Of a stretch of 64,000 nucleotides of DNA, positions 1-64,000 are shown piece after piece (within the stretch, counting starts at the first letter, position 1; each line of letters begins with the position of its first letter). The translations under genes and the position numbers were made by a program. This stretch comes from Polyangiales bacterium (GTDB taxonomy: Bacteria; Myxococcota_A; Polyangia; Polyangiales; Ga0077539), in contig JBGARZ010000003.1 in NCBI GenBank assembly GCA_044229975.1, positions 384,001 through 448,000 of the forward strand, in the 5' to 3' direction. The notes under the pieces were generated by a model that was not told where the DNA came from, did no database searches, and saw only the letters and a list, made by a program, of their open reading frames with translations.

Positions 1-122
1 TGATGGAGAAGACCTACGGCGCGCTGGTGAGCGAACTCGGGAAGGCGGCAGCCGAGCGGTTCTTCCCGAAGACCCGTGTGGTGAAGGAAAAGGCTGCGCC
101 GGATCCGAAGCCCGTCGCTTAG
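1..122 (+). CDS. 3' end of an uncharacterised protein (partial; ends ...YGALVSELGKAAAERFFPKTRVVKEKAAPDPKPVA*)
   Basis: The open frame from position 3 ends at TAG 120-122 and has high-GC codon usage. Its C-terminal 'Y..L.......AERFFP' resembles 'YVQLRAWALENGEERGYADRFFP' in the 57073-57795 protein. Confidence 0.65.
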   Translation, partial: MEKTYGALVSELGKAAAERFFPKTRVVKEKAAPDPKPVA

Positions 123-126
123 CGGG

Positions 127-291
127 TTCGAAGCGCCGCGCCGGGGGGGCGGAGCGGCGCTTCGAAAGGTCGAAAGACTGCGCCGGTGGGGAGAAGCGCG
201 GTTTCGATGGCGCAAAAGGGAGCGCCGAGGCTCCGGGGCGGCGTTTCAAAAGATCGAAGACGCTCGACGGGGGCACGGCGCGGTCTTTCGA
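127..291. repeat. Four degenerate 42-bp-period palindromic units (TCGAA...TTCGA)
   Basis: TCGAA-like words start at 128, 170, 212 (GCAAA) and 254. TTCGA-like words start at 161, 203, 245 (TTCAA) and 287. Unit 1 is a perfect 13-bp stem (127-139 with 154-166) and may also act as a terminator. Confidence 0.7.
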
Positions 292-303
292 CGCTCGATC
301 CAT

Positions 304-473
304 CGCAGAACTTCGCGTGGTGGCAGCCCCCGGGGCCTACGCCGCGGCGTTAGCGCGGCGCGCAAACGATCACCTCTCCGGTCCTCGTCCGTCCGACCGG
401 AGAGGTCGTGGTCGCGCGCCGCGCTAACGCCGCGGCGTAGGCCCCGGGGACTGCCACCACGCGAAGCTCTGCG
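304..473. repeat. Long palindromic element (60-bp inverted repeat plus inner 12-bp stem), REP/MITE-like
   Basis: 304-363 is the reverse complement of 414-473 with 2 mismatches. ACCTCTCCGGTC (372-383) pairs with GACCGGAGAGGT (395-406). Confidence 0.9.
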
Positions 474-667
474 GTCACGGAGATCGGACGAGACCTCGTC
501 CGGACGTCGGCGACTGCGGGCGTGGGCGGTCGCGTCCCGCCGGGTAAGGCCGCTCACCGCAGGCGTCGCCGTCGCTCCCGGAGTGGCGCGCCGCCCTCCC
601 CATCCGGGCCCGATGGTACTAAGCCTGCGCCTGCGCCTCGCGACATCCCACCAGGAGCACAGAGCCC

Positions 668-2074
668 ATGCGTCGACCCGATTCCATCGTTGGCCTCACC
701 CTCCACCTCGCCCGCCAGCGCTTCGGCGCCGCCGCCCTCCGCCGCGCCGCCCTCGCCGCTGGCGCCCTCACCCTCGGCGCCGCCACCTTCGTCGCGACCC
801 GCCCCGCTGCACCCGTCGCGCGTGCCACCACCGCGCACGCTCGCCGCGCCCACCTCTGGACCGTCGGCCAGTGCGCCCGCTCTCAGCAGGTCTGCGTCGC
901 CGACACCATGTGCGCCACCGGCGACCGCTGCGTCGACCCGCTGCACCTCGATGCGCGCCTGCAACAGCGCGTCGACACCCATGACGAGGCCCTTCACATC
1001 TATCCGCACGTCGTCCCCGATGGCGACGGCTACGGCGTCGCCTGGACCGCCATCAGCGACGAAGAGGCCGACATCTGGTTCGCGCGCCTCGACGCCGAGG
1101 GCAAGCGCCGCGGCCCCGCGGTGCAGCTCACGCGCGGCGGCTCGGTGCGCCTGCGCCCGCGCGTCGCCCGCGGCCCCGCCGGGTGGGCCGTCGGCTGGAT
1201 CGACGTGAGCGACGACGGCCTCTCCAGCTACCTCCTCCGCCTCGACACCGAAGGCCGCCCGCAAGGCACGCCCGCCCGCGTCGGCAGCGGCGACCTCAAC
1301 CTGCTCTCCGAGGTCGTCGCCAGCGGCGGTCAGTACGGCGTCGCGTACCTGTCGGCGAGCGCGTCCAACCAGATGAGCGTTCACCTCGCGCGCGTCGGCC
1401 AGGACGGTGCGGCCATCGGCGCGCCGCTCACCATCGCCGCCAACCAGCTCGTGCTCGGCACCGTCGGCCTCGCCGCCGCCAACGAGCGCTGGTTCGTCGG
1501 CTGGAACCACTTCGTCCCCCGCGACGAGCGCGCCGAGACCTTCGCCGCCGTCGTCAACGGCACCACCGTCGCGACGCCCGTCCGCCTCGACGCCCACGCG
1601 GGCCGCAACGGCAGCGTCGCGCTCGACTGGTCCAACGGTCAGGTCGGCGCCGTCTGGGAGGACACCTTCGAGGAGACGGACGACGACTCCTTCCGCAACG
1701 GCCTCGTCTTCGGCGGCCTCTCCAACGCCACCACTGCCATCCCCCGCAAGGCGGTCACCGATCGCCGCGGCATCGTCTTCCAGCCCACGCTGTCGGGCGC
1801 CGGGGCGCAGCACGGTCTCGTCTTCACCCGCCTCGACGACGACACGCCGACGGTGCAGTTCGGCCGGCTCAACCCGCAGGGCGCGGTGGTCGGCGCCCTC
1901 GGGCAGCTCAACAGTCGCACCTCCCTCGCCGCCCTCGGCGCGCTCGCGTTCAACGGCCGCAACTTCGCCGCCGCCTGGACGCAGATCGACCGCGACGGCG
2001 TGACCCTCCGCTTCGCCCGCCTCGACGCCAACGGCCGCCGCATCGGCGCCGAAGTGCCCATCTCGCCGCGCTGA
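668..2074 (+). CDS. Secreted or membrane-anchored hypothetical protein with repeated beta-strand modules (beta-propeller-like)
   Basis: 468-aa ORF preceded by AGGAG. It has an N-terminal hydrophobic segment, a small Cys-rich motif and repeated 'YGVAW...FARLDAxG' units. Confidence 0.75.
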   Translation: MRRPDSIVGLTLHLARQRFGAAALRRAALAAGALTLGAATFVATRPAAPVARATTAHARRAHLWTVGQCARSQQVCVADTMCATGDRCVDPLHLDARLQQRVDTHDEALHIYPHVVPDGDGYGVAWTAISDEEADIWFARLDAEGKRRGPAVQLTRGGSVRLRPRVARGPAGWAVGWIDVSDDGLSSYLLRLDTEGRPQGTPARVGSGDLNLLSEVVASGGQYGVAYLSASASNQMSVHLARVGQDGAAIGAPLTIAANQLVLGTVGLAAANERWFVGWNHFVPRDERAETFAAVVNGTTVATPVRLDAHAGRNGSVALDWSNGQVGAVWEDTFEETDDDSFRNGLVFGGLSNATTAIPRKAVTDRRGIVFQPTLSGAGAQHGLVFTRLDDDTPTVQFGRLNPQGAVVGALGQLNSRTSLAALGALAFNGRNFAAAWTQIDRDGVTLRFARLDANGRRIGAEVPISPR

Positions 2075-2278
2075 CGGACTCTCCTTCACCGACCAGATAC
2101 AGGGGTTCAACCCACTGTGGGGCTGGGGTTCGCGCGTTGGCGCTCCCCCGCAATCCCTCTTCCCGTAGTAGCGTCCGCGCACGCCACCGGAGCCGACGGC
2201 CTGCCGCCGCCGCGCTCTCCGGTGCGCCGTTGTCTCCCACTCACCCAACGTCACCCCTCGCAGGAGCACACTCCTCCC

Positions 2279-5200
2279 ATGGCCCGTACAACGGTACCCC
2301 GCTCACCCTGGCGCTCGCTCGCGGTGCTCTGTCTCGCCGCACTCTCCGTCGGTGGAATGGACTGCGCGCAAGAGCGCTCCCCCATCGACCGAACCCGCGA
2401 AAACGCTCTGCCCAAGACGTTCTTCGTCGGCGCGAACTACACCGACCAGGGCGACGACCCGGAGTTCTACGCGAACAACTTCGTCGTCGACGGCAACGCC
2501 GACAACTCCATGATGCCCGTCGGAACCTACGACGACGTCGACCGCATCCGCTGGGAGATCCAGGAGGACTTCCTCCTCGCCCGCAAGGCGTACGAGTACA
2601 TCGAGGGCAGCGACGGACGCGCCCCGGATGTGCGCCGCACGCCCCACGGAATCATCGTCGCGGCGTACCGCATCGAGAGCCACTTCGACATCCGCCGCGG
2701 GTACAACCCCACCACCGGCGAAGAGCTCAACGTCGTCGAGGAGAACGTCTCCGACCGCCGCTGGCACGAGCGCGACAACATCCGCGTCGACTGGTCACGC
2801 AACCTGGTCAACAACCCCGACTGGTCGTGGGTCTGGTACGGCTCGGTCTTCGGTGAGCTGTCGTTTGCCCCCGTCGCGTGGACCGAGACCAACCCCGCCT
2901 CGCCCGACGCCAACAACTTCTGCGAGATGAACGCCGGCATGGTGCGCGGCCCCGACGGCTCCTGCGTCGCCGCCACCAACCCCCGCAATCACCCCGGCGG
3001 CTACCTCGACATCACCTCCAAGTGGCTGGTCAACCCGGAGAACTCCAACCTCTTCGAAGAGCCCATCCCGACCTGCCTCATCGCCAACTTCTTCGCCAAC
3101 GGGCCGGTCTACTCCTGCGCGCAGCAGGAGACCGTCATCCGCACGTCGTTCCGCCGCGTGGAGGACCACGACTTCGAGCCGCTCGAGCTCACCCGCGCCC
3201 CCTACGACCTCGTCGGCGGGCCGCGCGCCGAGCGCAACGGCTACGACCCCGGCTACGGCCTCGTCGACCGCAACTTCCACCGCTTCGCGATGATCCACAA
3301 CCTGTGGCAGCAGTCGCACCTCTCGCCCTCCGTCGCGTGTGACGCCAACACCGACGCCGACAACAACGGCACCGCCGACGCCTGCCAGTCGGCCAACAGC
3401 CGCGGCTCGCAGTGCGACGTCATCAACCACCGCTGCACCATCCCCTACCGCGATCGCACCGTTCGCCCGATCGCCTACTACACCAACACCATCATGCCGC
3501 CGGAGATGCAGGACCACGTCGTGATCCCCGGCCCCGATGGCAACGACACCTACCGCCTGCCCACGGCGGCCGAGGTCTCCAGCCGCTCGTACGTTCGCGG
3601 CGCCTCGGAGGACATCGTCGACTCCTGGAACCGCGCCATCATGGCCTCGGTCGCCAACGCCCGCGAGGTCGAGTGCCGCCGCACCGGCGGTGAGCGCGCG
3701 ACCTGCCACGCGCAGTTCTTCGACAACGCGGAAGAGCCGCAGGGCGACGGCGCCTGGCTCGCCGAGCGCCCGAAGGCCAGCAACGGCCCCGCCGTGGTCA
3801 TCTGCCACAACCCGGTGCGCGCCGACGACTCCACCGCGTGCCGCGAGGTCGGCTACTCCGCGCGCCTCGGCGACGTGCGCTTCAACCACCTCACGTACAT
3901 CCCGGGCCGCAACCGCGCGCCCTTCGGCGGCATCGCCCACTGGGGCTACGACCCCCTCACCGGCGAGGTCGTCTCCAACGGCGGAACCAACATGGGCCGC
4001 TCGGTGGAGTTCGCCGCCGCCCAGCAGCGCGACTACATCCTCCTCGCCCTCGGCGAGCTCGACGTCGCCGACTTCGTCAACGGCGCCGCCGCCCAGCGCT
4101 TCACCACGCAGGTGCGCAACCCCGCGAGCCAGCCGCGCACCCGCTTCAGCGACCGCGAGCTCGACGCCCGCGTCCGCGGCGTCAACGGCGCCAGCGCCGC
4201 CCGCGACCTCGGGCTCACCGTCGCCGCGCAGTCCACGGGCGCGCGTGGCCTCGCCCTGCACGACCAGCAGCTCCTCGACACGTCGTCGCCCGTCGGCGAC
4301 GTGAGCCGCACCGAGACCCGCGTCGAGACGGCCCAGGCCGCCCTGCGCAACACCTCCGTCGAGGCCGACATGGTCGACGAGGGCTGGCTCGCCAACCTCG
4401 GCTTCGATCCGCACTCGCGCCGCACGCAGTCGCTGCTCGACCAGACCTCGCCGCTCCGCCGCATGGACCCCGAGCGCGCCGAGGCCACCTGGAACACCCT
4501 GCTCCAGCGCCTCGAACACCGCGGCTTCTGCTTCCAGGACATGGGCGCGCCGCCGATGATCGGCAGCGTCGACCTCCAGGGCGTGGCCCGCTACTTCGCG
4601 CGCAAGTACGCGAGCAACACGCCCGCCGAGCGCTCGCGCCGCATCTACAACGACCTGCGCATCGAGGCCTACAAGGGCATCGCGCTGCACGAGGTCGGGC
4701 ACTCGCTCGGGCTCTACCACCTGCCCTCGTCGAGCTACGACTCGATGAACTACAACCCGCAGTACTGGCAGCTCCGCACCCGCAACGGCGCGGCCACCCA
4801 GACCTGCACGCCGGTGTGCACCTTCAACAGCTGCACCAACACCCGCAACGCCGACCAGAACAACGACAACTGCATGGGTCCGCGCTACCTCGACCCGGCC
4901 TCGGACGAGGAGCTCGGCCTCGCGGCGGGCAGCGAACCCCACGCGGGCATCGACTACTTCGGCAACACGTCGGTGATGGAATACCAGTGGGAGCGCTTCG
5001 ACGAGACCGTCGGCATCGGCTCCTACGACCACTACGCGATGGGCATCCTCTACGGTCGCGTGATCGAGACGATGGACTCGGACACCACCCGCGGCGGCAT
5101 CCCCGTCTCGGAGCAGGACCGCTTCTCCGCCCGCCTGCGCTCGCAGCTCTCGGACCTCGACCAGATCCAGTACTCCGACCCCGTGCTCGGTGAGACCGGC

Positions 5201-6832
5201 GTGCTGCCGATCCACTACACCGAGCTCGCGCGTCAGCTGAACATCTTCAGCCCGTCGCAGTGCCGCGACGCCACGCCCGAAGAGCGCGCCCGTTATGCGT
5301 GGCGCCTCGTCGACGGGAAGATCTGCCGCCTGCACCCGCGCGACCACGCCGCGATGGGCGACTTCGAGTCGGGCCCGACCTCGTCGACCTCGACCCGCGA
5401 CGCGCCCTCGTGGCGCACCGTCGAGACCGCGCGCACGGGCGGCAACCACCTCCGCTGGGGCTACCGCGTCGCCTGGGACATCGGCACCGGCTACCCCCAC
5501 ATCAACTACTTCGACCAGGGCGCCGACATCTACGAGGTGACCCAGTCGATGATCCGCAAGTACGAGCTGACCTACCCGTCGCTCTACTTCCGTCGCAACC
5601 AGCGCGAGTACTCGCAGTGGGGCATCCCCGCGTACCTCGCGCGCAACATCTTCCGCCGCCTGCGCGGCTACCACTGGAGCGTCGCGCGCGACTCGGCCTA
5701 CTACTCGTCGGCCTTCAGCGACGCGCTCTATCAGCGCATCTCACGCGACGACAACTGGCTCCGTCCGCTGCTCGTCTCGGGCACCGAGATCTTCGACTTC
5801 TTCGCGAAGGTCATCCTCCGCCCCGAGGCCGGCGTGTACGAGCCCATGGCCGATCAGCTCCGCGGGCGACGACCCATCTTCGACGCGGCGGAGGAGGGCA
5901 GCGACATGACGCCGCAGTTCGAGGTGGGCCTCGTCGACGGCCGCTTCATCGGCGAGGAGTACGACAACTCCACCGGCGGGTCGTGGGACTACCACTCGTA
6001 CCTGATCCACGCGGGCTCGTACCCGGAGAAGCCCCTCGCGGCCATCATGATGACCGACACGCGACCGACGTTCTCGTCGATCTCGCGCGGGCTGTACCTC
6101 GACGGGCGCGAGTTCCAGGTGAACTTCCGCACCGACATGCCGCAGGCGTTTGACCGACTGCTCGGCGGTGTTCTCGCCGAGGACTGGGACACCGTCGCGA
6201 TGCACGTCCCCACGGTGTCGGGCGGCGGAACCTCCGGGCTCCCCGCCCTCCAGCCCGCGGTGCTCCCGCTCTGGACGGTGGGCACCAACGTGCTGCCGCA
6301 GCAGCCCACGCGCCCCGCCGGATCGCAGCTCCTCTTCCCCAACATCGGGTACCGCCAGCAGCTCCCGATGGTGGTGTGGTCGATGCTGTTCTCGTCGCTC
6401 AACAGCAACCTCGACACCATCCACCGCACGCGCATCTGGTCGGAGGGCGGCCCCGAGCAGATCGACGTCGCCGAGGCCGAGCGCATCCGCTTCCGCAACC
6501 CGGAGTCGGGCATCACCTACGTCGCGCGCCGCTACGGCAACGACCAGGTCGACGGCGAGACCATCGACCGCGGCATCTCGTCGCGGATGATCGCCCACGC
6601 CAACGAGCTGCTCATCGACACCTACCAGGTGCGCGTCGACGCGACGCTCCAGCCCATCTACGCCGCCGACGGCTCGGTCGAGGTCGTCTACGACGCCCGC
6701 AACCAGCTCGTCCCGGCGCAGTCCGACCCGCGTCGGCAGACCACGGCGGTGACCCGCTTCCGCAACTACGTCGGCCTCATCGACTCCACCCGCTACGCCT
6801 CGCGGCTGCTCGGGTACGGAACCCTCCGCTGA
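2279..6832 (+). CDS. Very large secreted or lipoprotein zinc-dependent metalloprotease (metzincin-like)
   Basis: ATG 2279 follows CAGGAG. There is a signal peptide with Cys ('LSVGGMDC'), the zinc motif HEVGHSLGLYH (HExxHxxGxxH), a downstream Met-turn-like 'SVMEY' and Cys-rich inserts. Confidence 0.85.
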   Translation: MARTTVPRSPWRSLAVLCLAALSVGGMDCAQERSPIDRTRENALPKTFFVGANYTDQGDDPEFYANNFVVDGNADNSMMPVGTYDDVDRIRWEIQEDFLLARKAYEYIEGSDGRAPDVRRTPHGIIVAAYRIESHFDIRRGYNPTTGEELNVVEENVSDRRWHERDNIRVDWSRNLVNNPDWSWVWYGSVFGELSFAPVAWTETNPASPDANNFCEMNAGMVRGPDGSCVAATNPRNHPGGYLDITSKWLVNPENSNLFEEPIPTCLIANFFANGPVYSCAQQETVIRTSFRRVEDHDFEPLELTRAPYDLVGGPRAERNGYDPGYGLVDRNFHRFAMIHNLWQQSHLSPSVACDANTDADNNGTADACQSANSRGSQCDVINHRCTIPYRDRTVRPIAYYTNTIMPPEMQDHVVIPGPDGNDTYRLPTAAEVSSRSYVRGASEDIVDSWNRAIMASVANAREVECRRTGGERATCHAQFFDNAEEPQGDGAWLAERPKASNGPAVVICHNPVRADDSTACREVGYSARLGDVRFNHLTYIPGRNRAPFGGIAHWGYDPLTGEVVSNGGTNMGRSVEFAAAQQRDYILLALGELDVADFVNGAAAQRFTTQVRNPASQPRTRFSDRELDARVRGVNGASAARDLGLTVAAQSTGARGLALHDQQLLDTSSPVGDVSRTETRVETAQAALRNTSVEADMVDEGWLANLGFDPHSRRTQSLLDQTSPLRRMDPERAEATWNTLLQRLEHRGFCFQDMGAPPMIGSVDLQGVARYFARKYASNTPAERSRRIYNDLRIEAYKGIALHEVGHSLGLYHLPSSSYDSMNYNPQYWQLRTRNGAATQTCTPVCTFNSCTNTRNADQNNDNCMGPRYLDPASDEELGLAAGSEPHAGIDYFGNTSVMEYQWERFDETVGIGSYDHYAMGILYGRVIETMDSDTTRGGIPVSEQDRFSARLRSQLSDLDQIQYSDPVLGETGVLPIHYTELARQLNIFSPSQCRDATPEERARYAWRLVDGKICRLHPRDHAAMGDFESGPTSSTSTRDAPSWRTVETARTGGNHLRWGYRVAWDIGTGYPHINYFDQGADIYEVTQSMIRKYELTYPSLYFRRNQREYSQWGIPAYLARNIFRRLRGYHWSVARDSAYYSSAFSDALYQRISRDDNWLRPLLVSGTEIFDFFAKVILRPEAGVYEPMADQLRGRRPIFDAAEEGSDMTPQFEVGLVDGRFIGEEYDNSTGGSWDYHSYLIHAGSYPEKPLAAIMMTDTRPTFSSISRGLYLDGREFQVNFRTDMPQAFDRLLGGVLAEDWDTVAMHVPTVSGGGTSGLPALQPAVLPLWTVGTNVLPQQPTRPAGSQLLFPNIGYRQQLPMVVWSMLFSSLNSNLDTIHRTRIWSEGGPEQIDVAEAERIRFRNPESGITYVARRYGNDQVDGETIDRGISSRMIAHANELLIDTYQVRVDATLQPIYAADGSVEVVYDARNQLVPAQSDPRRQTTAVTRFRNYVGLIDSTRYASRLLGYGTLR

Positions 6833-6873
6833 CCGCTGCCTCCGCATCGCCGCCGGGATAGACTCCGTCGGCG

Positions 6874-7776
6874 ATGACTCCTCCTGGCGCTCGACGCCGC
6901 TCCGCCCTCCTCCTCACCCTCTGCCTCGGCGCCGGCTGCATCTTCAGCTCGCGCCGCGCCGCGTCCGTCGACGGCGCCGAAAGCGGCCCACGGTGGATCG
7001 CCCTCCACGGCCGCGCCCAGGCCGACGGTGGCGCCCCCGCGCCGAGCGCCCCCACCACGGTCGACCGCGCCAGTCTCCCGCGCTGCCCCGACGGCTCGGT
7101 GTACATCCCGGGTGGTCGCTTCGAGATGGGCAGCGCCGAGGGACAGGGCGCGCCCGACGAGCACCCGCAGCACACGGTGCTGCTGCGCGGGTACTGCCTC
7201 GATCGCACCGAGGTGGTCGTCGACGCGTACACCCGCTGCGTGCGCGCGGGCGCCTGCACCCGCCCGGTGGCGACGACGCTGCCGCAGGGCGACCAGCCGG
7301 TGTCGGGCGTCGACTGGCACCAGTCGGAGAGCTTCTGCCGCTTCGTGGGAGGCCGCCTGCCGACCGAGGCCGAGTGGGAGTTTGCCGCGCGCGGGACCGA
7401 CGGCCGCCGCTACCCCTGGGGCAACGAAGACCCGAGCTCGTGCACCACGCTCGACTGGACCAACGGGACGGAGAGCTGCGGAGGCGTTGGCCCGAGCGCG
7501 GCGGGGTCGCACCCGACGGGGGCATCGCCGTATGGCGTTCTCGACATGGCGGGCAACGTCTGGGAGTGGACCTCGGACTGGTACAGCCGCCAGTACGAAG
7601 CGGGCCTGCAAGAGAACCCCACCGGACCGTTGGAGGGATCAGCGCGCGTGACCCGCGGGGGCGGCTTCAACAACGACCAGGTCGAGCGCCTGCGCACGAC
7701 CTTCCGCGAAGGGCAGCACCCCAACTTCCACGACTACGACCTGGGCGTTCGCTGCGCCTACGATCCGAGCTCATAG
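6874..7776 (+). CDS. Formylglycine-generating-enzyme (FGE/SUMF1) domain lipoprotein
   Basis: Motifs 'IPGGRFEMGS', 'RLPTEAEWEFAARG', 'GVLDMAGNVWEW', 'RGGGF' and 'GVRCA'; lipobox-like 'LGAGC'. Confidence 0.9.
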   Translation: MTPPGARRRSALLLTLCLGAGCIFSSRRAASVDGAESGPRWIALHGRAQADGGAPAPSAPTTVDRASLPRCPDGSVYIPGGRFEMGSAEGQGAPDEHPQHTVLLRGYCLDRTEVVVDAYTRCVRAGACTRPVATTLPQGDQPVSGVDWHQSESFCRFVGGRLPTEAEWEFAARGTDGRRYPWGNEDPSSCTTLDWTNGTESCGGVGPSAAGSHPTGASPYGVLDMAGNVWEWTSDWYSRQYEAGLQENPTGPLEGSARVTRGGGFNNDQVERLRTTFREGQHPNFHDYDLGVRCAYDPSS

Positions 7777-7790
7777 CGGGCACGGCGCGG

Positions 7791-8816
7791 ATGGTTCGCC
7801 CGGTCGACAACCCGCCCAACCCGTGGAGCACCACGGAGGTCGAGTACCTCGAAGAAGCGCCGCCCGCTCGGCTCGAACTCTTCGAAGAGACCGCCCGCTC
7901 CATCGTGTCGGGCAACGACAGCCCGGACATCCCGTTCATGTGGAGCGTCAACCCGTACCGCGGGTGCATCCACGCCTGCGCCTACTGCTACGCGCGACCG
8001 TCGCACCAGTACCTCGGCTTCGGCGCGGGCACCGACTTCGACCGCAAGATCGTGGTGAAGACCAACGCCCCCGAGCTGCTCAAGGCGACCTTCGATCGCC
8101 GCTCGTGGAAGGGCGAGATGATCTCGTTTTCGGGCAACACCGACTGCTACCAGCCCATCGAGTCGAACTACGAGCTCACCCGCCGCTGCCTCGAAGTCGC
8201 CCTGGAGTACCGCAACCCGATCGCCATCATCACCAAGAGCGCGCTGGTGCAGCGAGACGCGGCGCTGCTCGCGGCGCTGTCGAAGGTGGCGCAGGTGCGG
8301 GTGTTCGTGAGCTGCTCGTTTGCGGACGAAGCGCAGGCCCGCGCGATGGAGCCGTGGGCCGCGTCGGTGGCGCGGCGCATGGCGACGCTGAGGGTGCTGT
8401 CGGACGCGGGCGTGGCGTGCGGCGTGGCGGTGGCGCCGGTGATCCCCGGGCTCAACGACGACCAGGTGGCGCGGGTGCTGACCGTGGCGCACGCGAACGG
8501 GGCGCGGCGGGCGTTCATGCAGATGCTGCGGTTGCCGGCGGAGGTGGGGCCGGTGTTCGAGGCGCGGCTGGCGGAGGCCTTTCCCGATCGGGCGAAGCGG
8601 GTCGAGCACGCGGTGGTGGAGCTGCGTCGCGGCAAGAAGAACGACCCGCGCTTCGGCGAGCGCATGCGCGGCAGCGGCCCGCGCTGGGATGCGATCGTGG
8701 CGCTCTTCAACGCCCAGTGCCGACGGCTCGGGATGAACGACGAGGACCTTCTGCCTCCGGAGGGGCCGAGCACCTTCAGGCGACCGACGCGACAGGGCAG
8801 CCTGTTTGGCGACTGA
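7791..8816 (+). CDS. Radical SAM protein, PA0069/SplB-like family
   Basis: 'SVNPYRGCIHACAYCYAR' gives CxxxCxxC. Also 'NTDCYQPIE' and the C-terminal 'QGSLF'. Start set at ATG 7791 inside the longer ORF. Confidence 0.9.
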   Translation: MVRPVDNPPNPWSTTEVEYLEEAPPARLELFEETARSIVSGNDSPDIPFMWSVNPYRGCIHACAYCYARPSHQYLGFGAGTDFDRKIVVKTNAPELLKATFDRRSWKGEMISFSGNTDCYQPIESNYELTRRCLEVALEYRNPIAIITKSALVQRDAALLAALSKVAQVRVFVSCSFADEAQARAMEPWAASVARRMATLRVLSDAGVACGVAVAPVIPGLNDDQVARVLTVAHANGARRAFMQMLRLPAEVGPVFEARLAEAFPDRAKRVEHAVVELRRGKKNDPRFGERMRGSGPRWDAIVALFNAQCRRLGMNDEDLLPPEGPSTFRRPTRQGSLFGD

Positions 8817-8860
8817 TCGGCGACCTTCTCGCTGCTGAAACCGCGCGGTAGGTTGCGCGG

Positions 8861-10147
8861 GTGAGAGTCGTTTCGAGAGCACCACTGCTCGCGCTGCTGG
8901 TCGCGATGGCGTGCTCTTCCCTCCCGACGGTCACGCCCGACGACCCTGAGCGCACCTGTGTGGCGACGCCCGGCCGGGCGTGGTGCGCGATGCAGTGCGT
9001 GACGCTCGCTGACGACGCGGCCCACTGCGGCGCCTGCGGCCACGCCTGCACCGACGGAACCGTGTGCGACGACGGTCGCTGCACGCGGCGCTTCGTCGAC
9101 CTGTCGTCGTCGTTCAATCACACGTGCGCGGTGGAGGTCGGCGGCGCGGTGTGGTGCTGGGGCGCCAACGAGGTCGGGCAGGCGGGCAACGGCGACCAGG
9201 CGCTCGCGCTCACCCGCGCCGCGCGGGCGGTGGGCATCACGGCGTCGCGGGTCTTCGCGGGCTTCACCCACGCCTGCGCGCGCACCACCGACGGAACGCT
9301 CCGCTGCTGGGGCGCCAACCCCCACAACGAGCTCGGCGACGGCGCGCCGGCGGCGCAGCGATTGGAGTCGGTGGTCGCCCGCGACGTGACGAACACCGCG
9401 ACCATGGCCGTGGGCGCAGCGTTTTCGTGCGCGGCGGACGAGGGCGGCGAGGCGCTGTGCTGGGGTTCGAACGAGTGGGGTGGCCTGGGCGACGGGCGCT
9501 CGGGGCGAAGGCAACCGGTCGCGCCCGTGGGGCTCGCGGGCATCACGGCGATGGGCGCGGGTTGGGGCCACGTCTGCGCACTGACGAACGAAGGGTCGGT
9601 GTGGTGCTGGGGCAGCCGCGGGTTCGCGCAGACCGGCGACGGGCGGATGGCGCCCATCACGGCGGTGGCGGTGGTTCCGGTGCCGACCATCGCGGAGGGC
9701 ATCGTGTCGCTGTCGGTGGGCAACACCGTCGCGTGCGCGCGGGCCAACGACGACCGCATCTGGTGCTGGGGCGACAACGCCCTGGGCTCGTCGGGCGACG
9801 GAACCACCGAGCGACGCTGGGCGCCCGCGGTCGTTCCTGGTCTGGAGGCGACGTCCCTCTGGGGCGGCTTCGCGACGTACTTCGCGCGACGCCGCGACGG
9901 CGTGCTGGTCGGTTGGGGCAAGAACGACGAGGGCGCGCTCGGCGTCGCCGGTGGCAACCAGCTGGTGCCCGTGACGGTGTTGGGTGAGCTCGCACCGCGG
10001 GTCGAGCGCATCGCCGCGGGTCAGACGCACGCGTGCGCGCTGCTGACGGATCAGACGGTGCGCTGCTGGGGCGGCAACAGGTTTGGCCAGGTGGGCAACG
10101 GCGCGACGGGCGCCCCGGTGCTGACGCCGACCGAGCCGACCTGGTGA
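8861..10147 (+). CDS. RCC1-repeat lipoprotein with N-terminal Cys-rich motif
   Basis: Lipobox-like 'VAMAC', 'HCGACGHAC', and about seven 'H.CA......CWG.N..G.LGDG' repeats. Confidence 0.9.
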   Translation: MRVVSRAPLLALLVAMACSSLPTVTPDDPERTCVATPGRAWCAMQCVTLADDAAHCGACGHACTDGTVCDDGRCTRRFVDLSSSFNHTCAVEVGGAVWCWGANEVGQAGNGDQALALTRAARAVGITASRVFAGFTHACARTTDGTLRCWGANPHNELGDGAPAAQRLESVVARDVTNTATMAVGAAFSCAADEGGEALCWGSNEWGGLGDGRSGRRQPVAPVGLAGITAMGAGWGHVCALTNEGSVWCWGSRGFAQTGDGRMAPITAVAVVPVPTIAEGIVSLSVGNTVACARANDDRIWCWGDNALGSSGDGTTERRWAPAVVPGLEATSLWGGFATYFARRRDGVLVGWGKNDEGALGVAGGNQLVPVTVLGELAPRVERIAAGQTHACALLTDQTVRCWGGNRFGQVGNGATGAPVLTPTEPTW

Positions 10148-10156
10148 CGTCGGCCG

Positions 10157-10385
10157 CTACCAGCGCGGCGACTGCGGCGTGAGCACCCGCGCCCCGAGCG
10201 CGCCGTCGCCGATCTGCCCTCGCACGTTGCTGCCCCAGCAGCGCACCGTCTGGTCACTCAGCAGCGCGCACCAGCGTCCGCGCATCGTCGGCGATGACCC
10301 GCGCAAAGTTCTCGCCCCAGCAGCGAGCGCGCCCTTCGGCGACGATCACACACGTGTGCGACCAGCCGGTGGCGACCGGTGTTCG
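10157..10385 (-). pseudogene. Fragmented remnant of an RCC1-repeat paralog, convergent with the intact copy
   Basis: The minus strand reads VATGWSHTCVIVAEGRARCWGENF...; after a frameshift near 10271 it reads CALLSDQTVRCWGSNVRGQIGDGALGARVLTPQSPRW*. The neighbour's C-terminus is CALLTDQTVRCWGGNRFGQVGNGATGAPVLTPTEPTW*. Confidence 0.8.
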
Positions 10386-10505
10386 ATCGGTCTCTTTGAC
10401 GATGGCTTCACGACACCGGAGCAGTCTTCACAGACTGAAGGCCCGCAGGGCCTTCCCGGGCAATGCCGTGGCCTTCAGGACGCGGAAGCGGGCGTAGCGC
10501 ACCGC

Positions 10506-11570
10506 CTAACCCTTCGGCGCCGCTGGCACGCGCGACAGGCGCATCATCCCGCTGAGGCGCGCCTCGTCCTCCTGCTCGCGCTCGGCGTCGCGCCAGCTCT
10601 CGCGCACCTTCGCCGCCACGTAGAGCGACGGGAAGGAGAGAAACAACCCGACGAGCCCGAAGAGGTGCTCGAAGAGGATGAGCGACGTGATGATGACGAA
10701 GCCCGGCAGCTTCACGTGCTGCGCCGTCAGCCGTGGTGAGAGGTAGTAGCTCTCGATCTTGTGGAGGATGAAGGTGCTCGCGAAGAAGACGCCGACGCCC
10801 ATCATCCCCTTGTGCGTGTACGCGAGGATCGCCATCACGACCCCCGACACCACGCCCCCCACCACCGGGATGAGCCCCATCACGAACAAGAACACCATCA
10901 ACGCCGGGATGCTCGGGAAGCGCATGAGCAGCAGCACGGGCAGCGTGAGCAGCGTGTTGACCAGCGCGACGATGACCTGGAGCTTCGCCGTGATGGCGAT
11001 GGCGTCACACAGGTAGCTGAAGTAGCGCATGAGGATGCGCGCGGGAGAGTCCTCGTCGAGCGACGAGCGCCAGTGCCCGAGCTCCTGACTCTCGATGAGA
11101 AACACCACGGACAGGATGAGCCCGATGACGACGTACACGGCGCTCTTCCCGACCGAGCCGAGGAAGCCCATCACGTCGCCCGCGTAGTGCTGCGCCCGCT
11201 CCAGGCCCTGCGTGGCGTGCTCGTTGACGGTGTGCTCCCAGCCGCGGTGGTGCAGCCATTCGCGCAGGTGGTGAAACTGCCCCGCGAGCTCGGCGCGGAG
11301 CTGCGGCACCGCGGGCACGACGCGCGTGTAGCCCATCACGCCGAGCAGCGTGAGCACGCCGAGCGCCACCACGATCTGCCCGATGACGGCCGCGGCGATG
11401 GGCACGCGGAAGCGGTCGTTGAGCCACCGGGCGCCCGTCCCCAGCGCGCGCTCGAAGAGCACGAAGAACACCAGCAGGATCGCCAGGTGCCGGAACAGGT
11501 ACAGGATGGTGAGGAACAGCCCGAGGACGAAGATCCGCCGCACGTTGCGGTCGGTGAACACCATTCGCAT
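10506..11570 (-). CDS. AI-2E family (PerM-like) transporter
   Basis: Multi-TM protein of ~354 aa with 'GLIPVVGG', 'HKIESYYLSPRL' and 'FGLVGLFLSFP'. Exact start uncertain. Confidence 0.85.
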   Translation of the reverse strand: MRMVFTDRNVRRIFVLGLFLTILYLFRHLAILLVFFVLFERALGTGARWLNDRFRVPIAAAVIGQIVVALGVLTLLGVMGYTRVVPAVPQLRAELAGQFHHLREWLHHRGWEHTVNEHATQGLERAQHYAGDVMGFLGSVGKSAVYVVIGLILSVVFLIESQELGHWRSSLDEDSPARILMRYFSYLCDAIAITAKLQVIVALVNTLLTLPVLLLMRFPSIPALMVFLFVMGLIPVVGGVVSGVVMAILAYTHKGMMGVGVFFASTFILHKIESYYLSPRLTAQHVKLPGFVIITSLILFEHLFGLVGLFLSFPSLYVAAKVRESWRDAEREQEDEARLSGMMRLSRVPAAPKG

Positions 11571-11609
11571 CACGGCCGGGGACGTTACACCCCAACACGC
11601 TCGAACAGA

Positions 11610-12340
<731 letters not shown>

Positions 12341-12344
<4 letters not shown>

Positions 12345-14011
12345 GAGAACCGAAGCCCCTCCACGGGTCGGAGCCGACCCGCGAGCACCGCCGGGAAGGT
12401 CGCTGCCAACAGGCAGATTCCCACCGAGGTCACAAACACCAGGCTGTAGTCGGCCGGCGCGATGAGCACCGGCAGGCGGTCGATGTAATAGACCTCGGGG
12501 TCGAGCGGAATCCCGACGTGCTTCATCACCATGGCCGAGAGCACCGCCGCGCTCGTGCCGAGCAGCGCCCCCACCACCCCGATGAGGCCGCCCACCGACA
12601 AGAACACCCGCGTGATGAACCCGTCGCTCGCCCCCATGGCCTTGAGCACGGCGATCTCGCGCCCCTTCTCGGTCACCAGCAGAAGAAGCGTGGCGACGAT
12701 GCTGAAGCTCGCGACGACGATGGCCACGGTGAGCAGCAGCCAGATGAGGAGCTTCTCCAGCTTGAGGGCGCGGAAGAGGTTCTGGTTGAGCTTCTTCCAG
12801 TCGCGCACGCGGAGGTGGACGGGGTCCGCCCCGGGCGTCACGGCGGGCACCACGACGGCGCGCGCGGCGGGCGCCACGGCGGCCAGGACGCGGTCGGACT
12901 GGTCGACGTCGTGGAGCCGCACCTCGATGGCCGTGATGGCGCCCTCCTCGTGGCGGAAGAACTCGCGCGCCTCGGGCAGCAGCACGTACGCATACTTGGT
13001 GTCGTACTCGTACATGCCCGAGTAGAAGACCCCGGCGACGCGGAAGAGCCTCGTGCGGGGCATGCGACCGAAGGGCCCGTTGGAGCCGAAGGGCGACACC
13101 ACCCGCACCTCGTCGCCCGCCGTGAGGTGGAGGTTGGTCGCGAGCTCGCGGCCCACGATGATGTTGGGCATCGCGACGGTGGTCACGCTCGGCGAGAGCG
13201 GAGAGCTCGGGTCGCGGAAGCCGACGACACCGTCGAGGCGCGTGCGGGGCGTCTCGCGCTCGCCGCGGCCCGCGATGGGCTGCCGGTCTTCGGCGCGCAG
13301 GTGGTTGGGGAGCAGCGGGTCGCTCAGATACTCCAGGCGACCGCGGATGAGCCCGCGGCGCAGCGCCTCGGCCGAGCCGCGCTCGTTGGGGTCGATGCCG
13401 CGGAGGATCACCCCCGACAGGTTGGTCTGCGAGGTGACCATCACCTCACCCTGGATGAGCGTCGTCGCGGAGCTCACCTCGGGCTGCTGGCGGATGGTGC
13501 GGAGCAGCGGTTCCCAGTTCTTGAAGCCGCCGCGTTCGAGGTCGATCACGACGTGGGGGTTGTTGCCGAGGATCTTGTGCTTCAGGTCGTTGCCGAAGCC
13601 GCCCATGATCGAGATGGTCATGCAGAGCGCGAACGACCCGAGGCCCACGCCCAGGAAGGCCAGGAACGAGATGACCGTGAGGAAGCCGCTCTTGCGCGCG
13701 CGGAGCTGCCGCACGGCCACCATGAGCTCGGCGGCGAAGTGTTCGAGCCGGTCGAACATCCTGGGCATCCAGATGAGCGTGGAGAGGAAGTACGCCTCCA
13801 GCACGGACACCAGCACTCCGACGCGCATCGCCACGAACGAGAGCGACGGCGACGCGTGGGCGCCCGTCGGCTCCATGCGCGCGGCGCCCTTGAGGAACAC
13901 CACCGACAGCGCCACGCACAGGACCATCCACCCGGCGTAGAGCCAGCGCTTGCGCGACTCCGAGCGCTGGAGGCGCGCCAACGCCCAGAGGAAGATCAGG
14001 TCAACGGCCAT
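12341..14011 (-). CDS. Lipoprotein-releasing ABC permease, LolC/E family, with extra N-terminal TM region
   Basis: '[17 protein letters not shown]...SIMGGF', 'ALKLEK', '[15 protein letters not shown]' and 'VYYIDRLP'. Confidence 0.9.
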
Positions 14012-15611
14012 CGGCCTCGGGGCGCAGCAGCGGGAAGAGCACCACGTCGCGGATGCTCTTCTGTCCCGTGAGCAGCATCACGAGGCGATCGACGCCGAGG
14101 CCGAAGCCCGCCGTCGGCGGCATGCCGTGGGAGAGCGCGCGGATGTAGTCGTCGTCGAAGTCCATGGCCTCATCGTCGCCCCGCGCCCGGTTGTCGAGCT
14201 GCCCCTTGAAGCGCTCGGCCTGGTCATCGGGGTCGTTGAGCTCGCTAAACGCGTTGGCCAGCTCCCTCCCATCCACGAAGAGTTCGAATCGGTCGGTGAA
14301 GGTCACCGGGTAGTCCGGGGCGTACTCCGCGGCCTGCTTGTCCGCGTCCTTCTTGCGCGCCAGCGGCGACACATCGAACGGATAGTCGATAATGAAGACC
14401 GGCACGCTCTGCCCGCCGTCGTCGGTGCGGTAGTCGTCGACGAGCGACCCTTCGGCGAAGAGCTCGAACATCGCGAAGAGCAGCTCGCCCGCCGTCGTGC
14501 ACTTGTTGAGATACTCGCGGTGCTCACGTTGGAGCGGTGTGGCGAGAACGGCCGAGCGGGTCGTCCCCCACCTCGCGAGCCCGGCGCCCGCGCCCCACGC
14601 CTCGACGAGCTCGGGGTGGCGCAATGACAGGGCGTGCGTGACGGCGTCGAGCATCCGAACGCGACGCCAAGGGCGCGCGAGGGAGAAGCCGCGGCCGTGG
14701 GTGAAGCGCGGGAGCTTCGCGCCGAGGCGGGCGTCGACGTGGGTGACGAGCTCTTCGGTCTCGTCCATGAGCACCCGGTACGTCGCGTACGCCTGGTAGA
14801 ACTCCAGGATGGTGAACTCCGGGTTGTGCCGCGTGGAGAGGCCCTCGTTGCGCCACACGCGGCCGATCTCGTAGACGCGCTCCAGGCCGCCGACGATGAG
14901 CCGCTTCAGGTAGAGCTCGGGGGCGACGCGGAGGTACAGGTCGAGGTCGAGCGCGTTGTGGTGCGTGGTGAAGGGCTTGGCCGTCGCCCCGCCGCGGACG
15001 GCGTTGAGCGTCGGGGTCTCCACCTCGATGAAGTCGCGGTCGTCGAGCCACTCGCGCAGCGCCTTCACGATGAGCGAGCGCGCGCGAAACACCTCGTTGA
15101 CCTCGGGGTAGTTGGCGATGAGGTCGGTGTACCGCTGGCGGTACCGGGTCTCGACCTCGCTGATACCGAACCACTCGCTCGGGATGGGCGTGAAGCTCTT
15201 GGTGAGCGGGCGCAGCGAGCGCGCGAGCACCGACAGCTCCAGCAGCCGCGTTCGCATCGCGGGACCCTCGACGAGGATGATGTCGCCGAGGTCGATCTCC
15301 TTGAGGAGGGAGAAGTCCTCGCCCAGGTCGCGCGCCGAGCAGAAGAGCTGGATCTCCCCGGAGCCATCGCGCAGCTTGATGAACACCAGCTTGCCCGTGT
15401 CGCGCAGGGCGACCACGCGGCCGGCGACGCGGTAGCTCTTCGCGTCGGGCTCGGCGTTGAACGCGGCGGTCTGCGCGGCGTGGGCCTCGCGGATGCTCGC
15501 GGTCGAATCGAGGGGCCCAGGGTCGTTGCCGAAGGGCATGTGACCGCGGGCGCGCCAGGCTTCGGCCTTCGCGCGCCGCACGGATTCGAGGGTGTTGGTC
15601 GTGTCGCTCAT
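14001..15611 (-). CDS. lysS: Lysine--tRNA ligase (class II)
   Basis: '[11 protein letters not shown]', '[15 protein letters not shown]', '[13 protein letters not shown]', '[14 protein letters not shown]' and '[15 protein letters not shown]'. Confidence 0.97.
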
Positions 15612-15653
15612 CGGGAGGGAGGGGCTTTATACAGACCCTCGCCCCAACGGTCA

Positions 15654-15683
15654 CGCGCCGCGCTGACGCTGCGGCGTAGGCCC
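15654..15683. repeat. Dispersed copy of part of the 304-473 palindrome arm
   Basis: CGCGCCGCGCTGACGCTGCGGCGTAGGCCC matches 415-444 (CGCGCCGCGCTAACGCCGCGGCGTAGGCCC) at 28/30; intergenic between prfB and lysS. Confidence 0.75.
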
Positions 15684-15716
15684 GACCTCGCAGCGGTCAG
15701 GCCCGCCGGTCGATCG

Positions 15717-16833
15717 CTAGGCGTTGGCGGTCTTCTGCTTCATCGCGCCGAGGAGCGACGACTCGATGAAGGGGTCGAGGTCGCCGTCGAGCACCGCCGA
15801 GATGTTGCTCGTCTCGTGCTCGCTGCGGAGGTCCTTCACGAGCTGGTACGGCGCCATCACGTAGTTGCGCACCTGGTGCCCGAACGCGATGTCCGACTTG
15901 TTGGACTCGAACTTCCCCTTGAAGGCGTCTTCGCGGATCTGCTTCTCCCGCGCGTACAGCTTGCCCTTCAGGGTCTTGAGCGCGATGCGGCGGTTTTCGT
16001 GCTGCGAGCGCTCGCTCTGGCACTTCACCACGATGCCGGTGGCCTTGTGCGTGAGGCGCACGGCCGTCTCGACCTTGTTGACGTTCTGCCCGCCTTTGCC
16101 GCCCGAGCGGAAGGTGTCGGTCTCGTAGTCGCCGTCCTTCAGCTCGATCTCGAACTCCTCGTCGAGGTCGGGCGTCACGGCCACCGCCGCGAAGGCCGTC
16201 TGCCGCCGCGCGTTGCCGTCGAAGGGCGAGATGCGCACCAGGCGATGAACCCCGTTTTCGTGCTTCAGATACCCGAAGGCGTTGACCCCCGTGACCTGAA
16301 ACGAAACGCTCTTCAGGCCCGCTTCTTCGCCTTCGGTCTCGTCGAGGAGCTTCACCGTGAAGCCGCGCCCCTCCGCCCACCGGCCGTACATCCGGAAGAG
16401 CATCTGGCACCAGTCCATGGCGTCGACGCCGCCCGCGCCGGCGTTGATCTCGACGATGGCGTCGACCTTGTCCTCGGGCTCGGCCAGCATCTGGTCGAGC
16501 TCCATCTTGTGGGTGCGCTCGTCGATCTTCGCGGCGGCCACGGCCACCTCGGCGCCGACGCTCTCGTCGTTCTCCGCCGCGGCCATCTCCAGCAGCTCGG
16601 AGGCGTCGCTCACCTCGCGCTGGAGCGCCTCCACCCGCTGCACCATCGCCTCCTTGTCGGAGCGCTCCTTCAGGAGCTTCTGGCTGTCTGGGCGGTTCCA
16701 GAAGTCCGGGTTGGCGCTCTCGGCATCGATCTCTTCCACGCGCTTCTTCAGCCGTGGAAGGTCAAAGATGCCTCCCGAGGTTCTCTGCCCGGCGGGCGAG
16801 ATCCTCTAACTGGTTTCGGGTGTCGCTGATCAT
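15717..16833 (-). CDS. prfB: Peptide chain release factor 2 (programmed +1 frameshift)
   Basis: SPF ('RISPFD') and GGQ motifs. The short first [26 protein letters not shown] starts at ATG 16833 and joins the main frame via CTT-TGA-C. Confidence 0.97.
16761..16776 (-). promoter_or_regulatory. prfB +1 frameshift site with internal Shine-Dalgarno
   Basis: The minus strand reads GGGAGG CAT CTT TGA C, the canonical RF2 autoregulatory slippery site. Confidence 0.95.
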
Positions 16834-16908
16834 GGCGGCGGAGGCTCTACCTCCGCCCGCCGACGGGGTCAACGAAACCTGCGCGACCGGGTTATCGTCC
16901 CCGCCATC

Positions 16909-18589
16909 ATGGAACCCTCCGTCGACGTTCTGGTCATCGGCGCCGGCCCCACCGGCCTCACGCTCGCGAGCGAGCTCCTGCACCGCGGCCTCACGGTGCG
17001 CGTCGTCGACCAGACCGAGACGCCTGCGCCCTGGTCGCGCGCCATCGGCGTGCACGCGCGCTCGCTGGAGATCCTGCGCGAGATGGGCGTCGCCGACGCG
17101 CTCATCGCCCGCGGCCAGAAGCTCCACGGCGCGACCCTCTGGTCGGGCGGCGAGACCCTCGCGCGCCTCGACTTCGCCGAGCTCGACACGGCGTATCCCT
17201 TCCTCCTCGCGGTGCCACAACCCGACACCGAAGCGGTGCTCCACGACCTCCTGGTCGCGCGTGGCGGCAAGGTCGAGCGGGGTGTCTCGTTGCGCTCCTT
17301 CCGCCAGGACGGGTGCGGCGTCACGGCCATCATCGCGAAGGGCGATGAGACCGAGACCGTGCGCGCTGCGTGGATGGTCGGCTGCGACGGCGCACACAGC
17401 ACCGTCCGCAAGGGACTCGACCTCGCCTTCGAGGGCGACACCTACGAAGACCGCTTCCTGCTCGCCGACGTGAAGGTGGCCTGGGACACCCGCGACGACC
17501 GCATCTCCACGTACTTCTCCGACGACGGCCTCGTGGCGTGCTTCCCCCTCCCCGGCGGTCGCTGGCGGCTCATCCTGACCGCGACCGCGGGCGACGACTC
17601 CACCGCGACCCCGACGCTCGATGAGCTCCAGACCCTCTTCGCGCGGCGCAGCGGCAGCGGCGGTGCGCTCTCCGACCTCGCGTGGGCGGCCCGCTTCCGC
17701 ATCCATTGTCGGCAGGTGACCAGCTACCGTGACGACCGCGTCTTCGTGGCTGGCGACGCGGCCCACATCCACAGCCCCGTCGGCGGCCAGGGGATGAACA
17801 CCGGCATCCAGGACGCCCACAACCTCGCGTGGAAGCTGGCGGCCGTGCACCGCGGCGTCGCCCGCGATCGCCTGCTCGCCAGCTACCACGACGAGCGCCA
17901 CGCGGTGGGTCGCAGCGTGCTGCGCGGCACCGACGTCGCCACCAAGGTGGGCACGCTCAAGGCGCCTGCGGCGCGTGCGATGCGTGATCAGGTGGCGCGG
18001 ATGCTTACCAGCCTGGAGGTGATCCAGCACCGCGTGGCGCGCGAGGTGGCGGAGCTCACGGTGGCCTACGAAAACAGCGCGATCGTGGGAGAGCACTCGC
18101 AGGGCATCCTCCAGGGTCGCATCGGCACCGCGTCCGGCGCGGAGACGCCGACGGTGTCGTCCATCCGGCAGTTCGATGGCGCCGCGAGGGCGGGGCAGCG
18201 CGCGCCCGATGGCCGCGTGACCCGCGCGGGCGAGTCGGGCACGCGCCGCCTCCTCGACGTCATCGACCATCGCCGATGGAACCTCCTGCTCTTCGACGGT
18301 CGCAGCGAGAGCGCCGAGGGCTACGCGCGCTTCGCCGCCATCGCCGGCGCCGTCCGCGGTCGCTACGGCGAGGCGGTGGACGTCACCGTGGTCACGCCCA
18401 GCGCGACGCGGCCCGCGGAGGTTCCCGAGGGCATCGCGGTGCTGCTCGACCCCGACCACGAGCTGGAACGGGCCTACGGCGCCACCACCGAGTGCATGTA
18501 CCTGCTGCGGCCCGACCTCTACGTGGGCTACCGCTCGCAGCCCGCCGACGAGGCCCGCGTGCTGGCGTACCTCCGCCCGCTGCTGCGGG

Positions 18590-18618
<29 letters not shown>
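16909..18618 (+). CDS. FAD-dependent monooxygenase (FAD_binding_3, PheA/TfdB-like)
   Basis: 'VIGAGPTGL', 'VGCDGAHS', 'AGDAAHIHSPVGGQGMNTGIQDAHNLAWKL' and C-terminal 'LLRPDLYVG'. Confidence 0.93.
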
Positions 18619-19975
<1,357 letters not shown>

Positions 19976-20069
19976 GGGTCGGCAGAATACGCCGATCAGC
20001 GAAAACGGGTCTAGCGCGGTGTCAAAAGAGTGGCGGTGGGTCGACGAGCCCCCGGAGAGTCGGTGCGGA

Positions 20070-20573
20070 TCACGCGTCTTCCATCGGACGCGCGTTGCCC
20101 TTGAGCGCGTTGAGCAGCGCCTCGGCCTCGAAGCGGTCTTCGGCCGACGGTCGCCCCTTCACGAACCTCTCCAGGTACGCGATGGCCACCGCCTTGCGGC
20201 CCGTCTCGGCGTTGGCCACGCCCAGCAGGTGCAGCGTGTCGTCGTCGTTGGGGCTGATCTCCAGCGCGCGGTCGCCCGCGTCGATGGCCTCCTCGAAGCG
20301 GCCCAGTTCGTACAGGCACCACCCGCGATAGACGTGCGCCCCGAGGTGCTGCGGGTCGCGGTGCACCGCCTCGGAAAACGCCGCCAGCGCCGCGCCCGCC
20401 TTCTCGCGCCGCATCAGCGCGAGGCCCAGGTAGTAGTGCGCGTGCACGTTGCCCTCGTCGGCCAGCAGCACCTCGCGCAGCCCGCGCAGCGCGCCGTCCA
20501 CGTCGTCTTCGTGGAGAAGCTCGATCGACTCCTCGACGGCCGCCCAGCGTGCCTCATCGGTCCGTTGCACCAT
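20070..20573 (-). CDS. Tetratricopeptide repeat protein
   Basis: TPR-like helices 'AHYYLGLAL', 'AHVYRGWCLYELGRFEEAI' and 'LHLLGVANAETG'. Confidence 0.85.
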   Translation of the reverse strand: MVQRTDEARWAAVEESIELLHEDDVDGALRGLREVLLADEGNVHAHYYLGLALMRREKAGAALAAFSEAVHRDPQHLGAHVYRGWCLYELGRFEEAIDAGDRALEISPNDDDTLHLLGVANAETGRKAVAIAYLERFVKGRPSAEDRFEAEALLNALKGNARPMEDA

Positions 20574-20586
20574 CCCTCGTCTCCTC

Positions 20587-21987
20587 TCAGCTCTTGCGCT
20601 CATCGTCGTCGTCGGCCTGCGCCTCGCCCAGCCACCGTTGGATGGTGCGGCGGTCGACCCCGAGCAGCCGGGCCGTGCGCTTCTTGTTGTTGCCCGTGCG
20701 CTCCAGCACCCGGTGCACGTAGGCCATGGTCAGCTCGTCGAGGGTCATCTCGCGCTCGGCCGCGGTCGTCAGGAAGTCCGGCGCCGCGGGGTGCGCGAGC
20801 GACGCCGGCAGATCGTCGGGCGAGACCCACTCCTCGCGGGCCAGGGCCACCGCGCGCTCCACGGCGTTCTCGAGCTCGCGCACGTTTCCGGGCCAGTGAT
20901 AGGCCTCCATCATCCGCAGGGCCGCGCCCGAGAAGCCCCGCAGCGAGCGGCCCGACCGCGCCGCCACCCGCCGCAGGAAGTGCTCCGCCAGCGGCACCAC
21001 GTCCTCGGGCCGATCGCGCAACGGCGGAACCCCGATGTCGATCACCGCGAGCCGGTAGAAGAGGTCGGCCCGGAAGCGCCCGTCGGCCACCGCCTTGCGC
21101 AGGTCGTGGTGCGTCGCGGTGACCACCCGCGCGTCGAAGCGCTCCAGCTTCGTCCCTCCAACGGGACGCACCTCGCGCTCGGCCAGCGCCCGCAGGAGCT
21201 TCGTCTGGAGCGACAGCGGCAGGTCACCGATCTCATCGAGGAAGACCGTTCCGCCCTGCGCCTCGCGCAATAGACCGGGTCGGTCGACCTTGGCGTCGGT
21301 GAAGGCGCCGCGCACCACGCCGAAGAGCTCGCTCTCCAGCAGCGTGTCGGGAATCGCCGCGCAGTTGATCGGGACGAAGGGACCCGCCGACCGCCGGCTC
21401 TCGGCGTGCAGCGCCCGCGCGATGAGCTCCTTGCCGCAGCCGCTCGGCCCCGTGACGAGCACGTTGGCCAGCGTGTCCGCCACGCGCTTCACCAGGTCGG
21501 AGATCTCCGCGAGCGCGTTGCTGCGACCGACCATTCCGCCGACGAGAAAGCGCGCCTCGCCCACCTCGCTGCGCAGCCGACGCACCTCCGAGCGCAGCGC
21601 CGTGGCCTCCAGCGCGCGGTCGACCGCCACGCGCAGCGTCTGCGGCTCGAAGGGCTTGGTCACGAAGTCGTAGGCGCCCAGGCGCAGCGCGCGCACCGCC
21701 GTCTCGATGCTGCCGAAGGCCGTGATGGCGATGACCGACACCCGCGGGTCGAAGGCGCGCACCCGCTCGATGAGCTCGAAGCCGTCCATGCCGACCATGT
21801 TCATGTCGGTGACCACGAGGTCGGGCGCGCGCTCCTCCACCGCCGCCAGCGCCGACGCGCCGTCGTTGAACACCGTCACCTGATGCCCGGCCGCCGTGAG
21901 CAGCTCTTGCAGGAAGGCCGCGAGGTCGGCGTCGTCGTCGACCACGAAGAGGCGCCCGCGCGGGGGCTTCGGCACCGGGTTGGGCAT
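20587..21987 (-). CDS. Sigma54-dependent response regulator (NtrC/AtoC family)
   Basis: Receiver 'VVDDD...VTDMNM...TKPF'; AAA+ 'GPSGCGKE', 'ESELFG', 'GAFTDA', 'FLDEIG', 'WPGNVRELEN'; Fis-type HTH. Start at ATG 21987. Confidence 0.95.
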   Translation of the reverse strand: MPNPVPKPPRGRLFVVDDDADLAAFLQELLTAAGHQVTVFNDGASALAAVEERAPDLVVTDMNMVGMDGFELIERVRAFDPRVSVIAITAFGSIETAVRALRLGAYDFVTKPFEPQTLRVAVDRALEATALRSEVRRLRSEVGEARFLVGGMVGRSNALAEISDLVKRVADTLANVLVTGPSGCGKELIARALHAESRRSAGPFVPINCAAIPDTLLESELFGVVRGAFTDAKVDRPGLLREAQGGTVFLDEIGDLPLSLQTKLLRALAEREVRPVGGTKLERFDARVVTATHHDLRKAVADGRFRADLFYRLAVIDIGVPPLRDRPEDVVPLAEHFLRRVAARSGRSLRGFSGAALRMMEAYHWPGNVRELENAVERAVALAREEWVSPDDLPASLAHPAAPDFLTTAAEREMTLDELTMAYVHRVLERTGNNKKRTARLLGVDRRTIQRWLGEAQADDDDERKS

Positions 21988-21998
21988 GTCAGTGTTCC

Positions 21999-23477
21999 TT
22001 AGGTGGTGACGTGGGAGGGCACGTCGTCGGTCGCGGGCAACCATACCGTGAACAGCGCCCCGGGCAGGTCGCTCGACGCGTCGCCCTGGTCGACCACCAC
22101 GCGCCCACCGAGCGCCTTCACGATGCCTGCGACGACCGCGAGCCCGAGGCCCGTCCCGCCCTCCCCCAGGCGCGTGGAGAAGAACGGATCGAACACCTTG
22201 CCGCGCACGGCCTCGGCGACGCCGGGCCCCGCGTCCTGCACCACGGCCGTCACGCCCGCGTCCGCGCGTCGCACCGCCACGTGTAGCCTTCCCCCCGCGG
22301 GCTGCGCCTGCACCCCATTGAGGCAGAGGTTGAAGAGCACCTGAAACACCTGGTCGCGCGGCGCCCCGACCATGAACCGCCCACCCTCCGGGACGTCCAC
22401 CGTCGCCCGCACCTTCGCGCGACGGCACTCCTGCCCGAGAAACCCGACGACCTCCTTGGCCACCGCGCCGAGGTCGCACTGCGCCACCACGCCCGTCGGC
22501 GTCGGCCGCGTCAGCGAGAGAAACTGCGACATCACCCGCGCGATGCGCTCGCTCTGCGTCGCGATGCTCTGCAAGCTCGCCCGCAGGTCGTCGGGAATGT
22601 CCTCGCGCTCCGCCGCCACGCGCGCCCTCCCGAGGATCACGTTGAGCGGCGACCCGATCTCATGGGCCAGCGTCGCCGCCACCTGGCCGGCCACCGCGAG
22701 CATCTGCGCGCGGTGCAGCTCGACCTCCACCTTCGCCCGCGCGGCCTCCTCGCCCGCGAGGCTCTCCTGCGCGCCCTTGAGCGACCGCGTCAGCGCGTTG
22801 AAGGCATCACCCAGCCGCCGCAGCTCGTCCCTCTCGGCCGTCACCACGGTCTCCAGGTCGCCGCCCGCGACCCGCGTCACGCCGTCGACGAAGCGCTCGA
22901 CGGGCTCGGTCATCGAGCGCGCGATACGCGCCGCGAGCAGCGCCAGCACCGCCGTGAGCACGCCCGCCACGGTGGCGAGCTGGAGTCCCCACGCGCGCAG
23001 CGCGGCGCGCAGGTAGCCGAGGTCGCGCATCACCACCATCGCCCCGATGGGCGTCGCCTGCGACGACCGCACCAGCTCCACCCTCACCAGGATCTCCTGG
23101 CCTCCGAGCACCCGCGTCTGCTGCCGGTCGGTGCGCGCGCGAAAGGCCTCGCGCACCATCTGGCGGAGGGCCAGACGTTGCTGGTTGGCGACCCGCGAGC
23201 CACCGAGCCACTGCCCGTCCGTGTCGTAGATGCCCACTCCGAGCACACCCGTGTCGTGCGTGAGGCGCTCGGCGAGCGCCCGCAGCTCCGACATCGAGAC
23301 GTCCACCGGGAGCGCCGTCATCGCCTCGCCCAGCAGCGTGGCCGTCTCGCGCACCTCGGCCTCGACCTCGACGAGCATCTCCTGCCGGTGGAAGCGCGCT
23401 CCGAGCACGCCGTACACGCCCAGGCACACCACCACGGGGGCGGTGAGCATGAGCCAGTAGCGGTCGACGAGGCGCAT
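21999..23477 (-). CDS. Membrane HAMP-domain sensor histidine kinase
   Basis: Two TM segments, HAMP, H-box 'LAHEIGSPLN', N-box 'NLCLNG', G1 'DAGPG', F 'FDPFF' and G2 'GTGLGL'. Confidence 0.95.
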   Translation of the reverse strand: MRLVDRYWLMLTAPVVVCLGVYGVLGARFHRQEMLVEVEAEVRETATLLGEAMTALPVDVSMSELRALAERLTHDTGVLGVGIYDTDGQWLGGSRVANQQRLALRQMVREAFRARTDRQQTRVLGGQEILVRVELVRSSQATPIGAMVVMRDLGYLRAALRAWGLQLATVAGVLTAVLALLAARIARSMTEPVERFVDGVTRVAGGDLETVVTAERDELRRLGDAFNALTRSLKGAQESLAGEEAARAKVEVELHRAQMLAVAGQVAATLAHEIGSPLNVILGRARVAAEREDIPDDLRASLQSIATQSERIARVMSQFLSLTRPTPTGVVAQCDLGAVAKEVVGFLGQECRRAKVRATVDVPEGGRFMVGAPRDQVFQVLFNLCLNGVQAQPAGGRLHVAVRRADAGVTAVVQDAGPGVAEAVRGKVFDPFFSTRLGEGGTGLGLAVVAGIVKALGGRVVVDQGDASSDLPGALFTVWLPATDDVPSHVTT

Positions 23478-23526
23478 CGGGTGGTCGCCGTCGTAGCAGA
23501 GACGCGGCCCCGGTGGGGTGCGACGG

Positions 23527-25080
23527 TCAGCGGTGGACGCGGAGCACGTAGCGGAGGCGCACCTGGCTCTCCTTGTAGAGCAGGTACTCCGACTGGGTGA
23601 AGGTGCTCTTGGCGTATTGCGACTGCTTGATGGGCTTGCCCTGCGGGACGACGATCTTCTTGCCGTCGATGGTGATGGTGATGTCGTCCTTGGGGTCGGG
23701 CTCGGTGTGGCCGCGGGCGACGATGCAGTCGAAGCCCTTGGGCGCTTCCTTGAGCGACGAGTCGTCGCGCACGATGGTGTGCTCCTTCCCGAGCGCCGCC
23801 TCCGCCAGGAACATCACGCCCGTGCTGCCGGCCCAGCCCACGTAGTTGACGGACTTGCCGTTCTCCGAGGCGAGGTAGATGCCCTTGCCGACGCGTCCGC
23901 CCGAGTGCGGCATGATGCGCAGGCCCGACCCGAGGATGGCGGCCACCACGGCGACGTTGGTGCCGTGCCAGAGCAGCTTGCGCTCGCCGATGGTGTCGTG
24001 GGCCTTGAACCGGTCGCCCTCACCGTGGCGGTTGAGGCGAAACACATCCACCAGCTTGAGGTTGTAGTAGCTGGCCCCGGTGGCCTGCATGTACTTGAGG
24101 ATCCAGGCGTACTCGTCCGAGGTCGGGTCGATGTACTCGAGGTCGGCCTTGATCTTCTTGTAGTTCTCGTCGGCGGGGTGGGGCACCGCCTCGGGCTCGG
24201 GCCCGGCCGCGGCGGCCTGCTCCATGCTCAACGCGATCTCGATGTCGTTGAGCACGTTGAGCATCTCCACCTTCTTGTGGAGCAGCTCCGGGGTGTTGAT
24301 GGGCGGCGGAATCCGTCGGCCGAAGCTGTGCGGGATGAGCGTGTAGAACTTCGACGAGACCGTGTTGATGAGGTTGGCGTTGTTGGCGTTGATCGCCTGC
24401 TCCAACTCTTCGAGGACGTCGTAGCCCTTCTTCACCTGCGACTTGGAGATCTGCCCGAGGGGCATCTTCTTCACGTCGATGTCGAAGGACGCCATCGCGC
24501 CCTTGAACATGTCCTGGTCGAAGATGAGCTGCATGAAGTTCTGGACGGACTGGTGCAGCGCGCTCGGGAGGAGCTTCTTGGTCACCTTCGGCTGAAGCGA
24601 CGCAGCCGCCTTGTCGATGGCCTTGAGCTTCTCCTCGACCTCGGCGGCCTTCGCGGTGTCGGCCGAGCGCTCGATCTCGATGAGCGCGTACTTGCCCGCC
24701 TTGGCGACGAAGTTCTTGCGGTTCGCCCAGGCGTTGCCGGACTTGTCCTTGAACTTCGACTCGAAGTCCGAGATGGCGCTCGCCGCCGCCGGGTACGGCC
24801 CCTTGAGCGCCGTCTGCCCGACCTCGCCCACGCGCCCCCAGCGGTTCCACGCGTAGAACTTCCCGCCCGACTCCAGCACCTGGATCACATAGAACTTGTT
24901 GTTGTTGGCGCCGATGTTCGTCTGGTTGAGCATGGCGTCGTAGTCCTCGTGGACCGTCGCCTTGCTCTTCAGGGGGCAGTTGTCATCGACCGGGATGTTG
25001 ACCGCTCCTGCCGCGGGCGCGGCCGGGGTCGCAGCCGCCGCAGGGGTCGCCGTCGTCGTCGTCGTCTTCGCCTTCGCCAT
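23527..25080 (-). CDS. Poly/mono(ADP-ribose) polymerase with WGR, regulatory (helical) and catalytic domains, PARP3-like
   Basis: WGR 'LNQTNIGANNNKFYVIQ...WNRWGRVGEVGQ'; regulatory 'KKMPLGQISKSQV...SSKFYTLIPHSFG'; catalytic 'LLWHGT', 'GKGIYLA', 'QSEY' (H-Y-E triad). 517 aa from ATG 25080. Confidence 0.95.
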   Translation of the reverse strand: MAKAKTTTTTATPAAAATPAAPAAGAVNIPVDDNCPLKSKATVHEDYDAMLNQTNIGANNNKFYVIQVLESGGKFYAWNRWGRVGEVGQTALKGPYPAAASAISDFESKFKDKSGNAWANRKNFVAKAGKYALIEIERSADTAKAAEVEEKLKAIDKAAASLQPKVTKKLLPSALHQSVQNFMQLIFDQDMFKGAMASFDIDVKKMPLGQISKSQVKKGYDVLEELEQAINANNANLINTVSSKFYTLIPHSFGRRIPPPINTPELLHKKVEMLNVLNDIEIALSMEQAAAAGPEPEAVPHPADENYKKIKADLEYIDPTSDEYAWILKYMQATGASYYNLKLVDVFRLNRHGEGDRFKAHDTIGERKLLWHGTNVAVVAAILGSGLRIMPHSGGRVGKGIYLASENGKSVNYVGWAGSTGVMFLAEAALGKEHTIVRDDSSLKEAPKGFDCIVARGHTEPDPKDDITITIDGKKIVVPQGKPIKQSQYAKSTFTQSEYLLYKESQVRLRYVLRVHR

Positions 25081-25168
25081 GGCCTCGCCTTTCACTCCGG
25101 CGCGGTCCGTCCACCGCGCACCATTGGGCGTCGGGTTGTACATCCTCCCGCGCCCCGAACGGAACCCG

Positions 25169-26641
25169 CTATGTGCGCGGCCCTCGGCCGCCGACACGCC
25201 ACACCGCGACGAGCCCGACGGAGAGCGCCACCGCCGCCGCCCACCACAGGCCCTTGCCCTGTGACGCAGGCGCCGGGGTCGTCGGAGCCGCCGCCGCGCG
25301 CGCTGTCCCCGCATCCGCGGGCGCCTCTTCGATGGACGGGATGTCGTGCCCCACGGGCGTCGGCGCAGGCGCCGCTGGAGGCGTCGCCGCCGGGCCAGTC
25401 GTATCGACGCCCTCGCAGGTGTGGGCGCAGCGCGCGACGCCACCATCGGGCTGCTGCACGGTGCCGCAGCGATCGTCGGCCAGGCCCCACCGCGCGAGGC
25501 CGCCCGGCGCCGCGAGGTCGACCTGTCGGTTGCCGCACAGGGTGTTGGAGCGCAGCGCCGCCGTCACGCACCGAGCGCCCCGCGCGTATCCGACCCGCGC
25601 CGCCGCACGGCAGTCCTGCGCGAACGACACCACCTGGGCCTGGCTGTTGACCTGTCGGTCGATGGCGAGCTCACGTTCGCCCTCGCGGCGCTTCCACACC
25701 TGGCCCGTCGCGGGACAGGCATAGTTGGGAACGCACCCCGGAATCCCGAGCGCTCCCATCACGTCAGGCCCGCAGTGCCGCAGGTACGCGTCGAAGCGCA
25801 CCTGCGCGGGGCTCCCCTCGGCGCCCGACGGTCGCGCCTCGATGACCGCACCCTGCCTGCGCTCGTCGGCGAGCCAGCTCTCGTGCACGAGGCACCCGCC
25901 GCACCCCGACGAGTAGAGCATCAGCGTCCCGGCGGCGACGCCCGCGGGCGGCGGCGTGCACGAGCAGTCGTCCCACGGCCCGCCCTGCGCGCCGGCCCCC
26001 GTCGCGCGAACGTCCCCGAGCAGCACACCCTGGTCGTTGCCCGACACCGTGTTGCCGATGAACACCGGCATCGCATCGCACGCCGCCACGCCGACACCGC
26101 CGCCCGTGATGTCCGACCGGACGATCACCACACCGGGGTTGGTGATGCCCGACGGCGCCGCGCAGCGACCCGCCTCGTCGGCGCCCAGCGAGACGCCCAC
26201 GCGGTTGCGCGAGAGTGACGCGCGCACGACGCGGAGGTTGCTCGACGCCTCGGCCCGGATGCCGGTTCGGGCGTCGTTGACCACGTCGGCGAAGAGCGTC
26301 GCGCCGCGGGCGTTGGCTACGCGAATGCCGACGCCGCCCTCCTGCACATGGACGTTGCGGACGAGCACGTCGTCGGCCGCCACCTCGACGCCCACGGCCG
26401 CACCACGCAGCGTGTGCCGCATCCCATCGAAGGTCGCGCCCCGGCCCGTGATGCGAATGCAGGTGGTCGCGCGGGTCGCGTCGATGTCGCCGGCGAGCAC
26501 GGCGCTCGCCCCCGCCGTCGCCAGGGCCGTCGTGCACGACTCGCAGGAGTCACACTGCCCACCCGGAACCTGCGCGCCCGCCATCGCGGGCATCGTCGCG
26601 AGCGCGAGGAGGGTGGCGATGAATGCGAGGTGGGCGTTCAT
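25169..26641 (-). CDS. Secreted Cys-rich right-handed beta-helix protein with C-terminal membrane anchor
   Basis: Signal peptide MNAHLAFIATLLALATMPAMAGA, repeated 'GV.V....V' beta-helix rungs, an internal 'LYSSGCGGC' segment, a Pro/Ala linker and a terminal TM with basic tail. ATG overlaps the purD stop. Confidence 0.8.
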   Translation of the reverse strand: MNAHLAFIATLLALATMPAMAGAQVPGGQCDSCESCTTALATAGASAVLAGDIDATRATTCIRITGRGATFDGMRHTLRGAAVGVEVAADDVLVRNVHVQEGGVGIRVANARGATLFADVVNDARTGIRAEASSNLRVVRASLSRNRVGVSLGADEAGRCAAPSGITNPGVVIVRSDITGGGVGVAACDAMPVFIGNTVSGNDQGVLLGDVRATGAGAQGGPWDDCSCTPPPAGVAAGTLMLYSSGCGGCLVHESWLADERRQGAVIEARPSGAEGSPAQVRFDAYLRHCGPDVMGALGIPGCVPNYACPATGQVWKRREGERELAIDRQVNSQAQVVSFAQDCRAAARVGYARGARCVTAALRSNTLCGNRQVDLAAPGGLARWGLADDRCGTVQQPDGGVARCAHTCEGVDTTGPAATPPAAPAPTPVGHDIPSIEEAPADAGTARAAAAPTTPAPASQGKGLWWAAAVALSVGLVAVWRVGGRGPRT

Positions 26642-27900
26642 GAGGGCTCCCAGGTTCCGACATCGCGGCGGTAGCGACCGCGGGGCCAGTCGATGGTGGC
26701 GACGGCGGCGTAGGCACGGCGCGCGGCCTCGGCGAGCGACGGCGCGAGCGCGACCACGTTGAGCACGCGGCCACCCGACGAGCGCAGCACCCCGGCGTCG
26801 TCGTGAGCGGTCCCGGCGTGGAAGACCTCGACGCCGAGCGCCTTCGCACGCTCGATGCCGCTGATGCGGTCGCCCGTCACGGGTCGGTCGGGGTAGCCCG
26901 GCGCGGTCATCACCACGCAGACCGCGCTGCCCGGTCGCGGCGGCCGCGGGGTCTGTGCAACGGCTCCGCCCGCCACGCCGACGATGGCGTCGAGGAGCCC
27001 TTGCCCCTGAGCCATCATCAACGCCTGACACTCGGGGTCACCGAAGCGCGCGTTGTATTCGAGCAGCATCGGTCCGTCCTTGGTGAGCATCACGCCCGCG
27101 TAGAGCACGCCGCGAAAGGGGCACCCCTCGGACTTCATCGCGTCGACGGTGGGGCCGACGATGGTCGCCATGATCTGCTCGATCAGCGCGGGCGTTTCCA
27201 GCGGGTGCGGGGTGATGGCGCCCATGCCCCCGGTGTTGGGTCCGGTGTTGCCGTCGCCGACGCGCTTGTAGTCCATGGCCGTCGCGTAGAAGCGCGCCGT
27301 GTCGCCGTCGGAGAGCGCGAAGAGGCTCATCTCGGGCCCCACGAGGAAGTCTTCGATCACCACGCTGCGCCCCGCCTCGCCGAAGCGCCCGGCGCGGAGC
27401 GCGTCGTCCACGGCCGCGAGCGCGTCGTCCACGGTCTCGGCGACGGTGACCCCCTTGCCCGCGGCGAGCCCGTCGGCCTTCACCACGACGGGTGCGCCGT
27501 GCGCTCGCACGAAGGCGCTCGCCTCATCGGCGTCGGTGAAGCGACGGTAGGCCGCCGTCGGGATGCCGTACTTCGCGCACAGGTCCTTCAAGAAGCCCTT
27601 GGAGCCCTCCAGGCGGGCGGCCGCCGCGCTCGGGCCGAACACCGGGATACCCAGTGCGGTAAGCCGATCGGCGAGCCCCGCGACGAGCGGCGCCTCGGGG
27701 CCCACCACGACGAGCGACATGCCCTTCGCGAGCGCGACGAGTCCGTCGACGTCGGTCGCCGCGACGGCGACGCAGCGCGCGACCTCGGCGATGCCCGGGT
27801 TGCCCGGCGCCACCACCAGCTCCTGCACCCGCGAGTCCCTGGAGAGCGCCCACGCGAGGGCATGCTCCCGACCACCACCACCGACCAGCAGTACTCTCAC
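26638..27900 (-). CDS. purD: Phosphoribosylamine--glycine ligase
   Basis: 'VGGGGREHALAW', 'VVGPEAPL', 'VVKADGLAAGKGV', 'GPNTGGMGA' and 'EYNARFGDPE'. Confidence 0.97.
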   Translation of the reverse strand: MRVLLVGGGGREHALAWALSRDSRVQELVVAPGNPGIAEVARCVAVAATDVDGLVALAKGMSLVVVGPEAPLVAGLADRLTALGIPVFGPSAAAARLEGSKGFLKDLCAKYGIPTAAYRRFTDADEASAFVRAHGAPVVVKADGLAAGKGVTVAETVDDALAAVDDALRAGRFGEAGRSVVIEDFLVGPEMSLFALSDGDTARFYATAMDYKRVGDGNTGPNTGGMGAITPHPLETPALIEQIMATIVGPTVDAMKSEGCPFRGVLYAGVMLTKDGPMLLEYNARFGDPECQALMMAQGQGLLDAIVGVAGGAVAQTPRPPRPGSAVCVVMTAPGYPDRPVTGDRISGIERAKALGVEVFHAGTAHDDAGVLRSSGGRVLNVVALAPSLAEAARRAYAAVATIDWPRGRYRRDVGTWEPS

Positions 27901-27988
27901 GGGCCCTCGTTACCACTCTCCCCGCCGCGCGAGAACCGCAGTCTCGCTTGCGACCGCGCGACGACGCGCGCCATCATCGCCCCACCCC

Positions 27989-28366
27989 GTGCGGAACCGA
28001 CCGTCCCCGCTCCCCTTCTGGCTCCTCGCGCTCGCGGCCCTGCTGTTCGTCGCGCCCACCGCGCGCGCGACGCCGCTGCCGCCCACCGTCGCGCTCCTGG
28101 CGCAGCACACCGGCGGCAGCTTCGGGGGCTCCAACTGGGGTGGTGGTTCATCGAGCAGCTCGTCGTCGAGTTCGTCGTCGTCCGGCTCCTACTCCGGCGG
28201 CGGCTCTTCGTCGTCGGGCGGTTCGTCCTCCAACGACGCCGGAGCCATCTGGGCTCTCCTTGAACTCGTCATCTGGTGCTTCTCGGTGAGCCCCGTCCTC
28301 GGCTTCGCCGTGCTCGGTGTCGGCCTCGCCTTCCTGCTGTTCGTCCGCCTCACGAAGAACCGATGA
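27989..28366 (+). CDS. Small membrane protein with signal peptide and Gly/Ser-rich linker
   Basis: Hydrophobic leader, 'HTGGSFGGSNWGGG' plus poly-Ser, and C-terminal TM helices. The stop overlaps the next ATG (ATGA). GTG start is inferred. Confidence 0.6.
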   Translation: MRNRPSPLPFWLLALAALLFVAPTARATPLPPTVALLAQHTGGSFGGSNWGGGSSSSSSSSSSSSGSYSGGGSSSSGGSSSNDAGAIWALLELVIWCFSVSPVLGFAVLGVGLAFLLFVRLTKNR

Positions 28367-28788
28367 CCTCCACCGCTCCCACCACCGCGCCCCATGAGTT
28401 CGACGCTGCCGACGACGCGGTCTTCCTCGCGCTCGCCGCCTCGGCCTCGCGGGTCGGTCTCGCCGGGTACGCTCTCGGCGCGACCCTCCTCGTCGCCGGT
28501 GTGTGTAGCCTCGTGCGACCACCCCCGCACCTCCCGCCCCACGCCGCGCCCGTCATCGCCGCCATCACCCTCCTCGGCGCCGTGCCCGCCGCGCTCTCGG
28601 CCCGTCAGCTCCGCGCGGCCGCCGAAAGTCTTCGCGCCGTGGCCCTCACCGCGGGCGATGACGTCGCCCACCTCATGGCCGCCGTCGACAGCCTCAAGCG
28701 CGCCTTCACCGCGCTCGTCGCCATGCTCGCGATCGACGCCGCGGGGCTCGCGGTCGTGGTCGCGGTGATGTTCCCGAGGGGAGGCTGA
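28363..28788 (+). CDS. Hypothetical membrane protein (paralog of the next gene)
   Basis: 'HEFDAADDAVFLALA' and 'AAESLRAVALTAGDDVAHLMAAVDSL', with three hydrophobic segments. Confidence 0.75.
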   Translation: MTSTAPTTAPHEFDAADDAVFLALAASASRVGLAGYALGATLLVAGVCSLVRPPPHLPPHAAPVIAAITLLGAVPAALSARQLRAAAESLRAVALTAGDDVAHLMAAVDSLKRAFTALVAMLAIDAAGLAVVVAVMFPRGG

Positions 28789-28792
28789 GCCG

Positions 28793-29191
28793 ATGGCGTC
28801 GCACGAGTTCACCGCCGACGAGAACCGCTCCCTCGCCGCCCTCGCCCAGCGCCTCCGCTGGACCACCGCGCTGCTCTCGCTCCTCTCCCTGCTCGTCGTC
28901 GCGCTCTCGGGTCAGGCCTTCCACTCGCTCTGGTGGGCCGGTCGCGCGGGCGCCCGCTTCGGCATCCTCGGCGTCGCGGGCCTCACGCTCGCCATGGTGC
29001 TCGGTGTGCTCGCCCGCTGGATCCACCGCGCCGCCCGCTCCTTCGGCGCCGTCGTCGACACCGCGGGCGCCGACGTCGACCACGCCATGACCGCGGTGCG
29101 CGCCCTCCGCGCGTCCCTCCGCGTGCTCGAAGCCGCCGCCGTCGCGATCCTCGCGCTCACCCTCCTCGCCGCCATCGCCCATCTTCGCTGA
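28793..29191 (+). CDS. Hypothetical membrane protein (paralog of the previous gene)
   Basis: 'HEFTADENRSLAALA' and 'AARSFGAVVDTAGADVDHAMTAVRAL'; GGAGG RBS. Confidence 0.8.
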   Translation: MASHEFTADENRSLAALAQRLRWTTALLSLLSLLVVALSGQAFHSLWWAGRAGARFGILGVAGLTLAMVLGVLARWIHRAARSFGAVVDTAGADVDHAMTAVRALRASLRVLEAAAVAILALTLLAAIAHLR

Positions 29192-29225
29192 CAACCATCG
29201 ACCTCGGCGCGCGTACACTCGCGCC

Positions 29226-30686
29226 GTGCGATCCCACCACTGCCTCGCCGCGCTCTCGCTCCTCCTCGGCTGCGCCCACACCCTCCAGATCCCCCGACCA
29301 CCCGCGTCCGGTCCCGGCGCCCCGCTCCCGCCTCTCCCTCCGGCGTCCATCGAGCTCCCGCTCCAGGCCGACATCCGCGGAACCCTCCACTCCCTCGACG
29401 CCCTGGTCCCCGCGACCTTCGACACCCAGGGGCGCTTCCAGATGATCGGCCCGTCGCCCGTCGGCATCCGCTACCGCGTGCAGCGCTCGCCCTTCCGCTT
29501 CGAGCCCCGCGGCGGTTCGATGCACGTCGAGTCCACGCTCGAAGTCACCGCCGAAGCCTGCCTCGGCGCCCCGCTCGGTCTGCCCATCCCCTTCCTCCCG
29601 AGCTGCCAGGTCGTCGCCTCCTGCGGCATCAACGAGGCCCCTCGCCGCATCGTCGTGAGCGCCGACACCACCATCCGCCTCGACCCCTCGTGGCGCATCG
29701 TGTCCGAGACCGTCCCCGCCGCGCCCGTGTTTCGCGACCGCTGCGAGCTCACCATGCTCCGCGTCGACGTGACCACCTTCGTCGCCGGTCTCGTCTCGCA
29801 GCAGGTCACCGCCGCCACGCAGCGCATGGACGCCACCGTTCGTTCGCACGGCGACCTCAGCGACCGCGCCCGCGACCTCTGGATCAACCTCGGCGCCCCG
29901 ATGGAACTCGGCGAGGGCTTCTGGCTCACCCTCTCCCCGCAGCGCGTCTTCGCGTCGCCCTTCGCGCTCACGGCCGAGACCGCGACCACCCGCGTCGGCA
30001 TCGTCGCGCAGCCCTCTGTCACCTCGGGCCCGCGCCCGACCCCTTCCGCGACGCCGCTCCCATCGCTCGATGCCTCGTCCTCCACCACCCAGGGCGACCG
30101 CTTCTCCCTCACCCTCGACGCGACGGTCACCTTCGCCGAGACCACCGAGCTCGTCGCCCAGGAGTTTCGCGGCCGCACCGTGGAACTCGACGGCCACCAC
30201 GCCCTCGTCCGCGAGGTGCGCGTTCGAGGCAACGGCGGCGCGCTGCTCTTCGAGCTCGACATCACCTTCCAGGACGGCGCCTTCGACGGAACCCCCGCCA
30301 CCCTCTACCTCGCGGGCCTGCCCGACTACGACGCCGCCCGCGAGGCCCTCGTCGTGCGCGAGCTCGACTACACCATGGAGACCCGCAACACCCTCCTCCA
30401 AGCGGGCGAGTGGCTGCTCCGCGGATCACTCCGCGACGGCCTCGCCCGCCGCGCGTCCTTCCCCTTGGGCGACCGGTTGCGTCGCCTGCGCGACAACGCC
30501 CAGCGTGCGCTCACCCGTCCCCTCGGCGCGGGTTCCCAGCTCCGCGGCGAGCTCTCGGCGCTGCGTCCCATCGGCGCCTACGTGAGCGACGCGGGCGTCA
30601 TCGTGCGCGTCCAGACCGACGGCCGCGCCGAGGTCACGCAAGACCTCACCACCCTCGACCTCAGCGGTCAGGGCCTGGTGCGCTGA
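29226..30686 (+). CDS. Lipoprotein, probably DUF4403 family
   Basis: Lipobox 'LLLGC'. Beta-rich ~486 aa with 'PASIELP', 'WLTLSPQ', 'TLYLAGLPDYD' and 'LDYTMETRN', as recalled for DUF4403 proteins. Confidence 0.7.
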   Translation: MRSHHCLAALSLLLGCAHTLQIPRPPASGPGAPLPPLPPASIELPLQADIRGTLHSLDALVPATFDTQGRFQMIGPSPVGIRYRVQRSPFRFEPRGGSMHVESTLEVTAEACLGAPLGLPIPFLPSCQVVASCGINEAPRRIVVSADTTIRLDPSWRIVSETVPAAPVFRDRCELTMLRVDVTTFVAGLVSQQVTAATQRMDATVRSHGDLSDRARDLWINLGAPMELGEGFWLTLSPQRVFASPFALTAETATTRVGIVAQPSVTSGPRPTPSATPLPSLDASSSTTQGDRFSLTLDATVTFAETTELVAQEFRGRTVELDGHHALVREVRVRGNGGALLFELDITFQDGAFDGTPATLYLAGLPDYDAAREALVVRELDYTMETRNTLLQAGEWLLRGSLRDGLARRASFPLGDRLRRLRDNAQRALTRPLGAGSQLRGELSALRPIGAYVSDAGVIVRVQTDGRAEVTQDLTTLDLSGQGLVR

Positions 30687-31155
30687 CCCGGTCGGCGCCC
30701 CACGCCGCCGCCGCCGCGCAGATCAACGCCACCAGCACCGCCCGCCCCGGCGCGACGCGCGGCTCCGTCGCGCTCCACGCGATGACGATGGCCGACCCCA
30801 CCGCCGCAGGCGCCAGCGGCCACCGACGCACCGGCGCCGACCCCGCGTCTTGCAGCGCGACGAGCATCGCCACGGCGGGCCAGAGTTCGCGGCCGTCGAT
30901 GTACCAGCCGAGCGTGAGCGCCATCGGAACCGCCAGCCGCACCCCCGCGCGCAGCACCGTGAGCGCCGCCTCGACGCGCGGCATCGACGGCGGTTGCAGG
31001 GCGGATACGAGGGACACCGCACCGAGCAGCAGGCAGAAGTCGCGCAGCCACGTGCCGCTCATCACGAACATCTCCCCGAGGTCGCGCACCAGGTACGCCG
31101 TCACGGCCGCGCCGACGGCGCCGAGGAGAAACCCGATGCGATCGCCGATGGACAC
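30661..31155 (-). CDS. Hypothetical membrane protein
   Basis: Hydrophobic ~164-aa 3' part of a long ORF that fills the gap between flanking genes. Start is inferred. Confidence 0.55.
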   Translation of the reverse strand: MSIGDRIGFLLGAVGAAVTAYLVRDLGEMFVMSGTWLRDFCLLLGAVSLVSALQPPSMPRVEAALTVLRAGVRLAVPMALTLGWYIDGRELWPAVAMLVALQDAGSAPVRRWPLAPAAVGSAIVIAWSATEPRVAPGRAVLVALICAAAAAWGADRVSAPGPDR

Positions 31156-31233
31156 GTCACCGGGTTGATACACCGAAGAGCCCGCACGGTGCCTTGACCC
31201 CGTGCGCGAGGCGCCCGTACCGTCCGCCCCAAC

Positions 31234-32472
31234 GTGGTCGCGGCGATTGTCTCGGTGGGTTCGGAAATCACTCGTGGCGAGGTCGCCGACAGCAACGCCG
31301 ACTGGCTCGCGGCGCGGATGTCTTCGCTGGGCTTCGAGGTGCGCGAGCGCGCCTGCGTGGCCGACGACCGTGCGCTGCTCGCGGCCACCATCGCGCGGCT
31401 CGGTCAGAGCGCCAGCGTGGTGGTGGTGACCGGCGGCCTCGGCCCGACGGGCGACGACGTCACCATCGACGCCGTGGCCGACGCGCTCGGGGTGCCTCGG
31501 GTCGTCGACGAGTCCCTGGAGGACGTCTCGCAGCGACCGGGTTCGCAGCCCGTCGACCCGCGCTCGCTGGAGCTTCCGTCGGGCGCCGTGTGGCTGGGCC
31601 GCACCATCCGCGAGCGGGCCTTCGCGGTGCGCGTGGGCGAGGCGCAAGGGGTGTTTCTGCCAGGCGATCCGGCGAGCATGGAGCGGGTCTTCGAGGCGTC
31701 GGCGCTGCGGCACATCATCGCCCTCGCGAAGCCGCGCGATGCCCGCGCGCACCTGCGCACCTACGGTCTCAGCGAGGCCGAGCTCGATGCCCGGGTGCGC
31801 GACCTCGCGACCGGGCGGGTGTCCTTCGGCTTCCGCGCGCACGCCCCCGAGGTGACGCTGACGGTGCGTGCGACCGGGGAAGATCACACCGACGCGACCG
31901 AGCGCCTCGGCCGGGTGGTGGGCGAGGTGCGCGGGCGGCTCGGGGCGGTGGTGTTTGGCGACGACGAGCAGACCTACGCCGCCTGCGTGGGGCGCGCGTT
32001 GCGCTCGCGGGGCTACTCGCTCGCCGTCGCCGAGAGCTGCACGGGCGGGCTCATCGGCTCGATGCTGACGGCAGTGTCCGGGTCGAGCGACTACCTCCTC
32101 CTCGACGCGGTGACCTACTCCAACGCCTCCAAGGAGCGCGTGCTCGGCGTCTCCACCGAGCTGCTGCTCGGGCACGGCGCGGTGTCGCGCGAGTGCGCGC
32201 TCGCCATGGCCGCCGGAGCGCGACGCGTGACCGGAGCCGACCTCGCGCTCGCCGTGAGCGGCGTCGCGGGCCCCACCGGCGGCAGCGCGGAGAAGCCCGT
32301 CGGGCTGGTGTTTCTCGCGGTGGAGAGCGCGGCGGGCGTCACCGAGCGGGTGGCGCGCTTCGAGGGCGACCGGGCGATGGTGCAGCGGCAGGCGGCGTAC
32401 CTCGCGCTGGCGATGGTGCGCGAGGCGTGCGGCGGCCCGGTGCCCACGGCGCTCCCGTCCGTGTGCGGCTGA
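31234..32472 (+). CDS. cinA: CinA family protein (MoCF-like domain plus NMN deamidase PncC domain)
   Basis: 'SVGSEITRGEVADSN', 'TGGLGPTGDD', 'AVAESCTGG' and 'SGVAGPTGGSAEKPVG'; upstream of thpR-recA. Confidence 0.93.
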   Translation: MVAAIVSVGSEITRGEVADSNADWLAARMSSLGFEVRERACVADDRALLAATIARLGQSASVVVVTGGLGPTGDDVTIDAVADALGVPRVVDESLEDVSQRPGSQPVDPRSLELPSGAVWLGRTIRERAFAVRVGEAQGVFLPGDPASMERVFEASALRHIIALAKPRDARAHLRTYGLSEAELDARVRDLATGRVSFGFRAHAPEVTLTVRATGEDHTDATERLGRVVGEVRGRLGAVVFGDDEQTYAACVGRALRSRGYSLAVAESCTGGLIGSMLTAVSGSSDYLLLDAVTYSNASKERVLGVSTELLLGHGAVSRECALAMAAGARRVTGADLALAVSGVAGPTGGSAEKPVGLVFLAVESAAGVTERVARFEGDRAMVQRQAAYLALAMVREACGGPVPTALPSVCG

Positions 32473-32482
32473 GACGCGGGCG

Positions 32483-33058
32483 ATGGAGACCGTACGGGCG
32501 TTCATCGGCTGCGTGCTCGACCTGGGTGCGACCCGCAAGGTGGTGGAGCTCTCGCGCGCCACCCGCTCGCTCGCCGAGGCGGCGGGCTGGGAGGCGCGCT
32601 GGGTCCCCGCGCCCAACCTGCATTTCACGCTGCGTTTCCTGGGAGATATCGACCAGGGACTCGTCGAGCCCGTGGCCGAGGCGATGCGCTCCGTCGCGCG
32701 CGCCACGCCCGCGTTGGTCGTGGGCGTCGGCGGCCTCGGCGCCTTCCCCGATCGCGATGCGCCGAGGGTCTTGTACGCCGAGGTGACGCGCGGCCACGAC
32801 GCCCTCGCGCGCCTCGCCGGGCGCATCGAGACTGCGCTCGCAGCCATCGGTTTTGCGAAGGCCGAGCGGCCCTTCGTGGGGCACATGACGCTCGGGCGTG
32901 TTCAGGTATCGCGCGGCGCGCTCGGCGCCGTCACGCCGCCCAATTCGGACTGCGGCGCGGGCACCGTCAACGCGGTCACGCTCTACCGGAGTGACCTGTT
33001 TTCCAGCGGCGCGGAGTACGTCACGCTCGCGCGCGCCCCTCTCGGCTCCGAGGGCTAG
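32483..33058 (+). CDS. thpR: RNA 2',3'-cyclic phosphodiesterase (2H family)
   Basis: Two HxT motifs, 'NLHFTLRFLG' and 'GHMTLGR'; cinA-thpR-recA context. Confidence 0.92.
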   Translation: METVRAFIGCVLDLGATRKVVELSRATRSLAEAAGWEARWVPAPNLHFTLRFLGDIDQGLVEPVAEAMRSVARATPALVVGVGGLGAFPDRDAPRVLYAEVTRGHDALARLAGRIETALAAIGFAKAERPFVGHMTLGRVQVSRGALGAVTPPNSDCGAGTVNAVTLYRSDLFSSGAEYVTLARAPLGSEG

Positions 33059-33193
33059 AAGACAGGATATGTCACCAGCATCGGGTGACGCTCTTGTGGT
33101 TTGTTCAGTAGCGGGCCATACATCGAGTCCGTGACGGGGCGCCGGTTGAGCGCCACCCCCCAACGACGCCACTGACTCACAGGAGAGACGACC

Positions 33194-34270
33194 ATGGATG
33201 ACAACCGCAAGAAGGCTCTTGAACTCGCTCTGCTCGGCATCGAGAAGCAGTACGGCAAGGGCGCCGTGATGCGCCTCGAGAGCGAATCGAAGGAGAAGCC
33301 GGACGTCGCGGTCATCGCGACGGGCTCGGTGTCGCTCGACATCGCGGTGGGCATCGGCGGCTATCCCCGCGGGCGCATCGTCGAGATCTACGGGCCGGAG
33401 AGCTCGGGCAAGACGACCCTCACGCTGCACGGCATCGCGGAGGCGCAGAAGGCCGGCGGGGTGTGCGCCTTCATCGACGCCGAGCACGCGCTCGATGTGA
33501 ACTACGCGCGCAAGCTCGGGGTGAAGGTCGACGAGTTGCTGGTGTCGCAGCCCGACAACGGCGAGCAGGCGCTGGAAATCGCCGACATGCTCATCCGCTC
33601 CGGCGCGGTCGACATGATCGTGGTCGACTCGGTGGCCGCGCTGGTGCCGAAGGCGGAGATCGAGGGCGAGATGGGCGAGCAGCTCCCCGGCCTCCAGGCG
33701 CGCCTCATGAGCCAGGCGCTGCGCAAGCTCACGGCGACGGTGCACCGCTCCAACGCGCTGCTGGTGTTCATCAACCAGATCCGCATGAAGATCGGCGTGA
33801 TGTTTGGCAACCCGGAGACCACCACGGGCGGCAACGCGCTGAAGTTCTACGCGTCGATGCGCCTCGACGTGCGCCGCATCGGTGCGTTGAAGAACGGTGA
33901 GACCGCCGTCGGCAACCGCACCAAGGTGAAGGTGGTGAAGAACAAGATGGCCGCCCCCTTCCGCGAGGTGGAGTTCGACATCCTCTACGGGCAGGGCATC
34001 TCGCGCACGGGCGACATCCTCGACATGGCCGCCGAGGCCGGCATCGTGGAGAAGGCCGGCGCCTGGTACTCGTACAAGGGCGAGCGCATCGGGCAGGGCC
34101 GCGAGGCCGCCAAGACCTTCATCGAGGAGCGCCCCGAGATGATGGCGAAGATCGAGCACGAGGTGCTCGTGAAGCACGGCGTCCGCAAGGCCACGACGAC
34201 CAACGGCGCCGCGACGGACAAGGTCACCGAGGCCGCCGCGAAGAAGGAGCGCCCGAAGGCGCAGGCCTGA
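33194..34270 (+). CDS. recA: Recombinase A
   Basis: '[16 protein letters not shown]', 'FIDAEHALD', '[12 protein letters not shown]' and 'GGNALKFY'; AGGAG RBS. Confidence 0.99.
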
Positions 34271-34276
34271 TCGACG

Positions 34277-35263
34277 GTGCTCGCACTCGCGCGACACGCC
34301 GGGGCAGCGCGGTGGGGCCGATGGCTCCTGCTGGTCTCCCTCGGCGCGTCGACCGGGTGCCCTGCCCGTCATGTGACTCCGTCACGCGCCACAACCTCAC
34401 CGCCCGCTCAGCGCGCCTGTCCCACCAGTCTCCGCGCGCTCATCCCGCCTACCTTTCAACAATGGGTGTGGCTCCGCCCGAGGGCGCTCTTCGAACACCC
34501 CCAACTCGGGCCGCTGCTCGCGCAGATCAACCGCGACGCGGGCGAGCGGGCGCTGCTCGACGAGGCCGCGCGGGTCGGTGTCGACCTGCGCACCATCGAC
34601 CGATCGCTGTACATCAGCCGCGGGGGTGGCGCGTCACTGGCCATCGCGGCGGGTGCCTTCGACGCCCGCCGGGTCATCGACCTGCATTGGGAGCGCATGC
34701 TGCCGCCGCAGCGACGCGGCGACGCGGCGCGCGGCGAGACCCGCATCGAGGGGATGCTCGGCGGTCGCTCGGTCGCCATCGCCACGGACGCCACATGCGG
34801 GCTCATCGGGCGGGCCGAGCGCGAACCGCGGCTCGTCGATCGGGTGCTCGACGATCGGCGCGCGACCGCGGGTGAGGGCGACCCGCCGGAGATGATTCGC
34901 TGGCACGTCGAGGGCGCGCCCACCGAGCTCGGGGTCACGGCGCCCGATGCGCTGACGGCGTCGCTGCGGTGGTTCGAGCTGCGCGCCGATCCCGACACGG
35001 ACGGACTTCGGGTGGTGGTGGTGATGGCCGGGCCGCTGCCCGACGACACGCCCACGCGCATGACGAGGATGCTCACGGAGATGGCCGCGAGCGGCGTGGG
35101 TCGGGCCATCGGGGCCGACGAGTGGTTGACCCCGACGACGTCACAGTGGTCGCGCGAGGGTGATGCGTGGCGCGGGACGGTGGTCGTTCCGTGGCGGGGA
35201 TTGCGGGCGTTTGCGTCGCTCACGGCGGGCGCGGTCGTCGTGCCAACCCGACAGGAACTTTGA
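34277..35263 (+). CDS. Hypothetical lipoprotein
   Basis: 328-aa ORF filling the gap, with hydrophobic leader '[12 protein letters not shown]'. Confidence 0.65.
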
Positions 35264-35288
35264 CGCGTCGCGTGGAGCGTGATAGCTC
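35260..35288 (+). promoter_or_regulatory. Candidate sigma70 promoter for the CarD/CdnL gene
   Basis: TTGACG (35260-35265), 17 nt, then TAGCTC (35283-35288) preceded by TG-N. Confidence 0.35.
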
Positions 35289-35438
35289 CTTCAGGCTGCG
35301 GTGATGGCGAAGCAGCCCCACGCACCTCAACCAGAGATGGTGCTTCTGCTTCCTCAAAACAACGATTCACCACGGACCGGGAGCGGTACCCTTCGAGCAG
35401 GGACCGTATCAACGGCTGACGCGCGGAGGACAAGCGGG

Positions 35439-35942
35439 ATGCAATCGAGCTTCCAGGTTGGCGACAACGCGGTACACCCGGCCCACGGGCTGGGCGAGGT
35501 TACGGGCATCGAGCGAAGGGAGATCGCCGGCGCGACGAAGGCCTTCTACGTCGTGAAGATCCTCGAGACGGGGATGCGAGTGATGGTGCCGACGCAGACG
35601 TCGGACTCGGTCGGGCTGCGCACGGTGATGTCCCGCGTCGACGCCGACGCGGTGATGGACGTCTTCCGCACCAGCGACAAGGCCGTCGGCGCGGGACCGT
35701 GGAACCGTCGTCAGCGCGCCTACAACGAGATGATCAAGAGCGGCTCGCCGCAGGAGGTCGCCAAGGTGTTGCGCGACCTGTACCGCATCAAGTTCAACAG
35801 CGAGAAAGACCTCTCGTACGGCGAGCGTCGTTTGATGGACCAGGCCCGCGGCCTCCTCTTCAAGGAGCTCGCGATGGCCCGCGTCATCACCGAGGCGCAG
35901 ATCGAGCAGGAGATCGAAGCGATCTTCGCCCGCGCGAGCTGA
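35439..35942 (+). CDS. CarD/CdnL family RNA-polymerase-interacting regulator (no HMGA tail)
   Basis: 'FQVGDNAVHPAHGLG', 'VMVP', 'WNRRQR' and 'LSYGERRLMDQAR..L.KELA'; GGAGGA RBS before ATG 35439. Confidence 0.93.
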   Translation: MQSSFQVGDNAVHPAHGLGEVTGIERREIAGATKAFYVVKILETGMRVMVPTQTSDSVGLRTVMSRVDADAVMDVFRTSDKAVGAGPWNRRQRAYNEMIKSGSPQEVAKVLRDLYRIKFNSEKDLSYGERRLMDQARGLLFKELAMARVITEAQIEQEIEAIFARAS

Positions 35943-35988
35943 CGTCTCCTCCCTCTCCCCTCCTCACCCCCAGCGCACAACCCTCCTC

Positions 35989-37434
35989 GTGACGTCGGAA
36001 GCCACCCGGTCCTTGCGACCCCTGGAGTGGCTGGCCGTCTCGGTGGTCGCCCTCGCGGCGCTCTGCGCGCTGCGACTCGCAACCCTCGACACCCCGTACT
36101 GGTGGGACGCCGGGGCCGTCTACGCGCCCGGTGCGAAGTGGCTCCTCGACCACGGCTTCGACGCCCGCCCCGCGGTCTTCCCCAGCGACCTCGGGCGCGG
36201 CCACACGCCGCTCTTCTACCTCATCACCGCCTTCGCCTATCGCCTCGCCGGCGCGACGCCCGTCACCGGCCACGCGGTGGTCCTCGGCTTCGCGACGATG
36301 GCCCTCGCGTACACCTACGCGCTCGGCGCCTGGCTCCATGGTCGCCTTGCCGGCGCGGCCGCTGCGGTGCTGCTCGTCGTCACGCCGCTGTACCTCACCA
36401 TGTCGTCCGAGACGCTGCCCGAGGTGCCGCTCACGGCGCTCACCGTCGCGTCGCTCTACGCCTTCGCCCGCGGCCGCTTTCGCGAGAGCGCCCTCTGGGG
36501 CTGCGCCCTCGTGCTCATCAAGGAGACCGGCGTCGCGTGCCCGCTCGCGATCCTCGGCGCGCTCACCCTCGACGCGTGGCGCACCCGTGACTTCGTCGCC
36601 TACGCCCGACGCGCGGCGCTCGCGGCGACGCCCCTCGCGGCGCTGCTGGCGTTCTTCGTGTGGCAGCGCGTCGCCGAGGGCTGGTGGGTGCTGCCCTACC
36701 ACGCGGGCCTCTTCCACGAGCGGCACTCGCTCGCGGGGCAGTTGGTGCGCGTCGCGCGGTCGATCTTCGTCGTCGACGGTCGCGCGCTGCTGGTCGCGGC
36801 CGCCCTCGTCGCCTTCGTCGTGCGGCGAGCCCGCGGTGAGCGTGTCGACGACCCGCGACACGCCTCCACGGTGACGGCGGTCGTGCTCGTCGCGGCGGCC
36901 AACCTCGTGTTCTTCACCAAGATGTTCTTCCTGGAGCGGTACGTCCTCCCGGCGCACCCGGGCTTGCTGGTGCTCGCCGCGGGCGCGCTCTTCCCGGCAC
37001 GCGCGCCCGCTCCCGCCCGCGTAGGCGCCGTGGGTGTGGTGGCGCTCTGCGCGGCCCTCGCGCTCGCCAACCGAACGAGCGGCGACACCTACGCGAGCGG
37101 CGAGCTGACCTTCGCGTACCTGCGCGCGGTGCGTGTGCACCAGCAGCTCTTCCGCGCGATGGAGGCGCGCGGCGGTGACCCTGCGATTCTCACGTCGTGG
37201 CCGATGACCGACGAGCTGCGGCACCCATTTCTCGGTTGGGTGTCGCGGCCTCACCGCGCCATCAGCCTGGAGTGGCACCGCCTCACCAACGAGCGCCAAC
37301 CCATCGACGCCGTCGTGGTCTTCGACGGCATCGGAGGCGCCGAGGCCCTACGCCGCGAGGCCCGCGAGCGGGGCTTCCACGTCATTCGTCGAGAGCAGAT
37401 CCGGTCGGCGTCGATCGAGTGGTGGGGTCGCTGA
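35989..37434 (+). CDS. GT-C fold membrane glycosyltransferase (ArnT/PMT-like)
   Basis: 'YWWDAGAVY', 'GHTPLFYL', 'LIKETG' and 'ERYVLPAHP', with many TM helices. Confidence 0.8.
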   Translation: MTSEATRSLRPLEWLAVSVVALAALCALRLATLDTPYWWDAGAVYAPGAKWLLDHGFDARPAVFPSDLGRGHTPLFYLITAFAYRLAGATPVTGHAVVLGFATMALAYTYALGAWLHGRLAGAAAAVLLVVTPLYLTMSSETLPEVPLTALTVASLYAFARGRFRESALWGCALVLIKETGVACPLAILGALTLDAWRTRDFVAYARRAALAATPLAALLAFFVWQRVAEGWWVLPYHAGLFHERHSLAGQLVRVARSIFVVDGRALLVAAALVAFVVRRARGERVDDPRHASTVTAVVLVAAANLVFFTKMFFLERYVLPAHPGLLVLAAGALFPARAPAPARVGAVGVVALCAALALANRTSGDTYASGELTFAYLRAVRVHQQLFRAMEARGGDPAILTSWPMTDELRHPFLGWVSRPHRAISLEWHRLTNERQPIDAVVVFDGIGGAEALRREARERGFHVIRREQIRSASIEWWGR

Positions 37435-38212
37435 TCACGGTGCCTTCGGTCCACGCGTCGAGAGTGCGGCCGCCATGCTCGAAGAGCGCCGACCGAACGA
37501 TCCCCCGCCGGTGCAGCACCAGCCGCGACGCCGACTGAAGGCACCCGAGGCCGTACTTCACGCCGGGCAGGAAGGTGATGGTCGACATCTCGTCGAAGTA
37601 GTGCGCCGGGCACGACACCTCGCCGATGGGCAGCCCGAAGTGGATCGCCTGCGCCAGCAGCTCGTTGTCGAAGACGAAGTCGTTGCGATTGTCGGCCAGC
37701 GGAAGCTCGCGCAGCGCCCGCGCGGAGAAGGCCCGGTAGCCCGTGTGGTACTCGCTGAGCCCCGCGCCGAGCATCGCGTTTTCCACCCCGGTGAGGCAGC
37801 GGTTGGCCACGTACTTCCAGCGCGGCATGCCGCCCTTCAACGCGCCACGCACAAGCATCCGCGACCCGAGCACCACGTCGTAGCCGCCATAGGCCACCAT
37901 CGACGCCATCGCGGGGACGAGCTCGGGCTTGTACTGGAAGTCGGGGTGCACCATCACCACCACGTCGGCGCCACGACGGAGCGCCTCGCGGTAGCCGGTC
38001 TTCTGCCCGGCGCCGTAGCCGAGGTTGCGGCCGTGCGCGACGACCGTGAGGCCGAGCGAGCGGGCGACCTCGATGCTGCCGTCGTCGCTGCCATCGTCGA
38101 CGTAGAGCGTGACGTCGACGATGCCGGGAGGGATGTGGGCGACCGTTCGTTCGAGCGTGCGAGCGACGCGCAGCCCGGGCATCACCACCGCGATCTTGTT
38201 GCCGTTGAGCAT
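37382..38212 (-). CDS. Glycosyltransferase family 2 (polyprenol-phosphate sugar synthase-like)
   Basis: 'VDDGSDD', 'NLGYGAGQKT', 'MVHPDFQY', 'GSRM', 'SEYHTGYRAF' and 'FVFDNE'. Confidence 0.92.
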   Translation of the reverse strand: MLNGNKIAVVMPGLRVARTLERTVAHIPPGIVDVTLYVDDGSDDGSIEVARSLGLTVVAHGRNLGYGAGQKTGYREALRRGADVVVMVHPDFQYKPELVPAMASMVAYGGYDVVLGSRMLVRGALKGGMPRWKYVANRCLTGVENAMLGAGLSEYHTGYRAFSARALRELPLADNRNDFVFDNELLAQAIHFGLPIGEVSCPAHYFDEMSTITFLPGVKYGLGCLQSASRLVLHRRGIVRSALFEHGGRTLDAWTEGTVISDPTTRSTPTGSALDE

Positions 38213-38287
38213 GGGGTTGGAGGCCGCGGACGCTATCACAGCGGCGACGCTTCCCTCCGCGCGGGGGTTTGTTAGGCTCGCGCGCAG

Positions 38288-39295
38288 ATGGCCGCGACGG
38301 TCTTCATCACCGGGGTTGCCGGCTTCCTGGGGAGCCACCTCGCCGACCATTTCCTCGCGCGGGGCCACCGCGTCGTCGGGTGCGACAACCTGCTCGGCGG
38401 CTACGTGGACAACGTGCCGAGCGGCGTCGAGTTTCACGAGGTCGACTGCAACGACCTCGACGGGATGAAGGCCATCACCCGCGACGCCGAGGTGGTGTTT
38501 CACTGCGCGGCGACGGCCTACGAGGGCATCTCGGTCTTCAGCCCGACGGTCATCACGCGCCACGTCGTAGGCGCCTCGGTGGCGACGTTTACCGCCGCCA
38601 TCGCCAACCGCGCGCGGCGCATCGTCTACTGCTCGTCGATGGCGCGGTACGGGGCCAACGAGGTCCCGTTTCGCGAGGAGATGACGCTCAAGCCGCAAGA
38701 CCCGTACGGCATCGGCAAGTACACGGGCGAGCTGCTGCTGCGAAACCTCTGCGAGGTGCACGGCGTCGAGTTTGTCGTCGCGGTGCCGCACAACATCATC
38801 GGCCCGCGGCAGAAGTACGACGACCCGTACCGCAACGTGGCCAGCATCATGGTCAACCGCATGCTGCGCGGCGAGCAGCCCGTGATCTACGGCGACGGGT
38901 CGCAGAAGCGCTGCTTCAGCTATGTGCTCGACGTGGTGCCCTGCCTCGCGCGACTCGCGTTCGATCCGGACGTCTGCGGTGAGGTGTTCAATGTCGGGCC
39001 CGACGAGGAGTTTGTGTCGGTGCTCGAACTCGCGCGCACGCTCGCGCGGCTGCTCGACTTCGACCTGCACCCCATCTTCGTGCCCGAGCGGCCGCAGGAG
39101 GTGCACCTCGCGACGTGCTCATCGGACAAGGCCCGCGCGCGGCTGGGTTACGAGACCCGGTATTCGCTGGAGCAGGGCCTCACCGCCCTCATCGGGTACA
39201 TCCGCGACCGCGGGCCGCGGCCGTTCGCGTATCACCTCGACCTGGAGATCGTGAACGAGCGCACGCCCGAGACGTGGTCGAAGCGGCTGATCTAA
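38288..39295 (+). CDS. NAD-dependent nucleotide-sugar epimerase/dehydratase
   Basis: 'ITGVAGFLGSH', YxxxK 'YGIGK' and 'IYGDGSQKRCFSY'. Confidence 0.93.
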   Translation: MAATVFITGVAGFLGSHLADHFLARGHRVVGCDNLLGGYVDNVPSGVEFHEVDCNDLDGMKAITRDAEVVFHCAATAYEGISVFSPTVITRHVVGASVATFTAAIANRARRIVYCSSMARYGANEVPFREEMTLKPQDPYGIGKYTGELLLRNLCEVHGVEFVVAVPHNIIGPRQKYDDPYRNVASIMVNRMLRGEQPVIYGDGSQKRCFSYVLDVVPCLARLAFDPDVCGEVFNVGPDEEFVSVLELARTLARLLDFDLHPIFVPERPQEVHLATCSSDKARARLGYETRYSLEQGLTALIGYIRDRGPRPFAYHLDLEIVNERTPETWSKRLI

Positions 39296-39537
39296 CCGCC
39301 AGCGACCGGCGGAATCACCGCCACCTCGTCCCCGTCGCCCAACGCCCGATCGTCGCGTGCGTACTCACCGTTGACGGCGAACCGCAGCGACCGTGCGTGT
39401 GCCGCGAGCGCCGGATAGCGCGCGAAGAGCCCGTCGCGCAGCACCGCCACCGTCGCGCCCGACGGCACCATCCACGAGAACTCCCCCTCACCCACGACCT
39501 CGCGCGCGGCCGCGAAGCACAGCACCCGCACGGTCAT
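39292..39537 (-). CDS. moaD: Molybdopterin synthase sulfur carrier
   Basis: 'FAAARE', 'FAVNGEY' and C-terminal 'DEVAVIPPVAGG'. Confidence 0.92.
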   Translation of the reverse strand: MTVRVLCFAAAREVVGEGEFSWMVPSGATVAVLRDGLFARYPALAAHARSLRFAVNGEYARDDRALGDGDEVAVIPPVAGG

Positions 39538-39551
39538 CTCGCCCGCCACGA

Positions 39552-40760
39552 TCAGGCGTCCTGCAGGCGCACGCAGCGCACCGTGGCGCCCGCGTCGAGG
39601 TGCGTGACGTCGGCCTCGACCTCGGCCAGCGCGTCGGCCCACGCGAAGCCCGTGAAGGCCCCGGACTGCTGGTTGTCGAGCGGCGTCACCGTGGGCAGCG
39701 GTCGCGTCGTCTCATCCAATCGCACGCGCAGGAATTCCTTCCGTCCCGGGGCCCGCGTGATGGTCCGCGAGAGCGTCGCGTCGAAGCGCGCTCCCATCGG
39801 CCGCGTGTCACCTTGAAGCGCCCGCAAGAGCGGCGCCCCGAAGAGCAGAAACGTGAGCATCGCCGACGCCGGATTGCCCGGCAGTCCCAGCACCCGCACC
39901 CCCGACGGTGAGCGACCGAGGCACAGCGGCTTGCCCGGCTTGATGGCCACGCGCCAGAAGTCGAGCGCGACCCCTTCGGCCGTCAGCGCCTCGCGCACCA
40001 CGTCGTGATCGCCGACGCTCACCCCGCCCACCGACAACACCAGGTCGGCGCCACGCAACGCGCTCTGCACCGTCGCCCGAACCGCCGCGAGGTCGTCGCC
40101 CACCGTGGGCTCGACACGCGCCACGCCACCGCACGCCGTGACCACCGCGGCGAGGCCGGGGCCGTTGACGTCGACGATGCTCCCACGACGAGGCGCAGCG
40201 CCGGCGTCACGGAGCTCGTCGCCCGTGAGGACGATGGACACCACCGGGCGGCGGGACACCGAGACGCGCAACGCCTCGACGCCCGCCAGGAGGGGGATGT
40301 GGAAGGGGGTGAGGCGGGTTCCGGCGGAGAGCACTCGAGCGCCGGGAGAGAGGTCGCTGCCGACGCGGTGCACCGACGTCCATGGAGCCACCGCGCGGGT
40401 GAAGCGCGCGACGTCGCCCTCGCGGGTGACCTCCTCCTGCATCACCACCGCGTCGGCGCCTTCGGGCAACGGGGCGCCCGTGAAGATGCGCTGGGTGGTT
40501 CCCGCGACGAGCGCGTCGGGCCAGCGACCACCGGCCGCGGACTCACCCGCCACGGGCAGCGCGCAGGGTGCACCCGCGAGGTCGGCGACGCGCACCGCAT
40601 AACCGTCCATCGTGCTGCGATCGAAGGCCGGAACCGACGCCGTCGCGATCACGTCCGCCGCCAGCACGCGGCCAATCGCAGACGCGAGGTCGACGCGCTC
40701 CACCCCCGCGACAGCAACGTCGGCGAGCACCCGCGCGAGGGCTTCTTCGTACGAAAGCAT
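39552..40760 (-). CDS. moeA: Molybdopterin molybdotransferase
   Basis: 'FDRSTMDGYA', 'RIFTGAPLPEGADAVVMQE', 'GGVSVGDHD', 'KPGKP' and 'LPGNP'. Confidence 0.96.
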   Translation of the reverse strand: MLSYEEALARVLADVAVAGVERVDLASAIGRVLAADVIATASVPAFDRSTMDGYAVRVADLAGAPCALPVAGESAAGGRWPDALVAGTTQRIFTGAPLPEGADAVVMQEEVTREGDVARFTRAVAPWTSVHRVGSDLSPGARVLSAGTRLTPFHIPLLAGVEALRVSVSRRPVVSIVLTGDELRDAGAAPRRGSIVDVNGPGLAAVVTACGGVARVEPTVGDDLAAVRATVQSALRGADLVLSVGGVSVGDHDVVREALTAEGVALDFWRVAIKPGKPLCLGRSPSGVRVLGLPGNPASAMLTFLLFGAPLLRALQGDTRPMGARFDATLSRTITRAPGRKEFLRVRLDETTRPLPTVTPLDNQQSGAFTGFAWADALAEVEADVTHLDAGATVRCVRLQDA

Positions 40761-41264
40761 CTACGGCTTCTCCGCGGGCGTTTGCAGCAGCGCCACCATG
40801 TGACCGAGCGTCGGCCCGAGCACCGCGTCGACGGCCAGCGCCACGGCCTTCGGGCTGCCCGGCAGCATCGCGAGCACCCTCCCCCGCGCTACGCCCGCCA
40901 CCGCGCGCGACAAGATCGAGCGCGCCCCGACCTGCTCCCACGACAGCCGACGAAAGGCCTCGCCGAAGCCGTCGAGGGTCTTCTCCAACAGCGGCGCCAA
41001 CGCCTCGATGGTCTGGTCGCGCGGGGCGATGCCCGTCCCTCCCGTCGTCACCACGGCGTCGATGTCCTTCGTCGCGAGCAGCGCCTCCACGGCCGCGCGG
41101 ATGGACGCCCGGTCGTCGGTCACGCGCGTGTGCGAGACCACCGTGGCGCCCGCCGCGCGCAGCCGCTCGCCCAGCAGCGCGCCACCCGCATCGTCCGTGG
41201 CCGTGCGGGTGTCGCTGATGGTCAGGGTCGCGACGCGAGGCGCGGTGCTTCCCTGGTGGGCCAT
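40761..41264 (-). CDS. moaB: MoaB/MogA molybdenum cofactor biosynthesis protein
   Basis: 'LTISDTRT...D..G', 'TTGGTGIAPRD' and 'SRAVAG...LPGS'. Confidence 0.9.
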   Translation of the reverse strand: MAHQGSTAPRVATLTISDTRTATDDAGGALLGERLRAAGATVVSHTRVTDDRASIRAAVEALLATKDIDAVVTTGGTGIAPRDQTIEALAPLLEKTLDGFGEAFRRLSWEQVGARSILSRAVAGVARGRVLAMLPGSPKAVALAVDAVLGPTLGHMVALLQTPAEKP

Positions 41265-41268
41265 CGGC

Positions 41269-43164
41269 TCAGAGTCCGATGCGGATGGCGCGTGTCGCTT
41301 CCGAGGGTGGGAGCTTCACCCAGACCCAGCGCGTCGACGGCTCCACCCAGAAGCCCGTCGTGGCCGCGTCGAAGGCCGCGCGGTCGGCGACGCTCGTGAG
41401 CGCCGTCCCACCGACCGTCACCGTGCGAGCGCCCGCGTCGAAGCGGACGCGGAGGTGCACCGGCGTGGTCACCGGGCCGAGGCTGATGTCCACGCCGTCG
41501 AGCGCCCGCGCGGCGGTCACTGCGCTGCGGGTCGCGCCTTCGTGCAGGTAGAAGGTCGCGCTCGTGACGTCGGGGTACACGAGGATGGTGAGCGCGCCGC
41601 GCGAGGCGGCGGTGCCGAAGCCGAGCGAGGCGTCTTCGAGGTTGAGCGGGATGATGGAGCCCGAGCGGATCCACAGCGGGATCTGCTGGAGGTTCTCGTA
41701 CATCTGGTTTTCGAGCGTTCGGCCGCCCGCGAACGACGGCGCGTCCATGTCCCACCAGTTGAACCACTCGCCGGTCGGGATGGTGATGTTGCGGCGATTG
41801 GTCGCGTCGAGGATGGGCGCCACGAGGAAGGCCGGGCCCAGCTGGTAGGTGTAGTTGCGGGGCCAGTTACCCATCAACCCGACCGGGCGGATGATGGGCG
41901 GCGCGTTGCCCGCGTACGCCTCTTCAGCGAGCGCGTAGAGGTACGGCACCAGCGCGTGGTGGAGCTTCGCGTAGTAGCGGTAGATGGGCAGCAGCTCGTC
42001 GCCGCGAGCGGGCAGCGTCCACGGCGTGAGGTTGCCGCGACCGTGGAGCTGCATGAAGGGGCTGAGCGCGCTCACGGCCGTCCAGCGGGCGAAGTTCACC
42101 GGGTCGAAGGGGATGAAGGTCTCCAGCGCGCGGTCGTCGCGGTCGAGGTATCCGCCGAGGTCGGAGCCCACCATCACGTAGCCCGCCGCGGCCGAGCGGA
42201 ACGTGTGGTCGAGCGCGTCTTCGAGGCCGATCCAGTCGCGGCGGTTGTCGCCCACCCACGCCACCGGCGCGTGCTCCCGGCGCGCGAAGAACCTCCCCGC
42301 GAACTGGTACGACTCGTCCCAGGGGCGAACCATCGTCACGAAGTCCCGGCCGCGGCGCTGCACGCCGTACGCGAGGAAGTCGCGGTAGTACGCTTCGCTG
42401 TACTCCTGGTGGGGGTGGTTGCCGTCCGACGAGCGCACCTGCTCGGTGGTGATGTAGCTCTCGCCGAAGTCGAGCTTCCAGCCGTCGATGCCCGCGTCGA
42501 GCACGAGGTTCTGCTGCTGGTGCCACCACGTCGTGGCGCGCGGGTTGAAGAAGTCGACGCCCGCGCCGCGGCCCTTCCACCACGTAAAGAGCTGCCCCTC
42601 GTTGACGTAGAAGTTGCAGAACAACCCCTCGCGGAAGTTGGGCGACTCGCCGCGGTAGATGTCCCCGCCCATCTCCAGGTCGTAGCCCGACTGGTTCACC
42701 ATCTGGGTGGTCCAGAGGATGATCTTCACGCCCCGCATGTGGAGGTCGGTCACGAGCTGGTTGAAGTTGGGGTAGCGCGAGGGGTTGGGGACGAAGGTGT
42801 TGTAGTGCGTCTCCCACGGGCTATCGAGCACCACGGCGCCCACGGGGATGTCGCGCTCGCGGAAGCCGTCGACGAAGGCGTAGGTGTCGGCGGTGGTGGA
42901 GATGTCCTTGGAGATCCAGGGCTCGAAGGCCCAGCGCGCCGTGTGGATGGCCGGCACCGGGACATCATCGACGGCAGCGTCCCAGGTGCACGTGCCCGCG
43001 TCCTCGGGCGGCGCGACGTCCTCGACGACGGTGCCAGCGTCCGAGGCGTCGCCCGCGTCGGCGCGTCCGAGGTCGTTGGTCGCGGCGTCGTGGGTGGAGG
43101 GGCTTGCGTCGTCGCAGCCGAGGGCCGCGAAGGCGGCGATGGGGAGAAGGGTCCAGGCGCGCAT
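41269..43164 (-). CDS. Glycoside hydrolase family 31 lipoprotein
   Basis: Lipobox 'ALGC', 'VVLDSPW', nucleophile region 'DGWKLDFGE', 'WVGDN', 'GSDLGG' and 'PFMQLH'. Confidence 0.88.
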   Translation of the reverse strand: MRAWTLLPIAAFAALGCDDASPSTHDAATNDLGRADAGDASDAGTVVEDVAPPEDAGTCTWDAAVDDVPVPAIHTARWAFEPWISKDISTTADTYAFVDGFRERDIPVGAVVLDSPWETHYNTFVPNPSRYPNFNQLVTDLHMRGVKIILWTTQMVNQSGYDLEMGGDIYRGESPNFREGLFCNFYVNEGQLFTWWKGRGAGVDFFNPRATTWWHQQQNLVLDAGIDGWKLDFGESYITTEQVRSSDGNHPHQEYSEAYYRDFLAYGVQRRGRDFVTMVRPWDESYQFAGRFFARREHAPVAWVGDNRRDWIGLEDALDHTFRSAAAGYVMVGSDLGGYLDRDDRALETFIPFDPVNFARWTAVSALSPFMQLHGRGNLTPWTLPARGDELLPIYRYYAKLHHALVPYLYALAEEAYAGNAPPIIRPVGLMGNWPRNYTYQLGPAFLVAPILDATNRRNITIPTGEWFNWWDMDAPSFAGGRTLENQMYENLQQIPLWIRSGSIIPLNLEDASLGFGTAASRGALTILVYPDVTSATFYLHEGATRSAVTAARALDGVDISLGPVTTPVHLRVRFDAGARTVTVGGTALTSVADRAAFDAATTGFWVEPSTRWVWVKLPPSEATRAIRIGL

Positions 43165-43213
43165 CGGGGGCTCTCTCGTCGGTGGCCGCGTCGGTCGCGA
43201 CCGCCATGGAAGG

Positions 43214-44527
43214 TCAGTCGTAATATTCGAGGCCGAGGTGGGTGATGAGCTCTTCGCCCTTCATCCAGCGCAGGGTGTTCTTGAGCTTCATGAGCTGGAT
43301 GAACAGGTCGTGCTCGGGGTACAGGCCCGGCGCCGTCATGGGGCTCTTGAAGTAGAAGCTGAGCCACTCCTGGATGCCCGCCATCCCGGCTCGCTGCGCG
43401 AGGTCGAGGAAGAGCGCGAGGTCGAGGACGATGGGCGCCGCGAGGATGGAGTCGCGGCAGAGGAAGTCGATCTTGATCTGCATCGGATAGTTGAGCCATC
43501 CGAAGATATCGATGTTGTCCCAGCCCTCTTTGTTGTCCCCACGCGGCGGGTAGTAGTTGATGCGAACGACGTGGGAGTAGTGCCCGTAGAGCTTCGGGTA
43601 GAGGTGCGGCTGGAAGATGTGCTCCAGCACCCCGAGCTTGGAGACCTCCTTGGACTTGAAGCTCTCCGGATCATCGAGAACCTCGCCGTCGCGGTTGCCC
43701 AGGATGTTGGTGCTGTACCAACCATCGAGCCCGAGCAGGCGCGCCTTGAGGCCCGGCGCCAGGATGGTCTTCATCCACGTCTGGCCGGTCTTGAAGTCCT
43801 TGCCCGCGATGGGCGTCCCCTCGCGGCGCGCGAGCTCGTGCAGCGCCGGGAAGTCGAGCGAGAGGTTGGGCGCGCCGTTGGCGTACGGCACCCCCGAGCG
43901 GATGCACGCGTACGCGTAGATCGCTGACGGCGCGATGTCGTCGGAGCTGTCGCGCAGGCCCTGCTCGAAGGCTTCGAGCGTCGCGTGGACGGCCGTCGGC
44001 GGGCGCCAGGTCTCGGTGGAGCCGCACCAGATGGCGACGCAGCGGTCGACGCCGCGCTCGGCCTTGAAGGTGGCGATGTCCTCCATGAGCTGCTCGGCGA
44101 GGTGCATCTTGGAGGTGCCGGTCTTCACGTGCGGACCATCGAGCCGCTTCACGTAGCCGGGGTCGAAGACGGCCTTCATCGGGCGCACCGTCTCCAGGAA
44201 GTCCTTGACCGCCGAGAGGTGCTCCTTGGAGAGCACGCCGGCCTTCGAGGCGGCGGTGTACGCGTCGTCGGGGAAGAGGTCCCACGCGCCGAACTCGATG
44301 CTGTCGAGCGGCGCGAGCGGAACGAAGTCCGCGATGCGCGGAGACGTCCCATCGGTGCGCTTGCCCAGGCGGATGGTGCCCAGCTGGGTGAGCGATCCGA
44401 CGGGCTCGGCGGCGCCCCGGCGGATGAGCTCCACGCCCGCGATGAACGTGGTGGCAACGGCGCCGAGGCCGGGGAGGAGGATCCCGAGGCGGCCGCGGAC
44501 TGGTCGGACTTCAGACGGGTTCTTCAT
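43214..44527 (-). CDS. ino1: Inositol-3-phosphate (myo-inositol-1-phosphate) synthase
   Basis: 'GLGAVATT', 'ANGAPN', 'GKDFKTGQT', 'STNILGNRDG', 'GDNKEGWDNID' and 'CRDSILAAP'. Confidence 0.95.
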   Translation of the reverse strand: MKNPSEVRPVRGRLGILLPGLGAVATTFIAGVELIRRGAAEPVGSLTQLGTIRLGKRTDGTSPRIADFVPLAPLDSIEFGAWDLFPDDAYTAASKAGVLSKEHLSAVKDFLETVRPMKAVFDPGYVKRLDGPHVKTGTSKMHLAEQLMEDIATFKAERGVDRCVAIWCGSTETWRPPTAVHATLEAFEQGLRDSSDDIAPSAIYAYACIRSGVPYANGAPNLSLDFPALHELARREGTPIAGKDFKTGQTWMKTILAPGLKARLLGLDGWYSTNILGNRDGEVLDDPESFKSKEVSKLGVLEHIFQPHLYPKLYGHYSHVVRINYYPPRGDNKEGWDNIDIFGWLNYPMQIKIDFLCRDSILAAPIVLDLALFLDLAQRAGMAGIQEWLSFYFKSPMTAPGLYPEHDLFIQLMKLKNTLRWMKGEELITHLGLEYYD

Positions 44528-44564
44528 GCGAGGGCGCGGACCCTAACAGACGCGCCCCAGCGCC

Positions 44565-45812
44565 TCAACGCGACTCTGGTGACACCGCAGCTTCGCGCGG
44601 AAGCCGCATCCACAGCGGAATCGCCAGCGCCGCGGGGATGGCCGCCGCCAGGCTCCAGCCGTGCAACCACCCACGACCGATGAGCACGCCCGACAGCAGC
44701 GGACCGATGATCTGCGCGAGCGAGGTCATGGACTGCGTGAGGCCGAGCACCACGCCCTGCTCTTCGCGGTTGCAACGCTGCGTGATCATCGCCGTCAACG
44801 GCGCACGGAGGGTGCTCGACCCGACCGCGGAGATCGCGGCGCTCACCAGCACCGTCGAGAGGCCGGTGGCCTGACCCAGCACGAGGTAGGAGGTTCCTGC
44901 GGCGACGAAGCCGAGGCCCACCAGGCGGCGCTCGCCGAAGCGCTTCACCGCCCGGCCGATGAGCCCACCCTGGAGGAAGATGCCGAGCAGCCCCGAGAAC
45001 GCCAGCACATAGCCGACCTCGCGCGGTCCCCACGGCAGGCCCGCCGCGGTGCGCAGGCGGCGCTCGGCGAAGAGGGCGAAGCCCGAGGTGAAGAGCGCAA
45101 ACGAGAGCGCGAAGCAGAAGAAGAGCGCCAGCAGCAGGCCCAGCGTCGGATGGCGGAAGTAGCGCGTGTAGCCCGACCACGAGAGCACGCTCAAGCGACG
45201 ACCCGCGGGCGGTGCGGGCGCATCCGCCGCGGCGGTGGCGGGGAGATCGGTGGCGGCAGCGCGTTGTGCAATCGTGGGGTCGCGCAGGAGCAGGGCGGTG
45301 GCGGCGACGCTGGTGGCCGAGAGCGCGGCGGCGGCGTAGATGGGCCAGCGGTGGTCGTAGTGGGCGAGCCACCCGGACACGGCGGGGCCGACGAGGAAGC
45401 CGAGACCGAACGAGACGCCGATGACGGCGAAGGCGCGGGCGCGCTGCGAGGGGGCGGTGACGTCGGTGATGTACGCCTGGGCGATGGTGAGGTTGCCCGC
45501 CGTGGCGCCGTCGATGACCCGCGACGCGAACACCATCCACAACACATCGGCGCGGGCGAGGAGGATGAAGCCGAGGAAGGTTCCGACCTGGGAGACGAGG
45601 AGCAGCGGGCGGCGGCCGAAGCGGTCGGAGAGCCCGCCGAGGATGGGACCCGAGACGAGCTGACACGCGGCGAAGGTGGCGCCGAGCAGGCCCACCACCA
45701 TGGGCGAGGCGCCGAAGCGCTCGGCGTAGAAGGGCAGCAGCGGGAGGATGAGCGTCAGGCCGAGGATGTCGACGAGGACGACGAGGAAGATCGGCAGCAG
45801 GGCGGAGGGCAT
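44565..45812 (-). CDS. MFS transporter (TetA/DHA1-like)
   Basis: Motif A 'GGLSDRFGRRP', 'SRVIDGATAG' and 'GLGFLVGPAVSG'; about 12 TM segments. Confidence 0.93.
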   Translation of the reverse strand: MPSALLPIFLVVLVDILGLTLILPLLPFYAERFGASPMVVGLLGATFAACQLVSGPILGGLSDRFGRRPLLLVSQVGTFLGFILLARADVLWMVFASRVIDGATAGNLTIAQAYITDVTAPSQRARAFAVIGVSFGLGFLVGPAVSGWLAHYDHRWPIYAAAALSATSVAATALLLRDPTIAQRAAATDLPATAAADAPAPPAGRRLSVLSWSGYTRYFRHPTLGLLLALFFCFALSFALFTSGFALFAERRLRTAAGLPWGPREVGYVLAFSGLLGIFLQGGLIGRAVKRFGERRLVGLGFVAAGTSYLVLGQATGLSTVLVSAAISAVGSSTLRAPLTAMITQRCNREEQGVVLGLTQSMTSLAQIIGPLLSGVLIGRGWLHGWSLAAAIPAALAIPLWMRLPREAAVSPESR

Positions 45813-45919
45813 CGGCGGGGGTGACGCGTCGGATGCACCCGATGGGGCGTCGGGCGCAAGGGAAGGACGAGGGGTTCACGCTGCTCGCGCGGTCGTGGTA
45901 ACGCTCGCGGCCGCCCGCC

Positions 45920-46849
45920 ATGGCCGACCTCAGCTTTCGCGCGACGATCAAGCCGGTGGAGGTCGAGGAGCTCATCGACCTCTTCTTCCATCGGCCCATC
46001 GCGCACCTCATCGCCCGCGCCGCCTACCCCACGGCCGTCACGCCCGACCAGCTCACCATCGTGTCGATGTTCGTCGGCATCGCGTCGGGCTGGTGCACCT
46101 GGTCGTCGCTCTCACGCGGCCCGTCCTGGCTCGCCGCGGGCGGCGCGCTGCTCATCGCCTCGGCCATCGTCGATTGCTCCGACGGGCAGCTCGCCCGCAT
46201 GCGCCAGTCGAGCTCGCGCTTCGGCCGCATGCTCGACGGGCTCGTCGACGCCATCGTGCAGCTCGCGGTGCTCCCGGCCGTCGTCGCCCACGTCTGGGTG
46301 ACCCACCGCGCCGACCACACCACCGCCCTCGCGTGGGTGCTCCTCACCGTGGTCGCCATCGTGACGGGCTCGATACACACCACCCTCTACGACCACTTCA
46401 AGAACGTCTATCTCGTCCACACCCAGCTCACGCGCCGCGAGGGCAATGACGACCCCGAGGAGGTCGAGGCCGCCTACGCCGGGCTCCAGTCCAACGGGCT
46501 GCGCCTCTACGACGCCATCCGCTTCTTCCTCTACCGGCGGTACGTCCCGCAGCAGCGCGCCCTGCTCGGTTGGGTCGACCCCTCCATCCCCGCCCGCTTC
46601 AGCGCCATGCCGCTGTACTCCATCGAGCGCGCGGCCCGCTACCGGCTCCTGCACCGCGGCGTCATGCGCGCCTGGAGCTTCTACGGCATCGGGACCCACA
46701 TCTTCGGCCTCGGCGTCGCCATGATGACCGACCACGTCACGGCCTACGTCGTCGCCCGCGCGGTGGGCTTCAACCTCGCGCTGCTCGTCCTCATCCCCAC
46801 GCAGCGCCGCGCCTCGAAGACCTTCTTCACCACCGAGTCCATGTCGTGA
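45920..46849 (+). CDS. CDP-alcohol phosphotransferase family protein
   Basis: Signature 'DCSDGQLARMRQSSSRFGRMLDGLVD' and 'TPDQLT'. Confidence 0.93.
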   Translation: MADLSFRATIKPVEVEELIDLFFHRPIAHLIARAAYPTAVTPDQLTIVSMFVGIASGWCTWSSLSRGPSWLAAGGALLIASAIVDCSDGQLARMRQSSSRFGRMLDGLVDAIVQLAVLPAVVAHVWVTHRADHTTALAWVLLTVVAIVTGSIHTTLYDHFKNVYLVHTQLTRREGNDDPEEVEAAYAGLQSNGLRLYDAIRFFLYRRYVPQQRALLGWVDPSIPARFSAMPLYSIERAARYRLLHRGVMRAWSFYGIGTHIFGLGVAMMTDHVTAYVVARAVGFNLALLVLIPTQRRASKTFFTTESMS

Positions 46850-47568
46850 CCACCGCCATCCTCCTCGTCGCGGGCGTCGGCAGCCGGCTCCGTCCGCTCA
46901 CCGATGCGCGCCCCAAGTGTCTCGTTCCGCTCGGGGAGGAGACCATCCTGGCGCGACAGGTGAGGCTGCTCGCCGCCGCGGGCGTCACCCAACTCGTGCT
47001 GTCCACCGGCTTCGCCGCCGAGGCCGTGCACGCCGCGCTCGCCGACTGCGCCCTCCCCTGCACCTTCGCCCACAACCCCGACTACGCCTCCACCCAGAAC
47101 ATCGTCTCCCTCCACCGCGCCCTCGCCGTCGCCCCGCCGGGTGACGTGGTGAAGCTCGATGGCGACGTGGTGTTCACCGACGCGCTCCTGCCGAGGGTGT
47201 TGCGACGGAGCGACAGCGCCGTGGTGGCCGTCGACGATCGGCAGCCGGTGCGCGACGAGGCGATGAAGGTGCGCGCCGTCGAGGGCGTCGCCGAGCGCTT
47301 CGGCAAGGGCATCCCGGTGGCCGAGGCGATGGGGGAGTCCATCGGGGTGGAGTGGTTCGGGGCCGAGGCGCGCGCGGTGCTCACCGACGTGGTGGCCGCG
47401 GCCGTGGCGGGCGGGCGCACGGACCTCTATTACGAAGACGTGTACGCCGAGGTCATCGGGCGGGGAGTGCGGATGGCCTGCGCCGGGGTGGGCGACCTGC
47501 CCTGGACGGAGGTCGACGACCGGGAAGACCTCGCCCGCGCCGAGGCCCTGGTGCGCGCCGCAGGTTGA
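46846..47568 (+). CDS. Phosphocholine/sugar-phosphate cytidylyltransferase-like NTP transferase (LicC-like)
   Basis: 'AILLVAGVGSRLRPLTDARPKCL', 'HNPDYASTQN', 'DGDVV', 'GESIG', 'YYED' and 'WTEVDD'. GTG start overlaps the upstream stop. Confidence 0.9.
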   Translation: MTTAILLVAGVGSRLRPLTDARPKCLVPLGEETILARQVRLLAAAGVTQLVLSTGFAAEAVHAALADCALPCTFAHNPDYASTQNIVSLHRALAVAPPGDVVKLDGDVVFTDALLPRVLRRSDSAVVAVDDRQPVRDEAMKVRAVEGVAERFGKGIPVAEAMGESIGVEWFGAEARAVLTDVVAAAVAGGRTDLYYEDVYAEVIGRGVRMACAGVGDLPWTEVDDREDLARAEALVRAAG

Positions 47569-47688
47569 TTGCGACGCGAAGGCCGACCGTGTTAGAGCCG
47601 CGCGGTTGATGCGGTTCGGCCACCACGGCCGCCCCGCTTGCGTTGAAGCGCGGCGAAAGACCGGTGGTTTCGTGAGGCGTGTGAATCC

Positions 47689-49617
47689 ATGAGCGGGGCG
47701 GCGAAGCGTCGGGTCGAGCGGGCCATCATCCTCGCGGCGGGTCGCGGGTCGCGGCTCGATCGTGGGGATGCGCTGCCGAAGCCCTTGCGCCCGATCGCGG
47801 GCGTTCCGCTCATCGGGCGCATCCTGCGCACGCTCGCCTCGGAGGGCATCCGCGAGGCGGTGGTGGTCGTCGGCTACGAGGGCGACCGCATCCAGGCCGC
47901 CCTCACCGACGAGGCGCTGCACGCCGGGGTGACCGTTCACTTCGTGCAAAACGACCGGTGGGAGCGCTCCAACGGGCTGTCGCTCCTCGCCGCGCGCGAG
48001 TGGCTCGACCGCGAGTGCCTGCTGACCATGGCCGACCACCTCGTCGCCCCGGCGCTCCTGCGGCGCCTCGTGCGCGCGGAGATTCCGGCCGGGGCCTGTG
48101 CGCTGGGCGTGGACTTCGACATCGAGCGCTGCTTCGACCTCGACGACGCCACCAAGGTGCTGGTCGAGGCGGGTCGCATCGGCGCCATCAGCAAGGAGCT
48201 CGACGCCTTCAACGCCATCGACACGGGCATCTTCCGGGTCAACGGCGCGCTGGCCGACGCGCTCGAAGAGGTCCACGCGCAGCGGGGCGACGCGTCGTTG
48301 TCGGAGGGCGTCCGCGCGCTCGCGGCGGCGGGGCGCTTCGTGGCGGTGGACGTCGGCGACGCCCGCTGGATCGACGTCGACACCCCCGAGGCCCAGGCCC
48401 GCGCCGAGGCGATGCTGCGGGTGTTTGGCGACGGCCTCGACGACGCTGACGGCGACCATGTGCCCGAGCACCCCATCGAGCCCGAGGCGATGGAGATGTT
48501 CGCGCCCTCGTGGGTGCGCGGCGCTGCGCCGTACCGCGAGGACCACTTTGCGCTGGCCGATCAGGAGGCGCGCAACGGCAACGACGAATTCGCGCGGCTG
48601 ATGTCCAACGAGAGCCCCTTTCCCCCGTCGGCCCGCGTGGTCGAGGCGGTGGTGAAGGCGCTCACCCGCGGGCACCGCTACCCCGACGCGTCGATGACCC
48701 GCGAGCTGCGGTCGCGGCTGGCGGCGAGCGTCGGCCTCGACGGCGACTGCTGCGTGCTGGGCGCCGGGTCGAGCGAGATCATCGACCTGCTGGTGCGCGC
48801 CTTCGTGGCGCCCGGCGAGGAGGTCGTCATCGCGGTGCCGACGTTCTCGATGTACGAGGCGCGCACGCGGCTGGCGGGTGGTGTGCCCATCCTGGTGCCG
48901 ATGCGCGATGACCTGGAGCTCGACGCGTCGGCCGTGATGCGCGCGGTGACCGAGCGCACGAAGCTGGTGTTTCTCTGCTCGCCCAACAATCCGACGGGGC
49001 GGCGGCTCGACGAGGGCACCCTGCGACGGGTGCTGCGGCCGGGCATCCCGGTGGTGGTCGACGAGGCGTACGTGGAGTTCAGCGACGAGAACCACTCCGT
49101 CGCGGGGATGATCGCGTCGACGCCCAACCTCATCGTGGCGCGCACCTTCTCGAAGGCCTACGGGCTCGCCGGACTCCGCGTCGGCTACGCGCTCTCGTGC
49201 GCTCCGGTCGCGCGGCTCCTGAGCCGGGTGAAGCTCCCCTGGAACGTCTCCACCGTGGCGTTGGCCGCGGCGCTGGCGGCGCTCGACGACGCGGCGGAGT
49301 ACGACCGCCAGCGAGCGCTGCTGCGCGAAGAGCGCGCGGTGCTGCGGCGTGAGCTGGGCGCGCTGCCGGGCGTGTCGGCCTTCGATGGGGACGGCAACTT
49401 CCTGCTGCTGGACATCCACGACACCGGGTGGAGCGCCGAGGCGCTGGTGCAGTCGCTGCTCGCGGACGGGGTGTTCATCCGGGGCTTGGCGAGCCACCAC
49501 CTGCGGCGCGGCTGGGTGCGCGTCTCGGTGGGCGCGCCCGACGCCAACCGGCGCTGCATCGAGTCGCTGCGCAAGGCGCTCACGCGCGGTCGCGGTGTGC
49601 GGCCGGCGGTGCACTGA
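47689..49617 (+). CDS. Fusion of NTP transferase (IPCT/LicC-like) and HisC/CobD-like class I/II PLP enzyme
   Basis: N-half 'AIILAAGRGSRL..PKPL', 'SNGLSL', 'MADH', 'DTGIF', 'WIDVDT'. C-half 'SNESP', 'GSSEII', 'CSPNNPTG', 'DEAYVEF', 'RTFSKAYGLAGLRVGY'. Confidence 0.92.
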   Translation: MSGAAKRRVERAIILAAGRGSRLDRGDALPKPLRPIAGVPLIGRILRTLASEGIREAVVVVGYEGDRIQAALTDEALHAGVTVHFVQNDRWERSNGLSLLAAREWLDRECLLTMADHLVAPALLRRLVRAEIPAGACALGVDFDIERCFDLDDATKVLVEAGRIGAISKELDAFNAIDTGIFRVNGALADALEEVHAQRGDASLSEGVRALAAAGRFVAVDVGDARWIDVDTPEAQARAEAMLRVFGDGLDDADGDHVPEHPIEPEAMEMFAPSWVRGAAPYREDHFALADQEARNGNDEFARLMSNESPFPPSARVVEAVVKALTRGHRYPDASMTRELRSRLAASVGLDGDCCVLGAGSSEIIDLLVRAFVAPGEEVVIAVPTFSMYEARTRLAGGVPILVPMRDDLELDASAVMRAVTERTKLVFLCSPNNPTGRRLDEGTLRRVLRPGIPVVVDEAYVEFSDENHSVAGMIASTPNLIVARTFSKAYGLAGLRVGYALSCAPVARLLSRVKLPWNVSTVALAAALAALDDAAEYDRQRALLREERAVLRRELGALPGVSAFDGDGNFLLLDIHDTGWSAEALVQSLLADGVFIRGLASHHLRRGWVRVSVGAPDANRRCIESLRKALTRGRGVRPAVH

Positions 49618-49820
49618 TCGGGCGGGGGCGCAAGCGCCTACAGCTTCGCCGCGGCTCCTCCCGCAACCCTTGAGCGGCGCCTCCTCCATCACGCACACCA
49701 GGCGCGGTGACAGCGTGAACCACCACCTTGCGGTCACGTCGCTCCGCCGCCAGGGCGATCCCTGTCGGGTGGGTCACGATTCCGCCGCCGCCCGCACGCC
49801 ACGGGCACGGCGGCCGACGA

Positions 49821-50886
49821 GGGTCGATCCCCGCGTGTGCGGGGGAGCCAGCGAGTCCGGCTTGATGAGGATGGCCATGGTGGGTCGATCCCCGCGTGTG
49901 CGGGGGAGCCTCGACGAAGCCGAGGGGGTTCTCGTTGGTGGCGGGTCGATCCCCGCGTGTGCGGGGGAGCCATGCTCGAGCGGGTCAGCGCGTACCACGC
50001 GTCGGGTCGATCCCCGCGTGTGCGGGGGAGCCCGCACCCTTCCTACCGGCGGAGTCCGAGCCGCGGGTCGATCCCCGCGTGTGCGGGGGAGCCAGAGATT
50101 CTTCGCGGCGCCCTCAAGCTCGAAAGGGTCGATCCCCGCGTGTGCGGGGGAGCCCGGTCGCGTGAGCGGTCCCGGCCCCGGATGACGGGTCGATCCCCGC
50201 GTGTGCGGGGGAGCCCCGAGTCGCGGCGACGATCAGCCCCTCGACGAGGGTCGATCCCCGCGTGTGCGGGGGAGCCTTGTTGGAGCGTCAGCGAGCGAGT
50301 CATGCCGTGGGTCGATCCCCGCGTGTGCGGGGGAGCCAACTCGCCGAGCTGCGCCACCGTCCAGGTGCGGGGTCGATCCCCGCGTGTGCGGGGGAGCCCA
50401 GCCGAGCCTCGACGTGCGGCCCTGCGCCTCGGGTCGATCCCCGCGTGTGCGGGGGAGCCGTGCCCCACCGCGCGTACGACCACTCGTACCAGGGTCGATC
50501 CCCGCGTGTGCGGGGGAGCCCCGCGCCACGGCAACAAGAAGCAGAATCTCTGGGGTCGATCCCCGCGTGTGCGGGGGAGCCGTGCCCTGATCGACGCCGA
50601 CGAGGCGCGCGATGGGTCGATCCCCGCGTGTGCGGGGGAGCCACGGTGCGGAAGTCGAGCGTCTCCCCGCCCTTGGGTCGATCCCCGCGTGTGCGGGGGA
50701 GCCGCTCGCTGAAGCCCGCGATGGCAAAGGACTGCGGGTCGATCCCCGCGTGTGCGGGGGAGCCATCGACTTCGGGAACATCCCCGGCATCATCGCGGGT
50801 CGATCCCCGCGTGTGCGGGGGAGCCAGCCCACGTCGAGCGTCACAACCGCGGGTCTCGGGTCGATCCCCGCGTGTGCGGGGGAGCC
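49821..50886 (-). CRISPR. Type I-E CRISPR array, leader-distal part: 18 repeats, 17 spacers
   Basis: 29-bp repeat GGGTCGATCCCCGCGTGTGCGGGGGAGCC on + (GGCTCCCCCGCACACGCGGGGATCGACCC in the transcribed orientation), 32-bp spacers, 61-bp period (49821 to 50858 = 17 x 61). Confidence 0.98.
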
Positions 50887-51062
50887 TACTTGCGCTTGTC
50901 AAACACCTACCAACAAGAAATGGCGGACGTCCGTTGGCGCGGCCTGGCGAGCGCCTTGGCGTGACCGGCTGACGCTCGGGCGCTCGTTGGTTTTGGCGTC
51001 GCAGCGATCGCCGTCGAGCCCGTCGCCGTCGGGGTCGCCCACGGTGTGCGGGCGCCTCGCCG

Positions 51063-52958
51063 TCAGTGCAGCGCCACGACCCGATCGACGATGAATCGCA
51101 CGGCGTCCGCCCGCTCGCGGGGCGTGATGCGAAACGTGGCGTGAATCCTCCGCGAGAGGTTCTCGGTCAGGCTGGCGTGTTGCGCCCGCGGCTGGGCGCG
51201 CACGGTGTCGATGAGGACGAGCAGCCAGAAGCGCCGGTCGAGCACCGCGTCGATCTCGCAGGCGCGGTCGGCGAAGGCCTTCAGGCGGTCCCCGACGACC
51301 GGGAGGATCTGCTCGATGCGCACACGCTCGGTCTGCAGCGACGCGAGCATGCGGTCGCGCTGGGCCATCCGCTCGCGGAGCAGCGCCTCGCAGATTCGTT
51401 GTCCCTCGTTCTGGGCGGCGAGGTTCCTGACGATGCCGAGCAGGTAGCGCGCGTCGGTGTCGGCAGCGATCGTTCCGGTGGCGCGCTTGCCCTCGAAGAT
51501 CGCGACGCCATCGACGATCGCGTCGAGCGGATAGCGCGCGAGGGCGATGCGGAGGCTGCGCTCCGGGTCGAGCAGCGCGAGCCGCTCGAAGGACCGATCG
51601 AGGTACGCGCGCACCTCGGGATCCTGCCGCGCCTCGAGCGTCTGTCGCGCGAGCTCCTGGCGGCGGCACCGCTCCGCGAGCGCCTTGCGCGCCTCGGCGA
51701 TCTGCTCCGGCGTCGGCGTCTCCCCGTGGATCGTGACGCGCGAGCGACCGTCGCGATCCTTGCGCGGACGATGATTGATCGTGCGGAAAAAGGTCGTGAG
51801 GACCAGCCGGAGGATCGATCGTGCGAGCGAGCGCGCGTCCTCTCCCTCGACGAGCAGCGGCGGCGCGGTCTGCTGGAAGAGCCCGAATCCACCTTCGATG
51901 TGCGCCTTGTTCTGCGGCCTCTCGGGGGTCGCGCGAATGCGCTCGGCACCATCGAGCGCACGATCCACCTCAGGCGCGTGGTTGCTCGGCTTGTTGTCCA
52001 GGAGCACCGCGAGCGGCAGCGGCGGCGCGGCGCTCGTCGTCGCCCTCGCGTCCGCCATCGCGAGGGCGACGGCTTCGCTGTCCTCCTGGTCGCCGAGCGA
52101 CGCGCCGACGAAGGCGCCGCTGTACGGATCGACCAGCAACTCGAGGTTGAAGACGTGGCGCGCGCCGGAGAGTTCGAGCGCAACCTGCGAGCCGTCGCCG
52201 ACCCACTGCGCGTCCGGGAAGAAGACCTCGAAGGCACCGCGCAGCGCACGCTCGTCGGGCGATCGTCCCTCGCGCCGAGCCGGCGTGCGAATCCCGCGCG
52301 CGGCGAGGATGGAGCTCACCAGCGTGGGGCCGTACGGGACGCGGCAGTCGGCTTTCAAGTACGCGCAGAAGTCCGAGAAGCCGCCGCGCCAGGTCTTCCA
52401 CTCCGCGAGCACGGTCTCGAGATGCGTGAGCCGCGTGGCGCTCGTGTCGTTCTCCACGTCGCGCACCGGCTCGTCGGGTGGCGCGGTGATCGCTCCGGCA
52501 CGCAGCCAGTCTTCGACGGTCTCCAGCGGCACCTCCACGGCCTCCGCGAAGCGTGCGAGAGGAAGATCCTCATGCGCGGCGTGCAGCTCCAGCACGCGGT
52601 GCCGGAAGGCATCGGTGTAGTGCCGCCGCCGGTCACCCCCGACGCACCCAGGATGCTCGAAGGTGAAGCGCAGCATCGCCCGCGAGATGGAGAGCAGCTC
52701 CTCGCACGGGCCGCCGCATGGTGCCGTCTCCGCGACCGCTGGGCGCCCCGCAGGGCGTTGCAACGACGGCAGCGAGGCCACGAGCGCGTCGCGCAACTCA
52801 TACGCCCGCGAGCGCGTGGCGCCGGTGGCCGCGAGGATCTCACCGACGGACGGGTGCGCGAGCGAGACCCGCCGAGCGTGCTCGGCGGACGCAAGAAGCA
52901 GGGCGGAGATCAGGAGCGGCGAGACGGACTCGCCGGACTCTGGTAGGTCGGAGCGCAC
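51063..52958 (-). CDS. Second transposase-like protein (HTH, DDE/RNase H-like core, helical C-terminal extension)
   Basis: HTH-like 'RRHYTDAFRHRVL...VPLETVEDW'. Putative triad 'QWVGDG', 'VLLDN', 'PQNKAHIE' (D-33-E), plus 'VDPYSG'. AAGGAG RBS. Confidence 0.8.
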   Translation of the reverse strand: MRSDLPESGESVSPLLISALLLASAEHARRVSLAHPSVGEILAATGATRSRAYELRDALVASLPSLQRPAGRPAVAETAPCGGPCEELLSISRAMLRFTFEHPGCVGGDRRRHYTDAFRHRVLELHAAHEDLPLARFAEAVEVPLETVEDWLRAGAITAPPDEPVRDVENDTSATRLTHLETVLAEWKTWRGGFSDFCAYLKADCRVPYGPTLVSSILAARGIRTPARREGRSPDERALRGAFEVFFPDAQWVGDGSQVALELSGARHVFNLELLVDPYSGAFVGASLGDQEDSEAVALAMADARATTSAAPPLPLAVLLDNKPSNHAPEVDRALDGAERIRATPERPQNKAHIEGGFGLFQQTAPPLLVEGEDARSLARSILRLVLTTFFRTINHRPRKDRDGRSRVTIHGETPTPEQIAEARKALAERCRRQELARQTLEARQDPEVRAYLDRSFERLALLDPERSLRIALARYPLDAIVDGVAIFEGKRATGTIAADTDARYLLGIVRNLAAQNEGQRICEALLRERMAQRDRMLASLQTERVRIEQILPVVGDRLKAFADRACEIDAVLDRRFWLLVLIDTVRAQPRAQHASLTENLSRRIHATFRITPRERADAVRFIVDRVVALH

Positions 52959-53036
52959 GGTCTCCTTGTCTGGGTGGTGCGTTGCGGTGTCTGGAAACTT
53001 CGCAATACACGACCAGGGCGGGAGACCGCTTTCCTT

Positions 53037-54455
53037 TCAGGGGCGCAGCTCGATCAGCTTTCGGCCCATGAGCCACACCTCGGGCACGCCGTCGCGGCTG
53101 GTGACCTTGAAGAGATCCAGCGATCGGGCGCGCAGGTCGATGCCGTCGCCGACGTCGCGCCCCGCGCCGGCTTCGATGCGCGCGAGCACCTCGTCCACGC
53201 GGCCGTAGTAGCGGTCCGCGGGCACCAGCAGGCCGCCCAGCGCGTGGTGCGTGCGGCCGTGATTGTACCAGTGCATGTGCGTGTCGAGCCGCCGCCGCAT
53301 CTCGCCCACATCGGCGAAGCGCTGCACGTCGAACAGCTCCTTCGCGAGGTTGGCGTTGAAGACCTCGACCTTGCCGTTGTGCTCCTTGTCCACGGCGACG
53401 AGCTGGTCGATGCCGAGCTCCGTGAGCAGCGCCGTGAAGCGCGAGATGCCGTTCCACGCCCAGAACGCCGCGCCGCGGTCGTGCATCACCATCTCGGGCT
53501 TGCCGTACCGCGCGACGGCGCGCTCGAAGGTCCCGATCACCATGTCCGCGCGCTCCGCGTCGTCCACCCCGTGGCCCACGACGAAGCGCGAGTGGTCGTC
53601 GATCAGGATCAACGTGAACGTGTTCGCGCGGTGGATGTTGCGATGCACGAAATCGAGGTGCCAGAGGTGGTTCGGGCGCACGGCCTCGAAGCGTTGGATG
53701 TGCGGATGCCGCGCGACCTTCGGCGGCCGATAGCCCGCCTCCTCCATCACCCGCCGCGCCGTGTGGACGGAGACCTTCACGCTCTTGCGACGGAGCTGGT
53801 TGCGGATCTGGCTCGGCCCGAGGCCGGGGTGCCGGCTCCACTCGTCGAGGATCTCCTTGTCGCGCCGCGCCTCGATCTCCTTGACGCCCGCACCGCTCGT
53901 CGGCGACGGGCCCTCGCCCTTCGCCGCGGCGCTGACCTTGCGCTGCCACTCGTAGATCGAGAACCGGCTCACTTTGAACTTCGTCGCCGACTCGGTGACG
54001 CTCTTCTCGGCGGCGTACTCGAGGATCTCCGCGCGCTCCGACGGCGTGTACGAACGCGCGACGGTCTTCGGCTTCGCCGCGGGCGTTGCGACGGCTTTGG
54101 CGGGGAGGCCCGTGGTGTCAGGCGACTTGTTGCCCGCCGACGACGGCGGCGCCGCCTTCGCCGACGCGGTGGACTTGCGCCGCGCGGGTGCCGCCTTCGC
54201 CTTCGCGATCACCACTGGCGGCGGCGGCGCGGCGGGCGCCGCGGGCGCCGTGGGCGTCTCGTCGCTGCTCGACGCCTTCGTGACCCCGGCAGCCTTCGCC
54301 CAGCGGAAGACGTTGGGGGCCGGAACGCCATGCTTCGCCGCCGCGGGCTTGCAGCCCAACGCCGGCACATCGGCGAGCACCACCGCGCGCTCCTCGGCTG
54401 TGTATCGCCGCCCTACGCTGCGTGGCAGCCGTTGCTCATCTCGCTTCTCGTCCAT
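53037..54455 (-). CDS. IS481/IS3-like DDE transposase (rve core) with two N-terminal HTH modules
   Basis: 'RFEAVRPNHLWHLDF', 'IDDHSRF', 'MHDRG', 'NGKVE' and 'YNHGRTHHALG'. Two 'R.YT..ER...W' HTHs are separated by an Ala/Pro/Lys linker. GGAGGAG RBS. Confidence 0.93.
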   Translation of the reverse strand: MDEKRDEQRLPRSVGRRYTAEERAVVLADVPALGCKPAAAKHGVPAPNVFRWAKAAGVTKASSSDETPTAPAAPAAPPPPVVIAKAKAAPARRKSTASAKAAPPSSAGNKSPDTTGLPAKAVATPAAKPKTVARSYTPSERAEILEYAAEKSVTESATKFKVSRFSIYEWQRKVSAAAKGEGPSPTSGAGVKEIEARRDKEILDEWSRHPGLGPSQIRNQLRRKSVKVSVHTARRVMEEAGYRPPKVARHPHIQRFEAVRPNHLWHLDFVHRNIHRANTFTLILIDDHSRFVVGHGVDDAERADMVIGTFERAVARYGKPEMVMHDRGAAFWAWNGISRFTALLTELGIDQLVAVDKEHNGKVEVFNANLAKELFDVQRFADVGEMRRRLDTHMHWYNHGRTHHALGGLLVPADRYYGRVDEVLARIEAGAGRDVGDGIDLRARSLDLFKVTSRDGVPEVWLMGRKLIELRP

Positions 54456-54571
54456 CGTCTCCTCCAGCGATTTGAGGAGGTCTCCGAAGTCCGGAGTTTC
54501 AGGTCCTCAAACCGATGGAAGTTGTGCGGCAAGAGCACCTACTCGCTGCACCCGAAGGTCAAGGCGTCGAA

Positions 54572-57040
54572 GGGTCGATCCCCGCGTGTGCGGGGGAGCC
54601 GCGGCTGGAGTAGCCGACCGGGACGAGCGAGAGGGTCGATCCCCGCGTGTGCGGGGGAGCCCCCTCGAAGGTCACCTGGCTGATCCCCGCGTTGGGTCGA
54701 TCCCCGCGTGTGCGGGGGAGCCTCCTCGAGCTGGCGCGCGAACATCGCCGTCTCGGGTCGATCCCCGCGTGTGCGGGGGAGCCCGGATGGACTTCTCCAC
54801 CATCGCGCCGCCATGGGGTCGATCCCCGCGTGTGCGGGGGAGCCGCGATCCCGGGCGACTGGCGCGCCGCCGAAGCGGGTCGATCCCCGCGTGTGCGGGG
54901 GAGCCCCAAGCCCGGGGAGGTCTGAGATGAGCGACGAGGGTCGATCCCCGCGTGTGCGGGGGAGCCCCAGGGATGCCGCGGCACCCGTCATGGAAGGGGG
55001 GTCGATCCCCGCGTGTGCGGGGGAGCCCCCGCGAGCGAGCCGTACTCCTCCAAGACGAAGGGTCGATCCCCGCGTGTGCGGGGGAGCCGGGCGGCGGCTG
55101 GAGTCGACGCGTGGTGACGTGGGTCGATCCCCGCGTGTGCGGGGGAGCCGCGTAGATGCCGCGGTAGTGCTTCGCGGTCTCGGGTCGATCCCCGCGTGTG
55201 CGGGGGAGCCAAGCTGATCTGCACCGCGGGGTTGGCCGCGATGGGTCGATCCCCGCGTGTGCGGGGGAGCCGAACGGAGCGTCGCCCACGTCGAGGCGGG
55301 TGCGGGTCGATCCCCGCGTGTGCGGGGGAGCCGTCGAGATGATCGAGCCCAAGAACGTCGAGGCGGGTCGATCCCCGCGTGTGCGGGGGAGCCATCGACG
55401 AGCCATTGCGCGTCGATGGCGTGCTGGGTCGATCCCCGCGTGTGCGGGGGAGCCCTCGACGCACTGCTCGCGAAGTGGGAGCGCGAGGGTCGATCCCCGC
55501 GTGTGCGGGGGAGCCCGGGCCGAGTGCGGGGAGCCGACGCGCGAGGTGGGTCGATCCCCGCGTGTGCGGGGGAGCCCGCGAGGGCGGCGAGACGGGCGGG
55601 TGGTATCGGGGTCGATCCCCGCGTGTGCGGGGGAGCCCGCATGAGGATGTCGTCGGAGCCCGCGCTCGGGGGTCGATCCCCGCGTGTGCGGGGGAGCCAG
55701 CGGCGGCCGCGGCTTCTTCGCGGCGCTCACGGGTCGATCCCCGCGTGTGCGGGGGAGCCGAGGTGATGTACGCCGAGCTGCGCGCGCTCAAGGGTCGATC
55801 CCCGCGTGTGCGGGGGAGCCCCCACGGTCCAGCGGGCCATCGTCGACGGGGTGGGTCGATCCCCGCGTGTGCGGGGGAGCCGATCTCGTGAGCAACGACC
55901 GCCGCACCGAGGAGGGTCGATCCCCGCGTGTGCGGGGGAGCCGACGCCGAAGCGGTGGTCGGCGAGGTCGCAGCGGGTCGATCCCCGCGTGTGCGGGGGA
56001 GCCGCGCGAGCGCGCGTTGAGGTCGTCGGCGTGGTGGGTCGATCCCCGCGTGTGCGGGGGAGCCGGCGAGGTGCTCGGCGACACCCGCTACGGCAAGGGT
56101 CGATCCCCGCGTGTGCGGGGGAGCCTCACCGCCGTCGGGGAGGAAGAACGACGGGCCGGGTCGATCCCCGCGTGTGCGGGGGAGCCAAGGCGGAGAGAAG
56201 GTCGCGGAGGGTGCGGCTGGGTCGATCCCCGCGTGTGCGGGGGAGCCACGGCGCAGTCGCCGAGTCCGGTCTGCCCGGGGGGTCGATCCCCGCGTGTGCG
56301 GGGGAGCCTCCGAGAGGATGCCCTCGCGGTCCTGCGCGCCGGGTCGATCCCCGCGTGTGCGGGGGAGCCGGCTCCTGTTGCGGCAGTCAGCCGCTCGTGT
56401 CGGGTCGATCCCCGCGTGTGCGGGGGAGCCCGCGGGCGGCGGGAAGACGCCCCGCAAGGCTCGGGTCGATCCCCGCGTGTGCGGGGGAGCCCACCGCTGG
56501 GGCGTGTCCCACCACAGCAGCCAGGGTCGATCCCCGCGTGTGCGGGGGAGCCTCCGGCGGCACCAGCAGGACGCGCGGGTCGGCGGGTCGATCCCCGCGT
56601 GTGCGGGGGAGCCGCCATGATCTCCCCCTGGAGAACGGTCTCCGGGGGTCGATCCCCGCGTGTGCGGGGGAGCCTAGATCGTCTTGGCCGAAGCGAGACC
56701 CGCCGAGGGTCGATCCCCGCGTGTGCGGGGGAGCCTGCGTCTCCGCCCACGGGCAGATCACCGTGTGGGGTCGATCCCCGCGTGTGCGGGGGAGCCGCGA
56801 AGGTCACGCCGGAGCCCGAGTCGGTCACGGGTCGATCCCCGCGTGTGCGGGGGAGCCATGCGCTCGCGAATCCACGACACGATCAGCGCGGGTCGATCCC
56901 CGCGTGTGCGGGGGAGCCGTGAGCGGGGCGAGGCCGTCGAGGAAGGGGTGGGGTCGATCCCCGCGTGTGCGGGGGAGCCCGGCGACGGTGCTCCAAGCGT
57001 ACCAGCGCGGCGGGTCGATCCCCGCGTGTGCGGGGGAGCC
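54572..57040 (-). CRISPR. Type I-E CRISPR array, leader-proximal part: 41 repeats, 40 spacers (plus the IS-adjacent spacer 54540-54571)
   Basis: Same 29-bp repeat; 54572 to 57012 = 40 x 61 bp. Confidence 0.98.
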
Positions 57041-57072
57041 TCTTTGACCTCTTTGCGGACCGCCCGTCCAGT

Positions 57073-57795
57073 TCAGCCTGTCTTCGTGACGGCGTCCTCC
57101 TCGTCGCCGTCCTCGCCCGGCTCGTCGTCCTTGCCCCCCTTGACGGACCCCTTCGTCGCCCGTGCCGTGCCCGCCGGGAAGAAGCGGTCGGCGTAGCCGC
57201 GCTCCTCCCCGTTTTCCAGCGCCCACGCCCGCAGTTGCACGTACGCGCTCTCCCGCACGGCGTTGGTCTCCTCCTTCCACGTCGTCAGGTCCAGGCTCGC
57301 GCCCGCCCGCGCCGCAAACGCCTGCCGTCGCTCCTCCAGCGCCACGCGGCCCGTCGCCATCGCAGCCTCCACGGCGTCGAGCTTCGCCCCCGCGGCGACC
57401 GAGAGCGCCACCCTCTCCCGCACCACCCGGAACCCCTCACACCGCGTGATCTCGCTCTCCAACCCCAGCCGGATCACCTCCCCCGGCGGCTCCGGGAAGT
57501 ACGCCGCGAACACCTTGTGATCCGCCCTCCCGCCGACGTCCCGCAGCAGCTCGTTGGAGAACCCCCGCACCGCCCGGTCCAGCAGCAGGTCGACCCACGC
57601 CACGCGCGCGTTGGCCCGCACCACGGCGTCCTCGGCCGCCCGGCGCGCCGCGTCGATCACCGCCCAGCGCTCGACCCGCGCGCGAATGGCCCGCAGCAGC
57701 CGCTCGTGCACCGCCGCCGCCTCCAGGCCCGCGTCCGTGAACAGCACGTCCGCTCGCGCCGACTCCCATCCGGTCTTCTCTTCGATCCGCCTCAT
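57073..57795 (-). CDS. Uncharacterised all-alpha-helical protein with acidic tail, lying between cas2 and the array
   Basis: 240 aa from ATG 57795 with GGAGGAGG RBS. Motifs 'YFPEPP..VIRLGLESE' and 'YADRFFP'. The stop is 32 bp from the first repeat. Confidence 0.8.
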   Translation of the reverse strand: MRRIEEKTGWESARADVLFTDAGLEAAAVHERLLRAIRARVERWAVIDAARRAAEDAVVRANARVAWVDLLLDRAVRGFSNELLRDVGGRADHKVFAAYFPEPPGEVIRLGLESEITRCEGFRVVRERVALSVAAGAKLDAVEAAMATGRVALEERRQAFAARAGASLDLTTWKEETNAVRESAYVQLRAWALENGEERGYADRFFPAGTARATKGSVKGGKDDEPGEDGDEEDAVTKTG

Positions 57796-57916
57796 CGTCG
57801 AACCTCCTCCGCCCACGGCGCCGCCGGGAGGCGCCTGATGCCTCCACCCCGCCGCTGTTGGGACACATCCTTCCATCGACTGGTCTGCCCCTTCCCTTGA
57901 GCCGAAATCGACCGGC

Positions 57917-58131
57917 CCCCCTCACCGCTCGCCGCAACAGGGCCTCGGTGCCCTCGGGCCCCCCTCACCGCTCGCCGCAGCGGGGTGCCCGCGCCGACCT
58001 GTCCCCCAACGCGCTCGCCGCGGAGGCCCCCCGGTACGGTCCGGCGGCCGTCAGCGCTCGCCGCGGAGGCCCGCCCGCGCCGTCCGGACCCCCTCCACGC
58101 TCGCCGTGGAGGGGGTCGCAACGCACGTCAG
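57917..58131. repeat. Five degenerate 43-bp-period units with invariant core CGCTCGCCG
   Basis: The core starts at 57926, 57969, 58012, 58055 and 58098. Unit 5 is a perfect hairpin CCCCCTCCACG-CTCGC-CGTGGAGGGGG. Confidence 0.85.
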
Positions 58132-58487
58132 CCGCCGTCGCCGCCGTTGCGCTCTGCATGGATTGTCAAAGACCGCTGCGTGCCCTTGGTGAGCTCGCAT
58201 CGCACCAGCTTCATCCCGTCGTGCTCGCGGAGGTCCACCTTCGGGACGCCGAGCGTCCGAAACGCCTGTCCTCCCGGCGCCCTCTTGTCAGGCCACGTCA
58301 TCACCACAGCCTGATCCGCCGCCCACGTCGGATCGAACCACTCCTCCATCACCGTCCACACCCGGTCGCGCACCGCCCGGCTCATCTCCGGCGACGTGTA
58401 GACCCCCGGCGTCACCTCGCACATCACCGACGCCAGGAAGCCCCGGAAGCGGTCGGGAACGTTCCGTGTGATCGCGATGGTCATCAT
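58128..58487 (-). CDS. cas2: Type I-E Cas2
   Basis: 'MTIAITRNVPDRFRGFLASVMCEVTPGVY', 'VRDRVW' and 'DGMKLV'; downstream of cas1. Confidence 0.93.
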   Translation of the reverse strand: MMTIAITRNVPDRFRGFLASVMCEVTPGVYTSPEMSRAVRDRVWTVMEEWFDPTWAADQAVVMTWPDKRAPGGQAFRTLGVPKVDLREHDGMKLVRCELTKGTQRSLTIHAERNGGDGG

Positions 58488-59337
58488 GGTCGAACAGCTC
58501 CTTGATGCGGTCGATCATCTTCTCGACCAACCGCTCCCGCTTGAACACCACCCCCGCGTGCCGTCTCACCGCGCGCTCCAGGGTCTCGTTGGCACGGGGG
58601 TTCTTCGACGCCTCGAAGGCCACTGGCAGCGTCACTGAATCGCGAAACAGGTCGGCGATGTCGAGCGCGAATGCCCGGCCCGAGTCCTCGTGGATGAACC
58701 CGAGCTGCGGGATGGTCCCCGTCACGGCGACCGCGACCTGCGCGAGGGCATACACGGCCGTGGCCGCGTGGTTGATGGCCTGATTGGCCGTGTCGTCGTG
58801 GTCGGGCGCGGCGCGGTCGTAGCGGCGCCCGCGCCAGCTCATGCCGAAGCTCTCGGCGAGGCGCCGGTAGATGACCTTCATGCGCGCGCCCTCGATGCCC
58901 CGCAGCACGGCGATGTCGGCGTTGGGAACCACCTCGCCGAGCCGCCACGCGTACATCCGCCGCGCGATGAGGGTGCGGAGGTTGGGGTCGCTCCAGTGCG
59001 TGACCTGCGCCCGTGCGCGAGCCGACTCGTCGGGCCCGAAGGGCATCGAGGCGTACAGCCGAACGCCGTCGACGCCCGTGACGACGATGCCGGTTCCGTG
59101 GCGTGCGCAGAGGCGGAGCGCGTCGTGTGAGATGGTCGCACCGGGTTGGAGCGCGATGCACGACACGGTCTGGAAGGGGATGGCGTAGTCGCCCGCGTCG
59201 AGGTCGCCGTCGCCCGCCGTGATGAAGCGGAGGGTTCCGGCGTCGACGACGAGGTTGCCGCGGCCGAGCCAGATCATGCCGTGGCGGTCCCCGTGGGGGA
59301 TGCGCGCGGTCTCCAGCCCGAGGCGGCCCTTCAGCAT
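58288..59337 (-). CDS. cas1: Type I-E Cas1
   Basis: 'LRGIEGARMK', 'WRGRRYD', 'NQAINHA' and 'LGFIHEDSGRAFALDIADL'. Confidence 0.96.
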   Translation of the reverse strand: MLKGRLGLETARIPHGDRHGMIWLGRGNLVVDAGTLRFITAGDGDLDAGDYAIPFQTVSCIALQPGATISHDALRLCARHGTGIVVTGVDGVRLYASMPFGPDESARARAQVTHWSDPNLRTLIARRMYAWRLGEVVPNADIAVLRGIEGARMKVIYRRLAESFGMSWRGRRYDRAAPDHDDTANQAINHAATAVYALAQVAVAVTGTIPQLGFIHEDSGRAFALDIADLFRDSVTLPVAFEASKNPRANETLERAVRRHAGVVFKRERLVEKMIDRIKELFDHDDHRDHTERSRPLPGLPGVGDVRGDAGGLHVAGDEPGGARPGVDGDGGVVRSDVGGGSGCGDDVA

Positions 59338-59341
59338 CGGG

Positions 59342-60115
59342 TCAGCCGACGGCGGAGGTCGGCGGTCGGAGGAGGATCATCCCGAAGCCGAAGGCGCGGT
59401 GGCGCCCGAGGCCGCGAGCGAGGAGCGCGCGGAAGAGCGCGGGGTCGGTGACGGTGAGGGTGCCTTCCATCACGGCGTTGGGCCGCTCGATGGCCTTCTC
59501 GCCGCCCTTGCGAGGCATGACGTCGCGGCGAAACTCGGCGAGCTTCGCGCCGTCGAGCGTGCACGCGCCGCCGCCTTCGAGCTGCTTGCGAAGCCAGTCG
59601 ACGTAGACGGTCTCACGCGAGACGTAGGTCTCCTTCGAGAGCCCCAACGTGGCGTGGATGAAGGCGTCGATCTCTCGGCTCTTCATCCTGCCCCGTCGAT
59701 CGACGCCCAGCGGACGCTCACCAGCGACCTTGGTGCGGACGATGGGGCAGACCCGAGCGCGGAAGCCGAGCCTCTGCCCGACGCTGAAGGTCGGCACTGC
59801 CGTTGATTTGCAGACGCGCACGAGTTCTGCGCGGGACGGGCCCATGCGCCCGGCAAGTGCGGCGCCCGCCTCGGCGGCATAGCCGAGCACGTACGCCTCG
59901 TCAGGCCGCCTCTGATCGGTCGGATAATTGTCGTCGACAGTGAACGAAGAGAGCGGAACCGTCGCAGGCTCCGAAGAGACCGCGAAGAGCTGAGCGAGGC
60001 CCGCGTGGAGGACGTAGCCCTCGTCGACGTTGTGCGCGAGACGGTGCCGCGCCGCGAGGCGGACCAGCGCACGCCGGTCGAGGACCAACCGCACCAGATG
60101 GAGTTCTTCCGTCAT
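59342..60115 (-). CDS. cas6e: Type I-E Cas6e (Cse3/CasE)
   Basis: C-terminal G-loop 'GLGRHRAFGFGMILL', 'GFRARVCP' and 'YVDWL'; located between cas5 and cas1. Confidence 0.92.
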   Translation of the reverse strand: MTEELHLVRLVLDRRALVRLAARHRLAHNVDEGYVLHAGLAQLFAVSSEPATVPLSSFTVDDNYPTDQRRPDEAYVLGYAAEAGAALAGRMGPSRAELVRVCKSTAVPTFSVGQRLGFRARVCPIVRTKVAGERPLGVDRRGRMKSREIDAFIHATLGLSKETYVSRETVYVDWLRKQLEGGGACTLDGAKLAEFRRDVMPRKGGEKAIERPNAVMEGTLTVTDPALFRALLARGLGRHRAFGFGMILLRPPTSAVG

Positions 60116-60783
60116 GACCGCGCCTCCGCGACGGCGGTCGCCGTCGGCATCCACTCGGTTCGCACATAGCGCACGCCATAGCGCCGCTCCACGTCCGCGA
60201 AGGAGAGCGGAACGTCATAGCGCGCATCACCCTCGGCCCCGTCCGTCTCTACGACGACGCGAAGGTCTCCTGACTCTGGCCGTTCGGCGAGCGGCGCGTT
60301 GCGAACGGCCATGGTCGCGTCTTCCGCGACGACCCCAACGAGGACCGCCACCGCAGGCGGACACGAGCGTCGTCCGAGGAAGAGAGGCCAGCGCGGCGAT
60401 CGCAAGGCTGCCGCGATGCGATGCACGAGCGCGGTGTCGCCCTCCAGCGCCGCGACGAAGCTCGCGTCCTGGAGGTAGTACCGCTCTGTCGGCACACAGG
60501 AGCCGGTGCCGTACGCGGTGTACTTCTGCCCGCGAAACCGCCCGCCCCCGGCCGTGTGGTAGTCGCGCAGCAGCGACCCGGGCCGGTCGACGCGCACCGC
60601 CATCGAGAGACGGCGCAGCTCCGCGAGGGTCGCATCGTCATCGCGCGGCATGCCGAGCGCCGACCCCACGAGCCCGAGCACGCCGCTCTTGGTGGGCTCG
60701 CGCTCCGTGTCACGGATGCCGAGCTTCCCCTGCGCCGACCACGCCTGGAGGGGGCCTTCGAGGCGCAGCACTACCGACGTCAC
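60112..60783 (-). CDS. cas5: Type I-E Cas5 (CasD)
   Basis: 'LRLEGPLQAW', 'PTKSGVLGLVGSALG', 'DYHT', 'RYYLQDA' and 'LFLGRRSCPP'. Confidence 0.95.
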   Translation of the reverse strand: MTSVVLRLEGPLQAWSAQGKLGIRDTEREPTKSGVLGLVGSALGMPRDDDATLAELRRLSMAVRVDRPGSLLRDYHTAGGGRFRGQKYTAYGTGSCVPTERYYLQDASFVAALEGDTALVHRIAAALRSPRWPLFLGRRSCPPAVAVLVGVVAEDATMAVRNAPLAERPESGDLRVVVETDGAEGDARYDVPLSFADVERRYGVRYVRTEWMPTATAVAEARS

Positions 60784-62051
60784 GACGTGGCCCCAGCGGC
60801 GTGTCGCGTGACCTCCGCGAAGAACTCGTTGAGCCCCTTGGCTCGGGTCGGGCGGCCCTCAGCTCGCGTGAGCTCGCGGTCGGCCCACGAGAGCATCGTC
60901 GCGTTGCCGATCGCGTCGCGCAGCCGCTCGACGTACTGCTCCAGCTTCTGGATGGAGTCGTCGACCAGGTCGGTGTCCTCGTCGCGCGGACGCGCGGGCT
61001 TGAGGAAGGCGTTGGTGAGGGAGATCGACTGCCCCTCCGTGCGGACGACGGCCAGCGCGTAGCTGGGGAAATTGTGCGCGGCCATACTGTTCTGCGTGCC
61101 GGTGGGGATGGCCGAGACGAAGGCTCGCACGAAGGCTGCGAGGGAAGTGCCGACGAGCTCGTCGCCGCCGTCGAGGTTGGCGCGGAGCGCGTCCACGTCG
61201 AGCACGGCGTACCGGTAGAAGCACGAGGAGTTGAACGCGACGGTTCCCATCATGTCCGAGCCCGCGGTGTCCTTCGGCTTGAAGTCGTCGACGGCGGTGA
61301 AGAAGTCGAAGTCCATCTGCACCCGGTTGGTCGAGATCGCCTGGGCAACCTGGCAGGACGCGTCGACGTTCCACTCGGGCTTGTCGGCGAGCATGCGGCC
61401 GAAGAGGGCGACATCGACGGTGCGCCGGGCCTTCTCCAGCAGTCCCTCGACGGCCTCACGCACCTCCTTGGGGTAGGCGTTCTTGGCCTCGGTCTTCTGC
61501 TTCTTCGCGTCCTTCTTCGGGGCCGCGGGCTTCTTCCCCTTCTTCGCTCCCTCCGCCCGGGCGGCCTCCGCGACGGGCTCTTCCGCATCGGGTGCTACGT
61601 CGTCGGCCGGTGTCTTGTCAGCCGCGAGGGCGCCGAGCGCGTCGCGGTTCGTGTGCAGCAACGTCGCGAGTTCACCCACCAATCGCCGTGGAACGAAGAG
61701 CAGGTACTCGGTCTTCCAGGCGTCGTCCCCGGTGCCCTTCTTGGTCTTGCCCAGGCCCACACCCTCGATCGCGCCCATGGTGAGCGCGAGGGCCTTCTCC
61801 CGATCGTGACCGTGCTTCGCGACCAGCTCATCGGCGACCTGAATGGCCAAACGCTTGGTGCGCGCGCCTAGCGAGTCGGAGGCGACGAGGTTGTCGAGGC
61901 GGAAGGTCTCTCGCACCGCGCGCTTCTGGCACTGGCTGGAGATGCGCGCGCGACGGTAGCCGCCTAGCTCGCACTCCTTGGGCGCGCCGGTGTCGTCGCG
62001 GTTGAGGTTGGACGGGGCGAAGTTCTGCAACAGATGGAGCTCGATTTTCAT
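60780..62051 (-). CDS. cas7: Type I-E Cas7 (Cse4/CasC)
   Basis: 'HLLQNFAPSNLNRDDTGAPK', 'RARISSQCQKRA', 'DVALFGRM', 'DFFTAVDD' and 'PTGTQNS'. Confidence 0.97.
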   Translation of the reverse strand: MKIELHLLQNFAPSNLNRDDTGAPKECELGGYRRARISSQCQKRAVRETFRLDNLVASDSLGARTKRLAIQVADELVAKHGHDREKALALTMGAIEGVGLGKTKKGTGDDAWKTEYLLFVPRRLVGELATLLHTNRDALGALAADKTPADDVAPDAEEPVAEAARAEGAKKGKKPAAPKKDAKKQKTEAKNAYPKEVREAVEGLLEKARRTVDVALFGRMLADKPEWNVDASCQVAQAISTNRVQMDFDFFTAVDDFKPKDTAGSDMMGTVAFNSSCFYRYAVLDVDALRANLDGGDELVGTSLAAFVRAFVSAIPTGTQNSMAAHNFPSYALAVVRTEGQSISLTNAFLKPARPRDEDTDLVDDSIQKLEQYVERLRDAIGNATMLSWADRELTRAEGRPTRAKGLNEFFAEVTRHAAGATS

Positions 62052-62067
62052 GGTCGGTGCCTTTCGT

Positions 62068-62577
62068 TCAGACGGTCGTGTCGTCGGAGTCTTCGTGGCG
62101 GGGGTCGGGGGACCAGAAGTCGCGCGCCCAATCACGGCGGACGAAGTCGTCGCCGTGGTCCCAATGCCGGATGGCGCGGTGGAGGTTGGCCCAGTCGATC
62201 GCGTGCCCCTTGCTCGCGATGAGAGAGACGGCGTGCCGCAGGTGGGTGCCGAGGTCGGCGCGACTCGCCGACAGCAGCGCGTGAAACCTCTGCTCGACGC
62301 TCTCGCTGTCGATGGCCAGCAAGCGAAGCGCACTCGCCAGCGTCAGCGAACCACTCTCGGGATGCAGCGCGAACAGCCCCGCGAGCAGCAGCGCGTCGTC
62401 CTCACGCTTGGTGCCCGCTTCGCGCGAGATGAAAGGGAGAACCACGCGCAAGCCGTCGAGCGCGTGGCCCTTTTGCAACGAACCCCGTAGCGCGGCGAGC
62501 GTGGCGCGATCCTCGCGCTCGGCGATCGCCTCCAGTTGTCTCACCAGCGGATCTTCTTTGGTCGATGTCGTACTCAC
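62068..62577 (-). CDS. cse2: Type I-E small subunit Cse2 (CasB/Cas11)
   Basis: 'DRATLAALR', 'LFALHP', 'SVEQRFHALL', 'IDWANL' and 'WARDFW'. Confidence 0.93.
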   Translation of the reverse strand: MSTTSTKEDPLVRQLEAIAEREDRATLAALRGSLQKGHALDGLRVVLPFISREAGTKREDDALLLAGLFALHPESGSLTLASALRLLAIDSESVEQRFHALLSASRADLGTHLRHAVSLIASKGHAIDWANLHRAIRHWDHGDDFVRRDWARDFWSPDPRHEDSDDTTV

Positions 62578-64000
62578 GGGTTGCTCTCCTCCACGGCCAC
62601 CGGGGCCGACGTGCGTGGAACTCTCGGCAGGTTTTCTCCGAGGGACTTCTCGGCGAGCGCGTACGCCTTCAGCCACCGCGCGCTGTTGTCGGGTCGATCG
62701 GTCACGCGCTCAAAGACGTCACGGGCTACGGCGCGGCTGCGACGCGCGAAGGTCGAGGCCGCCGCCTCGGGCCCGTCGGGCAGTGCACGCATGAAGCGGT
62801 CGAACTCGACCCCGAGCGCGCTCCACGCGGCTCCCTCCGCGCCGAGTGACTGCACGAGTCCCTTGATGTCCTTGGTGTCTGGATCGCGCCCGCCCGGAGA
62901 GAGCGCGTGGCGCGCGAACAACCACAGCGAGCTCCGGAGGGCATCGACCGCTCTCTTCGCGAAGTTCAGGCATGCCTCGACAGCATCGCGGGCGTCCTCG
63001 TCGTCGAAGCAGCGAACGGCGGTCTGGATACGCTCGACTCGCACGGCGTCGACCCGGGACTTCTCGGCGGCGATGCCGAAGGTCTCCACCGAGTACACGC
63101 GGGTGGAGCCCAGCACGTCGATCGCTTCAGGGTCGGCGACGAGGGCGATGGCGCGCGGGCGTTCGTACTCTGCCGACTCCCCTCGCCCCGCCTCGAAGAG
63201 AGCGCCCGCGTCTCGCCAGAAAGCGCGCTCGGGGTCGATGCCGACGCTGACCCAGCCGCGCTCCTCGTGGCGCCGGTAGGTGACCATCGGGTCGTGCGGC
63301 GGATCGTCGCGCAAGCCCTTGCCCACGGCGTTGATGAAGCCGGTGACCACAGCGCCGTCGTGCACCAGCTCCACCCGTCGGCTCAGCCAGGTGAGGAGAT
63401 CGAGGTAGCCGAGGAAGGTCTGCTTCGGCTCCTTCTCCACCCGCAACTGCGCCGGGGGAGCGGGCTGCTCCCACGAGCACGCGTCGACCGCGCCTCCCGT
63501 GGAGATGGGCTGTCCCTCGGCGGGGTCATACCTGAGCAGGTTGGACACGAGCGTCTCGAAGAGCGTCGCGCCTCGCAGGATGACCACGCCCGCGCGCACC
63601 AGCGGGGCCGCGGTCGCCGCCGTGGGCTCGCCCGGCTTCTTCACGAGCCCGCCCGTCGCGAACGCGTGGTGGGCGAGCAGCGCGCGGGCCGCGCGGGCGG
63701 GCGACATCACGGGCGGTGGGTCCGTCGGACGGTGGCGAAAGAGGGCACGCCCGCCGCCCCACCCCGAACGCACGACCTCCATCTCGTCGATCGGAACGAC
63801 GTACTCGGCGAACTGCTCGACGAGCCCGCGCGTCTGCGCGAAGGGATGCGTCGGGTGGAAGAGGTCCATGCGGTCCGCGACGGCGTCGAGGTACGCCGCG
63901 ACGCGGTCGGGGTCGAAGCGTCCGGCCGACGCGATCGCCACCCACTGTTTCATGGTCCGCGGGCCTGCGTAGGCGCGGTGGAGCACGGCCAGCAGGTGAC
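62574..64000 (-). CDS. cse1: Type I-E large subunit Cse1 (CasA/Cas8e), 5'-truncated by the window edge
   Basis: 'DLFHPTHPFAQ', 'AARALLAHHAF..GG', 'GATLFETL..NL', 'LTWLSRR', 'DPMV' and 'RAFWRD'. Confidence 0.93.
   Translation of the reverse strand, partial: HLLAVLHRAYAGPRTMKQWVAIASAGRFDPDRVAAYLDAVADRMDLFHPTHPFAQTRGLVEQFAEYVVPIDEMEVVRSGWGGGRALFRHRPTDPPPVMSPARAARALLAHHAFATGGLVKKPGEPTAATAAPLVRAGVVILRGATLFETLVSNLLRYDPAEGQPISTGGAVDACSWEQPAPPAQLRVEKEPKQTFLGYLDLLTWLSRRVELVHDGAVVTGFINAVGKGLRDDPPHDPMVTYRRHEERGWVSVGIDPERAFWRDAGALFEAGRGESAEYERPRAIALVADPEAIDVLGSTRVYSVETFGIAAEKSRVDAVRVERIQTAVRCFDDEDARDAVEACLNFAKRAVDALRSSLWLFARHALSPGGRDPDTKDIKGLVQSLGAEGAAWSALGVEFDRFMRALPDGPEAAASTFARRSRAVARDVFERVTDRPDNSARWLKAYALAEKSLGENLPRVPRTSAPVAVEESNP

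Follow-up and report, generated by a model that had tools for sequence, protein, structure and literature searches.

An old and maintained PARP3-like gene of likely eukaryotic origin in a family of myxobacteria

We describe a gene in the window (the whole stretch of 64,000 nucleotides of a Polyangiales bacterium that was analysed) whose 517-aa product belongs with PARP3 and not with PARP1/2, an assignment supported by scores against PDB entries, sequence motifs and two maximum-likelihood (ML) trees. The protein is most likely a DNA-break-activated, PARP3-type (mono-)ADP-ribosyltransferase, as predicted from its sequence. The gene is old and maintained, under long-term retention in one myxobacterial family, and its likely source is an ancient acquisition from a eukaryote. 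For this reading as a whole, that is, an intact PARP3-family transferase that responds to breaks, makes a mono- or short oligo product and stems from an old eukaryotic capture, we estimate a probability of roughly 0.6.

The PARP3-family gene lies on the minus strand (23527..25080) and comprises 517 codons and a TGA stop, with the ATG at 25080 and the stop at 23527-23529; its identification draws on the translation, three Pfam domains, the PARP3 score and the tree placement. The mechanical open reading frame reaches further upstream, to 25446, and would give 639 aa. We rejected this longer form: its extra part is Arg-rich filler typical of 71% GC DNA, and orthologs start aligning at residues 1-27 of the 517-aa form. 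The protein begins with an Ala/Thr/Lys/Pro-rich tail (aa 1-27; 25000..25080), which is predicted to be disordered (pLDDT below 50 at residues 1-24), and aa 1-46 form its least conserved part in the clade alignment (mean conservation 0.47). Three domains follow, all encoded, like the tail, on the minus strand: a WGR domain (aa 47-124; 24709..24942; Pfam PF05406, E 1.8e-22) with W81-G82-R83; a helical regulatory (autoinhibitory) domain, PARP_reg (aa 173-307; 24160..24564; PF02877, E 4.8e-42), for which the structural model has helices at 177-309; and an ADP-ribosyltransferase catalytic domain (aa 321-515; 23536..24120; PF00644, E 1.2e-47), also identified by comparing the model with PDB 3c49. 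The H372-Y402-E498 triad is intact, and each of its residues is invariant in 121/121 clade members. Catalytic His372 (minus-strand codon 23965..23967) aligns with the His of other PARPs, Tyr402 (23875..23877, minus strand) marks the end of a donor loop (aa 389-402) that is short and PARP3-type by loop comparison, and the codon of catalytic Glu498 (23587..23589, minus strand) was read directly. Pfam matched only PF05406, PF02877 and PF00644 in the 517-aa protein, with no zinc finger, BRCT or SAP domain, and NCBIfam had no model for it. Pfam and translation therefore agree with the sequence-only reading of this DNA, which had described a 517-aa WGR, helical and catalytic PARP with an H-Y-E triad and neither zinc fingers nor BRCT. 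An AlphaFold model of the protein (pLDDT 84.9) has three folded parts. Its best fold match in Foldseek is PARP3 (3c49; TM 0.91 normalised to the target, 51% identity), and the WGR-CAT assembly of the model as a whole resembles DNA-bound PARP1 (4opx_C; TMq 0.78).

Comparison with PDB sequences using phmmer gave 392 bits for the human PARP3 catalytic fragment over residues 168-516 of the query, versus 225 for PARP1 and 172 for PARP2; the PARP3 WGR domain scored 113 bits. All the PARP3 stretches quoted in the sequence-only reading are present, and the near-identity to human PARP3 that it asserted is seen, residue by residue, in the alignment to this catalytic fragment. The short 'RIMPHSGGRVGKGIY' loop, which had been called PARP3-type, indeed agrees with the PARP3 rows, whereas PARP2-like eukaryotic rows have five more residues, other bacterial PARPs have longer loops and the PARP1 alignment shows a 4-residue gap in the query at the donor loop. 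Both this loop and the 'HGTNVAV' motif are identical to those of the Danio and Ptychodera PARP3 rows. W81, G82 and R83 are invariant in 54/54 bacterial and eukaryotic PARP3 rows, and in other bacterial PARPs in the alignment YGR or NGR replaces WGR at this motif. The nearest ESM Atlas clusters, which we used as a lead only, carry PARP3 names. The bacterial protein resembles eukaryotic PARP3 (human PARP3/ARTD3, PDB 3c49 and 2eoc), a subfamily of the DNA-dependent (Clade 1) PARPs, in its WGR, helical and ART order with neither zinc fingers nor BRCT, in having a short N-terminus that is unstructured, in the H-Y-E triad, and in the motifs 'RWGRVGE' and 'HGTNVAV' and a short 'RIMPHSGGRVG(K/R)GIY' loop; animal PARP3s are 50-56% identical to it over the whole length. 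The two differ in their N-terminal tails, which are unrelated, and in their cellular setting: the bacterial host lacks chromatin, and no Ku was found in the 93%-complete window genome. The partners of eukaryotic PARP3 cannot be assumed here. Named PARP3 orthologs span animals, a chytrid, Amoebozoa and green algae.

The window protein sits in a bacterial clade that is monophyletic, carries Myxococcota and Planctomycetota labels, comprises at least 120 clusters at 62-98% identity and is at least 99% conserved at 149 of the 517 positions of the clade alignment. Archangium and Pirellulaceae labels occur among the matches. ML trees were computed from 63 hand-picked rows under the models LG+G4 and LG+C20 PMSF; several of the near rows are metagenome proteins of unknown domain of life, an organism name being attached to just 14 of the 30 proteins checked. 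Some unnamed relatives are 800-1000 aa long and carry N-terminal extensions. Both trees unite PARP3 and the bacterial clade (53 rows, support 100/99) apart from PARP1/2-like proteins, and the bacterial clade itself is supported by 100/99 (LG+G4) and 100/97 (LG+C20 PMSF). In the C20 tree, Amoebozoa diverge first, and all other rows, bacteria included, group with support 92/90. Both ML trees place the bacterial clade inside the named eukaryotic PARP3 family, but the AU test (LG+G4) does not separate 'nested within' from 'sister to': a topology that keeps the eukaryotic PARP3s together and the bacteria apart is not rejected (lnL difference 20.95, p 0.268). PARP3 and the bacterial clade together nest within eukaryotic PARP2-like rows (Euglena, Heterostelium, Choanoeca, Panicum and others). 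The other bacterial PARPs that were placed, namely plasmid copies of Aneurinibacillus, B. thuringiensis, Pseudomonas and Vibrio (22-25% identity to the window protein) and the genome's two paralogs, stand on long branches outside all eukaryotic rows, and the whole eukaryotic assemblage intervenes (support 97). The window protein groups neither with the four named plasmid-borne proteins nor with the two paralog types; the PARP3 grouping anticipated from the sequence, as opposed to one with bacterial PARPs, is borne out for the bacterial PARPs sampled.

Two further explanations were considered: PARP3 could have been born in bacteria and taken up by eukaryotes, or contaminating eukaryotic DNA could have been joined to a contig of bacterial origin. 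The AU result, which keeps a eukaryotic PARP3 clade without bacteria, is compatible with the former, and the window genome is metagenome-assembled (93% complete, about 3% estimated contamination); we nevertheless consider these explanations very improbable. PARP3 and the bacterial clade nest inside eukaryotic PARP2-like rows while other bacterial PARPs lie outside, named PARP3s occur in the eukaryotic groups listed above, and the clade was found in 3/401 and 1/301 sampled genomes of its two phyla. These frequencies come from searches of the sampled genomes; a single-protein pattern scan of genome contigs gave nine loci and was not used for the distribution. The gene has no introns and a GC3 of 0.965, and bacterial genes flank it on both sides in five congeners. 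In addition, a 9,918-base contig from an independent DNA run (X2) spans 22900-25697. Because the gene order repeats in the five congeners and this independent contig spans the locus, the contig is not chimeric, a concern that had been raised with the original reading. Contigs from RNA libraries cover 23931-24990 (X12) and 23187-25020 (X13); their sources are relatives about 92% identical, and they are a weak hint at expression in those relatives, as such libraries can hold DNA. No sequencing run contained over 0.17 of the sampled words, and we make no habitat claim.

Full-length orthologs are present in 15 of the 25 genomes of the family and in 0/16 genomes of the order's other families. In five congeners the gene order around the PARP gene is the same, and the gene itself is 89-92% identical, compared with 74-76% for the flanking kinase and 61-65% for the beta-helix gene. 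One congener retains only PARP codons 12-63, between the same neighbours, and has lost the PARP3-like gene by deletion. The codons are host-like, as had been noted: with the GC3 given above, the use of synonymous codons ending in C or G matches that of the neighbours, and synonymous sites are fully host-like. The lower whole-gene GC (0.648 versus 0.66-0.75; K/(K+R) 0.73) is due to amino-acid make-up only.

We propose that a bacterium captured eukaryotic PARP3 once, long ago, and that vertical descent in the family and rare passage between Myxococcota and Planctomycetota would have followed. Transfer from a eukaryote to a bacterium, which the sequence-only reading had suggested, appears to be the parsimonious direction; since the AU test does not reject eukaryotic monophyly, this direction draws on the distribution and the higher-level nesting. 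It was not, however, a transfer into the window organism itself, because the gene is a member of a large old clade, vertical within the family and scattered across two phyla. Bacterial PARPs of eukaryotic origin have already been published, and the window gene adds a well-preserved member, not a new kind.

Among the published proteins, HaPARP of Herpetosiphon aurantiacus and CdPARP of Clostridioides difficile CD160 have the same three-domain order, are thought to have been horizontally acquired from eukaryotes and show DNA-dependent activity in vitro (PMC4245714, PMC5966428, PMC8120803). Both are absent from our trees and are set against the window clade by these descriptions, not by sequence. 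In most bacterial PARPs, according to a 2018 survey (PMC5966428), the first WGR position is occupied by Tyr, whereas the window protein has Trp; the same survey lists PARPs of Plesiocystis, Enhygromyxa and Sandaracinus. The window genome also encodes two other PARPs, one on contig C38, with a Macro gene directly downstream, and one on contig C24. These proteins consist of WGR, PARP_reg and PARP domains and are present in the same bacterial groups as the window clade, but they are 27-30% identical to the window protein, carry YGR instead of WGR, have longer donor loops (the C24 type with an insertion after the catalytic Tyr) and form separate long-branch clades.

Homology alone leads us to expect that the window enzyme is activated by DNA breaks and uses NAD+. 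For human PARP3, activation by 5'-phosphorylated nicks and breaks needs the WGR Trp W101 as well as N80 and Y150, and its heat stability is reportedly much lower than that of PARP1 and PARP2 (PMC4081085). The bacterial protein has invariant N59/N61 and Y131 at about the right spacing to be candidate counterparts of human N80 and Y150. In our proposed mechanism, DNA breaks would switch the enzyme on: by analogy with human PARP1-3 biochemistry as outlined in the same source (PMC4081085), the WGR domain would touch the 5' side of a nick or break via W81, a contact that would relax the autoinhibition by the helical domain and make the NAD+ site accessible. ADP-ribose from NAD+ would then be placed on the enzyme itself, on other proteins or on phosphorylated DNA ends; ADP-ribosylation of 5'-phosphorylated DNA ends by PARP3 in vitro is described in PMC8385414. 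The product would be mono- or short oligo-ADP-ribose and not long PAR, since the donor loop is of the PARP3 type and no PARG is detectable in 8 of the 15 carrier relatives. Removal of the modification would fall to the genome's Macro or ADP-ribosylglycohydrolase proteins, of which there are six and four, respectively.

The H-Y-E triad, intact here, is that of polymerases, and mono- and poly-ADP-ribosylation cannot be told apart from sequence. The enzyme might instead resemble HaPARP and CdPARP and be a genuine poly(ADP-ribose) polymerase, making PAR after DNA damage that a bacterial-type PARG takes down, a possibility that we regard as rather unlikely. Both bench-tested bacterial PARPs make PAR and each works with a PARG that reverses it (PMC5966428, PMC8120803), and contig C2 of the window genome carries a PARG-like gene (TIGR02452/PF10021). 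However, that match is limited to model positions 88-265 of 266, the donor loop and the 'HGTNVAV' motif are PARP3-type, and PMC8385414 describes human PARP3, whose triad is the same, as a mono-transferase. Distribution also argues against a polymerase: across the 25 genomes of the family, seven have both the PARP3-like gene and TIGR02452, eight the PARP3-like gene only, seven the PARG only and three neither, so that PARG is missing in 8/15 carriers and present in 7/10 non-carriers. The PARP3-like gene thus does not co-occur with PARG in this family, which sets the window clade apart from HaPARP and CdPARP. None of the genome's PARG, Macro and ADP-ribosylglycohydrolase matches lies on the window's contig (C11), consistent with the earlier remark that the window holds no PARG or macrodomain eraser.

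The surroundings of the gene were considered as context. Directly downstream lie a HAMP/HisKA/HATPase histidine kinase, identified by Pfam (21999..23477, minus strand, at a distance of 49 bp), and an NtrC-type regulator; upstream, at 88 bp, is a beta-helix protein with a weak NosD-like Pfam match (25169..26635, minus strand; E 2e-5; start codon uncertain), followed by purD. The bacterial neighbourhood first reported therefore holds for the two-component pair, but purD is not adjacent, as the beta-helix protein lies between. The kinase is a neighbour of the PARP gene in this genus alone, the two not being adjacent in any other genus or phylum examined, and the flanks at eight other loci are unrelated or housekeeping genes (rpoC, sulfatases, a PLP enzyme, transaldolase, MFS transporters). 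No partner gene is common across genera in the nine loci (the window and these eight), and because no neighbour is conserved in this way, no pathway partner is indicated. We asked whether the PARP gene works together with the kinase and regulator, or with cinA-recA at a distance of 6-9 kb, and took the adjacency as chance, since it is genus-only and missing at other loci. A sigma-54 promoter, sought because an NtrC-type activator follows, was likewise dismissed: TGGCAC-N5-TTGC with at most two mismatches gave 38 matches versus 53 expected, and none within 25081-25168 upstream of the PARP gene. Between 21500 and 28500 there were 0 sigma-70 promoter-like sites and three terminator-like sites versus 1.8 expected, none of them intergenic.

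This context also bears on an anti-phage role, which had been put forward from the sequence and in which the enzyme would sense phage DNA ends and either drain NAD+ or cap the ends with ADP-ribose. ADP-ribosylation serves in other defence systems. Incoming phage genomes have free, often 5'-phosphorylated ends of the kind that PARP3 modifies in vitro (PMC8385414). Against this, PADLOC assigned 0 families to the protein, its position is fixed within the genus outside any defence-island or mobile context, its sequence evolves more slowly than those of its neighbours, and the flanks at the eight other loci share no partner. Among 72,556 plasmid and 50,697 phage records there is no close copy; matches in phage records are confined to the catalytic part and are 27-34% identical to the query. 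A defence role is thus without support from conserved neighbours, PADLOC matches or PARG co-occurrence, and we consider it improbable.

Taken together, these results describe a PARP3-family gene as an example, dated by its amelioration, of a signalling enzyme of eukaryotes that bacteria have kept under strong selection. They also show that three PARP lineages of separate origin can coexist in a single bacterial genome, a refinement of the published view, in which PARPs are sporadic and single. Among the three DNA-damage PARPs of humans, PARP3 is understood least. A bacterial ortholog that is 50-56% identical to PARP3, keeps every diagnostic motif and has over 100 natural variants could be tractable for structural and mechanistic work. 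Some carriers may be culturable, judging from the Archangium and Pirellulaceae labels, and a bacterial host allows a clean genetic test of PARP3-type ADP-ribosylation without histones, HPF1, Ku or APLF. Tentatively, we can imagine a more specific history, in which a myxobacterial ancestor captured the gene once, planctomycetes later received it, and the enzyme persisted near-unchanged as a stand-alone sensor of 5'-phosphorylated nicks that writes mono-ADP-ribose directly on DNA ends, or modifies itself, in cells lacking chromatin, Ku and a dedicated PARG. If this were true, these bacteria would offer the simplest natural setting in which to learn the purpose of PARP3 chemistry.

The gene at window positions 23527–25080 (minus strand; ATG at 25080, TGA at 23527–23529) translates into 517 codons, exactly where the sequence-only reading had placed it, and encodes a PARP3-family enzyme that is intact and conserved. 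A longer mechanical ORF reaching 25446 was rejected; its upstream part is Arg-rich read-through in 75–78% GC DNA, and alignments of relatives begin at residues 1–27 of the shorter form. Pfam recovered the architecture proposed from the sequence, a WGR domain (47–124), a helical regulatory domain (PARP_reg, 173–307), and a catalytic PARP domain (321–515), with E-values of 1e-22 to 1e-47 and no further Pfam domains. Among all PDB chains, the top phmmer match is the human PARP3 catalytic fragment (392 bits, query 168–516); catalytic fragments of PARP1 and PARP2 score lower (about 225 and 172 bits), and the match to the WGR domain of PARP3 reaches 113 bits. The alignment to the PARP3 fragment bears out the nearly identical stretches that had been noticed in comparison with human PARP3, and the query shows a four-residue gap facing the PARP1 loop. 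An AlphaFold2 model built from 54 sequences (mean pLDDT 84.9, pTM 0.76) is disordered only in the first 24 residues and the WGR–HD linker. Its best Foldseek match is PARP3 (3c49; TM 0.91 of target, 51% identity), and the whole WGR–CAT assembly resembles DNA-bound PARP1 (4opx_C, TMq 0.78).

Phylogenetic analysis united the bacterial proteins with eukaryotic PARP3. HMMER, run against 1.84 billion representatives, returned one bacterial representative at 62% identity, followed by proteins at 37–53% and a few shorter partial rows of up to 65%. The named matches are eukaryotic (Bryopsis, Luapelamoeba, Rhizophlyctis “PARP3”, a millipede “PARP3”, and an amphipod, with Euglena, Eutreptiella, Protostelium, Heterostelium, Choanoeca, and Panicum ranking lower). 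A profile made from six eukaryotic proteins gave 120 hits, the majority named PARP3, from fishes, amphibians, reptiles, hemichordates, echinoderms, cnidarians, sponges, Limulus, Balamuthia, and Ulva. By BLASTP, the query is 56% identical to the PARP3 proteins of Ptychodera and Rhopilema, 54% to those of Danio and Balamuthia, and 34–41% to the PARP2-like outgroup. A first FastTree comprised 142 rows, 28 of 170 having been left out with fewer than 400 aligned residues. The careful trees used 63 hand-chosen rows: 16 bacterial, 24 named PARP3-type eukaryotes, 15 unnamed, and 8 outgroup. Both IQ-TREE runs supported PARP3 plus bacteria at 100/99, and the bacterial clade itself at 100/99 (LG+G4) and 100/97 (LG+C20 PMSF). 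Amid the myxobacterial-labelled rows, four planctomycete-labelled rows join one unnamed row in a subclade supported at 100/99. In the C20 tree, Amoebozoa split first, the other 51 rows including the bacteria hold together at 92/90, and a link to a green-algal group has 82/96; on this short backbone, the 63-row trees single out no sister group. Under LG+G4, a single clade of the 24 named eukaryotic PARP3s, apart from bacteria and outgroup, was not rejected by the AU test (lnL difference 20.95, p 0.268), so that the bacterial clade is placed either within PARP3 or as its sister. Five unnamed metagenome proteins of 800–1000 aa (P0129, P0133, P0136, P0145, and P0146) have a PARP3-like C-terminal half and a 350–450-aa N-terminal extension, and fall in the trees with the Ulva and Bryopsis proteins.

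A competing possibility was that the protein groups with other bacterial PARPs. By tblastn, plasmids of Bacillales, Pseudomonas, and Vibrio carry WGR-PARP genes with only 22–25% identity over most of the query. A 38-row PMSF tree, a quick search involving long branches, took in four of these plasmid PARPs, the source genome's two paralogs, three named relatives of one paralog, and a second PARP from Kofleriaceae, but not the bench-tested enzymes of Herpetosiphon aurantiacus and Clostridioides difficile. Among these rows, the other bacterial PARPs have long branches and fall outside the assemblage of eukaryotic proteins (97), and the window's clade is still nested in PARP3 (99). Sequence motifs agree with this tree: the query and PARP3 share RWGRVGE, HGTNVAV, and the short RIMPH-SGGRVG loop already noticed as PARP3-type, and other bacterial PARPs have YGR or NGR, HGSR/HGTR, and longer loops. 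A Tyr at the first WGR position was described for most bacterial PARPs in a 2018 survey (PMC5966428).

The source genome contains three PARP lineages, which is a useful refinement of the known picture. The second PARP (locus L012, G000:C38:251973–255494; positions 292–2028, plus strand) combines WGR, PARP_reg, and PARP domains, shares 27% identity with the window's protein, and is followed after 12 bp by a Macro gene (2040–2822, plus strand). Its type forms a large clade of its own at 65–95% identity (labels Pendulispora, Labilithrix, and Gemmataceae), one member of which, P0514 (753 aa), fuses PARP to Macro. The third type (locus L013 on contig C24, ORF 1192–2778, minus strand) carries YGR instead of WGR, has about 20 residues inserted behind the catalytic Tyr, and is matched by the Pfam PARP model only over the first half of that model. 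On a Kofleriaceae contig, this type (L036:1364–2968, plus strand) is arranged in tandem with the PARP3-like gene, starting directly behind its stop codon; 3 kb beyond, there is an AlkZ-like DNA glycosylase.

The surroundings of the gene are ordinary for a bacterial chromosome. The contig is at least 448 kb long, in a genome of 10.0 Mb (39 contigs, 93% complete, 3% contamination). Neighbours comprise lysS, a release factor, a Ser/Thr kinase, a TPR protein, a beta-helix protein, purD, DUF4403, cinA, and recA, together with an NtrC-type regulator and its histidine kinase, the latter 49 bp downstream of the PARP gene; purD and this two-component system had been recognized beforehand. The beta-helix gene lies 88 bp upstream; its 620-aa mechanical ORF (25169–27031, minus strand) overlaps purD (26638–27900, minus strand) by about 390 bases in a different frame, which places its real start below 26638. 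The protein itself matches NosD/beta-helix models only weakly and is conserved in congeners. As for the host-like codons reported earlier, synonymous choices follow the neighbours' pattern (for example, AAG for Lys in 48/48) and GC3 is 0.965, the highest among twelve genes measured (the NtrC row, out of frame, not counted). Overall GC is 0.648 versus 0.66–0.75 in neighbours, a difference that arises at codon positions one and two (K 9.3%, R 3.5%). The order beta-helix, PARP, kinase is identical in five congeners, and a 9,918-base contig from an independent DNA sequencing run covers 22900–25697 with 228 differences; the locus is therefore not an assembly chimera. The cinA (MoCF, KH, and CinA/PncC domains) and recA pair at 31198–34270 (plus strand), 6–9 kb from the PARP gene, is suggestive for NAD+ or DNA-damage biology, with no linkage to PARP in other genera. 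Metatranscriptome-library contigs of relatives, about 92% identical, cover 23187–25020, and one of 2,594 bases extends into the kinase gene, a weak hint of expression and co-transcription.

Within the family, full-length orthologs are present in 15 of 25 genomes including the source (63–92% identity, no stops; 41 relatives compared), and in 0/16 genomes from the order's 16 other families. In five congeners, PARP identity (89–92%) exceeds that of the adjoining kinase (74–76%) and beta-helix gene (61–65%), which indicates strong purifying selection. In one congener (G008:C30:24000–35000, about 5020–5445 of the locus), purD, beta-helix, kinase, and NtrC remain in order, and PARP is reduced to codons 12–63 plus a stop; with some 1.39 kb missing, this is a loss by deletion. 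Loci outside the genus are flanked by rpoC and a STIG1-like protein, sulfatases, a Cys/Met PLP enzyme, an MFS transporter, transaldolase, or FtsJ, with no partner gene shared. In an even sample of the phylum, 3/401 genomes were positive at E ≤ 1e-100, all three in the same family; a sample of the Pirellulaceae carrier's phylum yielded 1/301, the carrier itself. In a large protein collection, at least 120 clusters match at 62–98% identity, and each of them has all three domains; names are attached to only a few, which are Deltaproteobacteria, Kofleriaceae, Archangium, Planctomycetia, Planctomycetales, and Gemmataceae. No copies above 60% identity were found in 72,556 plasmid or 50,697 phage records.

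The window had appeared to lack a PARG or macrodomain eraser, and none of the genome's eraser matches lies on its contig; elsewhere, the genome has six Macro matches, four ADP-ribosylglycohydrolase matches, a weak eukaryote-type PARG_cat_C match (39.6 bits), and a single bacterial-type PARG match (G000:C2:37415–37939, minus strand; L014:1144–1797, a 234-codon open frame). The latter covers only model positions 88–265 of 266, those of relatives span 2–265, and it may be N-terminally truncated or mis-started. Ku was not found in the source genome (93% complete). Across the family, 7 genomes have both PARG and the PARP3-like gene, 8 PARP only, 7 PARG only, and 3 neither; these counts, from related and hence non-independent genomes, describe rather than test, and show no co-occurrence. 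The suggested anti-phage role found no support in genomic context, conservation pattern, or known-system models; PADLOC gave zero matches for the protein. NCBIfam has no model for it. On B. thuringiensis plasmid NC_018878.1 (L038, 4123–6197), a PARP adjoins a CBASS-like pair made up of a nucleotidyltransferase gene and a gene with a SAVED domain, so that the distant types of bacterial PARP, unlike the window's gene, may be located in defence neighbourhoods.

In PARP1–3, the WGR Trp touches the 5′ side of the break and signals to the helical domain; PARP3 prefers 5′-phosphorylated nicks and attaches single ADP-ribose units, removable by Macro- and ARH3-type hydrolases, to itself, proteins, and DNA 5′-phosphates (PMC4081085, PMC8385414). 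By analogy, W81 would contact the 5′ side of a DNA break and relay this to the helical domain, whose loosening would open the NAD+ site. The PARP3-type loop and the missing PARG link make a predicted mono- or oligo-transferase the better guess; that the enzyme acts as a polymerase seems unlikely to us.

Perina et al, 2014 (PMC4245714) described 28 bacterial PARPs from six phyla, including Plesiocystis pacifica, mostly Clade-1-like and ascribed to horizontal transfer. Garcia-Saura et al, 2018 (PMC5966428) brought the total to 72, including Enhygromyxa, Sandaracinus, Plesiocystis, and Deltaproteobacteria MAGs, and a 2021 review gives the same picture (PMC8120803). A full-text search, spanning few subscription journals and the 2018 survey apart from its figures, found no paper assigning a bacterial clade specifically to PARP3 or describing such a clade in Planctomycetota. 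Bacterial PARPs as such are already known; the refinement here is a PARP3-orthologous, strongly conserved, PARG-independent clade.
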